A DNA stretch of 64,000 bases from contig OZ242320.1 in assembly GCA_965208125.1 (NCBI GenBank), positions 1,344,001-1,408,000 on the forward strand, given 5' to 3'. The position numbers were made by a program, and so were the translations under genes. Below, piece by piece: positions 1-64,000 of this stretch (its first letter is position 1; every line of letters starts with the position of its first letter). The notes beneath the pieces are model-generated. The model was not told the DNA's origin, searched no databases, and worked only from the letters and a program-made list of their open reading frames with translations. The DNA comes from Candidatus Latescibacterota bacterium. GTDB lineage: Bacteria; Latescibacterota; UBA2968.

Positions 1-794
1 GACACAGCATCGTCGTGATCGCGCGCATCGGCTGGATCAATCGTAAAACAAATCAAATCGCGCAAATCGAGGCGACGGTCAATTTCCTCTGTGGGAATAC
101 CTTCGGGAATCGCTTCGGTAGCATCGAGAACATGTTGCGGGAAAACGAGAGGAAGGCCGAGTTTTTTGATCAGAATAAGGGTCTCAATGCCCGCATCATC
201 CGCATTGCCCAGAACTTCGACAATCCGCCCATCGGGATGGGCATTGGGTGAGGAATATTTGAGTCGCACAACCACCTTTTGCCCCGCCTTAGCGCCACAG
301 GCCAGGTCATCGGGGATATGAATGCGTCCGCGGATACGCGGATCGTCGGAAGTGACGAGAGAAACGCCGTCATACGTACCCACCATTGTTTGCTCGGCGC
401 GTTCCACAATGCGAACCAACTCACCCTCTGCGCGATCGCTGCCCTGTGCCCTGCGCGTGAGGCGTGCCACAGCGCGGTCGCCGTGTCGCGCACGTCTCAT
501 GTATCTCGCACCAATAAAAATATCTGCGCCGCCATCTTCGGGCGCAAGCAGACCATATCCACTGGCCTGGACACTGATGCGACCAACGACGAGATTGTGA
601 TCAGACGGAATGCCGTAACGGCTGCGGCGCAATTTTACGAGGTCACCATCGCGCACCATGCTGCGAATCAGGCGGCGAAAATCTGAATAAGCCCGATTGG
701 AGACGCGAAGCGCGCGAGCAAGTTCCCTGATCTTGAGCGGACGCCTGTGTTGTTGGCGCACAAAATTCAGTACCTGATCGCGAGAGACAGACAT
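1..794 (-). CDS. rnr: Ribonuclease R, 5' part (runs off the window start)
   Basis: Manual translation from ATG at 794: MSVSRDQVLNFV... with HTH and cold-shock-like regions, ending in the RNB motif FTIDPADARDHDDAV. Absent from the ORF track because it is truncated. Confidence 0.9.
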   Translation of the reverse strand, partial: MSVSRDQVLNFVRQQHRRPLKIRELARALRVSNRAYSDFRRLIRSMVRDGDLVKLRRSRYGIPSDHNLVVGRISVQASGYGLLAPEDGGADIFIGARYMRRARHGDRAVARLTRRAQGSDRAEGELVRIVERAEQTMVGTYDGVSLVTSDDPRIRGRIHIPDDLACGAKAGQKVVVRLKYSSPNAHPDGRIVEVLGNADDAGIETLILIKKLGLPLVFPQHVLDATEAIPEGIPTEEIDRRLDLRDLICFTIDPADARDHDDAV

Positions 795-915
795 ATTTTT
801 TATAGGAACCAATAGCAGATAAACAGGCGGGAGATATGGTGGCGGTGTTTGAGCGAAATCATTATACTGCTGTGAGTGACGCAAGGCAAATATACGGAAA
901 GGGTGCGAAAAAGCA

Positions 916-2001
916 ATGCAAAACCTCTACCGGCTAATCACAATAGCTCTCTTGTGCTTTGGAGGGTGCGCCGCGCAATATGTTCTGGCGCCCGACGGGG
1001 AATACGATTATCGCGTACCCGTTGGGCGAGGTGATGCGCAGGCGGGATTTGAAACCCTATTTGCTTCCACTGTAAAAGTCGTGTGGACGCCTCAATATAC
1101 CAACGTATTTTACACACATGATATGAGAAATGACAGAGGCTTATTACTCCATTTGCCTTTAAGAGATGAAAACAGCCCAACCGGCTATCGGCTATTGCGA
1201 AATGGCATCCGCGAAACCGTCGATTCTTATTCCAAAGTAGGCACCGCGCTTGTGATTTCGCGACAAGCCGTGGCCAATCAATACAATGTGGCAGTTGCAC
1301 TGACAAATGCACATCTGGTAACAGCACCGGATACCATTCGGTATTTCATGCGGGACGCCCGAGGCATCGAAACAAATGTGCTCGAACGGATTTCCATTAA
1401 AATCAGCACCTCATTGCACGTAGTCAATCGCGATGGCGAACGCATCTCTGCTAAAATCGTGCGCCTTGATCCCGAAGCAGACCTATCTTTGCTCAAACTC
1501 AATATCCCCAATCTGATGAAAAAACCATGGCCTTTTTTGCTGCGGCTGGGCAAGACATCGGATCTGCAATGGGGCAATTTTGTCTATATCGCAGGTCATC
1601 CAAAAAATAAGATACACCTCACTGCGGGCACCGTGAGTTTAGACGAAGACGACGATCGGTTTTTTGTCGATGCGCCCATCCGTGCGGGCTACAGTGGCGG
1701 ACCTGTGGTTGCCGTACGAGATGGCTTGCCCAATTTTGAACTCGTGGGCCTTTGTCGGGGAGCGACAACAGAAACATTTCGCTTGCTGGTACCCCACCAT
1801 AGATTAAATGAAGGTGCGACATTATCGCCCGATTTGCTCAGTCAAATCTCGGTTGAAGAGCGCGAGATGGTAGAACCCGGTTTGGGTATTATCGTGGGAA
1901 TTGAAGCCGTCAAACGATTTCTATTGGACAGTCGCGATTCGCTCCGAGAGAACGGTGTAGATATCAAAACCGATGCGGCATTGCGAATGTGGGGGTTTTG
2001 A
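916..2001 (+). CDS. Trypsin-like (S1) serine protease, probable lipoprotein
   Basis: Lipobox-like FGGC; triad motifs LTNAHLV, DLSLLK, GYSGGP. Confidence 0.85.
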   Translation: MQNLYRLITIALLCFGGCAAQYVLAPDGEYDYRVPVGRGDAQAGFETLFASTVKVVWTPQYTNVFYTHDMRNDRGLLLHLPLRDENSPTGYRLLRNGIRETVDSYSKVGTALVISRQAVANQYNVAVALTNAHLVTAPDTIRYFMRDARGIETNVLERISIKISTSLHVVNRDGERISAKIVRLDPEADLSLLKLNIPNLMKKPWPFLLRLGKTSDLQWGNFVYIAGHPKNKIHLTAGTVSLDEDDDRFFVDAPIRAGYSGGPVVAVRDGLPNFELVGLCRGATTETFRLLVPHHRLNEGATLSPDLLSQISVEEREMVEPGLGIIVGIEAVKRFLLDSRDSLRENGVDIKTDAALRMWGF

Positions 2002-2054
2002 ATTCGCGGGGATATATATTATATTGTCGGGTTATATTGTTAATCCGATTTGTC

Positions 2055-2080
2055 GTAGGGGCGACCCCCTGTGGTCGCCC
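2055..2080 (+). repeat. GTAG-type REP, subtype A
   Basis: GTAGGGGCGACCCCCTGTGGTCGCCC: GTAG tetranucleotide plus hairpin, repeated across the window. Confidence 0.9.
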
Positions 2081-2113
2081 GCTGACCTTACACATTTTTA
2101 CAAGGAGATCCAA

Positions 2114-2566
2114 ATGAGACATTTTGCCATTTCACTGCTGGGCGTATTCCTTTTTCCCGCACTGGTCGGGGCGCACTGCGAGATACCGTGTGGGATCTAT
2201 GGCGATGAGGGTCGGTTTGTACTGCTATTGGAAAATGTGACCACCATTGAAAAATCGATGAATGAAATCAACAGATTGTCGGGAGAAAGCGAGAAGAACA
2301 ACAACCAGATCGTGCGGTGGGTCGTCAACAAAGAGCACCATGCCGATCAGATTCGCGACATTGTCGCACAATATTTCCTGGCGCAACGGATCACAGAACC
2401 GGCAGAAGGGGATGCCGCGGCAGCAAAAGCCTATACCGAAAAGCTAATAGCCCTGCACAAAATCATACGCACGGCAATGAAGTGCAAACAAACTACAGAC
2501 CCGAAAAACGCGCAGACCTTGCGCGATCACATAAACGCTTTTCAGGCCCTTTACAATGCAAAATAG
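2114..2566 (+). CDS. sodN: Nickel superoxide dismutase precursor
   Basis: Signal peptide followed by the Ni-hook HCEIPCGIY; later KEHHA and MKCKQ; AAGGAG RBS before ATG 2114. Confidence 0.92.
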   Translation: MRHFAISLLGVFLFPALVGAHCEIPCGIYGDEGRFVLLLENVTTIEKSMNEINRLSGESEKNNNQIVRWVVNKEHHADQIRDIVAQYFLAQRITEPAEGDAAAAKAYTEKLIALHKIIRTAMKCKQTTDPKNAQTLRDHINAFQALYNAK

Positions 2567-2573
2567 AGAAACC

Positions 2574-2655
2574 GGGCGGGCACAGGGGCCGTCCCCTACG
2601 GTCTCCTGCGTTTGAACACAACATTACTGTAGGGGCGGTGCCCCCGTGCCCGCCC
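2574..2655. repeat. Divergent REP pair (variant copies)
   Basis: GGGCGGGCACAGGGGCCGTCCCCTAC (2574-2599) and GTAGGGGCGGTGCCCCCGTGCCCGCCC (2629-2655). Confidence 0.85.
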
Positions 2656-2734
2656 GTCATCGCGGCATGATGTTGAACCGCGATCCAATTCATGGGACAA
2701 TCTCCATCGAGATTGTCCTATTTTTTATTTTTTC

Positions 2735-2763
2735 TTGCGCTTCTGAAAGGTCTTTGATATATT
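2735..2763 (+). promoter_or_regulatory. Putative sigma-70 promoter of groESL
   Basis: TTGCGC-N17-TATATT directly upstream of CIRCE. Confidence 0.7.
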
Positions 2764-2773
2764 CTCCGCCCCA

Positions 2774-2800
2774 TTAGCACTCGGCAGGTGAGAGTGCTAA
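2774..2800 (+). promoter_or_regulatory. CIRCE element (HrcA operator)
   Basis: Perfect TTAGCACTC-N9-GAGTGCTAA upstream of groES. Confidence 0.97.
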
Positions 2801-2851
2801 AACACATCATCCGTATCTTTTCACTCCACCTCGCAGAAGGAGGCTATAACA

Positions 2852-4809
<1,958 letters not shown>

Positions 4810-4825
4810 ACGGTTCGTTTTACGC

Positions 4826-4858
4826 AAAAAGGGACACTCGATTGGGTGTCCCTTTTTT
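4826..4858. terminator. Bidirectional intrinsic terminator
   Basis: AAAAAGGGACAC-loop-GTGTCCCTTTTTT between convergent genes. Confidence 0.9.
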
Positions 4859-6159
4859 CATTTTGAACCACAAAAAAACACCCGATTATTGATCACCTCG
4901 CCTGTCTCTTTATCCGGATAACGGGACTCCCCATCAAAAAAAACAAAAGGTGGGAATTGCCCTGCGGGAATGGTATTGGCACCTGCAGGACGTTCCAGAT
5001 TCGCCTCGTTAAAAATCGCATCCCGGGGCAAAGCGAGCTGCGTATTCCAATCCCCATCTCCCTCGTTCAAAGTCAACCAGACCAGACGCTTATCCTCTGT
5101 CTCCCAGTTTAATCCACGCGTGGGCTTGCCATCATTCCAGCCCCTCCCAAGAGGCTGAAACTCCAGCAGAGCATAAAGCGTACCCGCTTCATCCATACTA
5201 AACGCACCCCGGCATCCCGTCGGCCGGTGATCTGGAAAACCCGCATCGACGGACTCTCGCTGCCACACACCCTCTGCATCAAACCAGGCGTGAACAATCT
5301 CACCCGGCTCATCCAAATGTGAAACATAGAGAATATGTGGACCCTCAGAAGAAACCACAATACAACCCTGTGCGAGAACCTCGGGGCGGGGCATAGGTTC
5401 GTGGCGCTCATCCTCCTCAGAACGCGCAAGAACATCGAGCTGCTCCGGCCGCGCTGGCAACTCAATGCGCGCACCATCGGCCCTCTCCCACGTCTCGCCA
5501 CCATCCCGGCTACACATATAACACACAGCCTGATGCAGCCCGCGCTGATCGCGGATACCTGTACCCTCGTAAAAATCTATCACAAGATGAAGAACGCCAT
5601 CTGCACCGACAGCCATACCCGTCTGAAAAGCGCCATAACCCGTATAATCCTCACGCCGCTTAACCAATTTCCCGCGCGCTTCCCAGATCCCATCTCTGCT
5701 CTTAGAATAAAAATCCACACCATCCCAGCGATTGGGTGACCGCATAGTCAAATAAAGCGTATCGTCCAAACCGCACACAACAACCGGATAGGTCCCCGAC
5801 CCAGCCGGCTCTCCCTCTGTCCATTCACTCGCATCATTGGGCCGTACCGACCGCCGATACGTCACCGGCGAATTGTGACCACTCATAATAGCCTGCAAAT
5901 AGCCCTGGTGGTCAATGGTCATAACCGGACGCGCGTGATTATCGCGCCCCCTGTTAAAAGTCAACGGTTCTGACCATTCCCCAGTATCGCAATCAAAAGT
6001 ACAAACCCTGTTGAAATAGCCCTCACCTGTAACATCCTGCCAGACCACATGCGTTCTACCCTCGAACGTAACAACCTTATTCCCCGCACCAGAAGTCGCG
6101 CGCTCACTGCCAATTTGAGAGATTAATCTGGTCACATTGAACCCCCTCGAGTGTATCAT
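4858..6159 (-). CDS. BNR/Asp-box repeat beta-propeller protein
   Basis: DNHARP, SGHNS and the Asp-box SRDGGETW; overlaps the sialidase stop (ATGA). Confidence 0.7.
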   Translation of the reverse strand: MIHSRGFNVTRLISQIGSERATSGAGNKVVTFEGRTHVVWQDVTGEGYFNRVCTFDCDTGEWSEPLTFNRGRDNHARPVMTIDHQGYLQAIMSGHNSPVTYRRSVRPNDASEWTEGEPAGSGTYPVVVCGLDDTLYLTMRSPNRWDGVDFYSKSRDGIWEARGKLVKRREDYTGYGAFQTGMAVGADGVLHLVIDFYEGTGIRDQRGLHQAVCYMCSRDGGETWERADGARIELPARPEQLDVLARSEEDERHEPMPRPEVLAQGCIVVSSEGPHILYVSHLDEPGEIVHAWFDAEGVWQRESVDAGFPDHRPTGCRGAFSMDEAGTLYALLEFQPLGRGWNDGKPTRGLNWETEDKRLVWLTLNEGDGDWNTQLALPRDAIFNEANLERPAGANTIPAGQFPPFVFFDGESRYPDKETGEVINNRVFFCGSK

Positions 6160-7181
6160 ATCCTGAACCGCTCAAAAACCAGATACTGATACGAATGTTC
6201 TTCGCCCGCCTCATACAAACACCCAACATCGCCCTCGGGTAACAGAGCCAGACAGGAATACGCTGCTGGACCCTCGTGCAACAGCTTTTCTCGGACCCAC
6301 GACTCCCCGCCATCCTCGCTCAAACGCACAGTCATATTCTCGCGCACCCCTCTTCCCTTACCCGGATAAAACCGTTCTCCAGCTTTGGGACTTTCTATCG
6401 GCGTGAGCGATACCGGATTTGAAAAAAACAACCGGTCGCCTTCGCCTATCAAACTCGCCTGACATTTCGGACACGGCAAATTCTCATCGTGTACAACCCC
6501 TGACCAATTGTGCCCCCCATCCCCACTCACCGAAATCCCCCTCACCCCCTCACTATACGTCTGCATCCGAATATTCATCTTCAACAACCCATCCGCCAAT
6601 TCCACAACCTGACATTCATTCGCACCCGGCGTAATCAACGCGCTCATCTGCCACGTTGCCCCGTGGTCATCGCTGTAAATCGCATGTGAACCATTTCCAT
6701 AAATCTCATCCTCGCGATGGTCGCACGGAATCACCAGCCGCCCCCTGTGCTCCCCCCGTTGCAATTGAATACCAACACCCGGACCCGTCGCATACCAATT
6801 CCACGAAGGCTTCTTCACAACAGCAGTAATCTCCGTGGGATCTGCCCACGTCTTCCCATCATCCCCACTATGCGTAATAAACACATCGTCATTTTCCCGA
6901 CAAAACGGCAACCAGATCACACCCGTATCACCATCCACCACAGGACAAGGATTGCCAATCGTCACCTCGCCAGGCTCGCCATAAATCAACAACTGTTCGG
7001 ACCACGTCTCCCCACCGTCCTCCGACCGCTTCACCAGCAAATCGAGATCCCCGTGATCCCCACGCCCGGTGCGCCGCCCCTCGCAAAACGCCAGCAAAGT
7101 CCCCGCCTTTGTCACCAGCAATGCCGGAATGCGATACGTGTGATACCCATCCTGTCCACTGGTATATACATGTGTCTTCAT
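6156..7181 (-). CDS. Sialidase (GH33)
   Basis: YRIP motif, several Asp-boxes (SEDGGETW, SDDHGATW, SEDGGESW), ANECQ, AAYSCL. Confidence 0.92.
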   Translation of the reverse strand: MKTHVYTSGQDGYHTYRIPALLVTKAGTLLAFCEGRRTGRGDHGDLDLLVKRSEDGGETWSEQLLIYGEPGEVTIGNPCPVVDGDTGVIWLPFCRENDDVFITHSGDDGKTWADPTEITAVVKKPSWNWYATGPGVGIQLQRGEHRGRLVIPCDHREDEIYGNGSHAIYSDDHGATWQMSALITPGANECQVVELADGLLKMNIRMQTYSEGVRGISVSGDGGHNWSGVVHDENLPCPKCQASLIGEGDRLFFSNPVSLTPIESPKAGERFYPGKGRGVRENMTVRLSEDGGESWVREKLLHEGPAAYSCLALLPEGDVGCLYEAGEEHSYQYLVFERFRI

Positions 7182-7196
7182 AACGCCTCCCTTGTA

Positions 7197-8072
7197 TTAT
7201 GACCTCTCCAAAGGAACCAGCCGCAGTGCATTCTCGCAATAAATCTTCTCCCTGACATCCTGTGGCAAATCCAACTCCTCCAGATGTACCTGCAACGCAT
7301 TCCCCGGAGCATCGCGTCCAAACAGCAAACGATCCTGATATTCAATCAAAAAATCTCGCCCCCCATCCTCCATCCGCTGCAACGCATTCAAACCAGAACC
7401 CGCCGACAAATCCGCCCAGAGATTCGTATATTCTGCAAACAGATCAAACAAGCGCCCCCCCGGCACAATCGGACTCGAAGGATATACCTCCACATCAGTC
7501 GCCTCATCCCCACTCACATGCCGCCAGAACCCGGGCGCGTGACCGACAAACGTCGCATCTGGACACGCCTGCAACGCCTGTTCCAGCGCGCCAATCTCCC
7601 CCCCATACCAATACTCCTGATACACCCCATTCAAAAACGGCGTATCAATATGCAAAACCACTGGCGCACCCAACTCACCCGCCTTGCGAAACAACAAAAT
7701 CGCACGCGGATCATTCAACAACATCCGATAGCTCCACTCCCCGCACACCCGAACGCCATGTGAATAATACGCCGCCTCAAAAAGCCCTGCGGCATCGCCC
7801 TCCGACGGACAGGGACAATATCCCGCCACAAACCGATCGGGATATTTCTCACACGCCCGCGAAAGATCATTCAACGTCGTCCCCGCATGCGTCCCATCGG
7901 GCCGTGCATTGACCGGATTAAACACGCGATGGCTACTCGCCACATGCTCGCCCGGCGGCAAATACCACGTAAGCAACCACGCCACATCATACCCGAACTG
8001 ATCCATCTCATTCAGCACGCCCTCGGCATTGAGACCGTGATAATAAATGTGATTGTGTGCATCAATAATCAT
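7197..8072 (-). CDS. Amidohydrolase_2 family protein
   Basis: IIDAHNH, VVLH, FVGHAPG, LLFGRD. Confidence 0.85.
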   Translation of the reverse strand: MIIDAHNHIYYHGLNAEGVLNEMDQFGYDVAWLLTWYLPPGEHVASSHRVFNPVNARPDGTHAGTTLNDLSRACEKYPDRFVAGYCPCPSEGDAAGLFEAAYYSHGVRVCGEWSYRMLLNDPRAILLFRKAGELGAPVVLHIDTPFLNGVYQEYWYGGEIGALEQALQACPDATFVGHAPGFWRHVSGDEATDVEVYPSSPIVPGGRLFDLFAEYTNLWADLSAGSGLNALQRMEDGGRDFLIEYQDRLLFGRDAPGNALQVHLEELDLPQDVREKIYCENALRLVPLERS

Positions 8073-8102
8073 AGTAAAAAACTCCGGTTTTCATGATTTC
8101 CC

Positions 8103-8131
8103 TTGACGCAGATACAATCCCCAAATAATAT
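8103..8131 (+). promoter_or_regulatory. Putative sigma-70 promoter of pyrD
   Basis: TTGACG-N17-TAATAT. Confidence 0.6.
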
Positions 8132-8175
8132 TAAGCGCCGCGCCATTGCAAAACAAATATCCCAATCACTGTCAA

Positions 8176-9114
8176 ATGTCCAACTCTCAATTAGACCTCT
8201 CGACAAAAATCGCCAAAAGGCTCACGCTCAAAAACCCCGTCATCATGGCATCGGGCACTTTTGGACACGGCGCCGAATACGCGTCCCTCTTTGACCTGAG
8301 CAAAATCGGCGGCATCGTCACAAAAACCATCACCTATCACCCCCGGGCGGGCAACCCACCGCCGCGCACAGCCGAAACCCCATCCGGCATGCTAAACGCC
8401 ATTGGACTCACCAACCCGGGCATCGACGCATTCATCGCCGAAAAAGTCCCACCTCTCGCCGCGCTCAACACCGGACGCATCGTCAGCATAGCGGGAACAT
8501 CGGACCGGGAATTTGCCGACATGGCCGCCCGATTCAACGACCTCGAAGGCATAGACGCCCTCGAACTCAACATCTCATCGCCCAACATGAAAGACGGCGG
8601 CATGCTCTTTGGCTGTTCCGAGCGCGCCGCCCACAACGTAACCCGAGCCGTCAAAGCCGTATCGCAATTGCCCATCATCGTCAAACTCACCCCAAACGTA
8701 ACAGACATAGCCGCCATAGCCAGCGCAGTCGAAGAAGGCGGAGCAGACGGCATCGCCCTCATCAACACCCTGCTGGGCATGGCAATCGACATAGACACGC
8801 GCCGCCCCATCCTGGGAAATATCACAGGCGGATTATCTGGACCCGCGATCAAACCCGTCGCCCTCGCCCTGCTCTGGAAAGTCGTCGAACGGGTCTCTGT
8901 CCCCGTCATCGGCATGGGCGGCATAGCCACAGCGCGCGACGCCATTGAATTTCTCATCATTGGCGCATCCGCCATACAGATCGGAACCACGACCTTTGTT
9001 CGCCCTCTTGCAGCCCTGGAGATACTCGATGGCATTGCAGACTATTGCAAAACACATGAAATCGACCGCATATCCGACCTCGTCGGCAGCATGCAACCAC
9101 CTGCGGCGCATTAA
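8176..9114 (+). CDS. pyrD: Dihydroorotate dehydrogenase, class 1-type catalytic subunit
   Basis: NPVIMASGTFG, MLNAIGLTNPG, VKLTPNVTDI, INTLLGM, GGLSGPAIKP. Confidence 0.95.
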   Translation: MSNSQLDLSTKIAKRLTLKNPVIMASGTFGHGAEYASLFDLSKIGGIVTKTITYHPRAGNPPPRTAETPSGMLNAIGLTNPGIDAFIAEKVPPLAALNTGRIVSIAGTSDREFADMAARFNDLEGIDALELNISSPNMKDGGMLFGCSERAAHNVTRAVKAVSQLPIIVKLTPNVTDIAAIASAVEEGGADGIALINTLLGMAIDIDTRRPILGNITGGLSGPAIKPVALALLWKVVERVSVPVIGMGGIATARDAIEFLIIGASAIQIGTTTFVRPLAALEILDGIADYCKTHEIDRISDLVGSMQPPAAH

Positions 9115-9496
9115 AATCTCCCATCTGTTCTGCATCCTCCTCTGCATCTCTATCATGGGATGTGCCTCACATCCTCGCTATCGCGGCAAACCCATATCCT
9201 ACCAGATTGGCTATGCGTCCTACTACGCACACAAATTTCACGGACGGCCAACAGCCAGCGGTGAAATCTACGACATGAACGGCCTATCCGCCGCACACCG
9301 CGAATTGCCCCTCGGCACAGTGATTCGCGTTACCCACCTGAAAAATGGCAAATCCATTATTATTCCAGTGAACGACCGCGGGCCTTTTGTCAAAGGTCGC
9401 ATTCTCGACCTCTCCCTCGGTGCAGCCAAAAAACTCGACATGGTCGCTGAAGGCGTTGCCAGAGTCAAGATAGAAATCGTCAAATCCGTCAATTAA
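9101..9496 (+). CDS. rlpA: RlpA-family lytic transglycosylase lipoprotein (start uncertain)
   Basis: GYASYY, GRPTASGE, AAHRELPLGT, VNDRGPF, ILDLS; lipobox IMGC. Confidence 0.9.
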   Translation: MRRIKISHLFCILLCISIMGCASHPRYRGKPISYQIGYASYYAHKFHGRPTASGEIYDMNGLSAAHRELPLGTVIRVTHLKNGKSIIIPVNDRGPFVKGRILDLSLGAAKKLDMVAEGVARVKIEIVKSVN

Positions 9497-10524
9497 CCCC
9501 TCCTCCCTTCCCCATCCCAATACTCATACATATCCGCGATCACATCATCAATCGGCGCGCGGTGTGTTTCCACATCGCGAATAGTCGTTTGCTCTGCCGC
9601 TTCATCGAGCAATGTGGGTATCGATATTTGCGCCGCATCAAACGTAAAGTGATGGCGATTGCCCTCGCTCTCGACAAACTGAACGCCTGAAAGTTGCGGT
9701 GGAGACGTATCGGCAGTCTCAATAATAAGATGCCTGCGGTCGCCAAATTGACCGCGCAATTCTCGAAAATCCCCATCAAACGCGATATTGCCCTTATCGA
9801 TCATCACAATGCGCCCCGCGAGCTGCTCCAGTTCATCCATATCGTGGCTCGTGATCATAACCGTAACGCCCTTTTCCCGATTGAGACTCTTGATAAACTC
9901 CAGCATATTGCGTTTGGCAAGCACATCAACCCCAATGGTAGGCTCGTCTAAAAAGAGAATCTCAGGCTCGTGCATAAGCATAAGCGCCAGATCCACCCGC
10001 ATCTTTTGCCCCAAACTGAGCTGACGCGCGAGACTATTGAAAAACTCGTCAATCCCGAGAAGCTCCTTAACAAAATCGAGCATAGCGTTATACCGATCCC
10101 GGGAAATATTCCAGACCACCCGCTTCCACTCAAAACTCGCCGCAACGGGCTGATCCCACCAAAGTTCTGTCCGCTGACCAAAAACCACGCCAATGCGCTT
10201 CACATAACGAACGCGATCCTTCAGAGGATCCATACCCAGACAGCGAACCGTCCCAGAAGTAGGTGCAAGAACACTGGAAAGCAGCTTAACAGTCGTGGAT
10301 TTTCCCGCGCCATTCGGACCCGCATACGCCACAATCTCGCCGCGGCGAATCTCGAGATTCACCTTCTGCAACGCGCGAATCTCCCGGACATTGGGCCGAA
10401 ACAAATTCTTAAAAACATCCCGAACCTTCTCCGACCGCTGGCGCTGGTAAAAAATCTTATCGACCTCGGTAAGCTCAACCGCGATGTCCAAATCCGAGGT
10501 AGCGCTGTGATCCGGTCTGTTCAT
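9493..10524 (-). CDS. ABC transporter ATP-binding protein
   Basis: Walker A GPNGAGKST, signature LSLGQ, Walker B LFLDEPT. Confidence 0.95.
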   Translation of the reverse strand: MNRPDHSATSDLDIAVELTEVDKIFYQRQRSEKVRDVFKNLFRPNVREIRALQKVNLEIRRGEIVAYAGPNGAGKSTTVKLLSSVLAPTSGTVRCLGMDPLKDRVRYVKRIGVVFGQRTELWWDQPVAASFEWKRVVWNISRDRYNAMLDFVKELLGIDEFFNSLARQLSLGQKMRVDLALMLMHEPEILFLDEPTIGVDVLAKRNMLEFIKSLNREKGVTVMITSHDMDELEQLAGRIVMIDKGNIAFDGDFRELRGQFGDRRHLIIETADTSPPQLSGVQFVESEGNRHHFTFDAAQISIPTLLDEAAEQTTIRDVETHRAPIDDVIADMYEYWDGEGRRG

Positions 10525-11317
10525 AGTGCTGCATTCCTTTTTTAAATAAAATCCATGCCATGAGGGACAAAACCACCGCCACAAGCGGCGTATGCCACAG
10601 GCTCGGTGGCGCAATACCCAGCAACTGGCGGCAGGGATACCACGCGACAAAGCCCACGGGCAAAACAGTAAGCATACTGACAAGCACATAGCTGCTCAGC
10701 CCATCCAGAGGAAAAGACTTGAGCTGAAACATAAAATTGACCGCGCGGCTGCTAATTTCCTCCGCAGCAACCGGTGCCCAAAACGCCAGACTCCCCCACG
10801 CAAAAGAAAAAGCCAGCACAATCGCGCAGGAAGACGCGAGATTGCAAAAAAACATAAACCACCAGTACAGAGGAAACACCGCATCGAGCTGAAAAATAGC
10901 CCATGTCCAGATACCAATCCCCGTGAACAAAGACCACGACCCGGAAAACGGCATAAAACCCTCGGTCAACAACCCCATCCACACCGGCTGGGGTTGCACC
11001 AGCGTATGATCCATCTGACCGCGCCCAATGCGGCGGCTGATATGCAGAACATTATAGCTAAACCCCATATCTAAAAACCCGCGAACAAGCGCGGCATAAC
11101 CCAGCATAAAAACAATCTGATCGCGCGACCACAGGCCAATACCTTCAAACCGCTCCGCCAGCAGAAAAACCGCTGTAACACCCGCGAGATTGAGAATAAT
11201 ATCAGAGACGATATTAATGAAAAAAAATCGAAAATCCCGCGTCATCCACATAAAATCCAGATAAGCCTGCACCTGCCAGCGGGCGATAAGTGTTCTCAAA
11301 GTCTTCAGGATATTCAC
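10475..11317 (-). CDS. ABC-2 type permease (DUF990-like)
   Basis: Multi-pass membrane protein with GQMDHTLVQP; GTG start overlaps the upstream stop. Confidence 0.85.
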   Translation of the reverse strand: MNILKTLRTLIARWQVQAYLDFMWMTRDFRFFFINIVSDIILNLAGVTAVFLLAERFEGIGLWSRDQIVFMLGYAALVRGFLDMGFSYNVLHISRRIGRGQMDHTLVQPQPVWMGLLTEGFMPFSGSWSLFTGIGIWTWAIFQLDAVFPLYWWFMFFCNLASSCAIVLAFSFAWGSLAFWAPVAAEEISSRAVNFMFQLKSFPLDGLSSYVLVSMLTVLPVGFVAWYPCRQLLGIAPPSLWHTPLVAVVLSLMAWILFKKGMQHYEQTGSQRYLGFGHRG

Positions 11318-12108
11318 CCCCCATGCGAAACCAGACGTTCGCGATTGGCATTCCAGAGCCAATGCGCGACGGGCCAGAGCACAACAGCCCAGAAAGCTTG
11401 AAGGCCCATGAGAAAAACGGGATCCCCCGTACCGGTATAAATGCGCAGCGGCGCGGAAGCCAGCGAAGCAAAAGGCAAAAAAGTCAGAACATCCCCAATC
11501 CCCCATGGCATCAGCGCAAGAGGAATAATTGCGCCCGACAACAAAACACTAACTGCATCTCGAATCTGCGTCAAAGCATAGACATGTTGCTCCAGCAAAA
11601 CCATAAAACTCGCAAAAATGAAATCAAACGCCGCGCCGATGGCAATACCCAAAATCAAACTGCACAAAAACAAAACACCGGCAAACGCGCTCTCCGGCAA
11701 TGGATCGACCCCCAGAAGGGGCGCCAGACAAAAAAGCGGCACAGAAAACAAAATGAGATTGGGCAAACCCGAACCAAACATCTCCGCAATAAACTGACCG
11801 TAAATACCCACTGGGCGCAAAAAGCGATTGGCAATATCCCCGCGCCAGAGCGCCCCATCCAGACCTGTACGCACAGAAATCTGCCCGGCAAAAACCTCGG
11901 CAATCAGAGTATAAGTAAGCACGGCATTGCGCGTCATACCAGAAACCTCCCCAGTCTCGGGCAACAACATCCGCCACAGAGAAAGCAGGAACACCACGCG
12001 CAACAGGCGCAAAACAGAGCCACCGAGAAGAACCCACCCCTTGTCATCCAGGGATCGGGTGGCAACCATGATAATGGTCTTGAGATGTTTATGGGTTGTA
12101 ACGAACAT
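11314..12108 (-). CDS. ABC-2 type permease (DUF990-like), start approximate
   Basis: GDIANRFLRP, LSGAIIPL, LPF motifs; hydrophobic. Confidence 0.85.
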   Translation of the reverse strand: MFVTTHKHLKTIIMVATRSLDDKGWVLLGGSVLRLLRVVFLLSLWRMLLPETGEVSGMTRNAVLTYTLIAEVFAGQISVRTGLDGALWRGDIANRFLRPVGIYGQFIAEMFGSGLPNLILFSVPLFCLAPLLGVDPLPESAFAGVLFLCSLILGIAIGAAFDFIFASFMVLLEQHVYALTQIRDAVSVLLSGAIIPLALMPWGIGDVLTFLPFASLASAPLRIYTGTGDPVFLMGLQAFWAVVLWPVAHWLWNANRERLVSHGG

Positions 12109-12171
12109 AAATTCATCAACAATGAAAAAACACTGGATCGCGGCTTTAAGCATGCCGCGATGACGATGGTC

Positions 12172-12192
12172 CTCACTTCTCACTTCTCACTT
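12172..12192. repeat. Heptamer tandem repeat (CTCACTT)x3
   Basis: Read directly; overlaps the hemY 3' end. Confidence 0.75.
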
Positions 12193-13564
12193 CCCCAAAA
12201 ATCCGATCCACGGTATCCACCGCCTGCACAATACAATCGGGAATCGCCGACCCGCGATACGCACTCCCCGTCAAAAACAACCCGCCCACCTGCGCGGCGA
12301 GACGCTCCATTTCGGCCACGCGCTCCAGATGCCCCACATCGAACTGGGGGCGCCCTCTTCTCCAGCGAAAAACGCGTGCAAACAGAGGATCAGCCGTCAC
12401 CCCCATCAAATCCTCCAATTCCTCGCGCGACAGTGCAATCAGCGCCTCATCATCCAGATCCACCAGATCTTCCTGTCCTGTCCCCCCCACAAATGTACGC
12501 ACCAGAACCCCATCGTCCGGCGCGCGAAAATTCAGCTTTGTCGAAACCCATGTACACGCCGTAATCCGGCGCCCCTCGTGTTTTGGCGACAAAAAACCAA
12601 ACCCCTCAAAATCGTGTTGTCCCTCAACATCTCTCTTCCGATACGCCAGCGAAACCGTCGCCGTTGAAACATAGCGAATACCGCCCAACAAAAGACTCAA
12701 ATCCGGCGCAAAATCAGCCACCAGATCAGCAGACACATAAGCCGGCGTCGCCATCACCACGGCATCTGTCTCGATCACCTCCTCCCCTGCAACCACCTCA
12801 AATCCCCCACCCACCTTTCTAACAGACCCAACCGCAACACCCCGGCGCACATCCCCATCCAAACCCGCGACCAGAGCATCGACCAACTCACCCATTCCCC
12901 CAATCAGCGTCTGAAACATCGCAGTTCCCGTAGATGCGCGCGTCTTCCTCATCGCCCGCACCCCCTTAATCAAACTCCCATAGCGCTGCTCCATCGCCAC
13001 ATACATCGGAAACGCACACCGCATACTCAAACGCTCTGCATCCGCACTGTGGATACCCGCCAGCATCGCCCCGCCAATATTCACAGCCTCCCTGCCCAAA
13101 CGCCGCCGAATAAAACTCGCCAGACTCTCATCGTCCTCGTCCCGCCGCCGCGGAACAAACACCTCCAGCCCCATCCTCACCTTCCCAGAAAACGAAAACA
13201 GTGGCGACCTCACAAGAGGCCAGAACCTCGAAGGCACCAGTGAAAAATCCTCCGGAAAAGCCACCAACTTCCCATCCCGCACCAAAAACGTCCGCTGCCG
13301 ATCATTATTCGTCGAAATCAGCCGATCTGCCAACCCCAGATCCCTACACAACTGAATACCCGCGGGCTTTTGCGTCAGCAGCAAATCCGGACCGCCCTCA
13401 ATCAAAAAACCATCCACGGACTCCGTCGCAATCATTCCCCCCCACCGGTCACTGCGCTCCAGCAACACATACTGGACATCGCGCCCTTGTTCTCTCGCTC
13501 TTTCTTCCAAATAAAAAGCGGTCGCAAGACCCGCTATGCCACCGCCAATAATAGTTATATGCAT
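12173..13564 (-). CDS. hemY: Copro/protoporphyrinogen oxidase HemY (CgoX/PgoX)
   Basis: GGGIAGL FAD motif, EGGPD, GFGFL; last gene of hemE-hemH-hemY. Confidence 0.93.
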   Translation of the reverse strand: MHITIIGGGIAGLATAFYLEERAREQGRDVQYVLLERSDRWGGMIATESVDGFLIEGGPDLLLTQKPAGIQLCRDLGLADRLISTNNDRQRTFLVRDGKLVAFPEDFSLVPSRFWPLVRSPLFSFSGKVRMGLEVFVPRRRDEDDESLASFIRRRLGREAVNIGGAMLAGIHSADAERLSMRCAFPMYVAMEQRYGSLIKGVRAMRKTRASTGTAMFQTLIGGMGELVDALVAGLDGDVRRGVAVGSVRKVGGGFEVVAGEEVIETDAVVMATPAYVSADLVADFAPDLSLLLGGIRYVSTATVSLAYRKRDVEGQHDFEGFGFLSPKHEGRRITACTWVSTKLNFRAPDDGVLVRTFVGGTGQEDLVDLDDEALIALSREELEDLMGVTADPLFARVFRWRRGRPQFDVGHLERVAEMERLAAQVGGLFLTGSAYRGSAIPDCIVQAVDTVDRIFGEVRSEK

Positions 13565-13576
13565 ATCGCTACCGGC

Positions 13577-13688
13577 GGGCGACCACAGGGGGTCGCCCCT
13601 ACAAAACGGATTAAAATATCACCGTAGGGGACGGCCCCTGTGCCGTCCCGATCTCCTCCAGCGGGCGACCACAGAGGGTCGCCCCTAC
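13577..13688. repeat. REP triplet A(-), B(+), A(-) (BIME-like)
   Basis: Copies at 13577-13602, 13624-13649 and 13663-13688. Confidence 0.9.
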
Positions 13689-13720
13689 ACATCTGCGTCC
13701 ATCTGCGAAAAACGCTCAAA

Positions 13721-14671
13721 TTATTCGCGTTTTTTTCTGCGGATCGCCTCTTCCACCGCATCGGCAACCGCCTCGATAAACACGGGATCGCTATTCATCA
13801 TCTCTGTGCGTTCCAGGCGAATCCCGCATCTTTGTGCAATCTCCTGGCAACCGATATCGATATCGTAAAGCACCTCAACGTGATCGCACACAAAACCAAT
13901 AGGCGCAACCAGAACATCGCGATAATTGCCAGAAGCCAGTGCCGGAATCACATCCTCAATCTGCGGACCCAACCACGGTTCGCCCGTATGTGCGGCACTC
14001 TGATATGAAAACATCCAATCCACTGGACCCAATCGATCCACAATCGCCTGTGCATTGCGCTTTAATTCATCGTCATAGGGATCGCCCATCTTCAGCAACC
14101 GGGCCGGCAAACTATGCGCCGAAAAAACCACCTTTGCCTTCCGCCTCACATCCTCTGGAAACTTCTCCAACCCCGCCCGTACCTTTGCCGCCTGCGCCTC
14201 GATCAACCGGGGCTGATCGCACCACGAATTGACATAGACAAACTCAATATCACTCCCCACCTCTTTTAATGCATCTTCAACCTTCTGCTGATAGAGCCAG
14301 ATACTCATCCGCGAATAATGCGGTGCCATCACAATGCCCACGGCCTTTTCAACACCATCCGCCTGCATCTTCGCCACCGCCTCCACAATCCGCGGCTTCC
14401 AGTGACGCATCCCCGTATATGCCTGCACATTTCGCCCGCGCTTCTTCAACACCGCCTCAACATGCCCTGCCTGCTCAAACGTGCGGTCATTCAGCGGCGA
14501 CTTGCCACCGATCTGCGCGTAGCGACTGCGAAATTCCGCAACAAATTCTGGCGACATCGGCCTCCCACCCCGAATATCGCTCAAATAAGCCGCCATATCG
14601 TCCAGCGAATCGGGGCTGCCATAAGCCATTAAAAGCACGCCAATTATTTTCTCATCGCGCCGTATATTCAT
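13721..14671 (-). CDS. hemH: Ferrochelatase (coproporphyrin ferrochelatase-like)
   Basis: LLMAYGSP, IGGKSPL, FSAHSLP, WLGP, GFVCDHVEVLYDID. Confidence 0.96.
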   Translation of the reverse strand: MNIRRDEKIIGVLLMAYGSPDSLDDMAAYLSDIRGGRPMSPEFVAEFRSRYAQIGGKSPLNDRTFEQAGHVEAVLKKRGRNVQAYTGMRHWKPRIVEAVAKMQADGVEKAVGIVMAPHYSRMSIWLYQQKVEDALKEVGSDIEFVYVNSWCDQPRLIEAQAAKVRAGLEKFPEDVRRKAKVVFSAHSLPARLLKMGDPYDDELKRNAQAIVDRLGPVDWMFSYQSAAHTGEPWLGPQIEDVIPALASGNYRDVLVAPIGFVCDHVEVLYDIDIGCQEIAQRCGIRLERTEMMNSDPVFIEAVADAVEEAIRRKKRE

Positions 14672-15695
14672 GCACAAAATCAACCAATCTCCGCACATTC
14701 TCCACAGGTGTGCGCTGTAAAATCCCATGCCCCAAATTAAAAATATGCCCCGGCTTTCCCCTCACCGAATCCAATATCCGCCTCGTCTGCCGCGTTATCT
14801 CCTCAAAAGGCGCGAACAACACAACGGGATCCAGATTGCCCTGCACACCCACATCATCGCCCAAACGACGCCACGCCACATCTATATCAATGCGCCAATC
14901 AACGCCAATAACATCGCCCCCCGCCTCTTTCAACAACTCGAGAATACCCGCCGTACCCGTACCAAAATGAATAAGCGGCACATCCACCTCTTCTTTCGCA
15001 ATCGCAATCGCCTTCTGCGAATGCGGCAACACGTACTCGCGATAATCAGCCGGACTCAACGCCCCGACCCAGCTATCAAACACCTGCAACACCCCGGCAC
15101 CCGCCCGGGCCTGCGCGATGAGATAATCCCCAATCGCCGTCGCCATCATATCCATCAAACGATGCCATTGCCCTGGCTCGCCGTACATCAACCCCTTGGC
15201 AATCTCGTAATTGCGCGACGAACCACCCTCCATCGCATAACAAACCAGCGTAAAAGGCGCACCTGCAAAACCGATCAACGGAACGCGACCATTGAGTTCT
15301 GCGACAGCCATCCGAATGGCATCACCCGCATAAGGCATAGCCTCTTCGGCGGGTCTCACAGTCAACGCATCGATATCTGCCACCGTGCGAATTGGATTGT
15401 GAATAACCGGACCCTCGCCCTTTACATAATCCAGATCCAAACCCATCGACTCGAGAATCGGCAGCAAATCCTGAAAAATAATCGCAGCATCCACAGGATA
15501 TGCATTCACAGGTTGCATCGTAATCGCCGTAGAGATCTCGGGTGTCTTCACCATATCGAGAAAACTGTAGTGATCGCGATACGTCCAATAAGCCTTCATA
15601 TACCGCCCGGCCTGACGCATAAACCAAACAGGCGTCGCATCTACACACTCGCGACGACACGCCTTTAAAAAACGATCTGAACCCTCACGCATCAT
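14652..15695 (-). CDS. hemE: Uroporphyrinogen decarboxylase
   Basis: PVWFMRQAGRY, GFAGAPFTL, QVFDSW, QGNLDP, FNLGHG. Confidence 0.98.
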   Translation of the reverse strand: MMREGSDRFLKACRRECVDATPVWFMRQAGRYMKAYWTYRDHYSFLDMVKTPEISTAITMQPVNAYPVDAAIIFQDLLPILESMGLDLDYVKGEGPVIHNPIRTVADIDALTVRPAEEAMPYAGDAIRMAVAELNGRVPLIGFAGAPFTLVCYAMEGGSSRNYEIAKGLMYGEPGQWHRLMDMMATAIGDYLIAQARAGAGVLQVFDSWVGALSPADYREYVLPHSQKAIAIAKEEVDVPLIHFGTGTAGILELLKEAGGDVIGVDWRIDIDVAWRRLGDDVGVQGNLDPVVLFAPFEEITRQTRRILDSVRGKPGHIFNLGHGILQRTPVENVRRLVDFVHEYTAR

Positions 15696-15933
15696 CCATC
15701 CCCTTCAGTACCCGCATCAAATCCTCCAGCGACACTATCTCCTCCTCAGATCTGGCAAGCGATTGTGGCGCAGCATCTTCTCCGGAAGTCCCAAACACAA
15801 ACCACTCAAACTCGCGCAAAAACTTCAGACAATGCCACTCACCTGTACGCGCGTAATCTTCGCTACACAACTCCCGCGGAATCGGGCACCCGTCGTATAA
15901 TCCGCGGGGACATGGTCGGCGTTTTTTTCCCAT
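15685..15933 (-). CDS. Small Cys-containing hypothetical protein
   Basis: 82-aa ORF filling the glnA-hemE gap, GAGG RBS, overlaps the hemE start. Confidence 0.55.
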   Translation of the reverse strand: MGKKRRPCPRGLYDGCPIPRELCSEDYARTGEWHCLKFLREFEWFVFGTSGEDAAPQSLARSEEEIVSLEDLMRVLKGMDDA

Positions 15934-15942
15934 CCCTATACC

Positions 15943-17277
15943 TCACAAAATCTTGAGATGTTGATCCAATTCATAACCCGTCACCTGCGCCCTGTAATTG
16001 GCCCATTCGATCTTCTTATTCGCAATAAACTTCTCAAAAATGTGATCGCCCAGGGCATTGCGAAGCAAATCGCTACCCTCGGCCAGATCAATAGCCTGCG
16101 ACAGATCCAGAGGCAGGGTTTTAATCCCCGCACGCTCCCGTTCGGCACTGGACATCTCAGCCACATTTTTTTCCATAGGCGGCGGCACTTCATAGCGCTT
16201 TTCAACGCCCTCCAACCCCGCAGATAGCATAATTGCAAATGCCAGATAGGGATTGCAGGCCGGATCGGGTGACCGGTATTCGATACGCGTAGTACTCTCC
16301 TTATCCAGAGAATAGGCCGGCACGCGCACCAGATCCGAACGATTGACCACCGACCACGTCGTGTACAAAGGCGCTTCATAACCCGGCACCAACCGCTTAT
16401 ACGAATTGACCCACTGATTGGTCACCAGCGTTATCTCACACGCATGTTTGAGCAAGCCCGCGATAAAATACCGCGCCGTATCCGACAGATGGTATTCATC
16501 TTCAGCATCGTAAAACGCGTTATCCTCACCCTTAAACAGCGACATATTCGTGTGCATACCATTGCCATTGACGCCAAAAAGAGGTTTGGGCATAAACGTC
16601 GCCCAAACGCCGTGTTTCACGGCAATCTCCTTCACCACCAAACGGTATGTCATCGCATTATCCGCCATCGTCAGCGCATCGGTATAAAGCAAATCGATCT
16701 CGTGCTGGCTCGGCGCATCCTCGTGATGGCTGGACGCCACCTCAATCCCCATCTTCTCCAGCGTCAACACCGTATCCCGGCGCAAATCACTCGCCACATC
16801 CAGAGACGTCTGATCAAAATACCCACCTTCATCCAAACCTATGAGCGGAACCTCGGGTTTTTCAAAATAGAAAAACTCCATCTCTGGACTCACGTAAAAC
16901 GCAAAACCCATATCGCCCGCGCGTCTCAAATTCTTTTTCAGCACCCAGCGCGGGTCTCCCTGATATGGGTTTCCCCCCGGCTGGAGAATATCGCAAAACA
17001 TACGCGCAACCGTACCGCCTTCTTGCGGGCGAAAAGGCAACACCTGAAAAGTATTGGGATCTGGCATCGCGATCATATCGCTCTCGTCAATACGCGCAAA
17101 ACCCTCTACAGACGACCCATCAAAACCGATCCCCTCTGTCAAAGCGCCATCGAGTTGCTCAACGGGAATGGCGACACTCTTTAGAAAACCCAAAATATCC
17201 GTAAACCAGAGCCTGACAAATTTGACCCCGTGTTCTGACGCGGCATTCAGCACGTATTCGCGGCTTCCTTCGTTCAT
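15943..17277 (-). CDS. glnA: Glutamine synthetase type I
   Basis: FTDILG, FDGSSVEGF, TFMPKP, NGNGMH, NSYKRLVPGYEAP, RIEYRSPD. Confidence 0.97.
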   Translation of the reverse strand: MNEGSREYVLNAASEHGVKFVRLWFTDILGFLKSVAIPVEQLDGALTEGIGFDGSSVEGFARIDESDMIAMPDPNTFQVLPFRPQEGGTVARMFCDILQPGGNPYQGDPRWVLKKNLRRAGDMGFAFYVSPEMEFFYFEKPEVPLIGLDEGGYFDQTSLDVASDLRRDTVLTLEKMGIEVASSHHEDAPSQHEIDLLYTDALTMADNAMTYRLVVKEIAVKHGVWATFMPKPLFGVNGNGMHTNMSLFKGEDNAFYDAEDEYHLSDTARYFIAGLLKHACEITLVTNQWVNSYKRLVPGYEAPLYTTWSVVNRSDLVRVPAYSLDKESTTRIEYRSPDPACNPYLAFAIMLSAGLEGVEKRYEVPPPMEKNVAEMSSAERERAGIKTLPLDLSQAIDLAEGSDLLRNALGDHIFEKFIANKKIEWANYRAQVTGYELDQHLKIL

Positions 17278-17378
17278 AGTTTTGACCTGTATTTTGTACG
17301 ACAAGAGCCGGGACGGCACAGGGGCCGTCCCCTACGGTAATATTGTGATTTGTAGGGGCGACCCCCTGTGGTCGCCCG
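17273..17378. repeat. glnA start region plus REP pair B(-)/A(+); template of the duplicated block
   Basis: Near-identical to 19572-19677 and, in part, 22133-22192. Confidence 0.9.
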
Positions 17379-17475
17379 CTTACCCTGAAACAGCACCGAA
17401 ATAATGTTCAAAACTTACGCTTAGTATATTTCCAGCAGATTTCATAAGTGTTTCGCCAATATTAAAAGCAATGGG

Positions 17476-17634
17476 ATTTATGCATAGAAAATTCATTTGT
17501 TGACCAGGGTATTTTTCCTTATTCTTCCTGCGTTTCGATTACAAACGTTTCTTATTGCTCCATAGTTTTAAAAAGAGCTTCTCAGAAAGAGGACACAGCT
17601 ATAGGGGCTTATTTTTCCAAGAGGGAGGACCATC
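17476..17634 (+). promoter_or_regulatory. Conserved promoter and 5' leader of Cache gene 1
   Basis: TTGTTG-N17-TATTCT (17497-17525) and GGGAGG RBS; repeated at about 20120-20281 and 22202-22364. Confidence 0.7.
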
Positions 17635-17637
17635 GTG

Positions 17638-19452
17638 ATGAAAACTCGAACATTACTCACTATTCCCATTGTCGGACTGCTCGTGCTGGCTGGCGTCTTT
17701 TCCAATACGCCTCCCGCCCTGGCGGAATGTGAACTCCCTCCCGGCGTGACGCCTCCTCCGGACCCGAGTGTGACGGCGCAACAGGTGGAAGACGGCAGTG
17801 CCAGCCTGATGGACTTCGCGCTGGCCGTGAGAGAACTAAATCTGGAGATTGGCCAATCAGAAGCGAGTGTGGAGAAGGTGTTGTACCTTGGATGTCTCGT
17901 CAGGCAAGAGGGAGGGCCTTACCGTTCCGGTTCCACCTACCTCGTGCAACTAACGCCCGACGGCAGGGTATTCGTTCACGCAAAGGACATGTCATTGTCG
18001 GGCAGGCTGCTCAACCCCTTGATTTATGCAGAGATCCTTGCTGCGCTGGGAGTATCCTTAACTGATCTGGCCGACCTGGCTTCTCCCGATCCTGCTACTG
18101 CCGCCCAGGCTTTCGCCGCCGTCATGAACACATTGATGCAAGCACCGGATGCCCCATTCGATGCGACCACCCCTATTCCAGGCTTTCGACCTGGCATACC
18201 GGGCGCCTCCGGCCATGCCGCCGTATATTTGTCGGCCAATTTCGGGCTCCCGATCGTGATGCTCGCCGGATTCGATCTCAACTTATCTCATGTAGCTGAA
18301 GAAGACATCGATTACGGCGACCCCACCATTACTGCCAGGGACGTGGTAGATCGAGAAACCCTGAAGGCCTTCGTCACGCAAGCGGGGGAGTTCATTCTCG
18401 CACACCAGAAGAGCGGCGATATAGCCGCTTCCTCGAAAGTCAGGATCGCCTTGCGGGATGAGAACGGACCCTGGCGACACGATTCTGTGTACCTCTACGT
18501 CCTGGATCTTACCAGCAACATCATCTTATTTCACGGCGCGTTTCCGGATAGATACGAACTGCGGCCTCTGGTGGCGACTATCCGGGACGTCGTTACCGGA
18601 GAGCTCATTCTGCCTCAGGTCATCGAAGCCGCAAAAAATAACCCGGAAGGCGGCTTCGTGGAATATTACTTCGACGATCCCGCTGACGACACTGACAGCG
18701 CCGACATCCCCAAGGTGGGATACGCCCGCGAGTTCAAAGGTGAATTCGAGACAGGCGGACGCGTAATCCCAATAGACCTCATCGTCGGATCGGGTTTCTA
18801 TGGGCGCGCACCCGTTGTCCCGGACGGTTCCTATACGGAAGTAGAAGCCACAGTCATAGGCGACGCCGTCGGGGGGTTGACCGTCGAATTTTCTCGATCC
18901 ATCGCAGGCCAACAGCCCGACTACGCCTATAGCGCTGTCACAGATGCTGCTGGCTATTTATCCCTCACCATCTCCAGCGCAGACGGGGTCAGTGGTTACT
19001 ATATAGCCCGTGCCCGCAACGCCGATGGCGAGATCGTTGGCCAGTGGCACAGCATTCCTCTCAATCGCAATCAACGCCAGGTCCTGGAACTGACCCTGGG
19101 CGGCGGTATGAAGGTCGTACGCGTCGAACCACTAACCGCGTCCAAGCCCGTGGCAGTATCCGAGACAGTACCAGAAGTTAGTGGACTGGCACCCAACTTT
19201 CCCAACCCATTCAACAGCGCCACTCTGATAACCTACCACCTGTCCAGTCCCGGTCCAGTGCAGCTGGTAATCTACAATGTGCTGGGTCAGCCGGTACGCA
19301 CGCTGGTGGATCGTTCCCAGGCCGCAGGCTCCTACCAGATTCGGTGGGATGTCCTCGACCAGCGGGGCGTCTCGTTGTCAACGGGGATCTATATCGCACG
19401 CCTGAGCTATCCCGGCGGAGTGCAGACGCAACGGCTGCTCTACCTCAAGTAG
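17638..19452 (+). CDS. Secreted Cache-domain protein with FlgD/T9SS-type C-terminal domain, copy 1
   Basis: Signal peptide (PPALA/E); Cache_2-like YLYVLD..ILFHG..RD..TG..EAAK..GGFVEYYF..PKVGYA; C-terminal NFPNPFN...IYNVLGQ.VRTL...GIYIARL. Confidence 0.85.
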   Translation: MKTRTLLTIPIVGLLVLAGVFSNTPPALAECELPPGVTPPPDPSVTAQQVEDGSASLMDFALAVRELNLEIGQSEASVEKVLYLGCLVRQEGGPYRSGSTYLVQLTPDGRVFVHAKDMSLSGRLLNPLIYAEILAALGVSLTDLADLASPDPATAAQAFAAVMNTLMQAPDAPFDATTPIPGFRPGIPGASGHAAVYLSANFGLPIVMLAGFDLNLSHVAEEDIDYGDPTITARDVVDRETLKAFVTQAGEFILAHQKSGDIAASSKVRIALRDENGPWRHDSVYLYVLDLTSNIILFHGAFPDRYELRPLVATIRDVVTGELILPQVIEAAKNNPEGGFVEYYFDDPADDTDSADIPKVGYAREFKGEFETGGRVIPIDLIVGSGFYGRAPVVPDGSYTEVEATVIGDAVGGLTVEFSRSIAGQQPDYAYSAVTDAAGYLSLTISSADGVSGYYIARARNADGEIVGQWHSIPLNRNQRQVLELTLGGGMKVVRVEPLTASKPVAVSETVPEVSGLAPNFPNPFNSATLITYHLSSPGPVQLVIYNVLGQPVRTLVDRSQAAGSYQIRWDVLDQRGVSLSTGIYIARLSYPGGVQTQRLLYLK

Positions 19453-19516
19453 CGCGTCGAACGGTTGGGTAAGACGCGTTTATCTGTCCATTCTACTCAA
19501 TTTTCTCATAACTAAG

Positions 19517-19552
19517 AAAAATGCCCCTGAAAATCCAAGGGCATTTTTTTTT
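19517..19552 (+). terminator. Intrinsic terminator after copy 1
   Basis: AAAAATGCCC...GGGCATTTTTTTTT. Confidence 0.85.
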
Positions 19553-19571
19553 GAGAAATCTGAAACAGCTA

Positions 19572-19677
19572 TTCATAGTTCTAACCTGTATTTTGTACGA
19601 CAAGAGCCGGGACGGCACAGGGGCCGTCCCCTACGGTAATATTGAGGTTTGTAGAGGCGACCCCCTGTGGTCGCCCG
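19572..19677. repeat. Duplicated glnA start stub plus REP pair
   Basis: Matches 17273-17378 with few substitutions. Confidence 0.9.
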
Positions 19678-19686
19678 TGCTTGTCC

Positions 19687-19926
19687 TCACAATAGCTTTA
19701 CCAGAGCAGCGACCACGCCAATAGCGACCACCATCATGGAACCCAGACGCAGGGTCAAGTCGTGCTTCAGACGCAACTCCAATTCTTTCAAATCCTGCTT
19801 CGTCGCCAATTTTTCGTCAATCAGTGCCGCCTGTGAACGCGCCAGCACCTCCGCCTGTTCTTCCGGCATACCCGCCTGGGTCAGTTCTTTTACGAAGGCG
19901 TGGGTATCGAAAATAATTGCTGCCAT
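19687..19926 (-). CDS. Small DUF1640/CCDC90-like coiled-coil protein with C-terminal TM helix
   Basis: FDTHAFVKELTQAGMPEEQAE, LATKQDL, hydrophobic tail; GGAG RBS. Confidence 0.85.
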   Translation of the reverse strand: MAAIIFDTHAFVKELTQAGMPEEQAEVLARSQAALIDEKLATKQDLKELELRLKHDLTLRLGSMMVVAIGVVAALVKLL

Positions 19927-20119
19927 CTAATTTTCTCCGGCGACGGGATAAACAGGTTTCAATTCGTCCAATATTGTTTCACGCACTCCCATTTTGCTCT
20001 TTTCATAAATATATGAAAAATCCTTTTCTGACACAATGTAAAGTCAGGAGATCTCTGCCCAACTTCAATACCAAATTGCCATCATCACATGCTTAAACAT
20101 GGCCTGCCTGTGCCCCTCA

Positions 20120-20281
20120 ATTTATGCATAGAAAATTCATTTGCTGACCAGGGTATTTTTCCTTATTCTTCCTGCGTTTCGATTACAAACGTTTCTTATT
20201 GCTCCATAGTTTTAAAAAGAGCTTCTCAGAAAGAGGACACAGCTATAGGGGCTTATTTTTCCAAGAGGGAGGACTATCCTG
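20120..20281 (+). promoter_or_regulatory. Conserved promoter and leader of Cache gene 2
   Basis: TTGCTG-N17-TATTCT; nearly identical to 17476-17634. Confidence 0.7.
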
Positions 20282-22066
20282 ATGAAAACTCGAACATTAT
20301 TCACATACAAAATTCCCGTTGTCGGACTGATCGTGCTGGCTGGCGTCTTTTCCAATGCGCCCCCCGCCCTGGCAGAATGTGAACTCCCTCCCGGCGTGAC
20401 GCCTCCTGCGGAACCGAGTGTGACGGCACAACAGGTGGAAGACGGCAGTGCTACCCTGAGGGACTTCGCGCTGGCCCTGAAAAATCATCCGGAGCTTAGC
20501 CAAATATCGGCGAGTTTGCATAGGCTGTTGCACCTGGGATGTCTCTTCAGGCAGGAGGGGGGGCCGTACCGTTCCGGTTCCACCTACATCGTGCAACTGA
20601 CGCCCGACGGCAGGCTATCCGCTCACGCAAAGAACATGTCCTTGTCGGGCCGGCTACTCAACCCCTTAATATATGGCGCGATCCTTCAAGCATTGGGAAT
20701 CAACCCAGCCGACCTCACCGACCGTGCTGCGGCCCTGGCCGCTTTCGCTGCCGCGGTAGCCGGGGATGGCGGCCCGTTCAATGTGCCCGATATCCCAGGG
20801 GCTTCCGGCTATGCCACCGCAATTATATCGCCCAGTTTCCAGACCCCGATCGTGCTGCTCGCGGGATTCGATCTCAACGAATCTCACGTAGTTGAAGAAG
20901 TCATCGATTACGGCGACCCGACCATTACCGCCAGGGACGTGGTAGATCGCGAAACCCTGAAGGCCTTCGTCACGCAAGCGGGGGAGCGGTTTATCGAAAT
21001 CCAGAAGACCGGCGATCCAGCCGCTTTCTATAAAGCCAGGAACGCCATGCGGGATCCGAATGGGCCCTGGAGACATGGTTCCGTGTACCTCTACATCCTG
21101 GATCTTACCAGCAACATCATCACGTTTCACGGTGCGTTTCCGGACAGATTCGAGCTCCGGCCTCTGATAGCCACTGTCCGAGACGTCGTTACTGGAGAGC
21201 TCATACTACCACAGGTCATCGAAGCGGCAAAAAGTAACCCGGAAGGCGGCTTCGTGGAGTATTACTTTGACGATCCCTCCGACGACACCGACAGCGCCGA
21301 CATCCCCAAGGTGGGATACGCACGCGAGTTCAAAGGTGAACTCATTTTAGGTGAACGCGTAGTCCCACTCCACTTCATCATTGGGTCGGGTTTTTATGGG
21401 CGTGATGATGTTGGCTCGACTGATCCCCGTACAGAAGTAGAAGCTACAGTCTCAGGCGACGCCGTCGAGGGATTAAACGTCGCGTTTGCTCGATCCATCG
21501 CCGGCCAACCAGCCGACTACGCCTATAACGCCGTCACAAATGCCAATGGCTCTTTGTCCCTCACCATCTCCAGCGCGGACGGGGTCAGTGGTTACTATCA
21601 GGCCCGCGCCCGCAACACCGATGGCGAAACCGTTGGCCAGTGGCACAGCATTCCCCTCAATCGCAATCAACGCCAGGTCCTGGAACTGACCCTGGGCGGC
21701 GGCATGAAGGTCGTACGCGTCGAACCACTAACCGCAGCCAAGCCAGTGGTCGCAACCGAGCCCGTGTTATCAGCCGAGACAGTGCCGGAAGTTAGTGGTC
21801 TGGCACCCAACTTTCCCAACCCATTCAACAGCGCCACCCTGATTACCTACCACCTGTCCAGTCCCGGTCCGGTGCAACTGGTAATCTACAATGTGCTGGG
21901 GCAGCCAGTACGCACGTTGGTGGATCAATCCCAGGCCGCAGGCTCCTATCAGGTTCGGTGGGATGTCCTCGATCAGCGGGGCGTCTCGCTATCGACGGGG
22001 GTCTATATCGCACGCCTGAGCTATCCCGGTGGGGTACAGACGCAACGGCTGCTCTACCTCAAGTAG
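20282..22066 (+). CDS. Secreted Cache-domain protein, copy 2
   Basis: Same architecture as copy 1, with a different and shorter insert in the N-terminal domain. Confidence 0.85.
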   Translation: MKTRTLFTYKIPVVGLIVLAGVFSNAPPALAECELPPGVTPPAEPSVTAQQVEDGSATLRDFALALKNHPELSQISASLHRLLHLGCLFRQEGGPYRSGSTYIVQLTPDGRLSAHAKNMSLSGRLLNPLIYGAILQALGINPADLTDRAAALAAFAAAVAGDGGPFNVPDIPGASGYATAIISPSFQTPIVLLAGFDLNESHVVEEVIDYGDPTITARDVVDRETLKAFVTQAGERFIEIQKTGDPAAFYKARNAMRDPNGPWRHGSVYLYILDLTSNIITFHGAFPDRFELRPLIATVRDVVTGELILPQVIEAAKSNPEGGFVEYYFDDPSDDTDSADIPKVGYAREFKGELILGERVVPLHFIIGSGFYGRDDVGSTDPRTEVEATVSGDAVEGLNVAFARSIAGQPADYAYNAVTNANGSLSLTISSADGVSGYYQARARNTDGETVGQWHSIPLNRNQRQVLELTLGGGMKVVRVEPLTAAKPVVATEPVLSAETVPEVSGLAPNFPNPFNSATLITYHLSSPGPVQLVIYNVLGQPVRTLVDQSQAAGSYQVRWDVLDQRGVSLSTGVYIARLSYPGGVQTQRLLYLK

Positions 22067-22078
22067 CACCGAGCTAAG

Positions 22079-22112
22079 AAAAATGCCCCTGAAAATCCAG
22101 GGGCATTTTTTT
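22079..22112 (+). terminator. Intrinsic terminator after copy 2
   Basis: AAAAATGCCCCTG...CAGGGGCATTTTTTT. Confidence 0.85.
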
Positions 22113-22132
22113 ATGAGAACCTGAAACAGCTA

Positions 22133-22192
22133 TTCATAGTTCTGACCTGTATTTTGTACGACAGGAGCCGGGACGGCACAGGGGCCGTCCCC
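22133..22192. repeat. Third glnA stub with truncated REP
   Basis: Matches 17273 onward, then breaks at GTCCCC and joins GCCCCTCAATTTATG. Confidence 0.85.
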
Positions 22193-22201
22193 AGCCCCTC
22201 A

Positions 22202-22364
22202 ATTTATGGATAGAAAACTTATTGGCTTACCAGGGTATTTTTTATTATTCTTTGCCGCACTTCGGTTACAAACGTTTCTTATTGCTCCATAGTTTTAAAA
22301 AGAGCTTCTCAGAAAGAGTACACAACTATAGGGGCTTATTTTTCCAAGAGGGAGGACCATCGCG
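22202..22364 (+). promoter_or_regulatory. Conserved but more diverged promoter and leader of Cache genes 3-4
   Basis: Homologous to the other two leaders. Confidence 0.65.
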
Positions 22365-24212
22365 ATGAAAACCCGAACATCACTCACATACATGATTCCT
22401 GTTGTCGGACTGCTCGTGTTGGCCGGCGTCTTTTCCAATGCGCCTCCCGCCCTGGCAGATTGTCCACTCCCCGCTGGCGTGACGCCGCCTGAGGATCCGC
22501 GCGTTACTGCCCAGCAGGTGGAAGACGGCAGCGCTACCCTGAGGGACTTCGCGCTGGCCGTGAGAGATCGATATAAGACCCCGATAAGCACTCTGGAAGG
22601 AGCACTATACTTTCAATGTCTCGTCAGGCAGGAGGGGAGTTCTTATCGTTCCGGTTCCACCTACCTCGTGCAACTGACGCCCGACGGCAGGGTGTACGAA
22701 CACGCGAAGTCCATGGCATTGTCGGGCAGACTACTCAACCCCTTGATTTATGCAGAGATCCTTTCTGCGCTGGGCGTCTCCCCAACCGTTCTGGCCGACC
22801 TATCTTCTCCCGATCCTGCTATCGCCGCCCAGGCTGGCGCCGCCGTCTTTAACACATTATCTCAAGAACCGGATGCCGCATTCGATGCGACCACCCCTAT
22901 TCCAGGCCTGCGACCTGGCATACCAGGTGCCTCCGGCCATGCCGCCGTATTTTTGTTGGGCGATTCAGGGCTCCCGATCCTGCTGCTCACCGGGTTCGAT
23001 CTCAGTGAGTCTCACTTGGTTCCCATTAGCGATGAAGCAATCGATTACGGCGACCCGGCCGTTACTGCCAGGGACGTAGTAGATCGCGAAACCTTGAAGG
23101 CCTTCGTCACGGAAGCAGGTGAGTACTTTATCGCAATCCAGGAGAATGCCACCAGTCCATCCGATATCGCGAAACTCAGGATCGCCGCGCGCGATCCGAA
23201 CGGGCCCTGGAGACACGGTCCCGTGTATCTCTACGTCCTGGATCTTACCAGCAACATCATCCTGTTTCACGGCGCGTTTCCGGACAGATTCGAGTGGCTA
23301 CCTCTGGTGGCGACCGTCCGAGACGAGGTTACCGGATGGCTCATTCTGCCTCAGGTCATCGAGGCGGCGAAGAGTAGTCCGGAAGGCGGCTTCGTGGAAT
23401 ATTACTTCGACGATCCCAACGACGACACAGACAGCGCCGACATCCCCAAGGTGGGATACGCACGCGAGTTCACTACTACAGTCGGGAGGCCTGACGGAAC
23501 CGCATTCACACTAAACCTCGTCATTGGGTCGGGTTATTATGGGCGTGCGCCCGATGGTGTCTCGACTGACCCCCGCACAGAAGTGGAAGTCACAGTTATG
23601 GGCGACGCCATCGAGGGATTGACCGTCGAATTTGCTCGATCCATCGCTGGCCAACAGCCCGACTACGCCTATAACGCTGTCACCGATGCCAATGGCTCTT
23701 TGTCCCTCACCATCTCCAGCGCGAATGGGGTAAGCGGTTACTATACAGCCCGCGCCCGCAACGCCGCTGGCGAAATCGTCGGCCAATGGCACAGCATTCC
23801 CCTCAATCACAATCAACGCCAGGTCCTGGAACTGACCCTGGGCGGCGGCATGAAGGTCGTACGCGTCGAACCACTGGCCGCAGCCAAGCCAGTGGTCGCA
23901 ACCGAGCCCGTGTTATCAGCCGAGACAGTGCCAGAAGTTAGTGGACTGGCGCCCAACTTTCCCAACCCATTCAACAGCGCCACCCTGATAACCTACCACC
24001 TGTCCAGTCCCGGTCCGGTGCAACTGGTAATCTACAATGTGCTGGGTCAGCCGGTACGCACATTGGTGGATCAATCCCAGGCCGCAGGCTCCTATCAGGT
24101 TCGGTGGGATGTCCTCGATCAGCGGGGCGTCTCGCTATCGACGGGGGTCTATATCGCACGCCTGAGCTATCCTAACGGAGTGCAGACCCAACGGCTACTC
24201 TACCTCAAGTAG
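22365..24212 (+). CDS. Secreted Cache-domain protein, copy 3
   Basis: Same architecture as copy 1. Confidence 0.85.
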   Translation: MKTRTSLTYMIPVVGLLVLAGVFSNAPPALADCPLPAGVTPPEDPRVTAQQVEDGSATLRDFALAVRDRYKTPISTLEGALYFQCLVRQEGSSYRSGSTYLVQLTPDGRVYEHAKSMALSGRLLNPLIYAEILSALGVSPTVLADLSSPDPAIAAQAGAAVFNTLSQEPDAAFDATTPIPGLRPGIPGASGHAAVFLLGDSGLPILLLTGFDLSESHLVPISDEAIDYGDPAVTARDVVDRETLKAFVTEAGEYFIAIQENATSPSDIAKLRIAARDPNGPWRHGPVYLYVLDLTSNIILFHGAFPDRFEWLPLVATVRDEVTGWLILPQVIEAAKSSPEGGFVEYYFDDPNDDTDSADIPKVGYAREFTTTVGRPDGTAFTLNLVIGSGYYGRAPDGVSTDPRTEVEVTVMGDAIEGLTVEFARSIAGQQPDYAYNAVTDANGSLSLTISSANGVSGYYTARARNAAGEIVGQWHSIPLNHNQRQVLELTLGGGMKVVRVEPLAAAKPVVATEPVLSAETVPEVSGLAPNFPNPFNSATLITYHLSSPGPVQLVIYNVLGQPVRTLVDQSQAAGSYQVRWDVLDQRGVSLSTGVYIARLSYPNGVQTQRLLYLK

Positions 24213-24241
24213 CACCAATTTCTTTGAGAAGGAGAACCATC

Positions 24242-26059
24242 GTGTTGAAAACTCGAACATTACTCACTATTCCCGTTGTTGGACTGCTCGTGCTGGCTGG
24301 CGTCTTTTCCAATGCGCCCCCCGCCCTGGCAGAATGTGAACTCCCTCCCGGCGTGACGCCTCCTCCGGATCCGCGTGTGACGGCGCAACAGGTGGAAGAT
24401 GGCAGCGGTAGCCTGAAGGACTTCGCGCTGGCCGCGAGGGAACGATTTGGTATTGAGACCCAGACAATTGCGACTCTGGAACAAGTGTTATACTCTGCAT
24501 GTCTCCTCAGACAAGAGGGGAGTCCCTGGCGTTCCGGTTCCACTTACCTCGTGTCACTGCTGCCCGACGGCAGGGTGTTGATTCACGCGAAATCCATGGC
24601 ATTGTCGGGCAGACTGCTCAACCCCTTGATTTATGCAGAGATCCTTTCTGCGCTGGGCGTCGAACTAACTGATCTGATCAACCTATCTTCTCCCGATCCT
24701 GCTATCGCCGCCCAGGCTGGCGCCGCCGTCTTTAACACATTGTCGCAAGAACCGGATGCCGCATTCGATGCGACCAGCCCTATTCCAGGCCTGCGACCTG
24801 GCATACCAGGTGCCTCCGGCTATGCCGCCGTATATGTGTCGGTCAATTTTGGGTCCCCGATTGTGCTGCTCGCCGGGTTCGATCTCAATGAAACTCACCT
24901 GGTCGAAGAAGACATCGATTACGGCGACCCGACCACTACTGCCAGGGACGTAGTAGATCGCGAAACCCTGAAGGCCTTTGTCACGGAAGCGGGGGAGTAC
25001 TTTCTCGCATTTCAGGAGGCTGGCGATTTCGCCGGCTCGTGGAAAGCCAGGACCGCCTTGCGGGATCCAAGCGGACCCTGGAGACACGGTTCCGTGTACC
25101 TCTACATCCTGGATCTTACCAGCAACATCATCTTATTTCACGGCGCGTTTCCCAACAGATACGAGCTGCGGCCTCTGGTTGCGACTGTCCGGGACGTCGT
25201 TACTGGAGAGCTCATTCTGCCTCAAGTCATCGAGGCGGCAAAAAATAACCCGGAAGGCGGCTTCGTGGAATATTACTTCGACGATCCCACTGACGACACA
25301 GACAGCGCCGACATCCCCAAGGTGGGATACGCACGCGAGTTCACAAGTGAAATCCGGGTAGGCGGACGCGTACTCCCGTTCAACTACATCGTCGGGTCGG
25401 GTTTTTATGGGCGCGATGATGTTGTCTCGACCGATCCTCGTACAGAAGTAGAAGCCACGGTCCTGGGCAACGCCGTTGAGGGATTGACCGTCGCGTTTGC
25501 GCGATCCATCGCAGGCCAACAGCCCGACTACGCCTATAACGCTGTCACAGATGCCAATGGCTCTTTGTCCCTCACCATCTCCAACCCAGATGGGGTGAGC
25601 GGTTACTATCAGGCACGCGCCCACAACGCCGATGGCGAAACCGTTGGCCAGTGGCACAGCATTCCCCTCAATCGCAATCAACGCCAGGTCCTGGAACTGA
25701 CCCTGGGCGGCGGTATGAAGGTCGTACGCGTCGAACCACTAACCGCGTCCAAGCCCGTGGCAGTATCCGAGACAGTGCCAGAAGTTAGTGGACTGGCGCC
25801 CAACTTTCCCAACCCATTCAACAGCGCCACCCTGATAACCTACCACCTGTCCAGCCCCGGTCCAGTGCAATTGGTGATCTACAATGTGCTGGGGCAGCCA
25901 GTACGCACGTTGGTGGATCAATCCCAGGCCGCAGGCTCCTATCAGATTCGGTGGGATGTCCTCGATCAGCGGGGCGTCTCGCTATCGACGGGGGTCTATA
26001 TCGCACGCCTGAGCTATCCCGGCGGAGTGCAGACCCAACGGCTGCTCTACCTCAAGTAG
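24242..26059 (+). CDS. Secreted Cache-domain protein, copy 4 (GTG/TTG start)
   Basis: Same architecture; AGGAG RBS; begins 29 bp after copy 3 with no promoter block of its own. Confidence 0.85.
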   Translation: MLKTRTLLTIPVVGLLVLAGVFSNAPPALAECELPPGVTPPPDPRVTAQQVEDGSGSLKDFALAARERFGIETQTIATLEQVLYSACLLRQEGSPWRSGSTYLVSLLPDGRVLIHAKSMALSGRLLNPLIYAEILSALGVELTDLINLSSPDPAIAAQAGAAVFNTLSQEPDAAFDATSPIPGLRPGIPGASGYAAVYVSVNFGSPIVLLAGFDLNETHLVEEDIDYGDPTTTARDVVDRETLKAFVTEAGEYFLAFQEAGDFAGSWKARTALRDPSGPWRHGSVYLYILDLTSNIILFHGAFPNRYELRPLVATVRDVVTGELILPQVIEAAKNNPEGGFVEYYFDDPTDDTDSADIPKVGYAREFTSEIRVGGRVLPFNYIVGSGFYGRDDVVSTDPRTEVEATVLGNAVEGLTVAFARSIAGQQPDYAYNAVTDANGSLSLTISNPDGVSGYYQARAHNADGETVGQWHSIPLNRNQRQVLELTLGGGMKVVRVEPLTASKPVAVSETVPEVSGLAPNFPNPFNSATLITYHLSSPGPVQLVIYNVLGQPVRTLVDQSQAAGSYQIRWDVLDQRGVSLSTGVYIARLSYPGGVQTQRLLYLK

Positions 26060-26068
26060 CACCGAACG

Positions 26069-26101
26069 AAGAAAGCCCCTGAAAATTCAGGGGCTTTCTT
26101 T
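26069..26101 (+). terminator. Intrinsic terminator after copy 4
   Basis: AAGAAAGCCCCTGAA-AA-TTCAGGGGCTTTCTTT. Confidence 0.9.
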
Positions 26102-26326
26102 GTGAGAAATCTAAAACAGCTATGCTACACCTCGTCTTTTGTGAGCCTATTCAAATATTTATACGTATAACCCGTTATTTTTAATAAAAATAAAAAAATC
26201 CTTAAAGAAATATCCCAGACCGAGTTTTATACCAATTAGACGGTATATCGTCCAATATTTCGACCAATGGATGAAATATAATCCTCAGACTATATTTTGT
26301 CACCATTTATAATCCGTTTAACCATG

Positions 26327-26360
26327 AAAAAAGGGGTTATGCAATAAAAGCATAACCCCT
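26327..26360 (-). terminator. Hairpin/terminator 3' of tRNA-Pro
   Basis: AGGGGTTATGC-N7-GCATAACCCCT with a T-tract on the minus strand. Confidence 0.8.
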
Positions 26361-26369
26361 GTCTTATTA

Positions 26370-26446
26370 TGGTCGGAGCGACTGGATTTGAACCAGCGAC
26401 CCCCATCACCCCAAGATGGTGCGCTACCGAGCTGCGCTACGCTCCG
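26370..26446 (-). tRNA. tRNA-Pro(GGG)
   Basis: Reverse complement CGGAGCGTAGCGCAGCTCGGTAGCGCA-CCATC-TTGGGGT-GATGG-GGGTCGCTGGTTCAAATCCAGTCGCTCCGACCA: 77-nt cloverleaf with encoded CCA. Confidence 0.97.
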
Positions 26447-26510
26447 ACAACTCGTTCGAGAATGAATTTACCCATTTTGTTAGAGACCGTCAATATTAAA
26501 GGCATTCAGC

Positions 26511-26578
26511 GGGCGACCACAGGGGGTCGCCCCTACAAACCACAAGATCATCGTAGGGGACGGCCCCTGTGCCGTCCC
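26511..26578. repeat. REP pair A(-)/B(+)
   Basis: Copies at 26511-26536 and 26553-26578. Confidence 0.9.
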
Positions 26579-26602
26579 GGCAGTCAGCCTAATCGCCCAC
26601 CT

Positions 26603-27475
26603 CTACCTACCCGAACTCAGAAAACTTTCCGATTGCAGATCCACATCAAAAATGCGAATAAATTGATGGGGCTTTTTCGTCTCGCCGATCAACTCGGGTA
26701 TGCCATCGCCATCGAGATCCGCGTAGCCAATCTTATCACCAAAGCCATCGCGGTATTCCCACTCAACGCGTTGATAAGTCGCGCCAATAACAAACCCCGT
26801 ATTGAGTACAATCTCAAGCTCACCGTCATCATCGAGATCGCCAACAGCCATACTCTGTGCCCATAGCCCCTGCTCACTGCTCCATTCTAAAAACAGATTT
26901 TTGCAATCGAACACAAACAACCGCCCAATCTGTGCGGCGCGATCCTGGTCGAGATTATCGCGCGATCCACCCGGCGGCCGATAGCTCCGGCTCTCTGCAG
27001 CATCCTCGCCGCAAAACACCAGCTCGAGCTGCGGGTCGTCATCAATATTTTCAACCACCATAGCCGAAACCGATGCAAACTCATTGTCCGGACTTCGCCA
27101 TATTTCGTGGAAGTCGCTGGCGCGATAAAACGCAATATCTCCAGCATGGGTATATGCAACGATCTCAAGCTCGTCATCGACATCGATATCCAGAACAAAA
27201 ACCTCTGCAATCTCCGATCTCAGAGGAGGACTTCTCCACACCTCTCGAAAGCGCCCCTCTTGCATTTCCAACACGTAAACTGACCCATGCCGATCGCCAT
27301 ACACAATGCGCGGTGCCTCATCACCTCTTCCCGCAATTGCTTTTACAGCTCGCATCTCGGGTACAAATCCGCCAAAAGAGATCGCGTCATCATCCTTCCA
27401 ATGAAACCACGCCAGATCGGTCGCTGAAATTGTAGATGCAAGAGCAACAAGCAAAAGCAGAATCTTGATAACCAT
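26603..27475 (-). CDS. Secreted FG-GAP/VCBS-like repeat protein
   Basis: Signal peptide; repeats DIDVDDELEIV, NIDDDPQLELV, DLDDDGELEIV, DLDGDGIPELI. Confidence 0.8.
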   Translation of the reverse strand: MVIKILLLLVALASTISATDLAWFHWKDDDAISFGGFVPEMRAVKAIAGRGDEAPRIVYGDRHGSVYVLEMQEGRFREVWRSPPLRSEIAEVFVLDIDVDDELEIVAYTHAGDIAFYRASDFHEIWRSPDNEFASVSAMVVENIDDDPQLELVFCGEDAAESRSYRPPGGSRDNLDQDRAAQIGRLFVFDCKNLFLEWSSEQGLWAQSMAVGDLDDDGELEIVLNTGFVIGATYQRVEWEYRDGFGDKIGYADLDGDGIPELIGETKKPHQFIRIFDVDLQSESFLSSGR

Positions 27476-27485
27476 AGTGAACTCC

Positions 27486-28397
27486 TCAAAATATCTCAAT
27501 AGTGAGATAGCGTTTGGGATTCCGCTTGATATCTGCAATAAGACTATCCACAGACGTCAATGTGCGATCCAGATGCTCGTACACCGCTTCGTCCTTAACC
27601 AAACGCCCGACCGTACCGCGTCCGTCTCGTATCCCTTTGGAAATATCATCGAGATTGGCAAATGTATTCTGCATAGCAACCGAAGTCGATTCCATCTGTG
27701 CCGAAATCCGCGCAAGGCGTTCCATAGTCACTGCTATATTGGTCACGGCAATACTCAAATTTTCGCGATTATCCCGCATCAAACCACTCGCATCGCCCGT
27801 CGCCACCGCCAAACTGTCGAGCATCTTATCGACCTTACCCAGATTATCGTCATTCAATAACCGGTTGAGATAGTACGCAGTCGTATCAATACGCGAAAGA
27901 ACGCTTTCCAGATGCGCGAGATTATTCTCACTGGCTACGCCATCTACTGCACCGCGGATTTTTTCGATCATAAGCCTGCTTTCAGACACCATCGCATCGA
28001 GATCTGAAGCAGAAGTCCCCTGCACAACAGCACCATCTGGAAGACGCTGTTCCGACTCCCCCAACTGAATTTCGATCATCTGTCCACCCAGCAGACCGTC
28101 GGATTTGAGTAAAAAACGCGAATCCACGGGCAAATCTCTCACTGAGGCAAATCCAAGTGCAACAAAAGGCAATCCATCCTCAAGGGTTATAGACAACACC
28201 TTTCCCACCCGCACCCCGCGGAACGTCACGGGATTGCCCACTTGAAGCCCCGGCACACTGTCGAACTTAGCATGGATGCGATATCCACCAGCCGCACCAG
28301 CATAGCGCTCAGAGAGCCACACTGTGCCGACCACCAGAATAACGGCTGCAAAAAATACGACTGCGCCCAGGATAATTTCTTGACGGCGATTTCTCAT
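27486..28397 (-). CDS. mlaD: MlaD/MCE family protein
   Basis: N-terminal TM, GLQVGNPVTFRGVRVGKV, GLLGG, GTVGRLV. Confidence 0.92.
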   Translation of the reverse strand: MRNRRQEIILGAVVFFAAVILVVGTVWLSERYAGAAGGYRIHAKFDSVPGLQVGNPVTFRGVRVGKVLSITLEDGLPFVALGFASVRDLPVDSRFLLKSDGLLGGQMIEIQLGESEQRLPDGAVVQGTSASDLDAMVSESRLMIEKIRGAVDGVASENNLAHLESVLSRIDTTAYYLNRLLNDDNLGKVDKMLDSLAVATGDASGLMRDNRENLSIAVTNIAVTMERLARISAQMESTSVAMQNTFANLDDISKGIRDGRGTVGRLVKDEAVYEHLDRTLTSVDSLIADIKRNPKRYLTIEIF

Positions 28398-28400
28398 ACG

Positions 28401-29144
28401 CTACCCCAATCTGCCCTGAACAAACAATTCGAAAACCTCATTGCCAGATGCTTCGACATCTTCCATTGCACCTTGAACCACTGCTTTACCATCATAGAGC
28501 AGGGCAACCCGATCTGAAACGCGTCGGGCAAGGGGCATATCGTGAGTAACGACTACCGATGTCACATTGAGTTCCGATTGCAATTTAAGTATATAGTCGC
28601 CCACAACACTGGATGTATTTGGATCCAGACCCGTTGTGGGTTCATCGTAAAGAATAAAATCGGGTTCCATCGCAATCGCCCGCGCAAGTGCCGCGCGTTT
28701 TCTCATTCCCCCCGACAACTCAACCGGCATCCTGGCCTCTGTACCCGCCAACCGCACGGCATCGAGACATACATGCACGCGCTCTGCAATTTCTTCTTCG
28801 GACATCCTGGTGTGCATACGCAACCCAAAAGCCACATTTTCTTTTACTGTCATAGAATCAAAAAGCGCCGAAGACTGAAATAAAACACCAATGCGCTTGC
28901 GCAACTCAATCAACTCACCGCGACGAATCCGCTCCATGTCATAACCGGCAACGACGACCTTTCCCTCATCGGCCCGCTCAATCCCAATAACATGCTTTAA
29001 GGTCACACTTTTGCCGCATCCACTCGGTCCCAAAATAGTCGTAATCTCAGACCGGGGAACCCGCAGGTCAAGCCCTTTCAGCACGGGTTGTGCATCAAAA
29101 GACTTAAACACCTCGACAAATTCAATAGCCGTTTCAGTCGCCAT
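28401..29144 (-). CDS. mlaF: MlaF-type ABC ATPase
   Basis: GPSGCGKS, FQSSALFDS, LSGGMRKR, LYDEPTTGLDP. Confidence 0.93.
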   Translation of the reverse strand: MATETAIEFVEVFKSFDAQPVLKGLDLRVPRSEITTILGPSGCGKSVTLKHVIGIERADEGKVVVAGYDMERIRRGELIELRKRIGVLFQSSALFDSMTVKENVAFGLRMHTRMSEEEIAERVHVCLDAVRLAGTEARMPVELSGGMRKRAALARAIAMEPDFILYDEPTTGLDPNTSSVVGDYILKLQSELNVTSVVVTHDMPLARRVSDRVALLYDGKAVVQGAMEDVEASGNEVFELFVQGRLG

Positions 29145-29148
29145 AATG

Positions 29149-29934
29149 TTAATACAACAACGCGTGTGTTAAAAAATAATCGAGAATGAGAACAAGCGCA
29201 GAAGATATCACAACTGCAGCCGTGGCAGCCCGTCCAACGCCCTGCGCACCACCTGCGGTGCAAAGCCCCATATAAGCACCCATAAACGTCAGTAACCCAC
29301 CATAAACAACGGATTTGACCAACCCAACAAAAACATCATACACCTCAAAATAGAGCTTCATACCTTTGACTAATTCTGTAGGCGTAATAGCCATCTTGAT
29401 CATCGACATACCAAACCCGCAGATAATCGCGACCAAAAAAGAATAAACCACGAGAACTGGAACCATAATCCAGCCAGCGAGTATTCGGGGTAACATAAGG
29501 TACCCCACAGGATCGACAGCCATTGACGTGAGCGCATCTACTTGCTCTGAGACTTTCATGGTACCGAGTTCAGACGCAACGCCCGCCCCCACCCTGCCCG
29601 CGAGCACGAGACCCAACAAAATAGGCGACAGCACGAGTATCACAGAGCGGACCATAAGCGCCCCAACCATATAGTCGGGCACGTAAGTCTCCATCTGATA
29701 AGCCGTCTGAATAGCGACCGCCATCCCGCTAAAAGCCGAAATCAGGCAAACCAGGGGCAAAGAGCCAACACCAACAGCATAACACTGTTCAATAATCTGA
29801 TGTCGATAGAGGTAGAGATGCCGCATTTCCGTCACGCACTGGACGCCATAGCAGAACATCTGGAAAACCTGGATGAAAAATGCGGCGAGTTGCCCACCGA
29901 GGAATGCAAATAATCGGCCCATAGTGAAGCCCAA
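29149..29934 (-). CDS. mlaE: MlaE-type permease
   Basis: AGRVGAGVASELGTMKVSEQVDAL, GGAQGVG. Confidence 0.93.
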   Translation of the reverse strand: MGFTMGRLFAFLGGQLAAFFIQVFQMFCYGVQCVTEMRHLYLYRHQIIEQCYAVGVGSLPLVCLISAFSGMAVAIQTAYQMETYVPDYMVGALMVRSVILVLSPILLGLVLAGRVGAGVASELGTMKVSEQVDALTSMAVDPVGYLMLPRILAGWIMVPVLVVYSFLVAIICGFGMSMIKMAITPTELVKGMKLYFEVYDVFVGLVKSVVYGGLLTFMGAYMGLCTAGGAQGVGRAATAAVVISSALVLILDYFLTHALLY

Positions 29935-30083
29935 TAGTGAGGCGGGTTAAAAGGATCCAGAAAGCGTGTAAAATCTACACTCCATTTTTAAATAAATCAA
30001 CCCTTTTTGCTGCAAGAGCCCGCACAGAAAAGGCGGCCCTGGAAAAACCAGAACCGCCTTTAATACTTCGAAGACACATGGTA

Positions 30084-31019
30084 TCAGACCAGATCTTCCA
30101 CTTTTCCACCCGGCACATTTCTCCGAAAATATCGCTGCAACTTGGCAAGCGCGCGATTGCGAATCTGGCGCACGCGCTCTCGGGTAACACCCAGAGAACA
30201 GCCAATATCACTCAGCGTCCGACGCTCATCTCCGTCGAGACCAAAATAAGCGCGAATAACATCTCGCTCTCGGGGATCCAGAGAATCATTGAGAGACCGC
30301 GATATGAACTCGGACTGATCCCGGTATATCACGAGCTGATCTGGATCCTCTTCATCGGCCTCGAGCAGATTCATCAGCGGTTGCTCGCCCGCCGTATCTA
30401 CAGGCGCAGACAAAGACAGGTCTGGGCGCACACAGCGCAACGCCCGCTCAGCGCGTTGGTTGCTGATCTTCATATCGCTGGCAACTTCGTCCAGCGCAGG
30501 CACGCGCCCCAGTTCCTGTGTCATCTGCCCCCAGCGACGCGCCATCCGGTCCATATCCTCCTGGCGATTTGCAGGCATAACCACATTAGATGTGCGCTTG
30601 AGCGCGTTGAGAATACACTGTCGAATCCACCACACCGCATAGCTGATGAACTTAAACCCGCGTTCTTCGTCAAATCGCTTGAGGGCTTCCATCAATCCCA
30701 TATTGCCCTCGGCAATCAAATCGGCAAGGGGCACGCCTCGCCCCTGATACTCGAGTGCAACACTGACGACAAAACGCAAGTTTGACGTAATAATCTTGTC
30801 AATAGCCGCTTGATTTCCCCGTTTGGCCTTGCGAAGAATCTTTTGTTCCTCTTCTCGGCTCAATGGGGGGTACTTACGCAGTTCCTTGAGATAGCTCTGA
30901 ACAGAAGCTTCGCGCGCGTACTGCGTCTCTTGTTGAGTGTATTCCATTTTATCTCCTACCTCTTGTTCCTTCTTACCCGCCTCAGTGCGGGATCCTGGCG
31001 CAACAGTTGGCGTTTCCAC
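30084..31019 (-). CDS. Sigma-70 factor of RpoD/SigA type lacking region 1.1
   Basis: SNLRFVVSVA, DLIAEGNMGL, FKFISYAVWWIRQ, TRERVRQI. Confidence 0.95.
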   Translation of the reverse strand: METPTVAPGSRTEAGKKEQEVGDKMEYTQQETQYAREASVQSYLKELRKYPPLSREEEQKILRKAKRGNQAAIDKIITSNLRFVVSVALEYQGRGVPLADLIAEGNMGLMEALKRFDEERGFKFISYAVWWIRQCILNALKRTSNVVMPANRQEDMDRMARRWGQMTQELGRVPALDEVASDMKISNQRAERALRCVRPDLSLSAPVDTAGEQPLMNLLEADEEDPDQLVIYRDQSEFISRSLNDSLDPRERDVIRAYFGLDGDERRTLSDIGCSLGVTRERVRQIRNRALAKLQRYFRRNVPGGKVEDLV

Positions 31020-31358
31020 TTTTGATTGTCACCCCCTCCCAGAAGTGCGTTGTTTAATGAACTGCTCCCGGCTTATCTCATGCAGGGACATGTGGACACC
31101 TCTTCTTAAACGCGCCTGACAGTCACAAAGTTTCACAACTTCGACATAATATTTGGACATGTGCCAGGCTTTTTCTTTATTACTCTTCATCCCCTGTTAC
31201 ATCTTAGATACACGCCACACATCTAAAGGTTTCAAAATAGTGAATGCGCGGGAGAAGATCTCGAATTGCTTGCGGAACCGGTGCCGAAAGGCTATCTTGC
31301 CCGCTGCCTGGCAATGATACGCGATTTTAACGCTGTGTTTACAAAGAAAGGAAAAACA

Positions 31359-32699
31359 ATGCCCCGGCATAAAGATCACATCTTTCACAGAACCCTGAAA
31401 AAAGAATGGTCGAAGATATCACACGGAGAAGGCATTTACCTGTTCGATACCGAAGGGAAACGCTACCTCGACGCCTGTGCGGGCGTGCATGTGGTCAGTA
31501 TCGGCCACGGGGTCAAAGAGATCGCAGATGTCATGGCCAAACAGGCTGAGAAGGTCTGTTTTACCTACGCCCGGTTCCTCACCCAGCCCCAGATCGACCT
31601 ATCAGACAGGATCGCCAGCCTCACGCCAGACGACCTGAACCGGGTCTTCTTCGTTTCCGGAGGGTCCGAAGCCACAGAGTCGGCCATGAAAATCGCCCGA
31701 AAGTACCATATCGCAACCGGCAATCCCGGAAAGTACAGGGTCATCTCCCGGTGGCAGGCCTGGCACGGGAATACGGTTGGCGCCCTCTCCATGTCCGGGC
31801 GGTCGCCCTGGCGCGAGGACTATATTCCCTACCTGCTGAATTTCCCCCATATCCCGCCGCCCTACCCCTACCGATGCGCCTACTGTAAGGACCACTCGGA
31901 ATGCCAGCTCCACTGCGCAGAAGAACTGGAGCGGGTTATCAAACAGGAGGGGAGCGAGTCGATCTCCGCCTTTATCGCCGAACCGATTCTCGGCACCTCC
32001 GCCGCCGGTGTGACCCCTCCTCAGGACTACTACCCTCTCATTCGGGAAATCTGTGACCGGCACAATATCCTGATGATCGTCGATGAAGTCGTCACTGGCT
32101 TTGGCAGGACAGGCCGCAACTTTGGCATCGAACACTGGGATGTGATCCCCGACATTATAGCGACCGGAAAAGGATTGAGCAGCGGCTATACGCCCATAGC
32201 CGCAACCGTCGTCCACGAAAAGATCTACGACGCCATCTACAGGGAATCCGTCTCATTTGTACACGGACACACCTATGGCGGAAACCCCCTTTCCTGCGCC
32301 ACGGCCCTGGCCGTGCAAAACTACATTCAGACCCATGATCTGGTATCGAACTGCGCCCGGATGGGCGACCTGATGCTGGAAAAACTCATGCCTCTGCAGG
32401 ACCTGCCGATCGTCGGAGGCATACGCGGGAAGGGCCTGCTGATCGGCATCGAATTCGTGGCCGACAAATCCACGCGTGCCCCTTTCGACCTCTCAAAAGG
32501 GGTGACCGCAAGGATCGTGGATTTGGCTCTCGAAAAAGGGGTACTGGTCATGCCCGGAGCTCCCGGCCTGGTCGATGGTATCGAAGGCGACCATATCGCC
32601 ATCAGTCCTCCTTTCACCATCACCGAAACGGAAGTACAGCACGTTGTCGATGTGATAGGTGAAACCATTGAGGAGATCTCGGCACAGCTATGCGAGTAG
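31359..32699 (+). CDS. Class III PLP-dependent aminotransferase
   Basis: SGGSEATE, FIAEP, DEVVTGFGRTG, GKGLSSGY, HGHTYGG. Confidence 0.95.
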   Translation: MPRHKDHIFHRTLKKEWSKISHGEGIYLFDTEGKRYLDACAGVHVVSIGHGVKEIADVMAKQAEKVCFTYARFLTQPQIDLSDRIASLTPDDLNRVFFVSGGSEATESAMKIARKYHIATGNPGKYRVISRWQAWHGNTVGALSMSGRSPWREDYIPYLLNFPHIPPPYPYRCAYCKDHSECQLHCAEELERVIKQEGSESISAFIAEPILGTSAAGVTPPQDYYPLIREICDRHNILMIVDEVVTGFGRTGRNFGIEHWDVIPDIIATGKGLSSGYTPIAATVVHEKIYDAIYRESVSFVHGHTYGGNPLSCATALAVQNYIQTHDLVSNCARMGDLMLEKLMPLQDLPIVGGIRGKGLLIGIEFVADKSTRAPFDLSKGVTARIVDLALEKGVLVMPGAPGLVDGIEGDHIAISPPFTITETEVQHVVDVIGETIEEISAQLCE

Positions 32700-32732
32700 G
32701 CACAAAAAAAATTCTCGGCCTGGAGAGGGAAT

Positions 32733-34334
32733 ATGACAGAAACAGCCCATCGGATCCTCTATGTGAGCGACCCATCCACGATCGCACGCACTGTATTGCC
32801 CGACCCAGTAAGAGAAGCGGACCTGCGCAAATGGGTGGATATGGTCGCGGACAGCGGAATAGATATATTCAATCAGGAGATATTCTCTCAAGGATGGACG
32901 GCCTACTGGCAATCCGCACACTATGAATACGACCAGCGCCCTCAGCACCAGCGGTTCAGACCGTTAATCGAAGCGGGCACACAGCCTTTGGACATCCTCA
33001 TCGACCAATCGCACCAACGCGGCATGCAATTTATCGCTGGCTTCCGCATGAATGACGGCCATGCCGCACACAACCGCAAACAGGGCGTTGGCATTGCCGA
33101 ATATATTGAATCCAACCCACATCTGCGGTTGCACGACCCGCGCCCCGGGCAGAACTACCAGGAACCAGAAGCACTCGACTTTACACATCGTGAAGTTCGA
33201 GAATTCACCTATGGCATCGTAGAAGAAGCCGCCTGCGGTTTTGACATCGACGGTGTAGAACTGTGTTTTCGAGACACGGCCTACTTCCCCCCGCACCATG
33301 CTGCCGAACGCGCACACCTCCTGACAGATCTCATACAAAATATCCGCACGCGACTGAATGAACACAGCAAAGAAACCGGCAAAAAACTCATATTTGGCGC
33401 GCGCATTTACGCAACGCCGGCAGAATGCGCGAGTCAGGGTCTGGACATTTGCAATTGGATACAGAATGGATTACTCGACTACATCAGCCCTCAAGACACG
33501 ATGTATGCCGACCACAATTTGCCCTATTCGGAATGGTCGGCACTAACCCGGGAAACAGAGTGCCTGCTCTACCCTGGCCTGCTTCCGTGGAACAGCTACC
33601 GCGCGCGCTACCGCCTCGGACGCATCCCCTTAAGCCCCGCCACCTGCCGCGCACTCGCACACACCATGTACGGCGCCGGTGCAAATGGCATATCGATCTA
33701 CAACCATTTTGTGCCTTCCGTATGGCAACCGCCTTTTTATCCCCAGGGCCTGCAAGTCTTCCACCAGCTCCGCGACCCCGAGCGCGTCGCGCGCGGCGAA
33801 CGGCACTACATCTTCGATCCCACCTGGGACGGATTCAGCGGTTTTGGAGCCAATGGCAGATGCAGCACTGGCGTAACCAACGCACAACAACTTCGACTAT
33901 CGCGCAGCGACCAGCGCCCCACGGGTGAATTTCGCTTTCAACTCTTCGAAAACCTGCAACACGCGCATTGCGCGACACTCCTCTTTCGGGGATTTGGCCT
34001 GACCGGGAGCGATGAACTGGGCGTGCGTCTCAACGGCCATGCCATCCCCGACGAAGCCATCGGACGCACCGCATCTTCTGATCGCGTCACAACCGTAGAT
34101 TCGACACGGGAAAAAGACGGCAGAAACATACCCTGTACCGCACAGGGCGGACGGATCGAATTTCGCGCACTCGCGGAAAAACCCGTCTTTTCCACGCGCT
34201 GGTTTGCGCTCTCAGACCCGCTCGTCGAACGCGGTGACAACTACCTGTTCATCACACTCACCAAAAGCGACCCCAAAGCCACATCTCCCACAATTGTAAT
34301 CGACGAAGTAGAGATATTCGTCGAACCGCAGTGA
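32733..34334 (+). CDS. Hypothetical TIM-barrel protein, glycoside hydrolase-like (GHL10/DUF187-like)
   Basis: FRMNDGH, LDFTHREVR, DIDGVELCF, GLDICNWIQNGLLDY. Confidence 0.6.
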   Translation: MTETAHRILYVSDPSTIARTVLPDPVREADLRKWVDMVADSGIDIFNQEIFSQGWTAYWQSAHYEYDQRPQHQRFRPLIEAGTQPLDILIDQSHQRGMQFIAGFRMNDGHAAHNRKQGVGIAEYIESNPHLRLHDPRPGQNYQEPEALDFTHREVREFTYGIVEEAACGFDIDGVELCFRDTAYFPPHHAAERAHLLTDLIQNIRTRLNEHSKETGKKLIFGARIYATPAECASQGLDICNWIQNGLLDYISPQDTMYADHNLPYSEWSALTRETECLLYPGLLPWNSYRARYRLGRIPLSPATCRALAHTMYGAGANGISIYNHFVPSVWQPPFYPQGLQVFHQLRDPERVARGERHYIFDPTWDGFSGFGANGRCSTGVTNAQQLRLSRSDQRPTGEFRFQLFENLQHAHCATLLFRGFGLTGSDELGVRLNGHAIPDEAIGRTASSDRVTTVDSTREKDGRNIPCTAQGGRIEFRALAEKPVFSTRWFALSDPLVERGDNYLFITLTKSDPKATSPTIVIDEVEIFVEPQ

Positions 34335-34378
34335 AGACCCAAAGCTCTGCACTTCAGATTATAAGGAGGAATTGTGTG

Positions 34379-35194
34379 ATGAAAGTTCTGATCATGTGTG
34401 ACATGGAAGGCGTAAGCGGCATCGTCGTGTGGGAGCAGGTCAGCGGCGGGGCGGCCATGTACGAAGAGGGTCGCAAGCTGTATACCGAAGAGATCAACGC
34501 CGCTGTGCGCGGCGCCAAGGCCGCCGGGGCTACGCAGGTCGTCGTGGTTGACTGTCACGGCGCCGGAAAGGGGTGGACGTTCAACTCCCTGATCCCTGAC
34601 CGGCTCGACCCCGACTGTGAATGGGTCGCCCACCACGCATGGGGCCGCTATACCGAAATGTGGGAAAACGGATGCGACGCCTGCCTGCTCATCGGCATGC
34701 ACGCCCGCAACAACACGCCGGATGGGGTGCTGAGCCATACCATCTCGGGCGTGAAATACAGGAACCTCTGGTTCAACGACGATCTGGTCGGCGAAACCGG
34801 CGTCAACGCCGCTCTCAACGGGCACTACAACGTACCGGTTGTGCTCGTCACTGGCGATGAGGCAGTCTGCCGGGAGGCGCGGGAACTGCTCGGCGACCGC
34901 CTCCCGACCGTCGCTGTGAAAAAGGGACTTAGCCGATTCAGCGCCCGCCAGATCGCACCGGCCCGCGCCCGTCAGATGATCGAAGACGGCGTCCGAAACG
35001 CCCTGCAAGATCTCACCGTCACCCGCCCCTATGTGCCGGATAAACCGACGACGATCAAGATAGAAGTCGGTAGCGTAGAAAAACTCGCCGATTTCAAGGG
35101 CCGTCCGGGCATCGAAATCACCGGCCCCCTGACCGCCGAAAGCAGAGCGGCAGACTGGATGGCGGCCTGGAACCGGTTCTGGCCCTTTCCCTAA
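34379..35194 (+). CDS. M55 D-aminopeptidase (DppA family)
   Basis: CDMEGVSG, VDCHG, GMHA, LSHT, GETG, VTGD. Confidence 0.93.
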   Translation: MKVLIMCDMEGVSGIVVWEQVSGGAAMYEEGRKLYTEEINAAVRGAKAAGATQVVVVDCHGAGKGWTFNSLIPDRLDPDCEWVAHHAWGRYTEMWENGCDACLLIGMHARNNTPDGVLSHTISGVKYRNLWFNDDLVGETGVNAALNGHYNVPVVLVTGDEAVCREARELLGDRLPTVAVKKGLSRFSARQIAPARARQMIEDGVRNALQDLTVTRPYVPDKPTTIKIEVGSVEKLADFKGRPGIEITGPLTAESRAADWMAAWNRFWPFP

Positions 35195-35340
35195 ACAGAA
35201 ATCGGTGTAGCCCCCGTCGCAAACTGGCATACGGTTAACCGAAAGCGGCACGAAGTTGCCCGATACCCACCTCAGAAAACGATTTCTATGCCCACCAATC
35301 CGTTCAATTCTAAGGGCTTTTCAAAGTGTACTTGCAGAAT

Positions 35341-35778
35341 CTACTGGCAATCAGGAATTTCAAATTCTCCAATATACATCTGGGCCAGTTTCTTGCGCAG
35401 TTTGGGAATCGCGCCTCCGACCGTCTTTCCACCGCGCGACTTACCAAACAGGTGTTGGCTCACGCTGGGAACTGAGATGCCGAGTTGTTGGGAAATTTCG
35501 TGTTCGGTCATTTTCCTGAAAAAGTAAAGGTGTACTATTTCCCTTTGTCTGGGGGTAAGAACCTCATCCATCAGCTTGAGAACTAGCGGTATTAATCGGG
35601 ATGTCCACTCACGCTGACGAAATCGTGCCTGGACATCTTCCTCTGTCTCGTAGTGCGGATTCTGTTCAAGAGAGAATTGTTCAAGGATGTTCTGGTCAAC
35701 CCGAACTTCCCAGAAATCAGGATTGAATTTCGTTCTGCGGGAAAGTCTGGTTTGGGATTTGTTGTAGGATTTGCTCAA
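35341..35778 (-). CDS. Stand-alone sigma-70 region-4-like HTH protein
   Basis: LTPRQREIVHLYFFRKMTEHEISQQLGISVPSVSQHL; TTG start at 35778 after GGAGG. Confidence 0.8.
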   Translation of the reverse strand: MSKSYNKSQTRLSRRTKFNPDFWEVRVDQNILEQFSLEQNPHYETEEDVQARFRQREWTSRLIPLVLKLMDEVLTPRQREIVHLYFFRKMTEHEISQQLGISVPSVSQHLFGKSRGGKTVGGAIPKLRKKLAQMYIGEFEIPDCQ

Positions 35779-35877
35779 ACCGACACCTCCTGTCACTTCA
35801 GCGGAGAGGGGGTGCCGGGCCAAAAAAACACGGTTGAACAGCCCCTTTCCATTAGAAAAGTGGAAAAGGCCCATCCA

Positions 35878-36030
35878 ACCGTTATTAGCGGCTGGGCTGA
35901 CCAAAGGCGTAATCTTTGGCCTTTATTTTATCAATTTCAATATATCTCAGATACTCTTTGGTGTCAAGACTTTAGGAAGAAAAAGTGCCCTGGCGGGCCC
36001 CTTTTCAGGGCGGCGACCGTTATTAGCGGC
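35878..36030. repeat. 15-bp direct repeat ACCGTTATTAGCGGC x2
   Basis: Exact copies at 35878-35892 and 36016-36030. Confidence 0.85.
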
Positions 36031-36460
36031 CACCTCCCACCAGGGCAATAAACCGTAAAGGTCTTCACCTATACACAAAATATAAGGCACTTTTCAAAGT
36101 CCTATAGTAAAAATTCGAAAAAAAATATAATCATAGGTGTGTTTCTCTACACAACGGATTTCGACCGACAAAAGGGCGCGTATATCCCGGATGTGTTACA
36201 GATTCAGGTACCGCAACCTGAAACGCGTTACCGCATTCAATATCGCGTGCGTCACCATCCCGGCAATCCAGTCGGTGTCAAAGGCAAGGGGTTTTATCAG
36301 AAATGCGCGTAAAACCCACTCGCAGAGAGCTTTAGCGTTGGGTCGCATGGCGAAGGGCTTAGAATTTGCGGGGTGGCTTTAGCTTGGGGATAGTCCTCAA
36401 GGGACTATCGGTGGCGGTGGAGCGGTGTACAAGTGCGCCAGCACTTCATCAACATTTTGC

Positions 36461-36489
36461 TTGACACAAACAGAGCATAAATATATATT
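36461..36489 (+). promoter_or_regulatory. Sigma-70 promoter of tnpB
   Basis: TTGACA-N17-TATATT, with 6 nt between the -10 box and the ATG. Confidence 0.75.
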
Positions 36490-36495
36490 TTTATT

Positions 36496-37621
36496 ATGGT
36501 TAAGTCATTAAAATACAGATTGCGTCCAACCCAAAAGCAAGAACAAATCTTGCTGGCGCATATTGACGAATGTCGTATTCTCTACAACCAACTACTCTGT
36601 GCCAGAATACAAGCATGGAAAAATGAGAATAAGTCTCTCTCGCAATATGACCAGACCAAAACAATACCATTGTTAAAACAACAACACGCCGCATTCAAGC
36701 AAGTATATAGTCAAGTGTTGCAACAAGTATCACAGAGAGTAGATTGGGCATTCAAAGGATTCTTTCGTCGCATCAAACAGAAAGAAAAGACGGGCGAGAA
36801 ATCTGGCTTTCCCAGATACAAGGGTCAGAATCGCTATGATTCTATCACCTATCCCTCAGTTTGCCAATGGATGTCGATTGGACAACAAGGGTTTGCGATT
36901 GGGCAGTATTGGTTGCATTCGCATTGTCCAGCACAGGCCACTTGAGGGTATCCCTAAGTCTTGCACAATCACACGCACAGCAACAGGCAAATGGTTTGTA
37001 TCTATCTCTTGCGATATTGGCGAAAAAGATAAGAAACCAAACACTAACTCTGCTGTTGGCATTGACGTGGGTCTCAATTCCTTTGCGGTCACCAGTGACG
37101 GACAGAAAATAGAGAATCAGAGATTTTTTCGCAAAGAGGAAAAAACCCTTGCCAGAGCACAGCGCAAATGGGACGCGGTGAAAAAAAGACCCAAGACCGA
37201 CGCCACAAAAGAAAAACGTCGTAAAGTCATTGCCAGAGTGCATGAGCGTATCCGTAATAAGCGACATAACTTTGCTCATCAAGAATCAAGAAAAATGGTC
37301 AATCGTCACAATTTCATAGCCGTCGAGAAATTGGACGTTAAAGAGATGCAGAAGAACAAGCGATTGTCTAAATCAATAGCAGACGTAGCATGGTCCCTGT
37401 TTCGGCACTGTCTCAAATACAAAGCGGAAGAAGCTGGTATTGGATTCAAAGCCGTCAAGCCTGACTATACGTCACAAGATTGCTCTGCATGCGGACATAG
37501 AGAGAAGAAAGCACTTTCTGATCGTGTGCATCATTGCAAGGCGTGTGGCTATACGACGGACAGAGACCACAATGCTGCGATAAACATATTGACGTTGGGG
37601 CTACAACGTCAGGCGGATTGA
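36496..37621 (+). pseudogene. tnpB: TnpB RNA-guided nuclease with a +1 frameshift at about 36853
   Basis: HTH KYRLRPT..CRILYN; RuvC GIDVG, AVEKL, DRDHNAAINI; zinc finger CSACG..CKACG; split into two ORFs at TAT-CCC-TCAG. Confidence 0.92.
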
Positions 37622-37658
37622 CCGCCAAGAAGCTCAACTGCTCTATCGTTGGGAGTAG

Positions 37659-39893
37659 TCACCGATAATTGTCCTGGTAGGGATTTGCCCCATGGAACGC
37701 ACTGTAAAGCGGCTGCCAATCCCAGCTCGGGCCCACATCCCGTGTGGTTAGAGGACGATTCAGGTCTAACTTATCTCCCAGATCCCTGAGGTCCATGAGC
37801 TTGTAAAGAGGATGTCCTTTGTCGATAAGTTTATCTTTTTGCTTGTGGACAACTCCATAGAGATCAATGGGAAGCATGTCGTAGTTTGGAACGCGAAAGC
37901 CCGGAGGTATCGCAATAGGCGTAACGAGTAAGCCGTTGTGGTCTCGGCTGACGGCTCCTCGTGAGATAAAGGTAAGTCCTTTCAGGTTTTGAGTTATTTG
38001 TCTTGCGTTTTCTTCTTTGCCGTTGGAGGTATCGTGTTCATAAATTTCTGTCACGGGACTTGAGATGAGATTGGAGATGAACGCGTTTTGTTCCCAGACG
38101 CCATAGTGAACGAGTGAAAAGGTTTTTTGGGGTTTGGAGGTAGCAGCTTCGCGATGGTAAAAGAGATTGCCTATGAAGGTATTGTTGATGGGATGTGTGA
38201 ACTTGAATCGTTCTTCTGGGGGCGTGGTATGGGTATAAGTACCTTGTTGAACTGCCTGTTGTGTCTCGCTGAGTCGTCGTGCGACAAAGTCCCTTCGAGA
38301 ATATTTCCCCATAAAGTTTACAAAAGGCACATCGGCTGGTGCATCAAACGTGTTATAAGCAACACACCAATCGGTAGTGGCACTGTGCCCGCCCTGTGGA
38401 CCCGCTGCGCCTTCACCCATACGAAAGATAGCGATGGTGTTTCCATTGCCCCCAGGTGTATTTCTTCCGTTGACGCGAAAATAGTTGCCGACTATGATGT
38501 GGTTTGTATCCCACCCGATGATGGACATCGCCGCTCGTTGTAAAAAATAGCTGTGAACAATATAAGCATAGCCTCCCCCTCGCAAACTGAGGTATCTGTT
38601 ACAGTCTTCCACCGTGTTGTTGAGCCAGAGAAAACCTCCCATTTTGCCAACAAAGTGTTCTTCATCGCCTTCGCGATTGCCCGCGATTAAATTTGCATCA
38701 AAGATACTCTCGGAATCTCGATTACCAATGCGGCCGAGTCTCGAAAAGCTATTCTCTATATTTTGAAAAAAATTGTGATCAACCCGCACGCTGATGGGAT
38801 TGTTTGTGCCTTGCCCCTGTTCTAGTCCACCAGATCCGACATGGGTGTTATCGAGCAGGATATGAGCCCTGTTGATGAAGGCACAATGGTCAATTCGAGT
38901 AAACCGGGCTACTTTGTCGTTGGCTCTGAGGGAAGTGCCAAGGAGGCCTCCTGTCCACCTATCTGCCTGGCCGCGGGGATAAAAAACACACTCTGTGATG
39001 CGATTGTGATCCCCTCTAATGGTAATCGGCTTGGGATACTGGGTTCTGCCTATTTTAGTATTTGAACTGATATCTTGAAAGATAAACCCATGAAACACAT
39101 TGTGATCGCCTGAGATATCAAAAACAGTGTTTCCCGTAATAATAACCGCCCCAGGGGTGACAGCCCGCAGTTCAAACGTATCGTACCGACTGACGTCCGT
39201 TTTTGAAAACGCAATATGCCCTAAGTCTGTGTAAGTGCCATCTGCAAAAACGATGGTCGCGGGACCCGATACATCCTCTATGACGCTGGCGATATCGTCG
39301 GTGGTGGGAGAAACCGTAACGGTCTGCTTTTTGTAAATTGACACAGTCGTTGAGCCTATTTTATTCCTCGTTTGCGACAGCAACTCTACAACGAGAAAGT
39401 AAGTCTCGTTTTGCCACTCTGCAGGTTCGATTTTCAATCGCACTTCTCCTGTTTTTTCATCGATAGCGAAAGTGGCTGCTTTTTGTTGGTGATCTTCTTG
39501 TGTGGATTCCAAAACGTAATGGTGAACGGCTGCAAGATTCCCTTTGAGAAGAATGACGCCAATGGACTCGCCTGTTTTGGCAAGCGTCGAAACCCCAAAG
39601 AGCGATTCACCTTGAAGATCACTGACGGACCCGGTAGTTCTTTTGCCAAAGCTACTGACAAAAACCAGAAAATCGTCAAATCCAATCGCACCATCGCCAT
39701 TCAGGTCGTATCTTGCCTCATACATCTTTTGACCTTCCTGAGACCCAAACGCGCCTACAAACAACAAAAAGTCGGAAAAATCGACCACACCACTCTCGTC
39801 AAAGTCGGGCGAAGGCACCGCAGACAGCGATTGGATCAACAGCGCGATGAGCACAATTGTAAGCGTTTGTGCTAAACGCATGCGAAGTAGCAT
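37659..39893 (-). CDS. Secreted PL6/chondroitinase-B-like beta-helix lyase with N-terminal EF-hand/dockerin-like pair
   Basis: Signal peptide; DFDESGVVDFSDF and DLNGDGAIGFDDF; FADGTY, TPGAVIITG, RIDHCAF, RVDHNFF, LSLRGG. Confidence 0.72.
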   Translation of the reverse strand: MLLRMRLAQTLTIVLIALLIQSLSAVPSPDFDESGVVDFSDFLLFVGAFGSQEGQKMYEARYDLNGDGAIGFDDFLVFVSSFGKRTTGSVSDLQGESLFGVSTLAKTGESIGVILLKGNLAAVHHYVLESTQEDHQQKAATFAIDEKTGEVRLKIEPAEWQNETYFLVVELLSQTRNKIGSTTVSIYKKQTVTVSPTTDDIASVIEDVSGPATIVFADGTYTDLGHIAFSKTDVSRYDTFELRAVTPGAVIITGNTVFDISGDHNVFHGFIFQDISSNTKIGRTQYPKPITIRGDHNRITECVFYPRGQADRWTGGLLGTSLRANDKVARFTRIDHCAFINRAHILLDNTHVGSGGLEQGQGTNNPISVRVDHNFFQNIENSFSRLGRIGNRDSESIFDANLIAGNREGDEEHFVGKMGGFLWLNNTVEDCNRYLSLRGGGYAYIVHSYFLQRAAMSIIGWDTNHIIVGNYFRVNGRNTPGGNGNTIAIFRMGEGAAGPQGGHSATTDWCVAYNTFDAPADVPFVNFMGKYSRRDFVARRLSETQQAVQQGTYTHTTPPEERFKFTHPINNTFIGNLFYHREAATSKPQKTFSLVHYGVWEQNAFISNLISSPVTEIYEHDTSNGKEENARQITQNLKGLTFISRGAVSRDHNGLLVTPIAIPPGFRVPNYDMLPIDLYGVVHKQKDKLIDKGHPLYKLMDLRDLGDKLDLNRPLTTRDVGPSWDWQPLYSAFHGANPYQDNYR

Positions 39894-39934
39894 ATTAAAT
39901 TCCTTCTACGGAGCCTGACCTCGTATAACCCGCC

Positions 39935-41257
39935 CTATGAAACAACCTCATCAAGGGCATTTCCAACCGACAGAATCAGACCATCGATGTGCTCATCCTG
40001 CGTCGGAAGACTAATCGCACACATAGTCAATCCCTGCCCGCAGAAATAGCCCTGATTGAGCAGAGACAGGAACACAGCGTGTGCCATCGCCTTGTCTGAC
40101 CGGATCGAATCGCGATAATCGTGCAACCGGTCAATGCCAAAGTGGATACCGAACACCGACCCCGTCACAACAACCTGCGCCATAACGTCCCGTTCGGTGA
40201 ACAAATCTTCCAGACCGATCTTCAGCCGATTCCCCAGACGATTCAGATGCGCGTAAGCCTCGTCCGTCATAGACTCGAGCGTCGCGATCCCCGCAGCCAT
40301 CGCAACGGCGTGACTGCTGTGGGTACCACTCTGAAAAACAGATGAAGACCCACTGGAATTATCCACCAGATCCATAATATCTGCTCGCCCGCCAAAAGCC
40401 CCAACGGGAAACCCGCCGCCGATCATCTTGCCAAAACACGTCAAATCGGGTCTGATCCCCACATGACTCTGCAGGCCACCCTTCGCCTGACGAAAACCGA
40501 CAATCTCATCGAGAATCAGCAAAATGCCGAGTTCCTCGGTAATCGCGCGCACCCGCTGGATAAAATCGTGCCGGATCGGGATAATACCTGCCTTGGGATC
40601 GAGAATCACACACGCCAGTTCATCCCGGTGGCGCGACAAAAGCCGCTCGACACTCTCCTCATCGTTATAGGGTAAAACAATCACATCCTCAAGCGCGTGC
40701 AACGCCATACCCCCCGCACTGGGAACCGCATTGGGCGCAGACGCTTCACCCGCGGATTCCAGCGGCGGGGCAGTGCTAATTTCCACAGCATCGTGACTCC
40801 CGTGGTAACCTCCCTCGAACTTCGCGATCTTCGGCCTGCCGCTGAAACATCTCGCCAGCCGGACCGCGTGCAGTGTGGCTTCGGTCCCGGAACTAACAAA
40901 CCGGATGCGCTCAACCGAAGATATGCGCTCGCACATCATCCGCGCCAACCGGGTCTCGACCCCCGTTGCAGCGCCAAGTGCAATACCATCGACTATCTGC
41001 CTCTCCACCGCTTCTACGATCGCAGGATGGTTATGCCCCAGAACCTGCGCAGTGTGGTGATTCGAGAAATCGACATAAGACCTGCCGTCAACATCTTCGA
41101 GCACACATCCCTCTCCCCGCCTCAGCGTAATCGGATACGGCGCAAAAAAATAGGCGCCCTTGGCGGCGCCGGCATTCACCGATCGACCATCCTCAAACAT
41201 CTGACGGGACATCGGCGTCAATTCGCGATATCTAACTTCAATAGTCTCTCGTGACAT
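39935..41257 (-). CDS. Class III aminotransferase, GSA-aminomutase-like
   Basis: SSGTEAT, KFEGGYHG, LDEIVGFR, FGKMIGGGFPVGAFGG, QSGT. Confidence 0.9.
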   Translation of the reverse strand: MSRETIEVRYRELTPMSRQMFEDGRSVNAGAAKGAYFFAPYPITLRRGEGCVLEDVDGRSYVDFSNHHTAQVLGHNHPAIVEAVERQIVDGIALGAATGVETRLARMMCERISSVERIRFVSSGTEATLHAVRLARCFSGRPKIAKFEGGYHGSHDAVEISTAPPLESAGEASAPNAVPSAGGMALHALEDVIVLPYNDEESVERLLSRHRDELACVILDPKAGIIPIRHDFIQRVRAITEELGILLILDEIVGFRQAKGGLQSHVGIRPDLTCFGKMIGGGFPVGAFGGRADIMDLVDNSSGSSSVFQSGTHSSHAVAMAAGIATLESMTDEAYAHLNRLGNRLKIGLEDLFTERDVMAQVVVTGSVFGIHFGIDRLHDYRDSIRSDKAMAHAVFLSLLNQGYFCGQGLTMCAISLPTQDEHIDGLILSVGNALDEVVS

Positions 41258-41270
41258 AGCACAATCTCCA

Positions 41271-42020
41271 TCACAGTTTCAACAGACGTCTCGCATTTTC
41301 TCCAAGCACCAGGCGCTTCTCACAATCGCTGATCCTTGCGGTAATAATCTTCCCCAGTTGCGTTCGCGGATCCATAAGCGGAACATCCGAACCGAAAAGT
41401 ACGCGATCGGCACCCGCTTCAGCCACCAGTCTTTCGATCACACCAAGCTCGCGGAAAGTGGAACACGTCTCGACATAAACATTCGAAAATCGCTGTGCCG
41501 CCCGGATCGCCTGACTTCTGTACGGCTCGGAATTGCCCGCATGCGCGATCACAAAATTCGCATTCGGATAGCGCCCGGCAATATCCTCAACATAAACGGG
41601 CCAACACGTCTCTTCCCCACCCGTGTGCGAAATAATCGCCAGACCGCGATCATCCGCGAACTGATAGACCGGATCCCACACCGGATCGTTCAACAGCCAG
41701 CGGGAATAGGGCGGGTAGATCTTAATCGCCAAAAATCCGAGCGCGTCAATCGCCCGTTCCAACTCCGGCACCATAAATTCGGGCATCAGGGGAGAAACAT
41801 AGGCAAAGCCGATAAACCTATCCGGATAGCGACTCACAAAAGCCGCAGTCTGATCATTACCCGTCGCGCCATCTGGATGAAAAATATTGAACATACAACA
41901 GCGATCAATGCCCACGGCATCCATCGCGTGGAGAATCTCGTCGGCATCATCGCTCATCTCAAAAATATCCCATCGACCGACGTGACCGTGAAAATCGATA
42001 ATTTCCCAACCATCAATCAT
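41271..42020 (-). CDS. Amidohydrolase_2 family protein
   Basis: IDFHGH, SHTG, AHAG, LFGSD. Confidence 0.9.
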   Translation of the reverse strand: MIDGWEIIDFHGHVGRWDIFEMSDDADEILHAMDAVGIDRCCMFNIFHPDGATGNDQTAAFVSRYPDRFIGFAYVSPLMPEFMVPELERAIDALGFLAIKIYPPYSRWLLNDPVWDPVYQFADDRGLAIISHTGGEETCWPVYVEDIAGRYPNANFVIAHAGNSEPYRSQAIRAAQRFSNVYVETCSTFRELGVIERLVAEAGADRVLFGSDVPLMDPRTQLGKIITARISDCEKRLVLGENARRLLKL

Positions 42021-42759
42021 AGAGAATCCGCTCCAGATTCGCCGCACAAATCAACCTGAGATCATCATCCGATATCTCCAAATGATGGAGCGCGAACAGC
42101 ATCGGACCCATCGCATACCGCGGGAAAAACGACCCGTACAGTAGTCGCCCTGCACCAAGCTCCCGAACGAGCTTCTCAATCCCGCAAATATTCTCATAAC
42201 GGCTGAGTTCGAGAAACGCATTGGGCAACACCCGCATCATCGGACGGATCATCATCGAATGCGTATAATGCGCGCCGACCAACACAACAGTCAGATCCGG
42301 ATACCCACCCAGCGTATCGACAATCTCAGCCGGCGGCGTATCCGCCAGCGAGACCCAGAGGGGAATACCCTCAGCACTCAGCCATGTGAGCAAATCACCG
42401 TAAAGCCACGAAACAAATGGCAGCCTGCATTCCTCGGTATTGTGCAGTCGAACGCTCGAAACGACGCCATCCCCCTGGAAATCGCACAACTGCCTCAGCG
42501 AACCGGAATCGCACCCGGCGACGAACTGGGGAACCAGCGCGTCATTTTGCCCCGTCAACGCGGCGAGCGAATCGTTTCCCCGCATCGGACTAATCCATTC
42601 GCCTTGAACGGAATAGACAAGCGCGCGACCAACCCCGTGGCGCCCCATCTCCTCGAGCAACTGATCGGGTGAATCAACTGGAGATCGCCGGTCGTGGCGA
42701 TGGCCAATCCCGACATTGGCGTCAAATACGGGAACGCGAGATCTAAAAGACAAAGACAT
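42013..42759 (-). CDS. Amidohydrolase-fold protein with degenerate metal ligands
   Basis: FDANVGIG in place of DxHxH; LLYGSFFP in place of GSD. Confidence 0.75.
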   Translation of the reverse strand: MSLSFRSRVPVFDANVGIGHRHDRRSPVDSPDQLLEEMGRHGVGRALVYSVQGEWISPMRGNDSLAALTGQNDALVPQFVAGCDSGSLRQLCDFQGDGVVSSVRLHNTEECRLPFVSWLYGDLLTWLSAEGIPLWVSLADTPPAEIVDTLGGYPDLTVVLVGAHYTHSMMIRPMMRVLPNAFLELSRYENICGIEKLVRELGAGRLLYGSFFPRYAMGPMLFALHHLEISDDDLRLICAANLERILYD

Positions 42760-42793
42760 TGCGTATAACCAAAATTTAGATGTGGAAATACAA

Positions 42794-44290
42794 TCACCCA
42801 TCGCCCCGCGCAACGACCTCCGACCAGGGAACGCCATGATGGATGTCCTGGTGCGCCTGAGACCACGTCTCCGTATCATAACCCGGAACATCCGCTGGAT
42901 TCAATCCCTCTGGGAGCGGACCGTGCATAAGCGGCGGACAGGAACGGAAGCGCAGCAAATCGATCAGCAACTTCTCCCGGACCTCGCGATAATCGGGACC
43001 ATCCCACCGGTTGATGAGTTCCCCCGGATCAATGCGATGGTCGTAGAGTTCGCTCTCATCTCCCGTAATATCCAGCGTAATCCGAAATTCCTCCGTACGC
43101 ATCGACATATGGTGATACGTCTTGACGTGTTCGCACAGCACAGCCTGCTTATTCCAGGAATCCCTGCCCTGAAGAGCGGGAACCAGGCTTCTGCCCTGAA
43201 CCGTATTGGGCGCATCAATACCCAGAATATCCATCAGCGTGGGATAGAGATCCACGGACTCCACAAACCCATCGAAAACCTCCCCCTTCGGCAACGCCGC
43301 GGGATAGCGCAGAATAAATGGCACCCGATGGATACACTCGTAAAATCCGAGATTTTTCCAGATCAGGCCGTGTTCGCCAGCAAAATCGCCGTGATCTGCC
43401 GAATAAATGACAATGGTCTCCTCCAGAATACCCTGGGATTCCAACTCTCCGAGAATGCGCCCGATCTGCTCATCAATCAGAGAGACCAGCCCGTAATAAT
43501 GGGCAATACACTTTTGCAGATGTGCCCTATCTCTGGGCCTGAACGGATAGGGAAGCTCCCCCCTTTTGGCCTGTTGCTGGCGTTCGGACTTGCCCTCAAA
43601 CGCATCCGCTGCATTATCCGGCACCGCGACCTCCTCGGGATCGTACATGCGATCAAAAGGCGCGGGCACAGTAAGCGGATCGTGTGGTCTTGCAAAAGAG
43701 ATACACGCGAAGAAAGATTTGCCCTTATCGCGCTCCCGAAGATATTTGACAGACTCATTCCCACACCAGACCTCGACCGAATGTTCCAGTGGTAGCGGCG
43801 AGGTTACCGCACATTCGGGGTGCTGTATCCACTTTCTGTTCAGGTCAAAATCATCCGCCACCCCGGCTTCGACCAGACTGCGAAAATAATCGCAACTCAG
43901 CGGGTCATCGGGCAAGGCGTCGGTCATGTGGTCAAACCGGTGATAATCGAACTCGCGGCGGGGCCAGTGGACTCCGATATGCCCCTTGCCGATGATAGCT
44001 GTTTGATACCCCACCCGCTTCAATGTAGATGTGATCGGATTCAGGTGATCGGGCGGTTCGTCCGTATTATTGTGCCGCCGGTGAAAATGCTCGTACATCC
44101 CCGTCATATAGGAAATCCGGGACGGACCACAGTGCGCGCTATTGCCATACGCCCGCGAAAACCGCACCCCCTCTCGCGCCAGACGATCCATATTCGGCGT
44201 CCGAAGCAGGGGCTCCCCAGCACAGGACATCGTGCGCGCATTGTGTTGATCGGTCAAAATCCAGAGAATATTCGGTTGTCCAGATGCCAT
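42794..44290 (-). CDS. Formylglycine-dependent sulfatase
   Basis: PNILWILTDQH, CGPSR (CxPxR), GKGH, PHDP, ADHG. Confidence 0.95.
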   Translation of the reverse strand: MASGQPNILWILTDQHNARTMSCAGEPLLRTPNMDRLAREGVRFSRAYGNSAHCGPSRISYMTGMYEHFHRRHNNTDEPPDHLNPITSTLKRVGYQTAIIGKGHIGVHWPRREFDYHRFDHMTDALPDDPLSCDYFRSLVEAGVADDFDLNRKWIQHPECAVTSPLPLEHSVEVWCGNESVKYLRERDKGKSFFACISFARPHDPLTVPAPFDRMYDPEEVAVPDNAADAFEGKSERQQQAKRGELPYPFRPRDRAHLQKCIAHYYGLVSLIDEQIGRILGELESQGILEETIVIYSADHGDFAGEHGLIWKNLGFYECIHRVPFILRYPAALPKGEVFDGFVESVDLYPTLMDILGIDAPNTVQGRSLVPALQGRDSWNKQAVLCEHVKTYHHMSMRTEEFRITLDITGDESELYDHRIDPGELINRWDGPDYREVREKLLIDLLRFRSCPPLMHGPLPEGLNPADVPGYDTETWSQAHQDIHHGVPWSEVVARGDG

Positions 44291-44298
44291 TTATCTCC

Positions 44299-44715
44299 TC
44301 ACTTTCGCGTCACCCGCAGCACACCTTCATCGGCATCCACCACCACGTGGTCGCCCGTAGCGATCAACTCAAAAGGATCCCGTTCCAATTCTGTCATCAT
44401 CGGAATCTCATTGACAATACATCCGAGCGCAGCCAATCCATCCACCTCCACATTGACAAAAGCCGCTGGCGCATTGCCCTCCAACTGTGCCAGATTTAAA
44501 ACCATAGGCGTACCCGAAGAACCTTTGGTCGAGCGAATAACCAGCACGCGCCCGCCCAGAGAAATTCCCTCCAGAGGATGTCCCACGCCGATCACCTTGC
44601 CCGTAACTGCATCCACCTCGCCCCAGAACGACAGCGTCGTATCAGCCACCAGCGCCTCGCCCTCCGCGTATCCCTTAACCACACCGTGCCCTCTAATATC
44701 AACGGTATCAGCCAT
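44299..44715 (-). CDS. Aconitase X swiveling subunit (DUF126)
   Basis: AEGEALV, LSFWGEVD, GHPLEG, TKGSS. Confidence 0.9.
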   Translation of the reverse strand: MADTVDIRGHGVVKGYAEGEALVADTTLSFWGEVDAVTGKVIGVGHPLEGISLGGRVLVIRSTKGSSGTPMVLNLAQLEGNAPAAFVNVEVDGLAALGCIVNEIPMMTELERDPFELIATGDHVVVDADEGVLRVTRK

Positions 44716-45958
44716 CTCCAGGCCACCTCCCGGCAACTGCCGCGCGTATGCAATCATCCGTCTTGGCAATAATCACTTCCGCCCCCACCATCCCTCGCGC
44801 ATAGTGCGCCTGCTTAAAACCGTGGGTCACAATGCGCTTCGCCGGAATCCGCATATTAGTCGGACAGGTATCGCAAAGAATGCGCCCGCCCGCCGCCTCG
44901 ATAATCTCCGTATAGCCCATCCTATCCGCATTCCCCTTCGTACCCCGCGCCGTATCGATCCACAGACGCACGCCTTCCGCCACCTTTTTCCCCTTCAAAA
45001 GAGCAGCAATCTTCGACAATTCATTAATAGACGCATGCGGACAGCCCAGAATTACCGAATCGATTTCATCCCCCGTGCGCACCCGTAAAGACTCATAAGT
45101 CTCCCTCAACGTCTCCGCATCAAACGTCAGATAATCCTCGGGAACATCCCCCTGAAACGCCGCATCTATCGTGGGCGCTTCTGGCGTAACACCCGCGATA
45201 TGACACATCGTCACCCCGCCCGAAGTCGCCAGCGCCGCACACAGTTGCTTGGCCTCGTCCTGAGAGGGCCGTCGCACACCATTGAACACCGGAATGCCCA
45301 AACCCGCGGCTTTCCCTGCAAAATAGCCCAGAGCACCCCAATCGGGTGGATCCTCCAACTCCGCCGTCACCTCTATCCGAAGCGTACCCTTGCGATTTTC
45401 ATCCAGCAACACGCCAAACTCCGGAACCAGACCCAGAAGCGAAGCTGCAATCGCACTCTCCGTACCGTGTCGCGTAGTCCGCGCACCCAGGATAGAATTC
45501 GCATAAACCACCGCAGACGACTCCGTCCACGCCAAAATCTCGTCCTTGAGCGGCACATTGCCCACCAGATACGGGGCACAGGTAAAAGTGGGAATAAACC
45601 CCGCATCCGCAGCCAGAACCGCCAGATCCTTCTGCATCTGCACCTGTTCGGGATCATTCTCGGGCACATCCACATCATCCAGAGTCACAAACGCCGCATG
45701 CACCGTACAGGTACATCCGGGATGCGTCCCGTGGGAACACGCCTCCACGAGATCGGCCATATATCGGTCCATTGTCTCTTTGGACGCCCCCTGAGCCATC
45801 AAATTGGGCACCGGCAGCAAAGCGTGTGTATTATCCACCTTAACCAGCCGTTTTGCCCCCATCACCTTGCCCCAATCAACCAGCCAGCGCATACACTTTG
45901 CCAGATAGTCTCCCCGTGACCCATCCAGAACTGCCTGCTGTTCTCCTGTCAGTTCCAT
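44708..45958 (-). CDS. Aconitase X catalytic subunit (DUF521)
   Basis: TCAPY, WTESSAVVYANSILGART, LGCPH, DTC. Confidence 0.92.
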   Translation of the reverse strand: MELTGEQQAVLDGSRGDYLAKCMRWLVDWGKVMGAKRLVKVDNTHALLPVPNLMAQGASKETMDRYMADLVEACSHGTHPGCTCTVHAAFVTLDDVDVPENDPEQVQMQKDLAVLAADAGFIPTFTCAPYLVGNVPLKDEILAWTESSAVVYANSILGARTTRHGTESAIAASLLGLVPEFGVLLDENRKGTLRIEVTAELEDPPDWGALGYFAGKAAGLGIPVFNGVRRPSQDEAKQLCAALATSGGVTMCHIAGVTPEAPTIDAAFQGDVPEDYLTFDAETLRETYESLRVRTGDEIDSVILGCPHASINELSKIAALLKGKKVAEGVRLWIDTARGTKGNADRMGYTEIIEAAGGRILCDTCPTNMRIPAKRIVTHGFKQAHYARGMVGAEVIIAKTDDCIRAAVAGRWPGDG

Positions 45959-45971
45959 AAAACACGCCTCC

Positions 45972-46847
45972 TCAATTGCCGAACGGATCGATACCCGCCA
46001 TCTCGTAATTCCTGATCCAGTCGTGATGGGACCGCGCCACGCTCTCCGGATTGACCCGACTTCGAGCGATAAAACCCGGCACATTCTCACGACCCGTCGG
46101 AAGCCCAATACGGCTATAGCGAACATCCAGACTCCACCTGACCGAATTTATCGTATGCGGAGTTGATCGATGCAAAACGCGCTCCATCGTCAACAATACA
46201 TCCCCCACATCGACCTCGCAGGTCACAACCTCAAAATCCGGAAGATCGCTTTCAAAGACCCCTTTAAAGTGGGGCGTTCGATAATCATGCGGCAAGAGAC
46301 CGACCTGATGAGAGCCGCGAAGCACCTGCAAACAGCCGTTATCAGCCGTCGCCTTAACCAGTGGAATCCAGAAATTGACGAACAACGTCTCTCCCGCATC
46401 CTCCGGTATGAGATACGCCAGATCCTGATGCCACGGCACCACGGTCGCTTCCAGATCTGGCAATTTGGCGCGCAGATTGGACTGCGGATGCGCGAAAATT
46501 TCAGGACCAATCAGAGATTCCGTCGCATCCAGTATAGCGGGATGCGTCCTGAGCGCGAACATCCCGGGCGTCTTAAACCTCTTCCCCTGAAAATTCTTCC
46601 AGATCCGCTCTGGCTCCGAACAAGCATTCGACACCATAGCCAATCGGGTCTCAAAAGACGCGTCGGGAAAAGTATCCCCCGGATCGAGCAATCCCTCATC
46701 CACCGCCGCGCCCACCACCTCGTCAATTTTAGCCAAAATTTCATCGACAAACGGTTGGTACGCTTCTTTGGGAAGCTGATCGCGGACGATCAAAAAACCA
46801 TCGTCGTGGAACTGCGCCACCTGTTCCACGCTCAGTCCATATTCCAT
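45972..46847 (-). CDS. PhyH-family 2-oxoglutarate/Fe(II) dioxygenase
   Basis: FHDDGFL, PWHQD, NFWIPL, NGCL, LHRS. Confidence 0.92.
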   Translation of the reverse strand: MEYGLSVEQVAQFHDDGFLIVRDQLPKEAYQPFVDEILAKIDEVVGAAVDEGLLDPGDTFPDASFETRLAMVSNACSEPERIWKNFQGKRFKTPGMFALRTHPAILDATESLIGPEIFAHPQSNLRAKLPDLEATVVPWHQDLAYLIPEDAGETLFVNFWIPLVKATADNGCLQVLRGSHQVGLLPHDYRTPHFKGVFESDLPDFEVVTCEVDVGDVLLTMERVLHRSTPHTINSVRWSLDVRYSRIGLPTGRENVPGFIARSRVNPESVARSHHDWIRNYEMAGIDPFGN

Positions 46848-46880
46848 GGGAAACCCTCCAATCAAATGAAAAATCACCCT

Positions 46881-48329
46881 TCACAACACCGCCAATATCT
46901 TCCTCACCTCATCCTCAAAAATCATCTGCCACTCAGGCGCCAGCATACAATCGCTATCTTCTTGCGCACCACCTCGATTTTCGAGTTGCTCTGCCGTTGG
47001 CGTATAATAGATATAACCATTTGTAACACCCGCGACAAAAGTGAACTTATGCGGAGACCTTTTCTTAATATTGAGACCGATCTCCACCGACAACTCTCCC
47101 GGAAACGTCACCAGAACAAATTCCCCAACCCTCAAACCCATCATCTCAACTTCAATTGTACTCGCTCCAGCGGCGACATTCCGCGCCTGATGTTTTTTAA
47201 GCAAATCCAGATTTATCTGGATCCTCGTCAATTGCTCCATCGCGTAAATATTCTCAATATATCGATTCATATTCTCTCTATTCTCGGCATCCAGCTTCTT
47301 CAAATCATCTCTCCCCATCATCTCCTCATGCAAATAACGATGAGAATAATAAGAAGGAAAATCGCGGGAAAGATTGTATTTCACATACAGAGGAATAAAC
47401 GTCTTCAAATTGAGACTCGTCCCCTTCAGCACCCCAAGCAATTGTATCTGTTCGGCCTGTAGAGATTCGATACGCTCTGCGAGATCGGCCCTCGGCAGTT
47501 TAATGGTCTCACGGATAACCTTCAATTCTCCCCCCTCACTGCTACGGATCTTCTTCAACCCCTGCAAAGTACTGAGACCCAGCATATTTCCCAGAATCTC
47601 GGCATCCCGCGGATTATTGACATCCTTGTACAAAATCGGATTGACATCACCCCCGCATCCCTGCAAAAACAGAGCAATCGTATCCTCGCTCAAATTATCC
47701 TCAATCACCCTTGACGCAAATCCGGAAATATCCGCCGTATTTTCTCTACTCGGCACCTCCAGAATCGGATGACACGCGAAATTGAAAACAACCGCCAGCG
47801 TCTCTCCATCCTCCCGGTCCAGCCGAAGAATGCCAATCTCCGGATCAACTGGCCTAACCGAAGCGACCGCCTCATCGGGCGGAAGCGAATACGCGTGGCG
47901 GACATCGGCTTCCCCTCCATTCTTCAGCACAAGCCTGCGGTTCTCCATAATCCTGTCCTCGCAGCCGGTGCCAACACCCATACGTACAGGGACCATATTT
48001 TGCCACGCCTCCACGACTGCCCGGACCGTTCGCTGTTCCACATCTGCGCAGACCTTACCGTGACAATGGCTGGCATTAATCAGAATACGCGCAGGATCGA
48101 GATTTAACTCCCTATTCAATTGCGAACGCACATTGGCGAGAAAATCATTTCTGATAGAACCGATCTCAGCTATAGCTACCGCATCTACAGTCACAATAAC
48201 AGCTATCTCATCACCAAACCTCAGAACCAGAGCTTTGACATAAAGTGGGTCATTAGCCGGTCCCGCCTCTGGATCGGTTATTACTACCTTTGCAACACCC
48301 GCCAGGAGATTTCTCGAAATCGCATCCAT
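46881..48329 (-). CDS. Neutral/alkaline ceramidase-like hydrolase
   Basis: AGVAKVVIT, DPLYVKALVL, NASHCH, NFACHP, FLQGCGGD, FPGEL. Confidence 0.7.
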   Translation of the reverse strand: MDAISRNLLAGVAKVVITDPEAGPANDPLYVKALVLRFGDEIAVIVTVDAVAIAEIGSIRNDFLANVRSQLNRELNLDPARILINASHCHGKVCADVEQRTVRAVVEAWQNMVPVRMGVGTGCEDRIMENRRLVLKNGGEADVRHAYSLPPDEAVASVRPVDPEIGILRLDREDGETLAVVFNFACHPILEVPSRENTADISGFASRVIEDNLSEDTIALFLQGCGGDVNPILYKDVNNPRDAEILGNMLGLSTLQGLKKIRSSEGGELKVIRETIKLPRADLAERIESLQAEQIQLLGVLKGTSLNLKTFIPLYVKYNLSRDFPSYYSHRYLHEEMMGRDDLKKLDAENRENMNRYIENIYAMEQLTRIQINLDLLKKHQARNVAAGASTIEVEMMGLRVGEFVLVTFPGELSVEIGLNIKKRSPHKFTFVAGVTNGYIYYTPTAEQLENRGGAQEDSDCMLAPEWQMIFEDEVRKILAVL

Positions 48330-48336
48330 ACCTTAC

Positions 48337-49461
48337 TCAAAGCCCCAGATCTCTCAGATTGTAATTTTTCAAAATACTCTCCCGCGTATCTTCATTCCAG
48401 AGATTGGCATCCTCTTCCCCAATCAGAGGCTGATAAACATAGCGAGGCTCATCTGGAAATCGCTGCTGCCGCGCATCGATTCCCAACGCGATCAAACGAG
48501 AACGCTCGTAGATACGCGCCTCGTCGTAAATCACCTCCTCATCCCCACGCCTCACCCGCGCATTCAGAACAGAAGATCGGCGGTGAAAACCAAAATTGAT
48601 CGTCATCCGTTTATCCGGCGACGTATTGGCAAAAGAAGCATGCAGAGCCTGGCGATTGGACATAACCACATCGCCTGGCTCACACACCATGGGAACCGCC
48701 CCCGGCAAACGGTCAGAACCACCGTTATCCGCAATCATCGCTTTAATATCCAGCTTGCCCTGCTTGTGCGACCCGGGAACCACCCACACCCCGTTGGCCG
48801 CAGTACTACCAAAAAGCTGAGCCATAAAATTAAACCCGTGCGTACCCTCATCCCAATCGGGCCTATCCCACTGCGTGGTACCATCCTGATGCCAGGCTAC
48901 CGATGCCCCCAGCCCCGGCTGCTTGACAATAATAGACTCCGTAAACGGCGTAAAATCCGGTCCATTGATCTGCTCTGCAACAGACAGCAGTTCGGGATGA
49001 CCATAAAGCCGCAAACAAGAATCCATAATTTGCAGTGGCGCAGCAATATTGGAAATCACATAATCCGGCGCATCAGCCGGAGGCTCTGGCTCCGTCATCC
49101 TGGCCGGATGCCGCCCATTATTGCTCGACGTACCCCCCACGGGATCGCTCAGCGGTTTGACAAAGCGAAAAGGCTGTCGCGCCAAATCCGATCCAAGTGC
49201 TTTGCGGCCCATTGAATCGACCAGCGCATCTTTAGTATGCGGCGCCCGCTCAAACGCATGCGCCAGATCCGCCTGCAAATCTTCGAGTTCCTCATCGCCC
49301 AGCGCACCCTCAAACACATAGAACCCCACGCGCCAATACGCCTCTACAATACCCTCATCCAGCGTACCGTCCGCATTAAACTTGACAGCACCGCGATTCC
49401 CAAGCGCGAACGCCATCTCCTCGCCCTCGCGGACATAAGCATCTTCTGTAGAGGTCTTCAT
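48337..49461 (-). CDS. PhyH-family dioxygenase
   Basis: AWHQDG, VVPGSH, LHASFAN. Confidence 0.9.
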   Translation of the reverse strand: MKTSTEDAYVREGEEMAFALGNRGAVKFNADGTLDEGIVEAYWRVGFYVFEGALGDEELEDLQADLAHAFERAPHTKDALVDSMGRKALGSDLARQPFRFVKPLSDPVGGTSSNNGRHPARMTEPEPPADAPDYVISNIAAPLQIMDSCLRLYGHPELLSVAEQINGPDFTPFTESIIVKQPGLGASVAWHQDGTTQWDRPDWDEGTHGFNFMAQLFGSTAANGVWVVPGSHKQGKLDIKAMIADNGGSDRLPGAVPMVCEPGDVVMSNRQALHASFANTSPDKRMTINFGFHRRSSVLNARVRRGDEEVIYDEARIYERSRLIALGIDARQQRFPDEPRYVYQPLIGEEDANLWNEDTRESILKNYNLRDLGL

Positions 49462-49492
49462 TTTATTTTCCTCTCCCAATAGTCCTGTGCGC

Positions 49493-49518
49493 GGGCGACC
49501 ACAGGGGGTCGCCCCTAC
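49493..49518 (-). repeat. REP subtype A
   Basis: GGGCGACCACAGGGGGTCGCCCCTAC. Confidence 0.9.
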
Positions 49519-49540
49519 ATCTATATCATCTTTTTTATTT

Positions 49541-49568
49541 CACACTTCACACTTCTAACTTCACACTT
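49541..49568. repeat. Heptamer tandem repeat (CACACTT-like)x4
   Basis: CACACTT CACACTT CTAACTT CACACTT immediately after a stop codon. Confidence 0.75.
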
Positions 49569-51563
49569 CTACCATCCATGCGTCCAGTGCGGCGTTGACG
49601 GAAACCAGATATAATCCACAAGCGAAGAAAGCGCGCACCCCGTAACATATCCAACAACGAGACCAAAGAAAAACGGACGCACGCGATTGTAAAGCGGAAT
49701 ACCGCCAAACCGCAGAATCATATGCTTGGCCGACCACGTCAGGAACATACTAAAAGCATAAGTCCTCGACCCCGCGCTAATCTGAAAAGCCAGCCCCATC
49801 GGATGCAACGGCCACCAGGGCACGCGATTTCGCAAAAGCGTAAGCAAACCGGCAAAAAGCACGCCCAGAACCCACACAGTCGCCTTGGCCGGATCGAACA
49901 CAGTCTTATCTGCCTGCACAATAATTGAAACCATGCGATTGTAGAGATTCCGATTGCCACCTTGAAATCCACCCAACCCCAAATTCTGCGCCGCATTGTC
50001 ATAACCCAGATAAATCGTATAGAGCATAGACGCGAAAAAACACGTCGAAAAAGCCAGAAAAATCGTCCAAATAACCCGCTTCTGTCTCCCTTCGGACGAA
50101 AAAAATTTGAGATGGTGGGGCAGCGAGGGCCAGACCGGAATGCGGTGATTCCCAAAAAACATATTGGAATTGACGAGACCCAGGCCAACGACTTCCCTGC
50201 GCGTGAACGTCGAATAGCCAATCAAACTCTCAATAATTCGCCCGCCCCGAACCGCCACCGGAAACAAATAGGAGAACCCACTCGCCGCCGTGTATTTCGC
50301 AATGGTAAAATAGGCAATATAGAGAAGCACCACCTGAAGAATCGCAAGGGGCAGCGAAAGCCCCATATACGTGACAAACCCCACGACAAAAACCGTAGAA
50401 AGCACCAACCCCACAAGCGCGAACCGATAGGGAATAAGACCATCGTCTTTGGGAGATCGACAGCCTTCCATCGCCGCCTGAAACACCCTACGCAAATGCC
50501 CCCGGGCAATCCAGACCGACCACAGCGCGAGAAAAACAAAAGCCCCGTGGGATTCCAGAAGCAAAATCTCATACGCTTCTGCCTGCTGACCCGTATAGCC
50601 CACCGTATATCCAACGCGATTGATAAATCCTTCTTTAAAAATAGCAAAAAGTCGAAATGCCCAAAAAGAAAGAAGAATATCGAGATTGCACAAATAGGTC
50701 AGCCCAATAACGGGCGGCATAATACGCAGCCTCAAAGGCGGAAAATGTTCTGCAATAATAACATCCTTATTCGCGATACGAACCGAATCGTAAATCCCCA
50801 TATGGGGCAAATTGGGCGCAAAATACGTGATGATATTATAGACATAAACCAGCAGCACAACCAGAACGCCCGCCCAGAAGATACCGCCTTTAAACATCGC
50901 GGGAATGCGCTCTTTACCGTCAAAACCCTCGGTCAGCGCAACGGGAAAAGTCACCAGAGGAAAAGTCAGCTTTTCGGCATCTTCCCACTGCCTCTGAAAA
51001 ATAACCGAAACACAAAGCGCGGCCACCACAAGTGCTATAGACAGGCTGAACCACCAGCAAAGCGTGCCTATCCAACTGCCCCACGGAATGCTCTCTCCCG
51101 GCGGCAGACCCTCGTAAAAGGTCGTTATGGACCCCTGCGACACCTGGGGCAATACCCACCAGGGCATAACATCAAAAAGAAACTCCTCCCATCGGTTTTC
51201 AGGCGAAGCATAATAAGTCGGAGAACTGACAATACCGCCCCAGTACGTGGCCCATCCCGCAACGGGAATCGTCCCCACGATCCACGACATACTGTAAATC
51301 AAGACGAGTTCAGAACTGGAAAGCGCAATGCGGGGCCAAAAAAATCTGAGAACGAGATTGACGCCAATCCATCCCACAAAAGGCAGCAACATAGACATCG
51401 GGAGTTGCGACTTAACCAGCGCGCTATTGACGAGCACCATCCCCGTGTAATTGGTATAAGTATTGAGCAAAACACCCGTAGCCACGCCCAATACGACCGC
51501 CCGTACGGTGATAAGGGGCCGTTTTTGTTCTGATACATCCTCTGAAGGTTGAGCGTGTGCCAT
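49569..51563 (-). CDS. Polytopic membrane protein, putative transporter (DUF6785/DUF6784-like)
   Basis: Many TM segments; RQW..AEKLTFPL, WWPLHPMG, RPFFFGLVVG. Confidence 0.75.
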   Translation of the reverse strand: MAHAQPSEDVSEQKRPLITVRAVVLGVATGVLLNTYTNYTGMVLVNSALVKSQLPMSMLLPFVGWIGVNLVLRFFWPRIALSSSELVLIYSMSWIVGTIPVAGWATYWGGIVSSPTYYASPENRWEEFLFDVMPWWVLPQVSQGSITTFYEGLPPGESIPWGSWIGTLCWWFSLSIALVVAALCVSVIFQRQWEDAEKLTFPLVTFPVALTEGFDGKERIPAMFKGGIFWAGVLVVLLVYVYNIITYFAPNLPHMGIYDSVRIANKDVIIAEHFPPLRLRIMPPVIGLTYLCNLDILLSFWAFRLFAIFKEGFINRVGYTVGYTGQQAEAYEILLLESHGAFVFLALWSVWIARGHLRRVFQAAMEGCRSPKDDGLIPYRFALVGLVLSTVFVVGFVTYMGLSLPLAILQVVLLYIAYFTIAKYTAASGFSYLFPVAVRGGRIIESLIGYSTFTRREVVGLGLVNSNMFFGNHRIPVWPSLPHHLKFFSSEGRQKRVIWTIFLAFSTCFFASMLYTIYLGYDNAAQNLGLGGFQGGNRNLYNRMVSIIVQADKTVFDPAKATVWVLGVLFAGLLTLLRNRVPWWPLHPMGLAFQISAGSRTYAFSMFLTWSAKHMILRFGGIPLYNRVRPFFFGLVVGYVTGCALSSLVDYIWFPSTPHWTHGW

Positions 51564-51570
51564 AACGACC

Positions 51571-51948
51571 TTAGTCTTCATAAGTAACGACAACATCATC
51601 GCCGTCAATTTCTACCGCATAGGTCTTGACATACACCTCCGGATCCACCAGGCAGCGTCCTGTTGAGATTTCAAAAGACCACTGATGCCACGGACAGTGC
51701 AAAATTTCTCCATCGCCATCAATGAAAATCTCGCCCTCCCCCGTGGAAGGCGGCGCCTGAGTCGTCACCCGACCACCGAGAGTACCCGTACACAACGGAC
51801 CATTCTTGTGCGGACAAATATTGCGAACCGCGTAAAACGAACCCCCCACATTAAAAATGCCAATACCGGCGCGCCCGCGAAATGGCACCACAATTTTGCG
51901 CTGTCCAGGCGGTATCTCCGAAACCCTGGCAACTACAATACGCGCCAT
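51571..51948 (-). CDS. Rieske [2Fe-2S] ferredoxin
   Basis: CPH...CPWH. Confidence 0.93.
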   Translation of the reverse strand: MARIVVARVSEIPPGQRKIVVPFRGRAGIGIFNVGGSFYAVRNICPHKNGPLCTGTLGGRVTTQAPPSTGEGEIFIDGDGEILHCPWHQWSFEISTGRCLVDPEVYVKTYAVEIDGDDVVVTYED

Positions 51949-53094
51949 TTACACAACCTCCATACGCAGCATCTCCAGGGCATTATCGGCAAAAATGCGC
52001 TGGTGCAAATCCTCTGCCAACCTGGGAAATGTCGTCACGGGATCATTCCAGTCAAAATGGGGAAAATCCGAACAATAAATAAGGGTCTCATCCGCGTGTA
52101 ACATATCCAGCATCTGGTGTATTTGCTCGGGGCGCTCAGGCTCGTGCAAAGGCTGTGAGCCAACCCGAATATGGTCGCGAAAATACTCGCTCGGCAAACG
52201 CTTGAGCCACGGCGTCTGGTCGCGCAATGCCTTCCAGTCCGAATCCATGTGCCACATCAGCGGAACAGCCCAAAACTGCTGTGCTTCAATAAGCGCAAAC
52301 TTCAAATTCGGGAACTTCTCAAAAACACCTTCGCAGATCAACGACGCCGCGTGGGAACTCGCCATATACGGTCGGCTCATCCTGGACTCCATATAATACG
52401 TGGGAAAACCCACCGGAGTCGGCACAGTCCGCGTTGCCCCACCGCCGCCACCCACATGAGAAACCACCGGCAACCCGTGATCCTCACACGCCTCCCATAT
52501 CGGATGGTAAAAACGATTGCCGAAAGGCATCATCGTGCCCATCGGCACCATCACCGCAACCGTATCTTTGCGATGCGCCAGCCTGTTGATTTCATCGACC
52601 GCCTGAGACGGATCAGTAGGCGAAATGAGAATCGCATTGACGAGACGGTCATCGCGACTGAGCCAGTGCTCAATCGTCCAATCGTTAAAAGCGCGACACA
52701 GCGCAGCCGCCCAATCCGGATCTGGCAAACCCGAATACCCGTAAAAAGGCGGTGGTCCCGTCAAAAGCGCGTAATCGATATGCCAGCGGTCGAGATGCTC
52801 CTTCTGCAAAAACGCAACGGAAAAATTGAAATCCCGCTCCTTGAGATCCGGATCTTTCAAATCCGGCCGATTGGCGCGAAAAGGCATATTGGGATATCCA
52901 CCGCCGGGCAAATGCAACCCCTGATCGTAGAGATGCTCCTGATAAAATTTGGAAAGATGTGGCAACAAATCTTCCGGGCGGCGAAAATTTTGGTGTACAT
53001 CGCAATCGACAATCGCAACACCTTCTCTGGACCTCCCGGTCCAGCCCGGTGCCGTAATGGGGGCAGCACCTATTTTTCCACCTATATCGCTCAT
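51949..53094 (-). CDS. Amidohydrolase_2 family protein
   Basis: VDCDVH, AFNDW, EGVFEKFP, SDFPHFD. Confidence 0.92.
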   Translation of the reverse strand: MSDIGGKIGAAPITAPGWTGRSREGVAIVDCDVHQNFRRPEDLLPHLSKFYQEHLYDQGLHLPGGGYPNMPFRANRPDLKDPDLKERDFNFSVAFLQKEHLDRWHIDYALLTGPPPFYGYSGLPDPDWAAALCRAFNDWTIEHWLSRDDRLVNAILISPTDPSQAVDEINRLAHRKDTVAVMVPMGTMMPFGNRFYHPIWEACEDHGLPVVSHVGGGGGATRTVPTPVGFPTYYMESRMSRPYMASSHAASLICEGVFEKFPNLKFALIEAQQFWAVPLMWHMDSDWKALRDQTPWLKRLPSEYFRDHIRVGSQPLHEPERPEQIHQMLDMLHADETLIYCSDFPHFDWNDPVTTFPRLAEDLHQRIFADNALEMLRMEVV

Positions 53095-53263
53095 TGAATC
53101 CTCCGTATCCACTTTATGGATGTTTCAACACCTGTTAAACCAAAAGTACTGACACCTTTGAGCACTTGTCAAGACAGAACGGGCTATTTTTGTTGACGTA
53201 TTGAGAGATTGGTCGTTATTTCTTATCCCTAAAATCATACTTCACGGATGAAAGGAGCGTATT

Positions 53264-54265
53264 ATGTCAAACAAAATTCGCGTAGCGGTCATTGGCACAG
53301 GACAGCGCGGACCGTCGCATGCGCGCGAGCTATTGGGATGCGATGAAGCCGAACTCGCACTCGTGTGCGACCTGGATGAAGAACGCGCCAAAAATGCTGC
53401 TGAAAATTTCAACGTAAAATACGAACTCGACCATCGGGAAGTCATCGCACGGGACGACATCGACGCCCTGGCAATTGCGACGCACACGCGACACCACGCA
53501 GGCGTCATGCGCGATGCAGCCGCGGCAGGCAAACCATTTCTGGTCGAAAAGCCATACTGCGACAGCATTGAATCGGGCGTAGAAATTTGTGAACTTGCAG
53601 AAAAAAATAACGTCGTAGCAATGGTGGGCTATCAATCTCGCTTCACGGCTTTTGCCCAGGAAATGAAAGCCCTTGCCTCACAGATCGACCTGATACAAAC
53701 CAATGTAACACTTCAGCGCGGATTTTTTAACCCGCAGTATTTCTTCCCCGAACACTACAGCGGCATCCTCGACGCGCTCTCACACACCATGGACCTGGCT
53801 TTGTGGTGGACCGGCTCTTTGCCCGTGGAAGTCATGGGACACGAGCGTTGCGGCCTGTTCAAACCCGACAAAGACGCCGTAGAATTTGTCAACATCACAA
53901 CCCGATGCGAAAACGGGCAAATCGTGTGCATGACGGGCAGCATGGCGGGCATCCAGATGCAGAACATCTATCAGATGGCGGGCTTGCGGGGAAATATCTC
54001 GGCGACAGAACGCAATCGAATCCGATACGTCACACACCTCGGATTTAACGAAGACAAAACACCGATTGATCTAAAAGCGGGAGAATGGAAAGGCTCGGGA
54101 CAGCCGCCAACAGACATGTGGACGCATTTCGCGCAATGCGTGAAAGAAGGGCGAACGGATGTATCGCCCGGAGCGAGCTTGCGAGACGGACTCGCACAAG
54201 TAGCGGTAAGCGAAGGCGCATATTTCTCTTCCCGCGAAGGAAAAGCCATCACAGTCGAGCTTTAG
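53264..54265 (+). CDS. Gfo/Idh/MocA oxidoreductase
   Basis: VAVIGTG, VEKP, DALSH. Confidence 0.92.
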   Translation: MSNKIRVAVIGTGQRGPSHARELLGCDEAELALVCDLDEERAKNAAENFNVKYELDHREVIARDDIDALAIATHTRHHAGVMRDAAAAGKPFLVEKPYCDSIESGVEICELAEKNNVVAMVGYQSRFTAFAQEMKALASQIDLIQTNVTLQRGFFNPQYFFPEHYSGILDALSHTMDLALWWTGSLPVEVMGHERCGLFKPDKDAVEFVNITTRCENGQIVCMTGSMAGIQMQNIYQMAGLRGNISATERNRIRYVTHLGFNEDKTPIDLKAGEWKGSGQPPTDMWTHFAQCVKEGRTDVSPGASLRDGLAQVAVSEGAYFSSREGKAITVEL

Positions 54266-54280
54266 CCAGAGGAAGACAAA

Positions 54281-55063
54281 ATGAAACTCGGATGCCAGGC
54301 GAGATCGTTTGGCAAAGGGATATACCCCAGCGAAGCGGACTTCCTCTCAGTGGTTCGCCAGATCGGAAATCTGTGTTTCAAGGGACTGGAAGCAAATTGG
54401 AAAAATCTGGAGCGCTATTTTCAAGACCCCGAAGCATTCAAACGCATCCTATCCGAAACCAATCTCGAACTAATTGGCGCGCATTACGGAGCCGCGCACT
54501 GGGATGAATCCTCGCGCAAACAAATCAGAATTGAAGGCAACCAAATTGCCGACTTTGTATCCGCCGTTGGCGGACAGTACATCGTTTGCAGCGGACGGCG
54601 TCCAACACAGGGAACCGTATCAGACGAAATGTGGGAAAAAACCGCAGAAGGTCTGAACCTCCTGGGCGAACACTGCGCGCCCAAAGGCATTCAACTCGCC
54701 TATCACAACCACTGGTGGGAATCTGAACAAGAGGGACTGGTCAAACTCGCGTCATATACCGAACCGTTATACGTCGGATTTGCCTTTGACACCGGGCACC
54801 ACATACGGGCGGGCAAAGACGCAATCGCATTGGTCAGAGAACTCTCAGACAGGTTACACATCATCCACCTCGCAGACCATTCGGAAGACGCCCAGGGCAA
54901 TGCCCTTCGACCACAATTGGGCACCGGCGTATTAGACCTATCAGCCTTGCGAAACGCACTACAAGGATTTACTGGCTGGCTTGTTTTAGAAGAAGAAAAC
55001 AACGCCCCATCCCCAGAGGTACAGGTGGCCGAATGCATCGAGGTAATGAGGACAATGACTTAA
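54281..55063 (+). CDS. Sugar phosphate isomerase/epimerase (IolE-like TIM barrel)
   Basis: YHNHWWE, FDTGH, IHLAD, LVLE. Confidence 0.88.
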   Translation: MKLGCQARSFGKGIYPSEADFLSVVRQIGNLCFKGLEANWKNLERYFQDPEAFKRILSETNLELIGAHYGAAHWDESSRKQIRIEGNQIADFVSAVGGQYIVCSGRRPTQGTVSDEMWEKTAEGLNLLGEHCAPKGIQLAYHNHWWESEQEGLVKLASYTEPLYVGFAFDTGHHIRAGKDAIALVRELSDRLHIIHLADHSEDAQGNALRPQLGTGVLDLSALRNALQGFTGWLVLEEENNAPSPEVQVAECIEVMRTMT

Positions 55064-55093
55064 AATCTCCTGAATCCATGCGAAAGGAAAATT

Positions 55094-55618
55094 ATGGAAT
55101 TCGTTCAAAAAGATGCGCAAATAATACCGCACTATTTTCGAGATGACGGTGTGGTTCCAAACAGCTCCTTCCCACTTATCGTCTATCAAAACGCTCTATC
55201 ACTACCCGAAAACGACCCGGCGAGGGCATTTGAGCAGATATTTGCAGCCAATCGCTGGTCGCGTTCGTGGCGCAACGGCATTTATTCCTTTCACCACTAC
55301 CACGCCACAGCGCACGAAGTACTGGGCATAGCGCAGGGAAGTGCCAGAGTGTGCATGGGGGGTGAACAGGGCGTGCGCTTGACAATTGAACCTGGCGATG
55401 TCATGATAATTCCCGCGGGCGTGGGACACAAAAATCTGGGCGCGAGTTCAGATCTATTAGTCGTAGGCGCGTATCCCGATGGACAGCACCCGGACCTGTG
55501 TCGAGAAAGTGCCCGTGAACACAAACACGCGCTGGAAAATATCCCCAAAGTACCAATGCCCGCTTCCGATCCCGTCTTTGGAATAAATGGTGCCGTAATG
55601 AATTTATGGAAAAAATGA
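55094..55618 (+). CDS. Cupin, YjlB-like
   Basis: HHYHATAHEVLG, IPAGVGH, VVGAYP. Confidence 0.9.
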   Translation: MEFVQKDAQIIPHYFRDDGVVPNSSFPLIVYQNALSLPENDPARAFEQIFAANRWSRSWRNGIYSFHHYHATAHEVLGIAQGSARVCMGGEQGVRLTIEPGDVMIIPAGVGHKNLGASSDLLVVGAYPDGQHPDLCRESAREHKHALENIPKVPMPASDPVFGINGAVMNLWKK

Positions 55619-55625
55619 GGTCTTT

Positions 55626-57083
55626 ATGCAATCGACAAACATGCTCTACATCATATCCGATCAACACAACCGTAATCTACTCGGATGTTATGGTCACCCG
55701 ACAGTACAAACGCCCAACCTGGATCGGCTATCCGAACAGGGCACGCGATTTACCAATGCCTACACCAACTGTCCAATTTGCGTACCGGCGCGCGCATCTC
55801 TGGCTACAGGACGCTACGTGCATCAAATTGGCAACTGGGATAATGGACATCCATACACCGGAAACGCGCCGAGCTGGCACCACCGCTTGCGCGAGCAGGG
55901 TTTTAACGCCACATCAATAGGCAAATTGCACTTTAAGGGCCAGGGCACGGATCACGGATTCACCGAAGAAATCGAACCATTAAACGTCGTAGATGGCATA
56001 GGCGATGTACTGGGTAGTATCCGGGAACAGCCGCCCTTTCGCAACAAACGGCCGGGTATTCGGGAAGCGGGACCGGGCGACTCGACGTATTTGCAATACG
56101 ACCAGCGCAATGCAGACCACGCCATAAAGTGGTTACAAGAGCACCGGGAAGACCAGACCCCCTGGTGCCTGTTCCTGTCATTTGTGTGCCCACACCCGCC
56201 GTATATCTCGCCGCCAGACGCATACGACATCTACAACCCGGACGAACTGCCCCTGCCGCCGCAATGGCGAACACAGGACTGGCCCGACCATCCCACAATG
56301 GACTACTTCAGGCGATTCTTCACATTTGACCCCCAGTTTCCCGAAGCCATCGTACGGCAACTAAATGCGGCGTATTACGGTGTATGCACATATCTGGACA
56401 GCCAAATCGGTCGGGTGCTAAACACATTGGACGAACTGGAACTAACCGATACAACCCGCATCATCTACACAACAGACCACGGTGAACACCTGGGCGGACG
56501 CGGCATATACGGTAAATTTACCATGTATGAAGAATCGGCCGCCGTACCATTTCTGATGGCAGGTCCCGATGTCCCCGCGGGCAAAGTCGTGGAAACACCT
56601 GTCTCACTCATCGATAGCTTCCCGACAATTTTGGAAGCCGTGGGCGCGCAACAAACCGAAGCGGACGCAGACTTACCCGGCGAATCGCTGTGGACCATTG
56701 CACGGGAAGAAAACCGTGACCGCACGGTATTTAGCGAATACCATGCCATAGGCGCACAGCACGGAACGTATATGTTGCGCAATCGACAATACAAATACAT
56801 ATATCACGTCAATAATCCGCCGCAATTATTCGATACAAGGGATGACCCCGAAGAGTGCCGCGACTTCGCGCAGTGGTCCGATCACCGGGAAATCCTGGAA
56901 AATTTCGAACGCGAATTGCGCGACCTCATCGATCCCGAAACTGTGGATGCTCAAGCCAAAGCCTCACAACGAGAAATGATTGATTCTCTGGGTGGTGAAG
57001 AGGCCGTAATCCATCGAGGCGCATTTGACAACTCGCCCGTACCCGGTGAAGCACCAAAATTTCGACAGCACGGATCGGAGTGA
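55626..57083 (+). CDS. Sulfatase (choline-sulfatase-like)
   Basis: SDQH, CVPAR (CxPxR), GKLHF, PHPP, DHGE. Confidence 0.93.
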   Translation: MQSTNMLYIISDQHNRNLLGCYGHPTVQTPNLDRLSEQGTRFTNAYTNCPICVPARASLATGRYVHQIGNWDNGHPYTGNAPSWHHRLREQGFNATSIGKLHFKGQGTDHGFTEEIEPLNVVDGIGDVLGSIREQPPFRNKRPGIREAGPGDSTYLQYDQRNADHAIKWLQEHREDQTPWCLFLSFVCPHPPYISPPDAYDIYNPDELPLPPQWRTQDWPDHPTMDYFRRFFTFDPQFPEAIVRQLNAAYYGVCTYLDSQIGRVLNTLDELELTDTTRIIYTTDHGEHLGGRGIYGKFTMYEESAAVPFLMAGPDVPAGKVVETPVSLIDSFPTILEAVGAQQTEADADLPGESLWTIAREENRDRTVFSEYHAIGAQHGTYMLRNRQYKYIYHVNNPPQLFDTRDDPEECRDFAQWSDHREILENFERELRDLIDPETVDAQAKASQREMIDSLGGEEAVIHRGAFDNSPVPGEAPKFRQHGSE

Positions 57084-57098
57084 GCACAGGAGATAATC

Positions 57099-58574
57099 AT
57101 GGCCGAGACAGTCAAATTATTCCTCAATGGCGAATGGGTGGCATCTGAAGCAACGGAAACAGTACCGGTTTACAATCCATCTGATGGAACAGAAATTGCC
57201 GCAACACCCTTATGCGATGCATCGGAAATAGATCGCGTAGTACAATCAGCATCAGATGCATTTCCCGAATGGGCGAATACACCCGCCGTTGATCGCGCCC
57301 GCGTGATGTTCCGGCTCGTCGCACTCATGGAAACCCATTTCGAAGAACTGGCCCAACTCGTAACCCGCGAAAACGGCAAAACCATAGAAGATGCGCGAGG
57401 CGAAATTCGACGCGGGATCGAAGTCGCGGAATTTGCCTGTGGTGCGCCTGCGCTCTTGATGGGCGACTCGCTGGAAAATATCGCACAGGGAATTGATTGC
57501 GACACCATCCGACAACCTATAGGCGTATCCGTGGGCATCACGCCATTCAACTTCCCATCTATGGTACCTATGTGGACATTGCCCATTGCCCTGGTATGTG
57601 GCAACACCTACGTATTAAAACCATCGGAGCGCGTGCCCTTGAGTGCGATTCGAATTGGCGAATTATTGGCCGAATCTGGATTACCGCCCGGCGTATTCAA
57701 CATCGCACACGGCGGAAAAGACGCGGTAGATGCCCTGCTCGCCCATCCCGAAGTCAAAACCGTTTCATTTGTCGGATCAACACCCGTGGCGCGCTATGTC
57801 TATGAAACAGCCACCCGCAATGGCAAACGCGTACAATCAGCCGGTGGCGCAAAAAATTACTTAATCGTATTGCCCGACGCCGACCTGGACTCAACTGTAG
57901 CAGCCGTAATGGGCTCCGCTTATGGCTGCGCGGGCGAACGGTGCATGGCCGGCAGTGTCCTCGTCTGTGCCGAAGGTGCAGGCGACCGTTTCCTGGAACC
58001 GCTCAGTGAAACCGCACGCGAATTTCGGGTGGGACCAACCGACCGCGACCCCGGTGTAGATATGGGACCAGTCGTGACCAAAACGCACCTGGACCGCATC
58101 CATCAACATATTGAAAACGGACTGAGAGAAGGCGCAGAACTGATCGTAGATGGACGCGATATACAGGTCGAAGAAACACCGCATGGCTTCTACCTCGGTG
58201 CCACAATCTTTGATCAGGTAAAACCCCAGATGTCCATTGCGCAGGAAGAAATCTTCGGACCAGTATTATCGACCATGCACACGGACAACTTAGAGGAGGC
58301 TATTGCCCGGTGCAATGCCAGCGGATACGGCAACGCAGCCGTACTATTCACATCCAGTGGCGGAGCCGCGCGCAAATTTCGCCACGAAGTAAATGCCGGC
58401 ATGGTCGGCATCAACATCGGCGTCCCCGCGCCCATGGCATTCTTCCCCTTCTCCGGGTGGAACAATTCCTTCTTCGGCGATTTACATGTACAGGGCGCCG
58501 AAGGCATATCGTTCTTCACCCGACAAAAAGTAACAATTAGCCGATGGATTGACACAAAGCGACAATTCTTTTAG
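57099..58574 (+). CDS. mmsA: CoA-acylating methylmalonate-semialdehyde dehydrogenase
   Basis: [43 protein letters not shown]. Confidence 0.93.
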
Positions 58575-58588
58575 CATAGGGAAAAAGC

Positions 58589-59047
58589 ATGGCAAGCCGG
58601 CACGCAGATTGGTTTAGACAAGGTGAACGCGACCTGGATCACGCTCGCAGAGCAACAGAGCATGGCGATTATGAATGGGCCTGCTTTGCCGCGCAGCAAG
58701 GTGCTGAAAAAGCCGTTAAGGCAGTCTTTCAAAAAGTCGGTGCCGTCGCCTGGGGACATTCCGTTGCGGCACTATTGGAGACTTTGCCCGATATTTCTCC
58801 ACTCGACGACGCCCTATTAGATGCGGCAAAAGAGTTGGACAAACATTATATCCCGGCGCGGTATCCCAATTCGCATCCTCAGGGCGCACCATTTGAATAC
58901 TATACACAAGGAGAGGCGGATCGTGCTGTATCAAACGCCAAAAAAATCATCACCTTCTGTTCGGGTTTTCTATTTGAACCGCCCAAAGACGATCCAACGG
59001 ATTCGGAAAGCGATGAAAATACTGAAGACCCGGCATCCCGAGATTGA
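58589..59047 (+). CDS. HEPN domain protein (putative toxin)
   Basis: WACFAAQQGAEKAVKA, WGHS, YIPARYPNSH. Confidence 0.92.
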   Translation: MASRHADWFRQGERDLDHARRATEHGDYEWACFAAQQGAEKAVKAVFQKVGAVAWGHSVAALLETLPDISPLDDALLDAAKELDKHYIPARYPNSHPQGAPFEYYTQGEADRAVSNAKKIITFCSGFLFEPPKDDPTDSESDENTEDPASRD

Positions 59048-59291
59048 GCGCGCAGTCCTATTCGGTTCTTTGTCCCGCGGTGATGCTGTTCCCGGAAGCG
59101 ATGCCGATGTATTGCTCGTGCTACGAGAAAGTGCGCTGTCTTTTCGAGAACGCAGTGCCTATTATGTTCCCAAAGATGTCGGGATCGGCGTAGATATTTT
59201 TGCGTACACGCAGTCTGAATTGGACGCGATGCGAATATCTAAAAATGCTTTTGTTCTTCAAGCACTAAAGGAAGGAATGGATCTGGTTTGA
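58923..59291 (+). CDS. Minimal nucleotidyltransferase (MNT)
   Basis: LFGSLSRGDAVPGSDAD (GSX10DXD); GTG start after AAGGAGAGG inferred. Confidence 0.88.
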   Translation: MLYQTPKKSSPSVRVFYLNRPKTIQRIRKAMKILKTRHPEIERAVLFGSLSRGDAVPGSDADVLLVLRESALSFRERSAYYVPKDVGIGVDIFAYTQSELDAMRISKNAFVLQALKEGMDLV

Positions 59292-59351
59292 AAGCCTATT
59301 CGTTTGCGATAAAATTTTTTTGTTCAAAGCGAGAACCAATCAGGAGGAAAC

Positions 59352-60689
59352 ATGGCAGATGATATCAAAACTGCGGCGAGGACCGCGCGGCAGGCTGCAC
59401 TCGCATTGAGTCAGGCAACGGAAAAACAGCGCAATGCCGCGCTCGAGGCCATAGCACAGGCATTGCATGCAAATCGCGATCGCATTTTAGACGCCAACAA
59501 ACGCGATCAGGCAGCAGCAGAAAAAATGCTGGCACAGGGAGAAATCACCCTCCCCCTGATCAAGCGTCTGAAAGTAGATGCTGAAAAGCTGGACAGCGAA
59601 ATAATAGTTGGCGTTCACAGTGTCGTAGCCCAGGAAGACCCCATTGGCAAAACGCAGGCCGCGACCGAATTGGACGAAGGCTTGAACCTCTATCGCGTAA
59701 CCGTGCCCATAGGCGTAATCGGCGTGGTCTTTGAATCGCGCCCTGACGCGCTGGTGCAAATCGCGACCCTGTGTCTAAAATCGGGCAACGGCGTCATGCT
59801 CAAAGGCGGCAGCGAAGCATTTCACACCAACCGCGCACTGGCCGAAATTATGATCGCTGCAACGGCTGGCCTGGACGGCATCCCCGAAGGATGGATGCAC
59901 CTTCTGGAATCGCGAGAAGAAGTCGCGGGCATTCTCGAACTACACGACCTCATCGACCTGATCATCCCGCGCGGCAGCAATGAATTCGTACAGCACATCA
60001 TGAACAACACCAAAATTCCCGTAATGGGGCACGCCGACGGCATCTGCCATGTGTACGTAGATAAGGACGCCGACCTAAAAAAAGCCGTGCGCATCGCCAT
60101 CGACTCCAAGACACAGTACGTGGCTGTCTGCAACGCTGTCGAGACCCTGCTGGTACACGCCGAAATTGCCAGAAACTTTTTCGCCACCGCAATTCAACAA
60201 CTCACCGACGAGGGCGTCTTAATCCGCGGCGACGCCCGCACCCTGGACATTGCCGCCAGCGCAGATGCCCTGACCCCGGCCACTGACACAGACTGGTCAA
60301 CCGAATACCTCGACTATGTCCTATCCGTCAAAGTCGTCGATTCGGTCGAAGAAGCAATCGCCCACATCAACGAATACAGCAGCCACCACACCGACTCAAT
60401 CGTAACCGAAGACCAGCAAGCCGCGAAGAGATTTTTGCAAGCCGTAGATTCGGCATCCGTCATACACAATGCCTCCACGCGATTTGCCGACGGATTTCGC
60501 TACGGCCTCGGCGCCGAAGTAGGCATCAGCACCAACCGCCTGCACAGCCGCGGACCTGTCGGCCTTGAAGGCCTCGTCATCTACAAATACGTGGTAACAG
60601 GTGACGGACATATTGCGGACGATTACATCGGCGAAAATGCCAGAACATTTACACATCGCAAACTGGATGCGGTCTGGCGTCCGGAATAA
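59352..60689 (+). CDS. proA: Gamma-glutamyl phosphate reductase
   Basis: VPIGVIGVVFESRP, LKGGSEA, IPRG, CNAVETLLVH, NASTRFADG, GAEVGIST. Confidence 0.97.
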   Translation: MADDIKTAARTARQAALALSQATEKQRNAALEAIAQALHANRDRILDANKRDQAAAEKMLAQGEITLPLIKRLKVDAEKLDSEIIVGVHSVVAQEDPIGKTQAATELDEGLNLYRVTVPIGVIGVVFESRPDALVQIATLCLKSGNGVMLKGGSEAFHTNRALAEIMIAATAGLDGIPEGWMHLLESREEVAGILELHDLIDLIIPRGSNEFVQHIMNNTKIPVMGHADGICHVYVDKDADLKKAVRIAIDSKTQYVAVCNAVETLLVHAEIARNFFATAIQQLTDEGVLIRGDARTLDIAASADALTPATDTDWSTEYLDYVLSVKVVDSVEEAIAHINEYSSHHTDSIVTEDQQAAKRFLQAVDSASVIHNASTRFADGFRYGLGAEVGISTNRLHSRGPVGLEGLVIYKYVVTGDGHIADDYIGENARTFTHRKLDAVWRPE

Positions 60690-60712
60690 TAACTCAAATA
60701 AAAGGGAACATC

Positions 60713-63565
60713 ATGATCAGGAACTACTTCATTCTACTTTGCTGCGCGGGTATCATAACTTCGTGTGCAACAACGCAGACAGAAGTTGAAACACCTCAAC
60801 CACCAGTTCCCCAACCACCATCACCCACCCTGCCCATCGATCCTGCTGTGCGAACGGGAAAACTGGCAAATGGGCTTCGCTATGTAATCCGGGAAAACAA
60901 ACGACCAGAGAACCGCGCCGAATTGCGCCTCGTAGTCAATGCGGGATCCATTCTGGAAGACAAAGACCAGCAGGGGCTGGCGCACTTTGCCGAACACATG
61001 GCATTTAATGGCACGGCCAATTTTCCCAAACAGGAAATTATCGATTTTCTCGAAAGCATAGGCATGCGCTTTGGCGCGCACTTAAATGCCTACACGAGTT
61101 TTGACGAGACCGTCTATATGCTTCGCGTGCCCACAGACAGCACCGAAGTAATGGAAAAGGCATTTCGCATTCTGGGCGACTGGGCGCATCGGGTAAAATT
61201 TGATCCCGAAGAAATTGAAAAAGAAAGAGGCGTGGTCATAGAAGAATGGCGTTCGGGGCGCGGAGCCGGAGCGCGCATGCGCGACAAACAATTGCCGGTC
61301 TTGCTCAAAGACTCGCGCTATGCCGAGCGTTTGCCCATCGGCCAAAAAGCATTGCTCGACACATTTAAGCACGAATCCCTCACGCGCTTTTATCGCGACT
61401 GGTATCGCCCCGACCTCATGGCAGTCATTGCAGTGGGAGACTTTGAAACAGACGCGATTGAAATCCTGATTAAAAAAACCTTTGAACCAATTCCAAAAGC
61501 AGAGAACCCGCGTGCCCGAACCGCCTATACGGTTCCCGACCACGGTGAAACCCTATTTGCAATTGCAACCGATCCGGAAAATTCCCGGTCTTCCATCTCT
61601 ATCTATTTCATGCAAGATGTCGCGCCCGAAGGAACAGTAGAAGATTATCGCAGCATGCTCATTCGCAACATGTTTAACAGCATGCTCAATCAGCGATTTA
61701 GCGAAATGACCAAAAAGCCCAATCCACCATTTTTGGGCGCGGGATCCAGCCGTGGCAACCTCGTCAGAACCAAAGCGGCGTACATCCTGGGTGCAGGCGT
61801 CAAAGAAGGGGGAATTGAACGCGGTTTGGAAGCCGTCTTAACAGAAGCCATTCGCGTCCAACGCCATGGATTTACGCAACCCGAAGTAGATCGCTTAAAA
61901 ACCAACATGTTGCGCAGCATCGAACAATCTTATCGCGAACGCGACAGACGCCGTTCGCGCGGTTTTGCATCGGAATACATCCGTCACATCTTGACGGGTG
62001 AACCCATTCCGGGCATTGAAATCGAACGCGATTTATTTCGTGAATTACTCCCCGGCATTCAAGTCGAAGAAATCAACCGCCTCGTCAGCGAATGGATCAC
62101 CGATAAAAACCGCGTCATCGTAGTCACCGCACCCGAAAAAGATGGCCTATCTGTACCTTCTGAAACTGACCTGCTGAACATAATCAACGCGGTACAACAA
62201 AAAGAGGTCGAACCCTATGTGGAAGATGTATCCGACGACCCCCTCATCTCACATATCCCAACGCCGGGCAAAGTCGTGCGCGAAACCACCATCGACACCT
62301 TTGGCGTCACTGAGTGGACATTGAGCAACGGGGTAAAAGTCGTCATGAAACCCACGGACTTCAAAAACGACGAAATCCTGTTCACATCCTTCAGTCCGGG
62401 CGGTCATTCTCTCTCAAGCGATGAAAACTACATGGCGGCATCCACAGCGACATCAGCTGTAATGGAAAGTGGCCTGGGCAAATTCAATCAAATTGAACTC
62501 AATAAAAAACTCGCCGGCAAGGTTGTGCGCGTGTCGCCCCGCATCAGCAGCCTCAGCGAAGGCGTATCGGGCAGCGCGTCTCCCGAAGACACAGAAACCA
62601 TGTTCCAACTCATCTATCTCATCTTTACAGAACCGCGTGCAGACTCTCTGGCATTTCAAGCACTTCTGGACCGCTATCGAGGCATATTGCAAAATCGGGA
62701 TATGAGACCAACGACAGCTTATTCCGATACGATTCAAGTTACCATGTCTCAATACCACGTCAGATCGCGCCCGCTATCAAACGAAATACTGGGGGAAATG
62801 GACCTGCAAAAATCGCTGGCATTTTACAAAGACCGATTTGCCGATGCCAGTGACTTCACATTCGTATTTGTCGGCAACTTTGAGCCAGAAAAAATAAAAC
62901 CGCTAATAGAAACCTATCTCGGCGGCTTGCCCGCACTCAACCGCGGAGAAACCTGGCGCGATACGGGCGTCAGAGCGCCAAAAGGCGTCATTGAAAAAAC
63001 CGTGAAACGGGGACAAGAACCCAAAAGTCAGACGCGTTTGATCTTCACCGGACCTTTTGATTACAACGATCGATTTAAGCGATATGTCATTGGCTCAATG
63101 GGCGATGTCTTGCAGATAAAACTTCGGGAAGTACTCCGAGAAGACGAGGGCGGCACGTACGGCGTTGGCGTGCGCACATCTCGCTCGCGTTGGCCCGAAG
63201 GCAGGTACAGCATATCAATCAGCTTTGGATGCGATCCCGAGCGGTTGGAAGAATTGACGCAACTCGTCTTTGCCCAAATTGACAGCATGAAACAAAAACC
63301 CGTCGATCAATCCTACATCGACAAAGTGACCGAAATGGATTTGCGGGGCAGGGAAACCAACAAAAAAGAAAACGGATACTGGCGCAATACGCTGAGTACG
63401 TATTACCAGAATGAGATCGACTTGATGGCGTGGCTGACATACGAAGACGAAGTCATCAAAAAACTCACAGCAGAACACGTACAAAAAGCGACGCAGCAAT
63501 ATTTCAACATGGAAAACTACGCGCGATTCGTCCTGTTACCCGAAGAAGGGATGGCGGAAAAATGA
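60713..63565 (+). CDS. M16 zinc peptidase (PqqL-like) lipoprotein
   Basis: Inverted zinc motif HFAEH, NAYTSFDETVY, EKERGVVIEE; lipobox ITSC. Confidence 0.95.
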   Translation: MIRNYFILLCCAGIITSCATTQTEVETPQPPVPQPPSPTLPIDPAVRTGKLANGLRYVIRENKRPENRAELRLVVNAGSILEDKDQQGLAHFAEHMAFNGTANFPKQEIIDFLESIGMRFGAHLNAYTSFDETVYMLRVPTDSTEVMEKAFRILGDWAHRVKFDPEEIEKERGVVIEEWRSGRGAGARMRDKQLPVLLKDSRYAERLPIGQKALLDTFKHESLTRFYRDWYRPDLMAVIAVGDFETDAIEILIKKTFEPIPKAENPRARTAYTVPDHGETLFAIATDPENSRSSISIYFMQDVAPEGTVEDYRSMLIRNMFNSMLNQRFSEMTKKPNPPFLGAGSSRGNLVRTKAAYILGAGVKEGGIERGLEAVLTEAIRVQRHGFTQPEVDRLKTNMLRSIEQSYRERDRRRSRGFASEYIRHILTGEPIPGIEIERDLFRELLPGIQVEEINRLVSEWITDKNRVIVVTAPEKDGLSVPSETDLLNIINAVQQKEVEPYVEDVSDDPLISHIPTPGKVVRETTIDTFGVTEWTLSNGVKVVMKPTDFKNDEILFTSFSPGGHSLSSDENYMAASTATSAVMESGLGKFNQIELNKKLAGKVVRVSPRISSLSEGVSGSASPEDTETMFQLIYLIFTEPRADSLAFQALLDRYRGILQNRDMRPTTAYSDTIQVTMSQYHVRSRPLSNEILGEMDLQKSLAFYKDRFADASDFTFVFVGNFEPEKIKPLIETYLGGLPALNRGETWRDTGVRAPKGVIEKTVKRGQEPKSQTRLIFTGPFDYNDRFKRYVIGSMGDVLQIKLREVLREDEGGTYGVGVRTSRSRWPEGRYSISISFGCDPERLEELTQLVFAQIDSMKQKPVDQSYIDKVTEMDLRGRETNKKENGYWRNTLSTYYQNEIDLMAWLTYEDEVIKKLTAEHVQKATQQYFNMENYARFVLLPEEGMAEK

Positions 63566-64000
63566 CCATAGATGCTGAGATGAACCGCTTAAAAAACGCC
63601 ACCTATCCCGGTCGTGGCATTGTAATAGGACAAACTCCTGATACCTCTTGTATGGTTCAGATCTACTGGATCATGGGCCGCAGTCCCAGCAGCCGCAACC
63701 GCGTATTTGTGCGAGAAAGCGACGCGATAAAAACCGACACCGTGGATAAATCCCAGGATGTTGATCCACTAACCTTGTACTATCCCATCAAAGTATTGGG
63801 CGACGCGCATATCGTCACAAATGGCGACCAGACCGACACAATCGTCCATACCCTGCAAAACGGCGGCTCCTTTGAATCAGCCCTCAAAACCCGCACTTAT
63901 GAACCCGACGCCCCCAATTTTACACCGCGCATCTCAGGCCTTACCGACCTGGGTGATTCCCAGGCCTATCGACTATCAGTCTTAAAAACCGTTGGCGGCG
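63562..64000 (+). CDS. Stand-alone IMP cyclohydrolase-like protein, 5' part
   Basis: Manual translation from ATG 63562: YPGRGIVIG, YWIMGRSPSSRNRVF, TNGDQTDTI, YEPDAPNFTPRISG; runs off the window. Confidence 0.85.
   Translation, partial: MTIDAEMNRLKNATYPGRGIVIGQTPDTSCMVQIYWIMGRSPSSRNRVFVRESDAIKTDTVDKSQDVDPLTLYYPIKVLGDAHIVTNGDQTDTIVHTLQNGGSFESALKTRTYEPDAPNFTPRISGLTDLGDSQAYRLSVLKTVGG

Follow-up and report, generated by a model that had tools for sequence, protein, structure and literature searches.

Exported tandem Cache-like proteins in a Latescibacterota genome: a probable cell-surface binding family built on an apparently mobile head

In their usual setting, Cache domains are flanked on either side by a transmembrane helix, in a receptor that carries a cytoplasmic output domain. 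The 64,000-nucleotide stretch of DNA analyzed here (the window) encodes, between positions 17635 and 26059, four proteins with a Cache-like head in which this context is absent, as they have neither an output domain nor a hydrophobic helix after the signal peptide. We hold, with moderate confidence, that these four genes and two others elsewhere in the genome encode exported, probably surface-tethered and carboxylate-binding proteins without a signaling part, built on a mobile head. The sensor fold comes here with an export tag and no signaling part, and the same head occurs in many phyla on different anchors, so that its probable role is binding at the cell surface.

The four genes are intact open reading frames on the + strand, encoding proteins of 594-615 aa: A (17635..19452; 605 aa, comprising a signal peptide, a tandem Cache-like head, an Ig-like domain, and a C-terminal sorting domain, or CTD, of T9SS type A), B (20282..22066; 594 aa, with a unit 1 helical insert that is 17 residues shorter), C (22365..24212; 615 aa), and D (24224..26059; 611 aa as listed, with a start that homology places at GTG 24242 or TTG 24245). 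A preliminary description made from the sequence had outlined an array of four paralogs of about 600 aa with signal peptides; this holds for the window, and the whole genome carries six close paralogs, the remaining two being located at G000:C1:2391281-2395212. Identity to A ranges from 79 to 83%, with a mean column identity of 85%. A conserved leader of ~160 nt upstream of A (17475..17634, + strand), which includes a TTGACC box and a GAGGGAGGA ribosome-binding site, recurs in near-identical form before B (~20122-20281) and C (22205-22364) according to the alignment, and yields no Rfam match. A hairpin with a T-run lies 3' of A (19517..19548, + strand), a near-identical one 3' of B (22079-22112), and another 3' of D (26332-26360). 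D starts 12 bp downstream of C without a leader of its own, so that co-transcription of the two is probable. Compared with silent-cassette or diversity-generating retroelement layouts, A, B, and C each possess their own leader and every copy is full length.

Paralog D, with residues numbered from 24245, illustrates the architecture part by part, all features being on the + strand. Its signal peptide (24245..24331, residues 1-29) ends in ALA before E-C; read from the sequence, all four window copies have a basic K/R n-region, a hydrophobic core, and ALA followed by E/D-C, with a Kyte-Doolittle window of 1.87-1.95 at residues 3-13. The sole further window of at least 1.6 falls near residue 194, which is a beta-hairpin in the structure model. 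Unit 1 (24377..24892, residues 45-216) is Cache-like and diverged, and carries a helical insert; unit 2 (24926..25408, residues 228-388) has the sCache_2 fold; the order of helices and strands is alike in both units of the model, and hhalign relates them with a probability of 95.9% over 69 columns at 32% identity. They are followed by an Ig-like beta-sandwich spacer (25439..25738, residues 399-498), which consists of strands only in the model and has Ig-like Foldseek matches and a weak Pfam Big_1 match (E 0.014), and by the T9SS type A CTD (25826..26056, residues 528-604; omega 0.21), with 42.3 bits for TIGR04183 against a cutoff of 23. All four paralogs exceed this cutoff (42.3-44.1 bits; 43.0 for A), and A also reaches the FlgD_ig cutoff of Pfam (30.8 bits vs 27). 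The parts named in the preliminary description are therefore recognizable here: its two internally related units are supported by hhalign, its beta-rich linker is the Ig-like sandwich, and its NFPNPFN-type domain is the sorting domain. Its remark that no transmembrane helix or output domain is visible also agrees with our analysis, as Kyte-Doolittle profiles and the structure model reveal no transmembrane helix beyond the signal peptide, and Pfam and NCBIfam reveal no output domain in the four paralogs.

The model of the head (pLDDT 89.3, pTM 0.87) predicts that unit 2 is an sCache_2 fold, with a helix-loop-helix at its N-terminus, a five-stranded antiparallel sheet, and short helices that lie between its strands 2 and 3. 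VIA-align matches it to 4K08 (Z 12.6, rmsd 3.3, 135 of 144 residues), 4EXO (Z 12.5), and TlpB (Z 11.0), and Foldseek matches it to 2QHK, 4EXO, 4K08, and 5G4Y at E-values from 4.5e-4 to 6.7e-4, with a probability of 1.00 and TM scores by target of 0.61-0.66. For unit 2, model and fold search bear out the Cache fold proposed earlier from the sequence, whereas the sCache_2/dCache profile search suggested alongside it leaves all four window proteins under the Pfam cutoffs: dCache_2 scores 17.1-26.2 bits against 26.5 (23.8 for A), and sCache_2 (PF17200) scores 12.2-16.1 bits against 25 in three paralogs and is not listed for C. dCache domains consist of a distal and a proximal module joined by a single long helix. 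Each unit of the modeled head has its own helix pair; with dCache chains, VIA-align covers unit 2 alone, and Foldseek spans both units at an rmsd of 11-15 A and TM scores of 0.16-0.28. The extra unit of one relative (L031) also aligns to 4EXO (E 2.5e-4), TlpB (1.4e-3), and 4K08 (0.034), and to unit 2 with an hhalign probability of 99%.

Conservation within unit 2 points to a binding pocket. The PscD report lists Tyr90, His103, Tyr143, and Lys156 as hydrogen-bond partners of the carboxylate and Trp92 and Trp145 as the sandwich (PMC5062169). Carried over transitively, by two alignments and that paper rather than by superposition, the predicted tetrad of D is Y285 (25097-25099), H299 (25139-25141), Y343 (25271-25273), and K359 (25319-25321), spanning 25097..25321 on the + strand, plus F345. 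This span also contains, with F345, a conserved acidic loop, DDPTDDTDSAD (25280-25312, + strand). Across 57 sequences from many phyla, conservation is complete at H299, Y343, and K359 and at least 90% at Y285; in unit 1, Y101 and H114 are kept, and counterparts of the Tyr-x-Trp and of the Lys are absent. The Tyr/His/Tyr/Lys set would hold a carboxylate, with a core chemistry common to every paralog. Here a Tyr or a small residue stands at the Trp92 position, and K359 is preceded by a longer, acidic loop, so that the ligand may be one other than C2/C3 acids; a carboxylate-bearing molecule, either free or within a larger host or matrix component, is the most likely ligand of the family. Should the predicted pocket prove genuine, screening for ligands could be a simple way to learn what these uncultured bacteria retain on the cell surface.

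Divergence among the copies is concentrated in four blocks, all outside this predicted tetrad. Each unit has two of them, one in its helix-loop-helix and one in its beta4-beta5 hairpin. In D (+ strand), block 1 (24434..24499, residues 64-85) covers the helix-loop-helix of unit 1 (omega 0.82, nucleotide identity 0.64), block 2 (24827..24856, residues 195-204) the beta4-beta5 hairpin of unit 1 (omega 1.15, nonsynonymous excess p 0.21), block 3 (24995..25060, residues 251-272) unit 2's helix 2 together with the end of its helix 1 (omega 0.71, identity 0.67), and block 4 (25343..25393, residues 367-383) the distal stretch of unit 2's long beta4-beta5 hairpin (omega 0.62, identity 0.68). Among the six genomic copies, nucleotide identity is 0.64-0.68 in the blocks and 0.90-0.97 in the conserved stretches and the 3' third, and omega, crudely estimated by counting changes under parsimony on trees of genes that recombine, is 0.62-1.15 in the blocks versus 0.19-0.38 in scaffold segments. 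In none of the four blocks is omega significantly above 1, and the per-codon test gives a nominal p below 0.05 at 2 of 609 codons, fewer than expected by chance. The blockwise divergence noted in the preliminary description is thus real, and "hypervariable" is too strong a word for segments that evolve at a roughly neutral rate; nor are their dN/dS values well below 1, the outcome that the same description had named as a refutation, as the blocks are not strongly constrained. Values near 1 fit relaxed constraint as well as an arms race. Its proposal of a diversified ligand-binding repertoire, in the sense of differing pockets, lacks support because the blocks exclude the tetrad shared by all paralogs and no omega is significantly above 1.

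The history of the genes differs between their two ends. A tree that joins the six heads of this genome in one clade is rejected (delta lnL 683, p-AU 0.0001), and the six tails form one clade with a support of 94.5. On these trees the heads are separate old lineages, and their combination with a single tail clade is consistent with concerted evolution. Distinct head lineages persist across genomes, and within this genome we envisage old variants lying between gene ends that recombination would keep alike.

Relatives of the family account for 497 of 611 candidate stretches. The head of ~390 aa occurs in MAGs of many phyla at 52-77% identity to that of D, and relatives include closed chromosomes labeled Alpha- and Gammaproteobacteria, Binatia, Terriglobia, and Thermodesulfobacteriota. 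Phylum labels are mixed on the tree, with 32 changes against a minimum of 9. Draft MAGs may, however, be mislabeled, and genes that are nearly identical appear under both Gemmatimonadota and Latescibacterota labels. In these comparisons the head behaves as a horizontally mobile module, and its occurrence at such identity with different export anchors provides a clear example from nature of how modules and anchors are swapped. Within the phylum the family is patchy, being present in 40 of 168 genomes and, within one genus, in 12 of 20; copy number ranges from 0 to 7, and pseudogenes occur. No neighboring gene recurs among 107 flanking proteins at 27 loci, which characterizes the family as an apparent stand-alone gene. 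Its patchy distribution, multiple copies, and mosaic genes suggest that the family is an accessory trait on which ecological selection acts.

How the head would reach the surface depends on the anchor. In the window proteins, the signal peptide would carry each protein over the inner membrane, the type A sorting domain is presumed to direct export and probably provides the tether, and the Ig-like spacer would leave a rigid head of two tandem units facing outward. In other phyla, the head occurs as the passenger of an autotransporter barrel: PF03797 lies behind the same head in 9 of 18 scanned relatives and is absent from the four window proteins (Pfam). This points to surface display of the head on a lineage-specific anchor. 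The earlier characterization of the proteins as secreted and membrane-free is right in that they are exported and lack a membrane anchor of their own, while the CTD and the barrels suggest display over free release. Since release is a possible fate of T9SS cargo and of autotransporter passengers as well, tethering is put forward as probable. The genome encodes an SprA_N match (98.9 bits vs 27) in a 2094-aa frame, a PorU-like frame of 1909 aa (265 and 80 bits vs a cutoff of 420), a marginal PorP/SprF match (22.7 vs 22.3 bits), and only partial GldK matches (99.7 vs 350 bits). GldL and GldM gave no profile match in this genome, a result that is uninformative because the control genomes hold no T9SS. 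CTD-like matches number 19 genome-wide, with 11 outside the Cache paralog family. With an SprA match and no GldL/GldM motor found, this family offers a test of T9SS-type sorting outside Bacteroidota.

Other roles can be weighed against this evidence. The preliminary description regarded the proteins as freely released scavengers or signal-sequestering proteins for diffusible molecules, with each paralog tuned to another ligand, a reading that we consider unlikely. The Cache fold with its intact predicted pocket would suit it, as would the persistence of distinct head lineages across genomes and the anchor-less frames of 388-425 aa found in some relatives (L052, L049, L072). However, a single pocket tetrad serves all lineages, the variable blocks exclude it without a supported omega above 1, most relatives carry a sorting domain or an autotransporter barrel behind the head, and the Ig-like spacer best suits a tethered protein; the anchor-free form of L049 is moreover a split gene, as its barrel lies in the next frame. 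Highly improbable, in our estimate, is a role as extracytoplasmic co-sensors, that is, Cache-only proteins that bind a ligand and dock on a membrane receptor. Some periplasmic binding proteins do dock onto chemoreceptors or kinases, and a sensor-domain fold with a conserved pocket would be expected here; yet the export tags would take the protein past the outer membrane, and no kinase or chemoreceptor recurs beside the gene at the 27 loci, where the sole signaling-related neighbor is a sigma-54 activator at one locus.

As an adhesin or a tag for recognition, the head might instead serve contact with an animal host by binding an acidic group of the host's cells or matrix; its variable outward patches would be shaped by host or phage pressure, and it would spread among co-resident symbionts by aiding residence. 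The isolate codes RHO, IRC, and COS of relatives match the initials of sponges sampled in PMC8163846, the habitat being deduced from record names. That paper also reports lateral transfer of sponge-enriched genes, and a second study describes Cache domains as enriched in some sponge-associated Thaumarchaeota and as proposed host-recognition candidates (PMC7848895); both reports favor such a tag, as do the cross-phylum sharing and the variable presence, copy number, and pseudogenes described above. Against it, omega near 1 equally fits relaxed constraint and the nominally significant codons are under the chance level, so that we judge this reading rather improbable. A broader and likewise improbable version would make the head a symbiosis factor shared by the community: a surface tag whose conserved unit 2 pocket takes up an acidic host group, passed between unrelated co-resident bacteria on recipient-specific anchors (T9SS tag, autotransporter barrel, or other tails), with several old head lineages kept in each genome for differing recognition by their outward patches and homogenized gene ends acting as landing pads for head swaps.

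Viewed as probable surface-tethered binding proteins, the window proteins represent a Cache fold used as surface cargo without a signaling part, and literature searches returned no publication on the architecture or the family, in line with its earlier designation as an undescribed candidate. Unit 2 resembles the sCache_2 domains of chemoreceptors (PscD 5G4Y/5G4Z, Adeh_3718 4K08, and the Vibrio parahaemolyticus MCP 4EXO/2QHK) in fold (Z 12.5-12.6) and in the predicted Tyr/His/Tyr/Lys carboxylate set on the same strands, the latter by the transitive mapping. Unlike them, the window proteins lack flanking transmembrane helices and cytoplasmic output, and their head joins two tandem units into a single rigid body, with a longer, acidic loop ahead of the Lys and an extended beta4-beta5 hairpin. 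They also score under the Pfam cutoff and bear a T9SS tag for export. The signal peptide, head, Ig-like spacer, and type A CTD are also the parts of Bacteroidota T9SS type A cargo, where an Ig-like domain before the CTD is the gingipain-type layout; here, by contrast, the head is a sensor-type binding fold, neither an enzyme nor a known adhesin, and the bacterium is not a member of Bacteroidota and gave no GldL/GldM matches. Classical type Va passengers are beta-helices, not Cache domains, and the window proteins are barrel-less even though the same head precedes PF03797 in half of the scanned relatives from other phyla.

Canonical cousins are two proteins of the same genome, at G000:C1:747519-749030 and G000:C1:2707564-2709078, which have two sCache_2 domains each (110.5 and 78.6 bits vs 25) followed by the Ig-like domain and the same tail. 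They share the order of parts, the helix motif TA-x-[DE]VVD-x-ETL-x-AFV, and ~40% identity with the focal family. Both of their units are canonical, whereas unit 1 of the focal family lost the Tyr-x-Trp and the Lys and gained the helical insert, and in these searches it is the focal family that recurs across phyla. Eukaryotic Cache proteins are also found among the fold matches (7VFS_B and 8X90_B by Foldseek; 8S7C_A, Z 8.4, by VIA-align). The calcium-channel alpha2-delta subunits and Cachd1 likewise hold Cache domains outside the cell without a bacterial-type output, but they are sequence-distant, VWA-containing proteins, and the likeness is one of fold that implies no descent.

The best reading of our results is that the window encodes copies of a tandem-Cache head that is displayed on the cell surface and shared horizontally, with a predicted, conserved carboxylate-type pocket, near-neutral patches facing outward, and gene ends that recombine. 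The array consists of four intact open reading frames of 605, 594, 615, and 611 aa (paralogs A to D) at window positions 17635-26059 on the + strand, with 79-83% identity to A and a mean column identity of 85%. The genome (5.75 Mb, one contig) carries six copies in all, these four and two more (E and F) at C1:2391281-2395212, and it also encodes two shorter relatives of approximately 40% identity. In the numbering of paralog D, which begins at window position 24245, a signal peptide (residues 1-29) ends in ALA ahead of E-C and is followed by unit 1 (45-216) and unit 2 (228-388), which are internally related (hhalign 95.9% over 69 columns) and together form the head. An all-beta Ig-like domain (399-498) and a T9SS type A sorting domain (528-604; TIGR04183, 42.3-44.1 bits across the four paralogs vs a cutoff of 23) complete the protein, and C31 and C86 are conserved in at least 90% of sequences. 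This confirms the array that the preliminary description had recognized, with its signal peptide, two related units, beta-rich linker, and NFPNPFN-type C-terminal domain.

The Pfam Cache models stay below cutoff in the window paralogs (dCache_2 at most 26.2 vs 26.5; sCache_2 at most 16.1 vs 25), and the assignment of the fold comes from structural models. The full-length model (pLDDT 78.5) returned only Ig-like and beta-sandwich matches in Foldseek, which were uninformative on the head, and the head was therefore folded separately. Folded with 57 cross-phylum sequences, it reached a pLDDT of 89.3 and a pTM of 0.87, values that predict a single rigid body comprising both units. The unit 2 model shares its fold with sCache_2 chemoreceptor domains: it superimposes on 4K08, one such domain, with a Z of 12.6 (rmsd 3.3, 135/144 residues), on 4EXO with 12.5, and on TlpB with 11.0, and its Foldseek matches 2QHK, 4EXO, 4K08, and 5G4Y have E-values of 4.5e-4 to 6.7e-4. 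The match lists were filled by unit 2 and did not reach unit 1, which we consider Cache-like on the basis of its internal homology and an equal predicted order of helices and strands, with a helical insert added. No output domain was detected in the window paralogs with Pfam or NCBIfam, and the sole hydrophobic window beyond the signal peptide, near residue 194, is a beta-hairpin in the model. The earlier proposal of an exported binding protein with a Cache fold and no signaling part is thus borne out by the signal peptide, the sorting domain, the fold of unit 2, and the missing output domain.

Unit 2 can be compared with PscD, for which PMC5062169 describes a ligand carboxylate bound through hydrogen bonds by Tyr90, His103, Tyr143, and Lys156, with Trp92 and Trp145 forming a sandwich around it; three of these four hydrogen-bonding residues (Tyr90, His103, and Lys156) are highly conserved in its family. 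When the PDB was searched by sequence and by profile, neither the whole protein nor the head or unit 2 yielded a useful match: one search gave the tail of PorU at E 0.04, another gave Alr3790 with an E-value of about 1 over 28 residues, which was judged to be due to chance, and a further one gave no match. The residues were instead mapped by a bridge leading from the PDB chains through an additional, canonical unit found in one relative (L031) to unit 2. The L031 unit aligned to 4EXO (E 2.5e-4), TlpB (1.4e-3), and 4K08 (0.034) on one side and to unit 2 (hhalign 99%) on the other. The mapped tetrad comprises Y285, H299, Y343, and K359; F345 takes the place of the second Trp, and position 287, the equivalent of Trp92, is variable. 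Among the 57 sequences, drawn from many phyla, H299, Y343, and K359 never vary, and Y285 is conserved in at least 90%; all four residues are present in the six copies of the genome. Of the tetrad, unit 1 retains just two members, the first Tyr (Y101) and the His (H114). We read these results as a predicted, conserved carboxylate-type pocket in unit 2. The loop preceding K359 is three residues longer, acidic (DDPTDDTDSAD), and conserved, with low model confidence, and we infer that it might accommodate a cation, or else a portion of the ligand that bears positive charge.

The divergence between paralogs had been interpreted as the mark of a diversified repertoire of ligand-binding proteins. Synonymous and nonsynonymous changes were counted by parsimony on trees of 38 intact full-length copies, six from this genome and 32 from related loci, with frameshifted or stop-containing copies excluded. 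Omega was 0.82 in block 1 (D 64-85), 1.15 in block 2 (D 195-204), 0.71 in block 3 (D 251-272), and 0.62 in block 4 (D 367-383), vs 0.19-0.38 in scaffold segments and 0.21 in the C-terminal domain, and a pairwise count of the six own copies gave the same picture. No block had a supported omega above 1 (best p 0.21), and the per-site test returned 2 of 609 codons at nominal p < 0.05, fewer than expected by chance under the neutral null, and thus gave no sign of positive selection. In the predicted secondary structure, the helix-loop-helix contains block 1 in unit 1 and block 3 in unit 2, and the beta4-beta5 hairpin contains block 2 in unit 1 and block 4 in unit 2. In the model, the blocks would thus fall at corresponding sites of the two units, with the tetrad outside them. 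Given the usual orientation of Cache domains, these sites would be at the end remote from the point of attachment and would face outward. A diversified set of pockets is therefore not supported, given that the blocks exclude the tetrad and that their omega of 0.62-1.15 is without support above 1.

Free secretion of the proteins, as originally envisaged, is likewise not supported, and we prefer surface display. The genome encodes SprA (98.9 bits vs 27), a PorU-like frame of 1909 aa scoring below cutoff, a marginal PorP/SprF match, and 19 CTD-like matches. GldM and GldL had no match in the genome and GldK only partial matches, with models trained on Bacteroidota and a host outside that phylum. 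With SprA present, the PorU-like frame below cutoff, PorP/SprF marginal, and GldL and GldM unmatched, T9SS export of the paralogs is likely from the gene content, short of established. A metatranscriptome library (X1) contained 12 related contigs, none at 99% identity or above, six at 95-99%, and six at 90-95%, and its longest alignment spanned 588 nt with 33 differences (window 24479-25066). This is a hint that close relatives may be transcribed, and the library possibly holds DNA. Contigs from two DNA sequencing runs (X2 and X4) were fragmented, and many of their joints linked one paralog to another, as a repeated family would lead one to expect.

Relatives are numerous. A word-indexed search gave 1548 matches among 8000 scored candidates, for which the few names given by the sources are "T9SS type A sorting domain-containing protein" or "hypothetical protein." An exhaustive search of representatives gave 202 clusters at E ≤ 1e-30; in some of these the protein was matched over several stretches, as many as seven in a representative of 2142 aa. 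The species-representative genomes contained 611 candidate stretches, of which 497 code for a relative. Full-length matches, with both units, Ig-like domain, and CTD, come from records with the label Latescibacterota or Gemmatimonadota or that of an uncultured bacterium. Only the head, 52-77% identical to D, is shared by records labeled Alpha- and Gammaproteobacteria, Binatia, Acidobacteriota, Thermodesulfobacteriota, Myxococcota, and Chloroflexota, among which are closed chromosomes. Behind the head, 9 of 18 scanned head-only proteins carry an autotransporter beta-domain and one carries a T9SS tail; the others have a tail without a Pfam family or no tail, and at locus L049 the barrel is in a neighboring frame. 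Two proteins of 1803 and 1886 aa (L028, 9944-15355; L030, 9671-15331) contain three complete two-unit heads followed by an autotransporter barrel.

Phylum labels are intermixed on the head tree, built by a quick method (32 changes vs a minimum of 9). Near-identical heads with differing labels were observed at L017 and L019 (Latescibacterota and Gemmatimonadota) and at L045, L046, and L061 (Binatia and Thermodesulfobacteriota), a clash that would reflect either very recent transfer or inconsistent MAG labeling. Within the genus, 12 of 20 other genomes have one to four full heads, and the head is absent from eight genomes that are 97-99% complete in one or two contigs each; across the phylum, it occurs in 40 of 168 genomes, 7 of 49 genera, and 3 of 14 families. 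At 27 loci from other phyla, no recurrent neighbor was found, and integrases or a transposase were close by at three. In an Acidobacteriota record, a leucine-rich-repeat protein of 914 aa (L022:12325-15069) is encoded one small ORF away from the head-bearing gene. Isolate codes RHO, IRC, and COS in the titles of relatives correspond, as matched by code, to sponge species sampled in PMC8163846, a paper that reports MAGs of Latescibacterota and Gemmatimonadota and describes how genes enriched in sponges are transferred laterally. PMC7848895 reports Cache domains enriched in some sponge-associated Thaumarchaeota and proposes host recognition. Our literature search found no paper combining "Cache domain" and "type IX secretion," and, among the papers listed on Cache domains, autotransporters, sponges, and symbionts, none describing the family.

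The six heads of the genome occupy six separate positions on the tree, and their monophyly is rejected (delta lnL 683, p-AU 0.0001). For four of the six, another genome provides a better match than their own (A, 82 vs 79; C, 80 vs 75; E, 91 vs 74; F, 91 vs 73), and heads B and D have no closer match in other genomes. The Ig-like and CTD parts of the six copies form one clade (support 94.5), and tails in other arrays are likewise grouped by genome; for instance, L018 shows 99% identity in the tail vs 68% in the head. Compared at the nucleotide level, the six copies have identities of 0.83-0.92 at the 5' end, 0.64-0.91 in the head, and 0.85-0.97 over the last 600 nt of the gene. This pattern is consistent with gene conversion of gene ends combined with long-lived head lineages. 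Relatives commonly form tandem arrays of two to six copies, some of them broken. The broken copies, with split frames, frameshifts, or internal stops, were seen at L016, L021, L023, and L033 and in genomes G011, G030, G035, and G040, and they are in keeping with a birth-and-death process.

Paralogs A, B, and C are preceded by a near-identical leader of about 160 nt (17475-17634, ~20122-20281, and ~22205-22364) in which a TTGACC box is found along with a strong ribosome-binding site, whereas D has no leader and starts approximately 11-12 bp past the end of C. Hairpins with a T-run lie 3' of A, B, and D, and a scan for promoters and terminators performed no better than shuffles (10 vs 5.9 ± 2.8 and 8 vs 8.7). 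The leader could be merely a duplicated promoter with its 5' UTR or else a regulatory RNA; across window 17300-26500, Rfam matched no family to it and reported above cutoff only a tRNA, a tRNA-Pro (GGG) at 26370-26446 (-), 310 bp past the last paralog. Judged by eye from their translations, the flanking genes resemble housekeeping genes: on the upstream side putative glutamine synthetase, hemE, and hemH genes, and on the downstream side putative genes for Mla-like ABC transport. The spacer between A and B (19453-20281) measures 830 bp, vs 298 bp and ~11 bp for the others; it contains no related ORF, and contigs of the X4 run show small insertions and deletions within it. Beside the second locus, a 23-residue fragment at G000:C1:2396076-2396144 (within L004) matches the last part of the sorting domain at 91% identity and appears to be a relic of a third copy that was lost.
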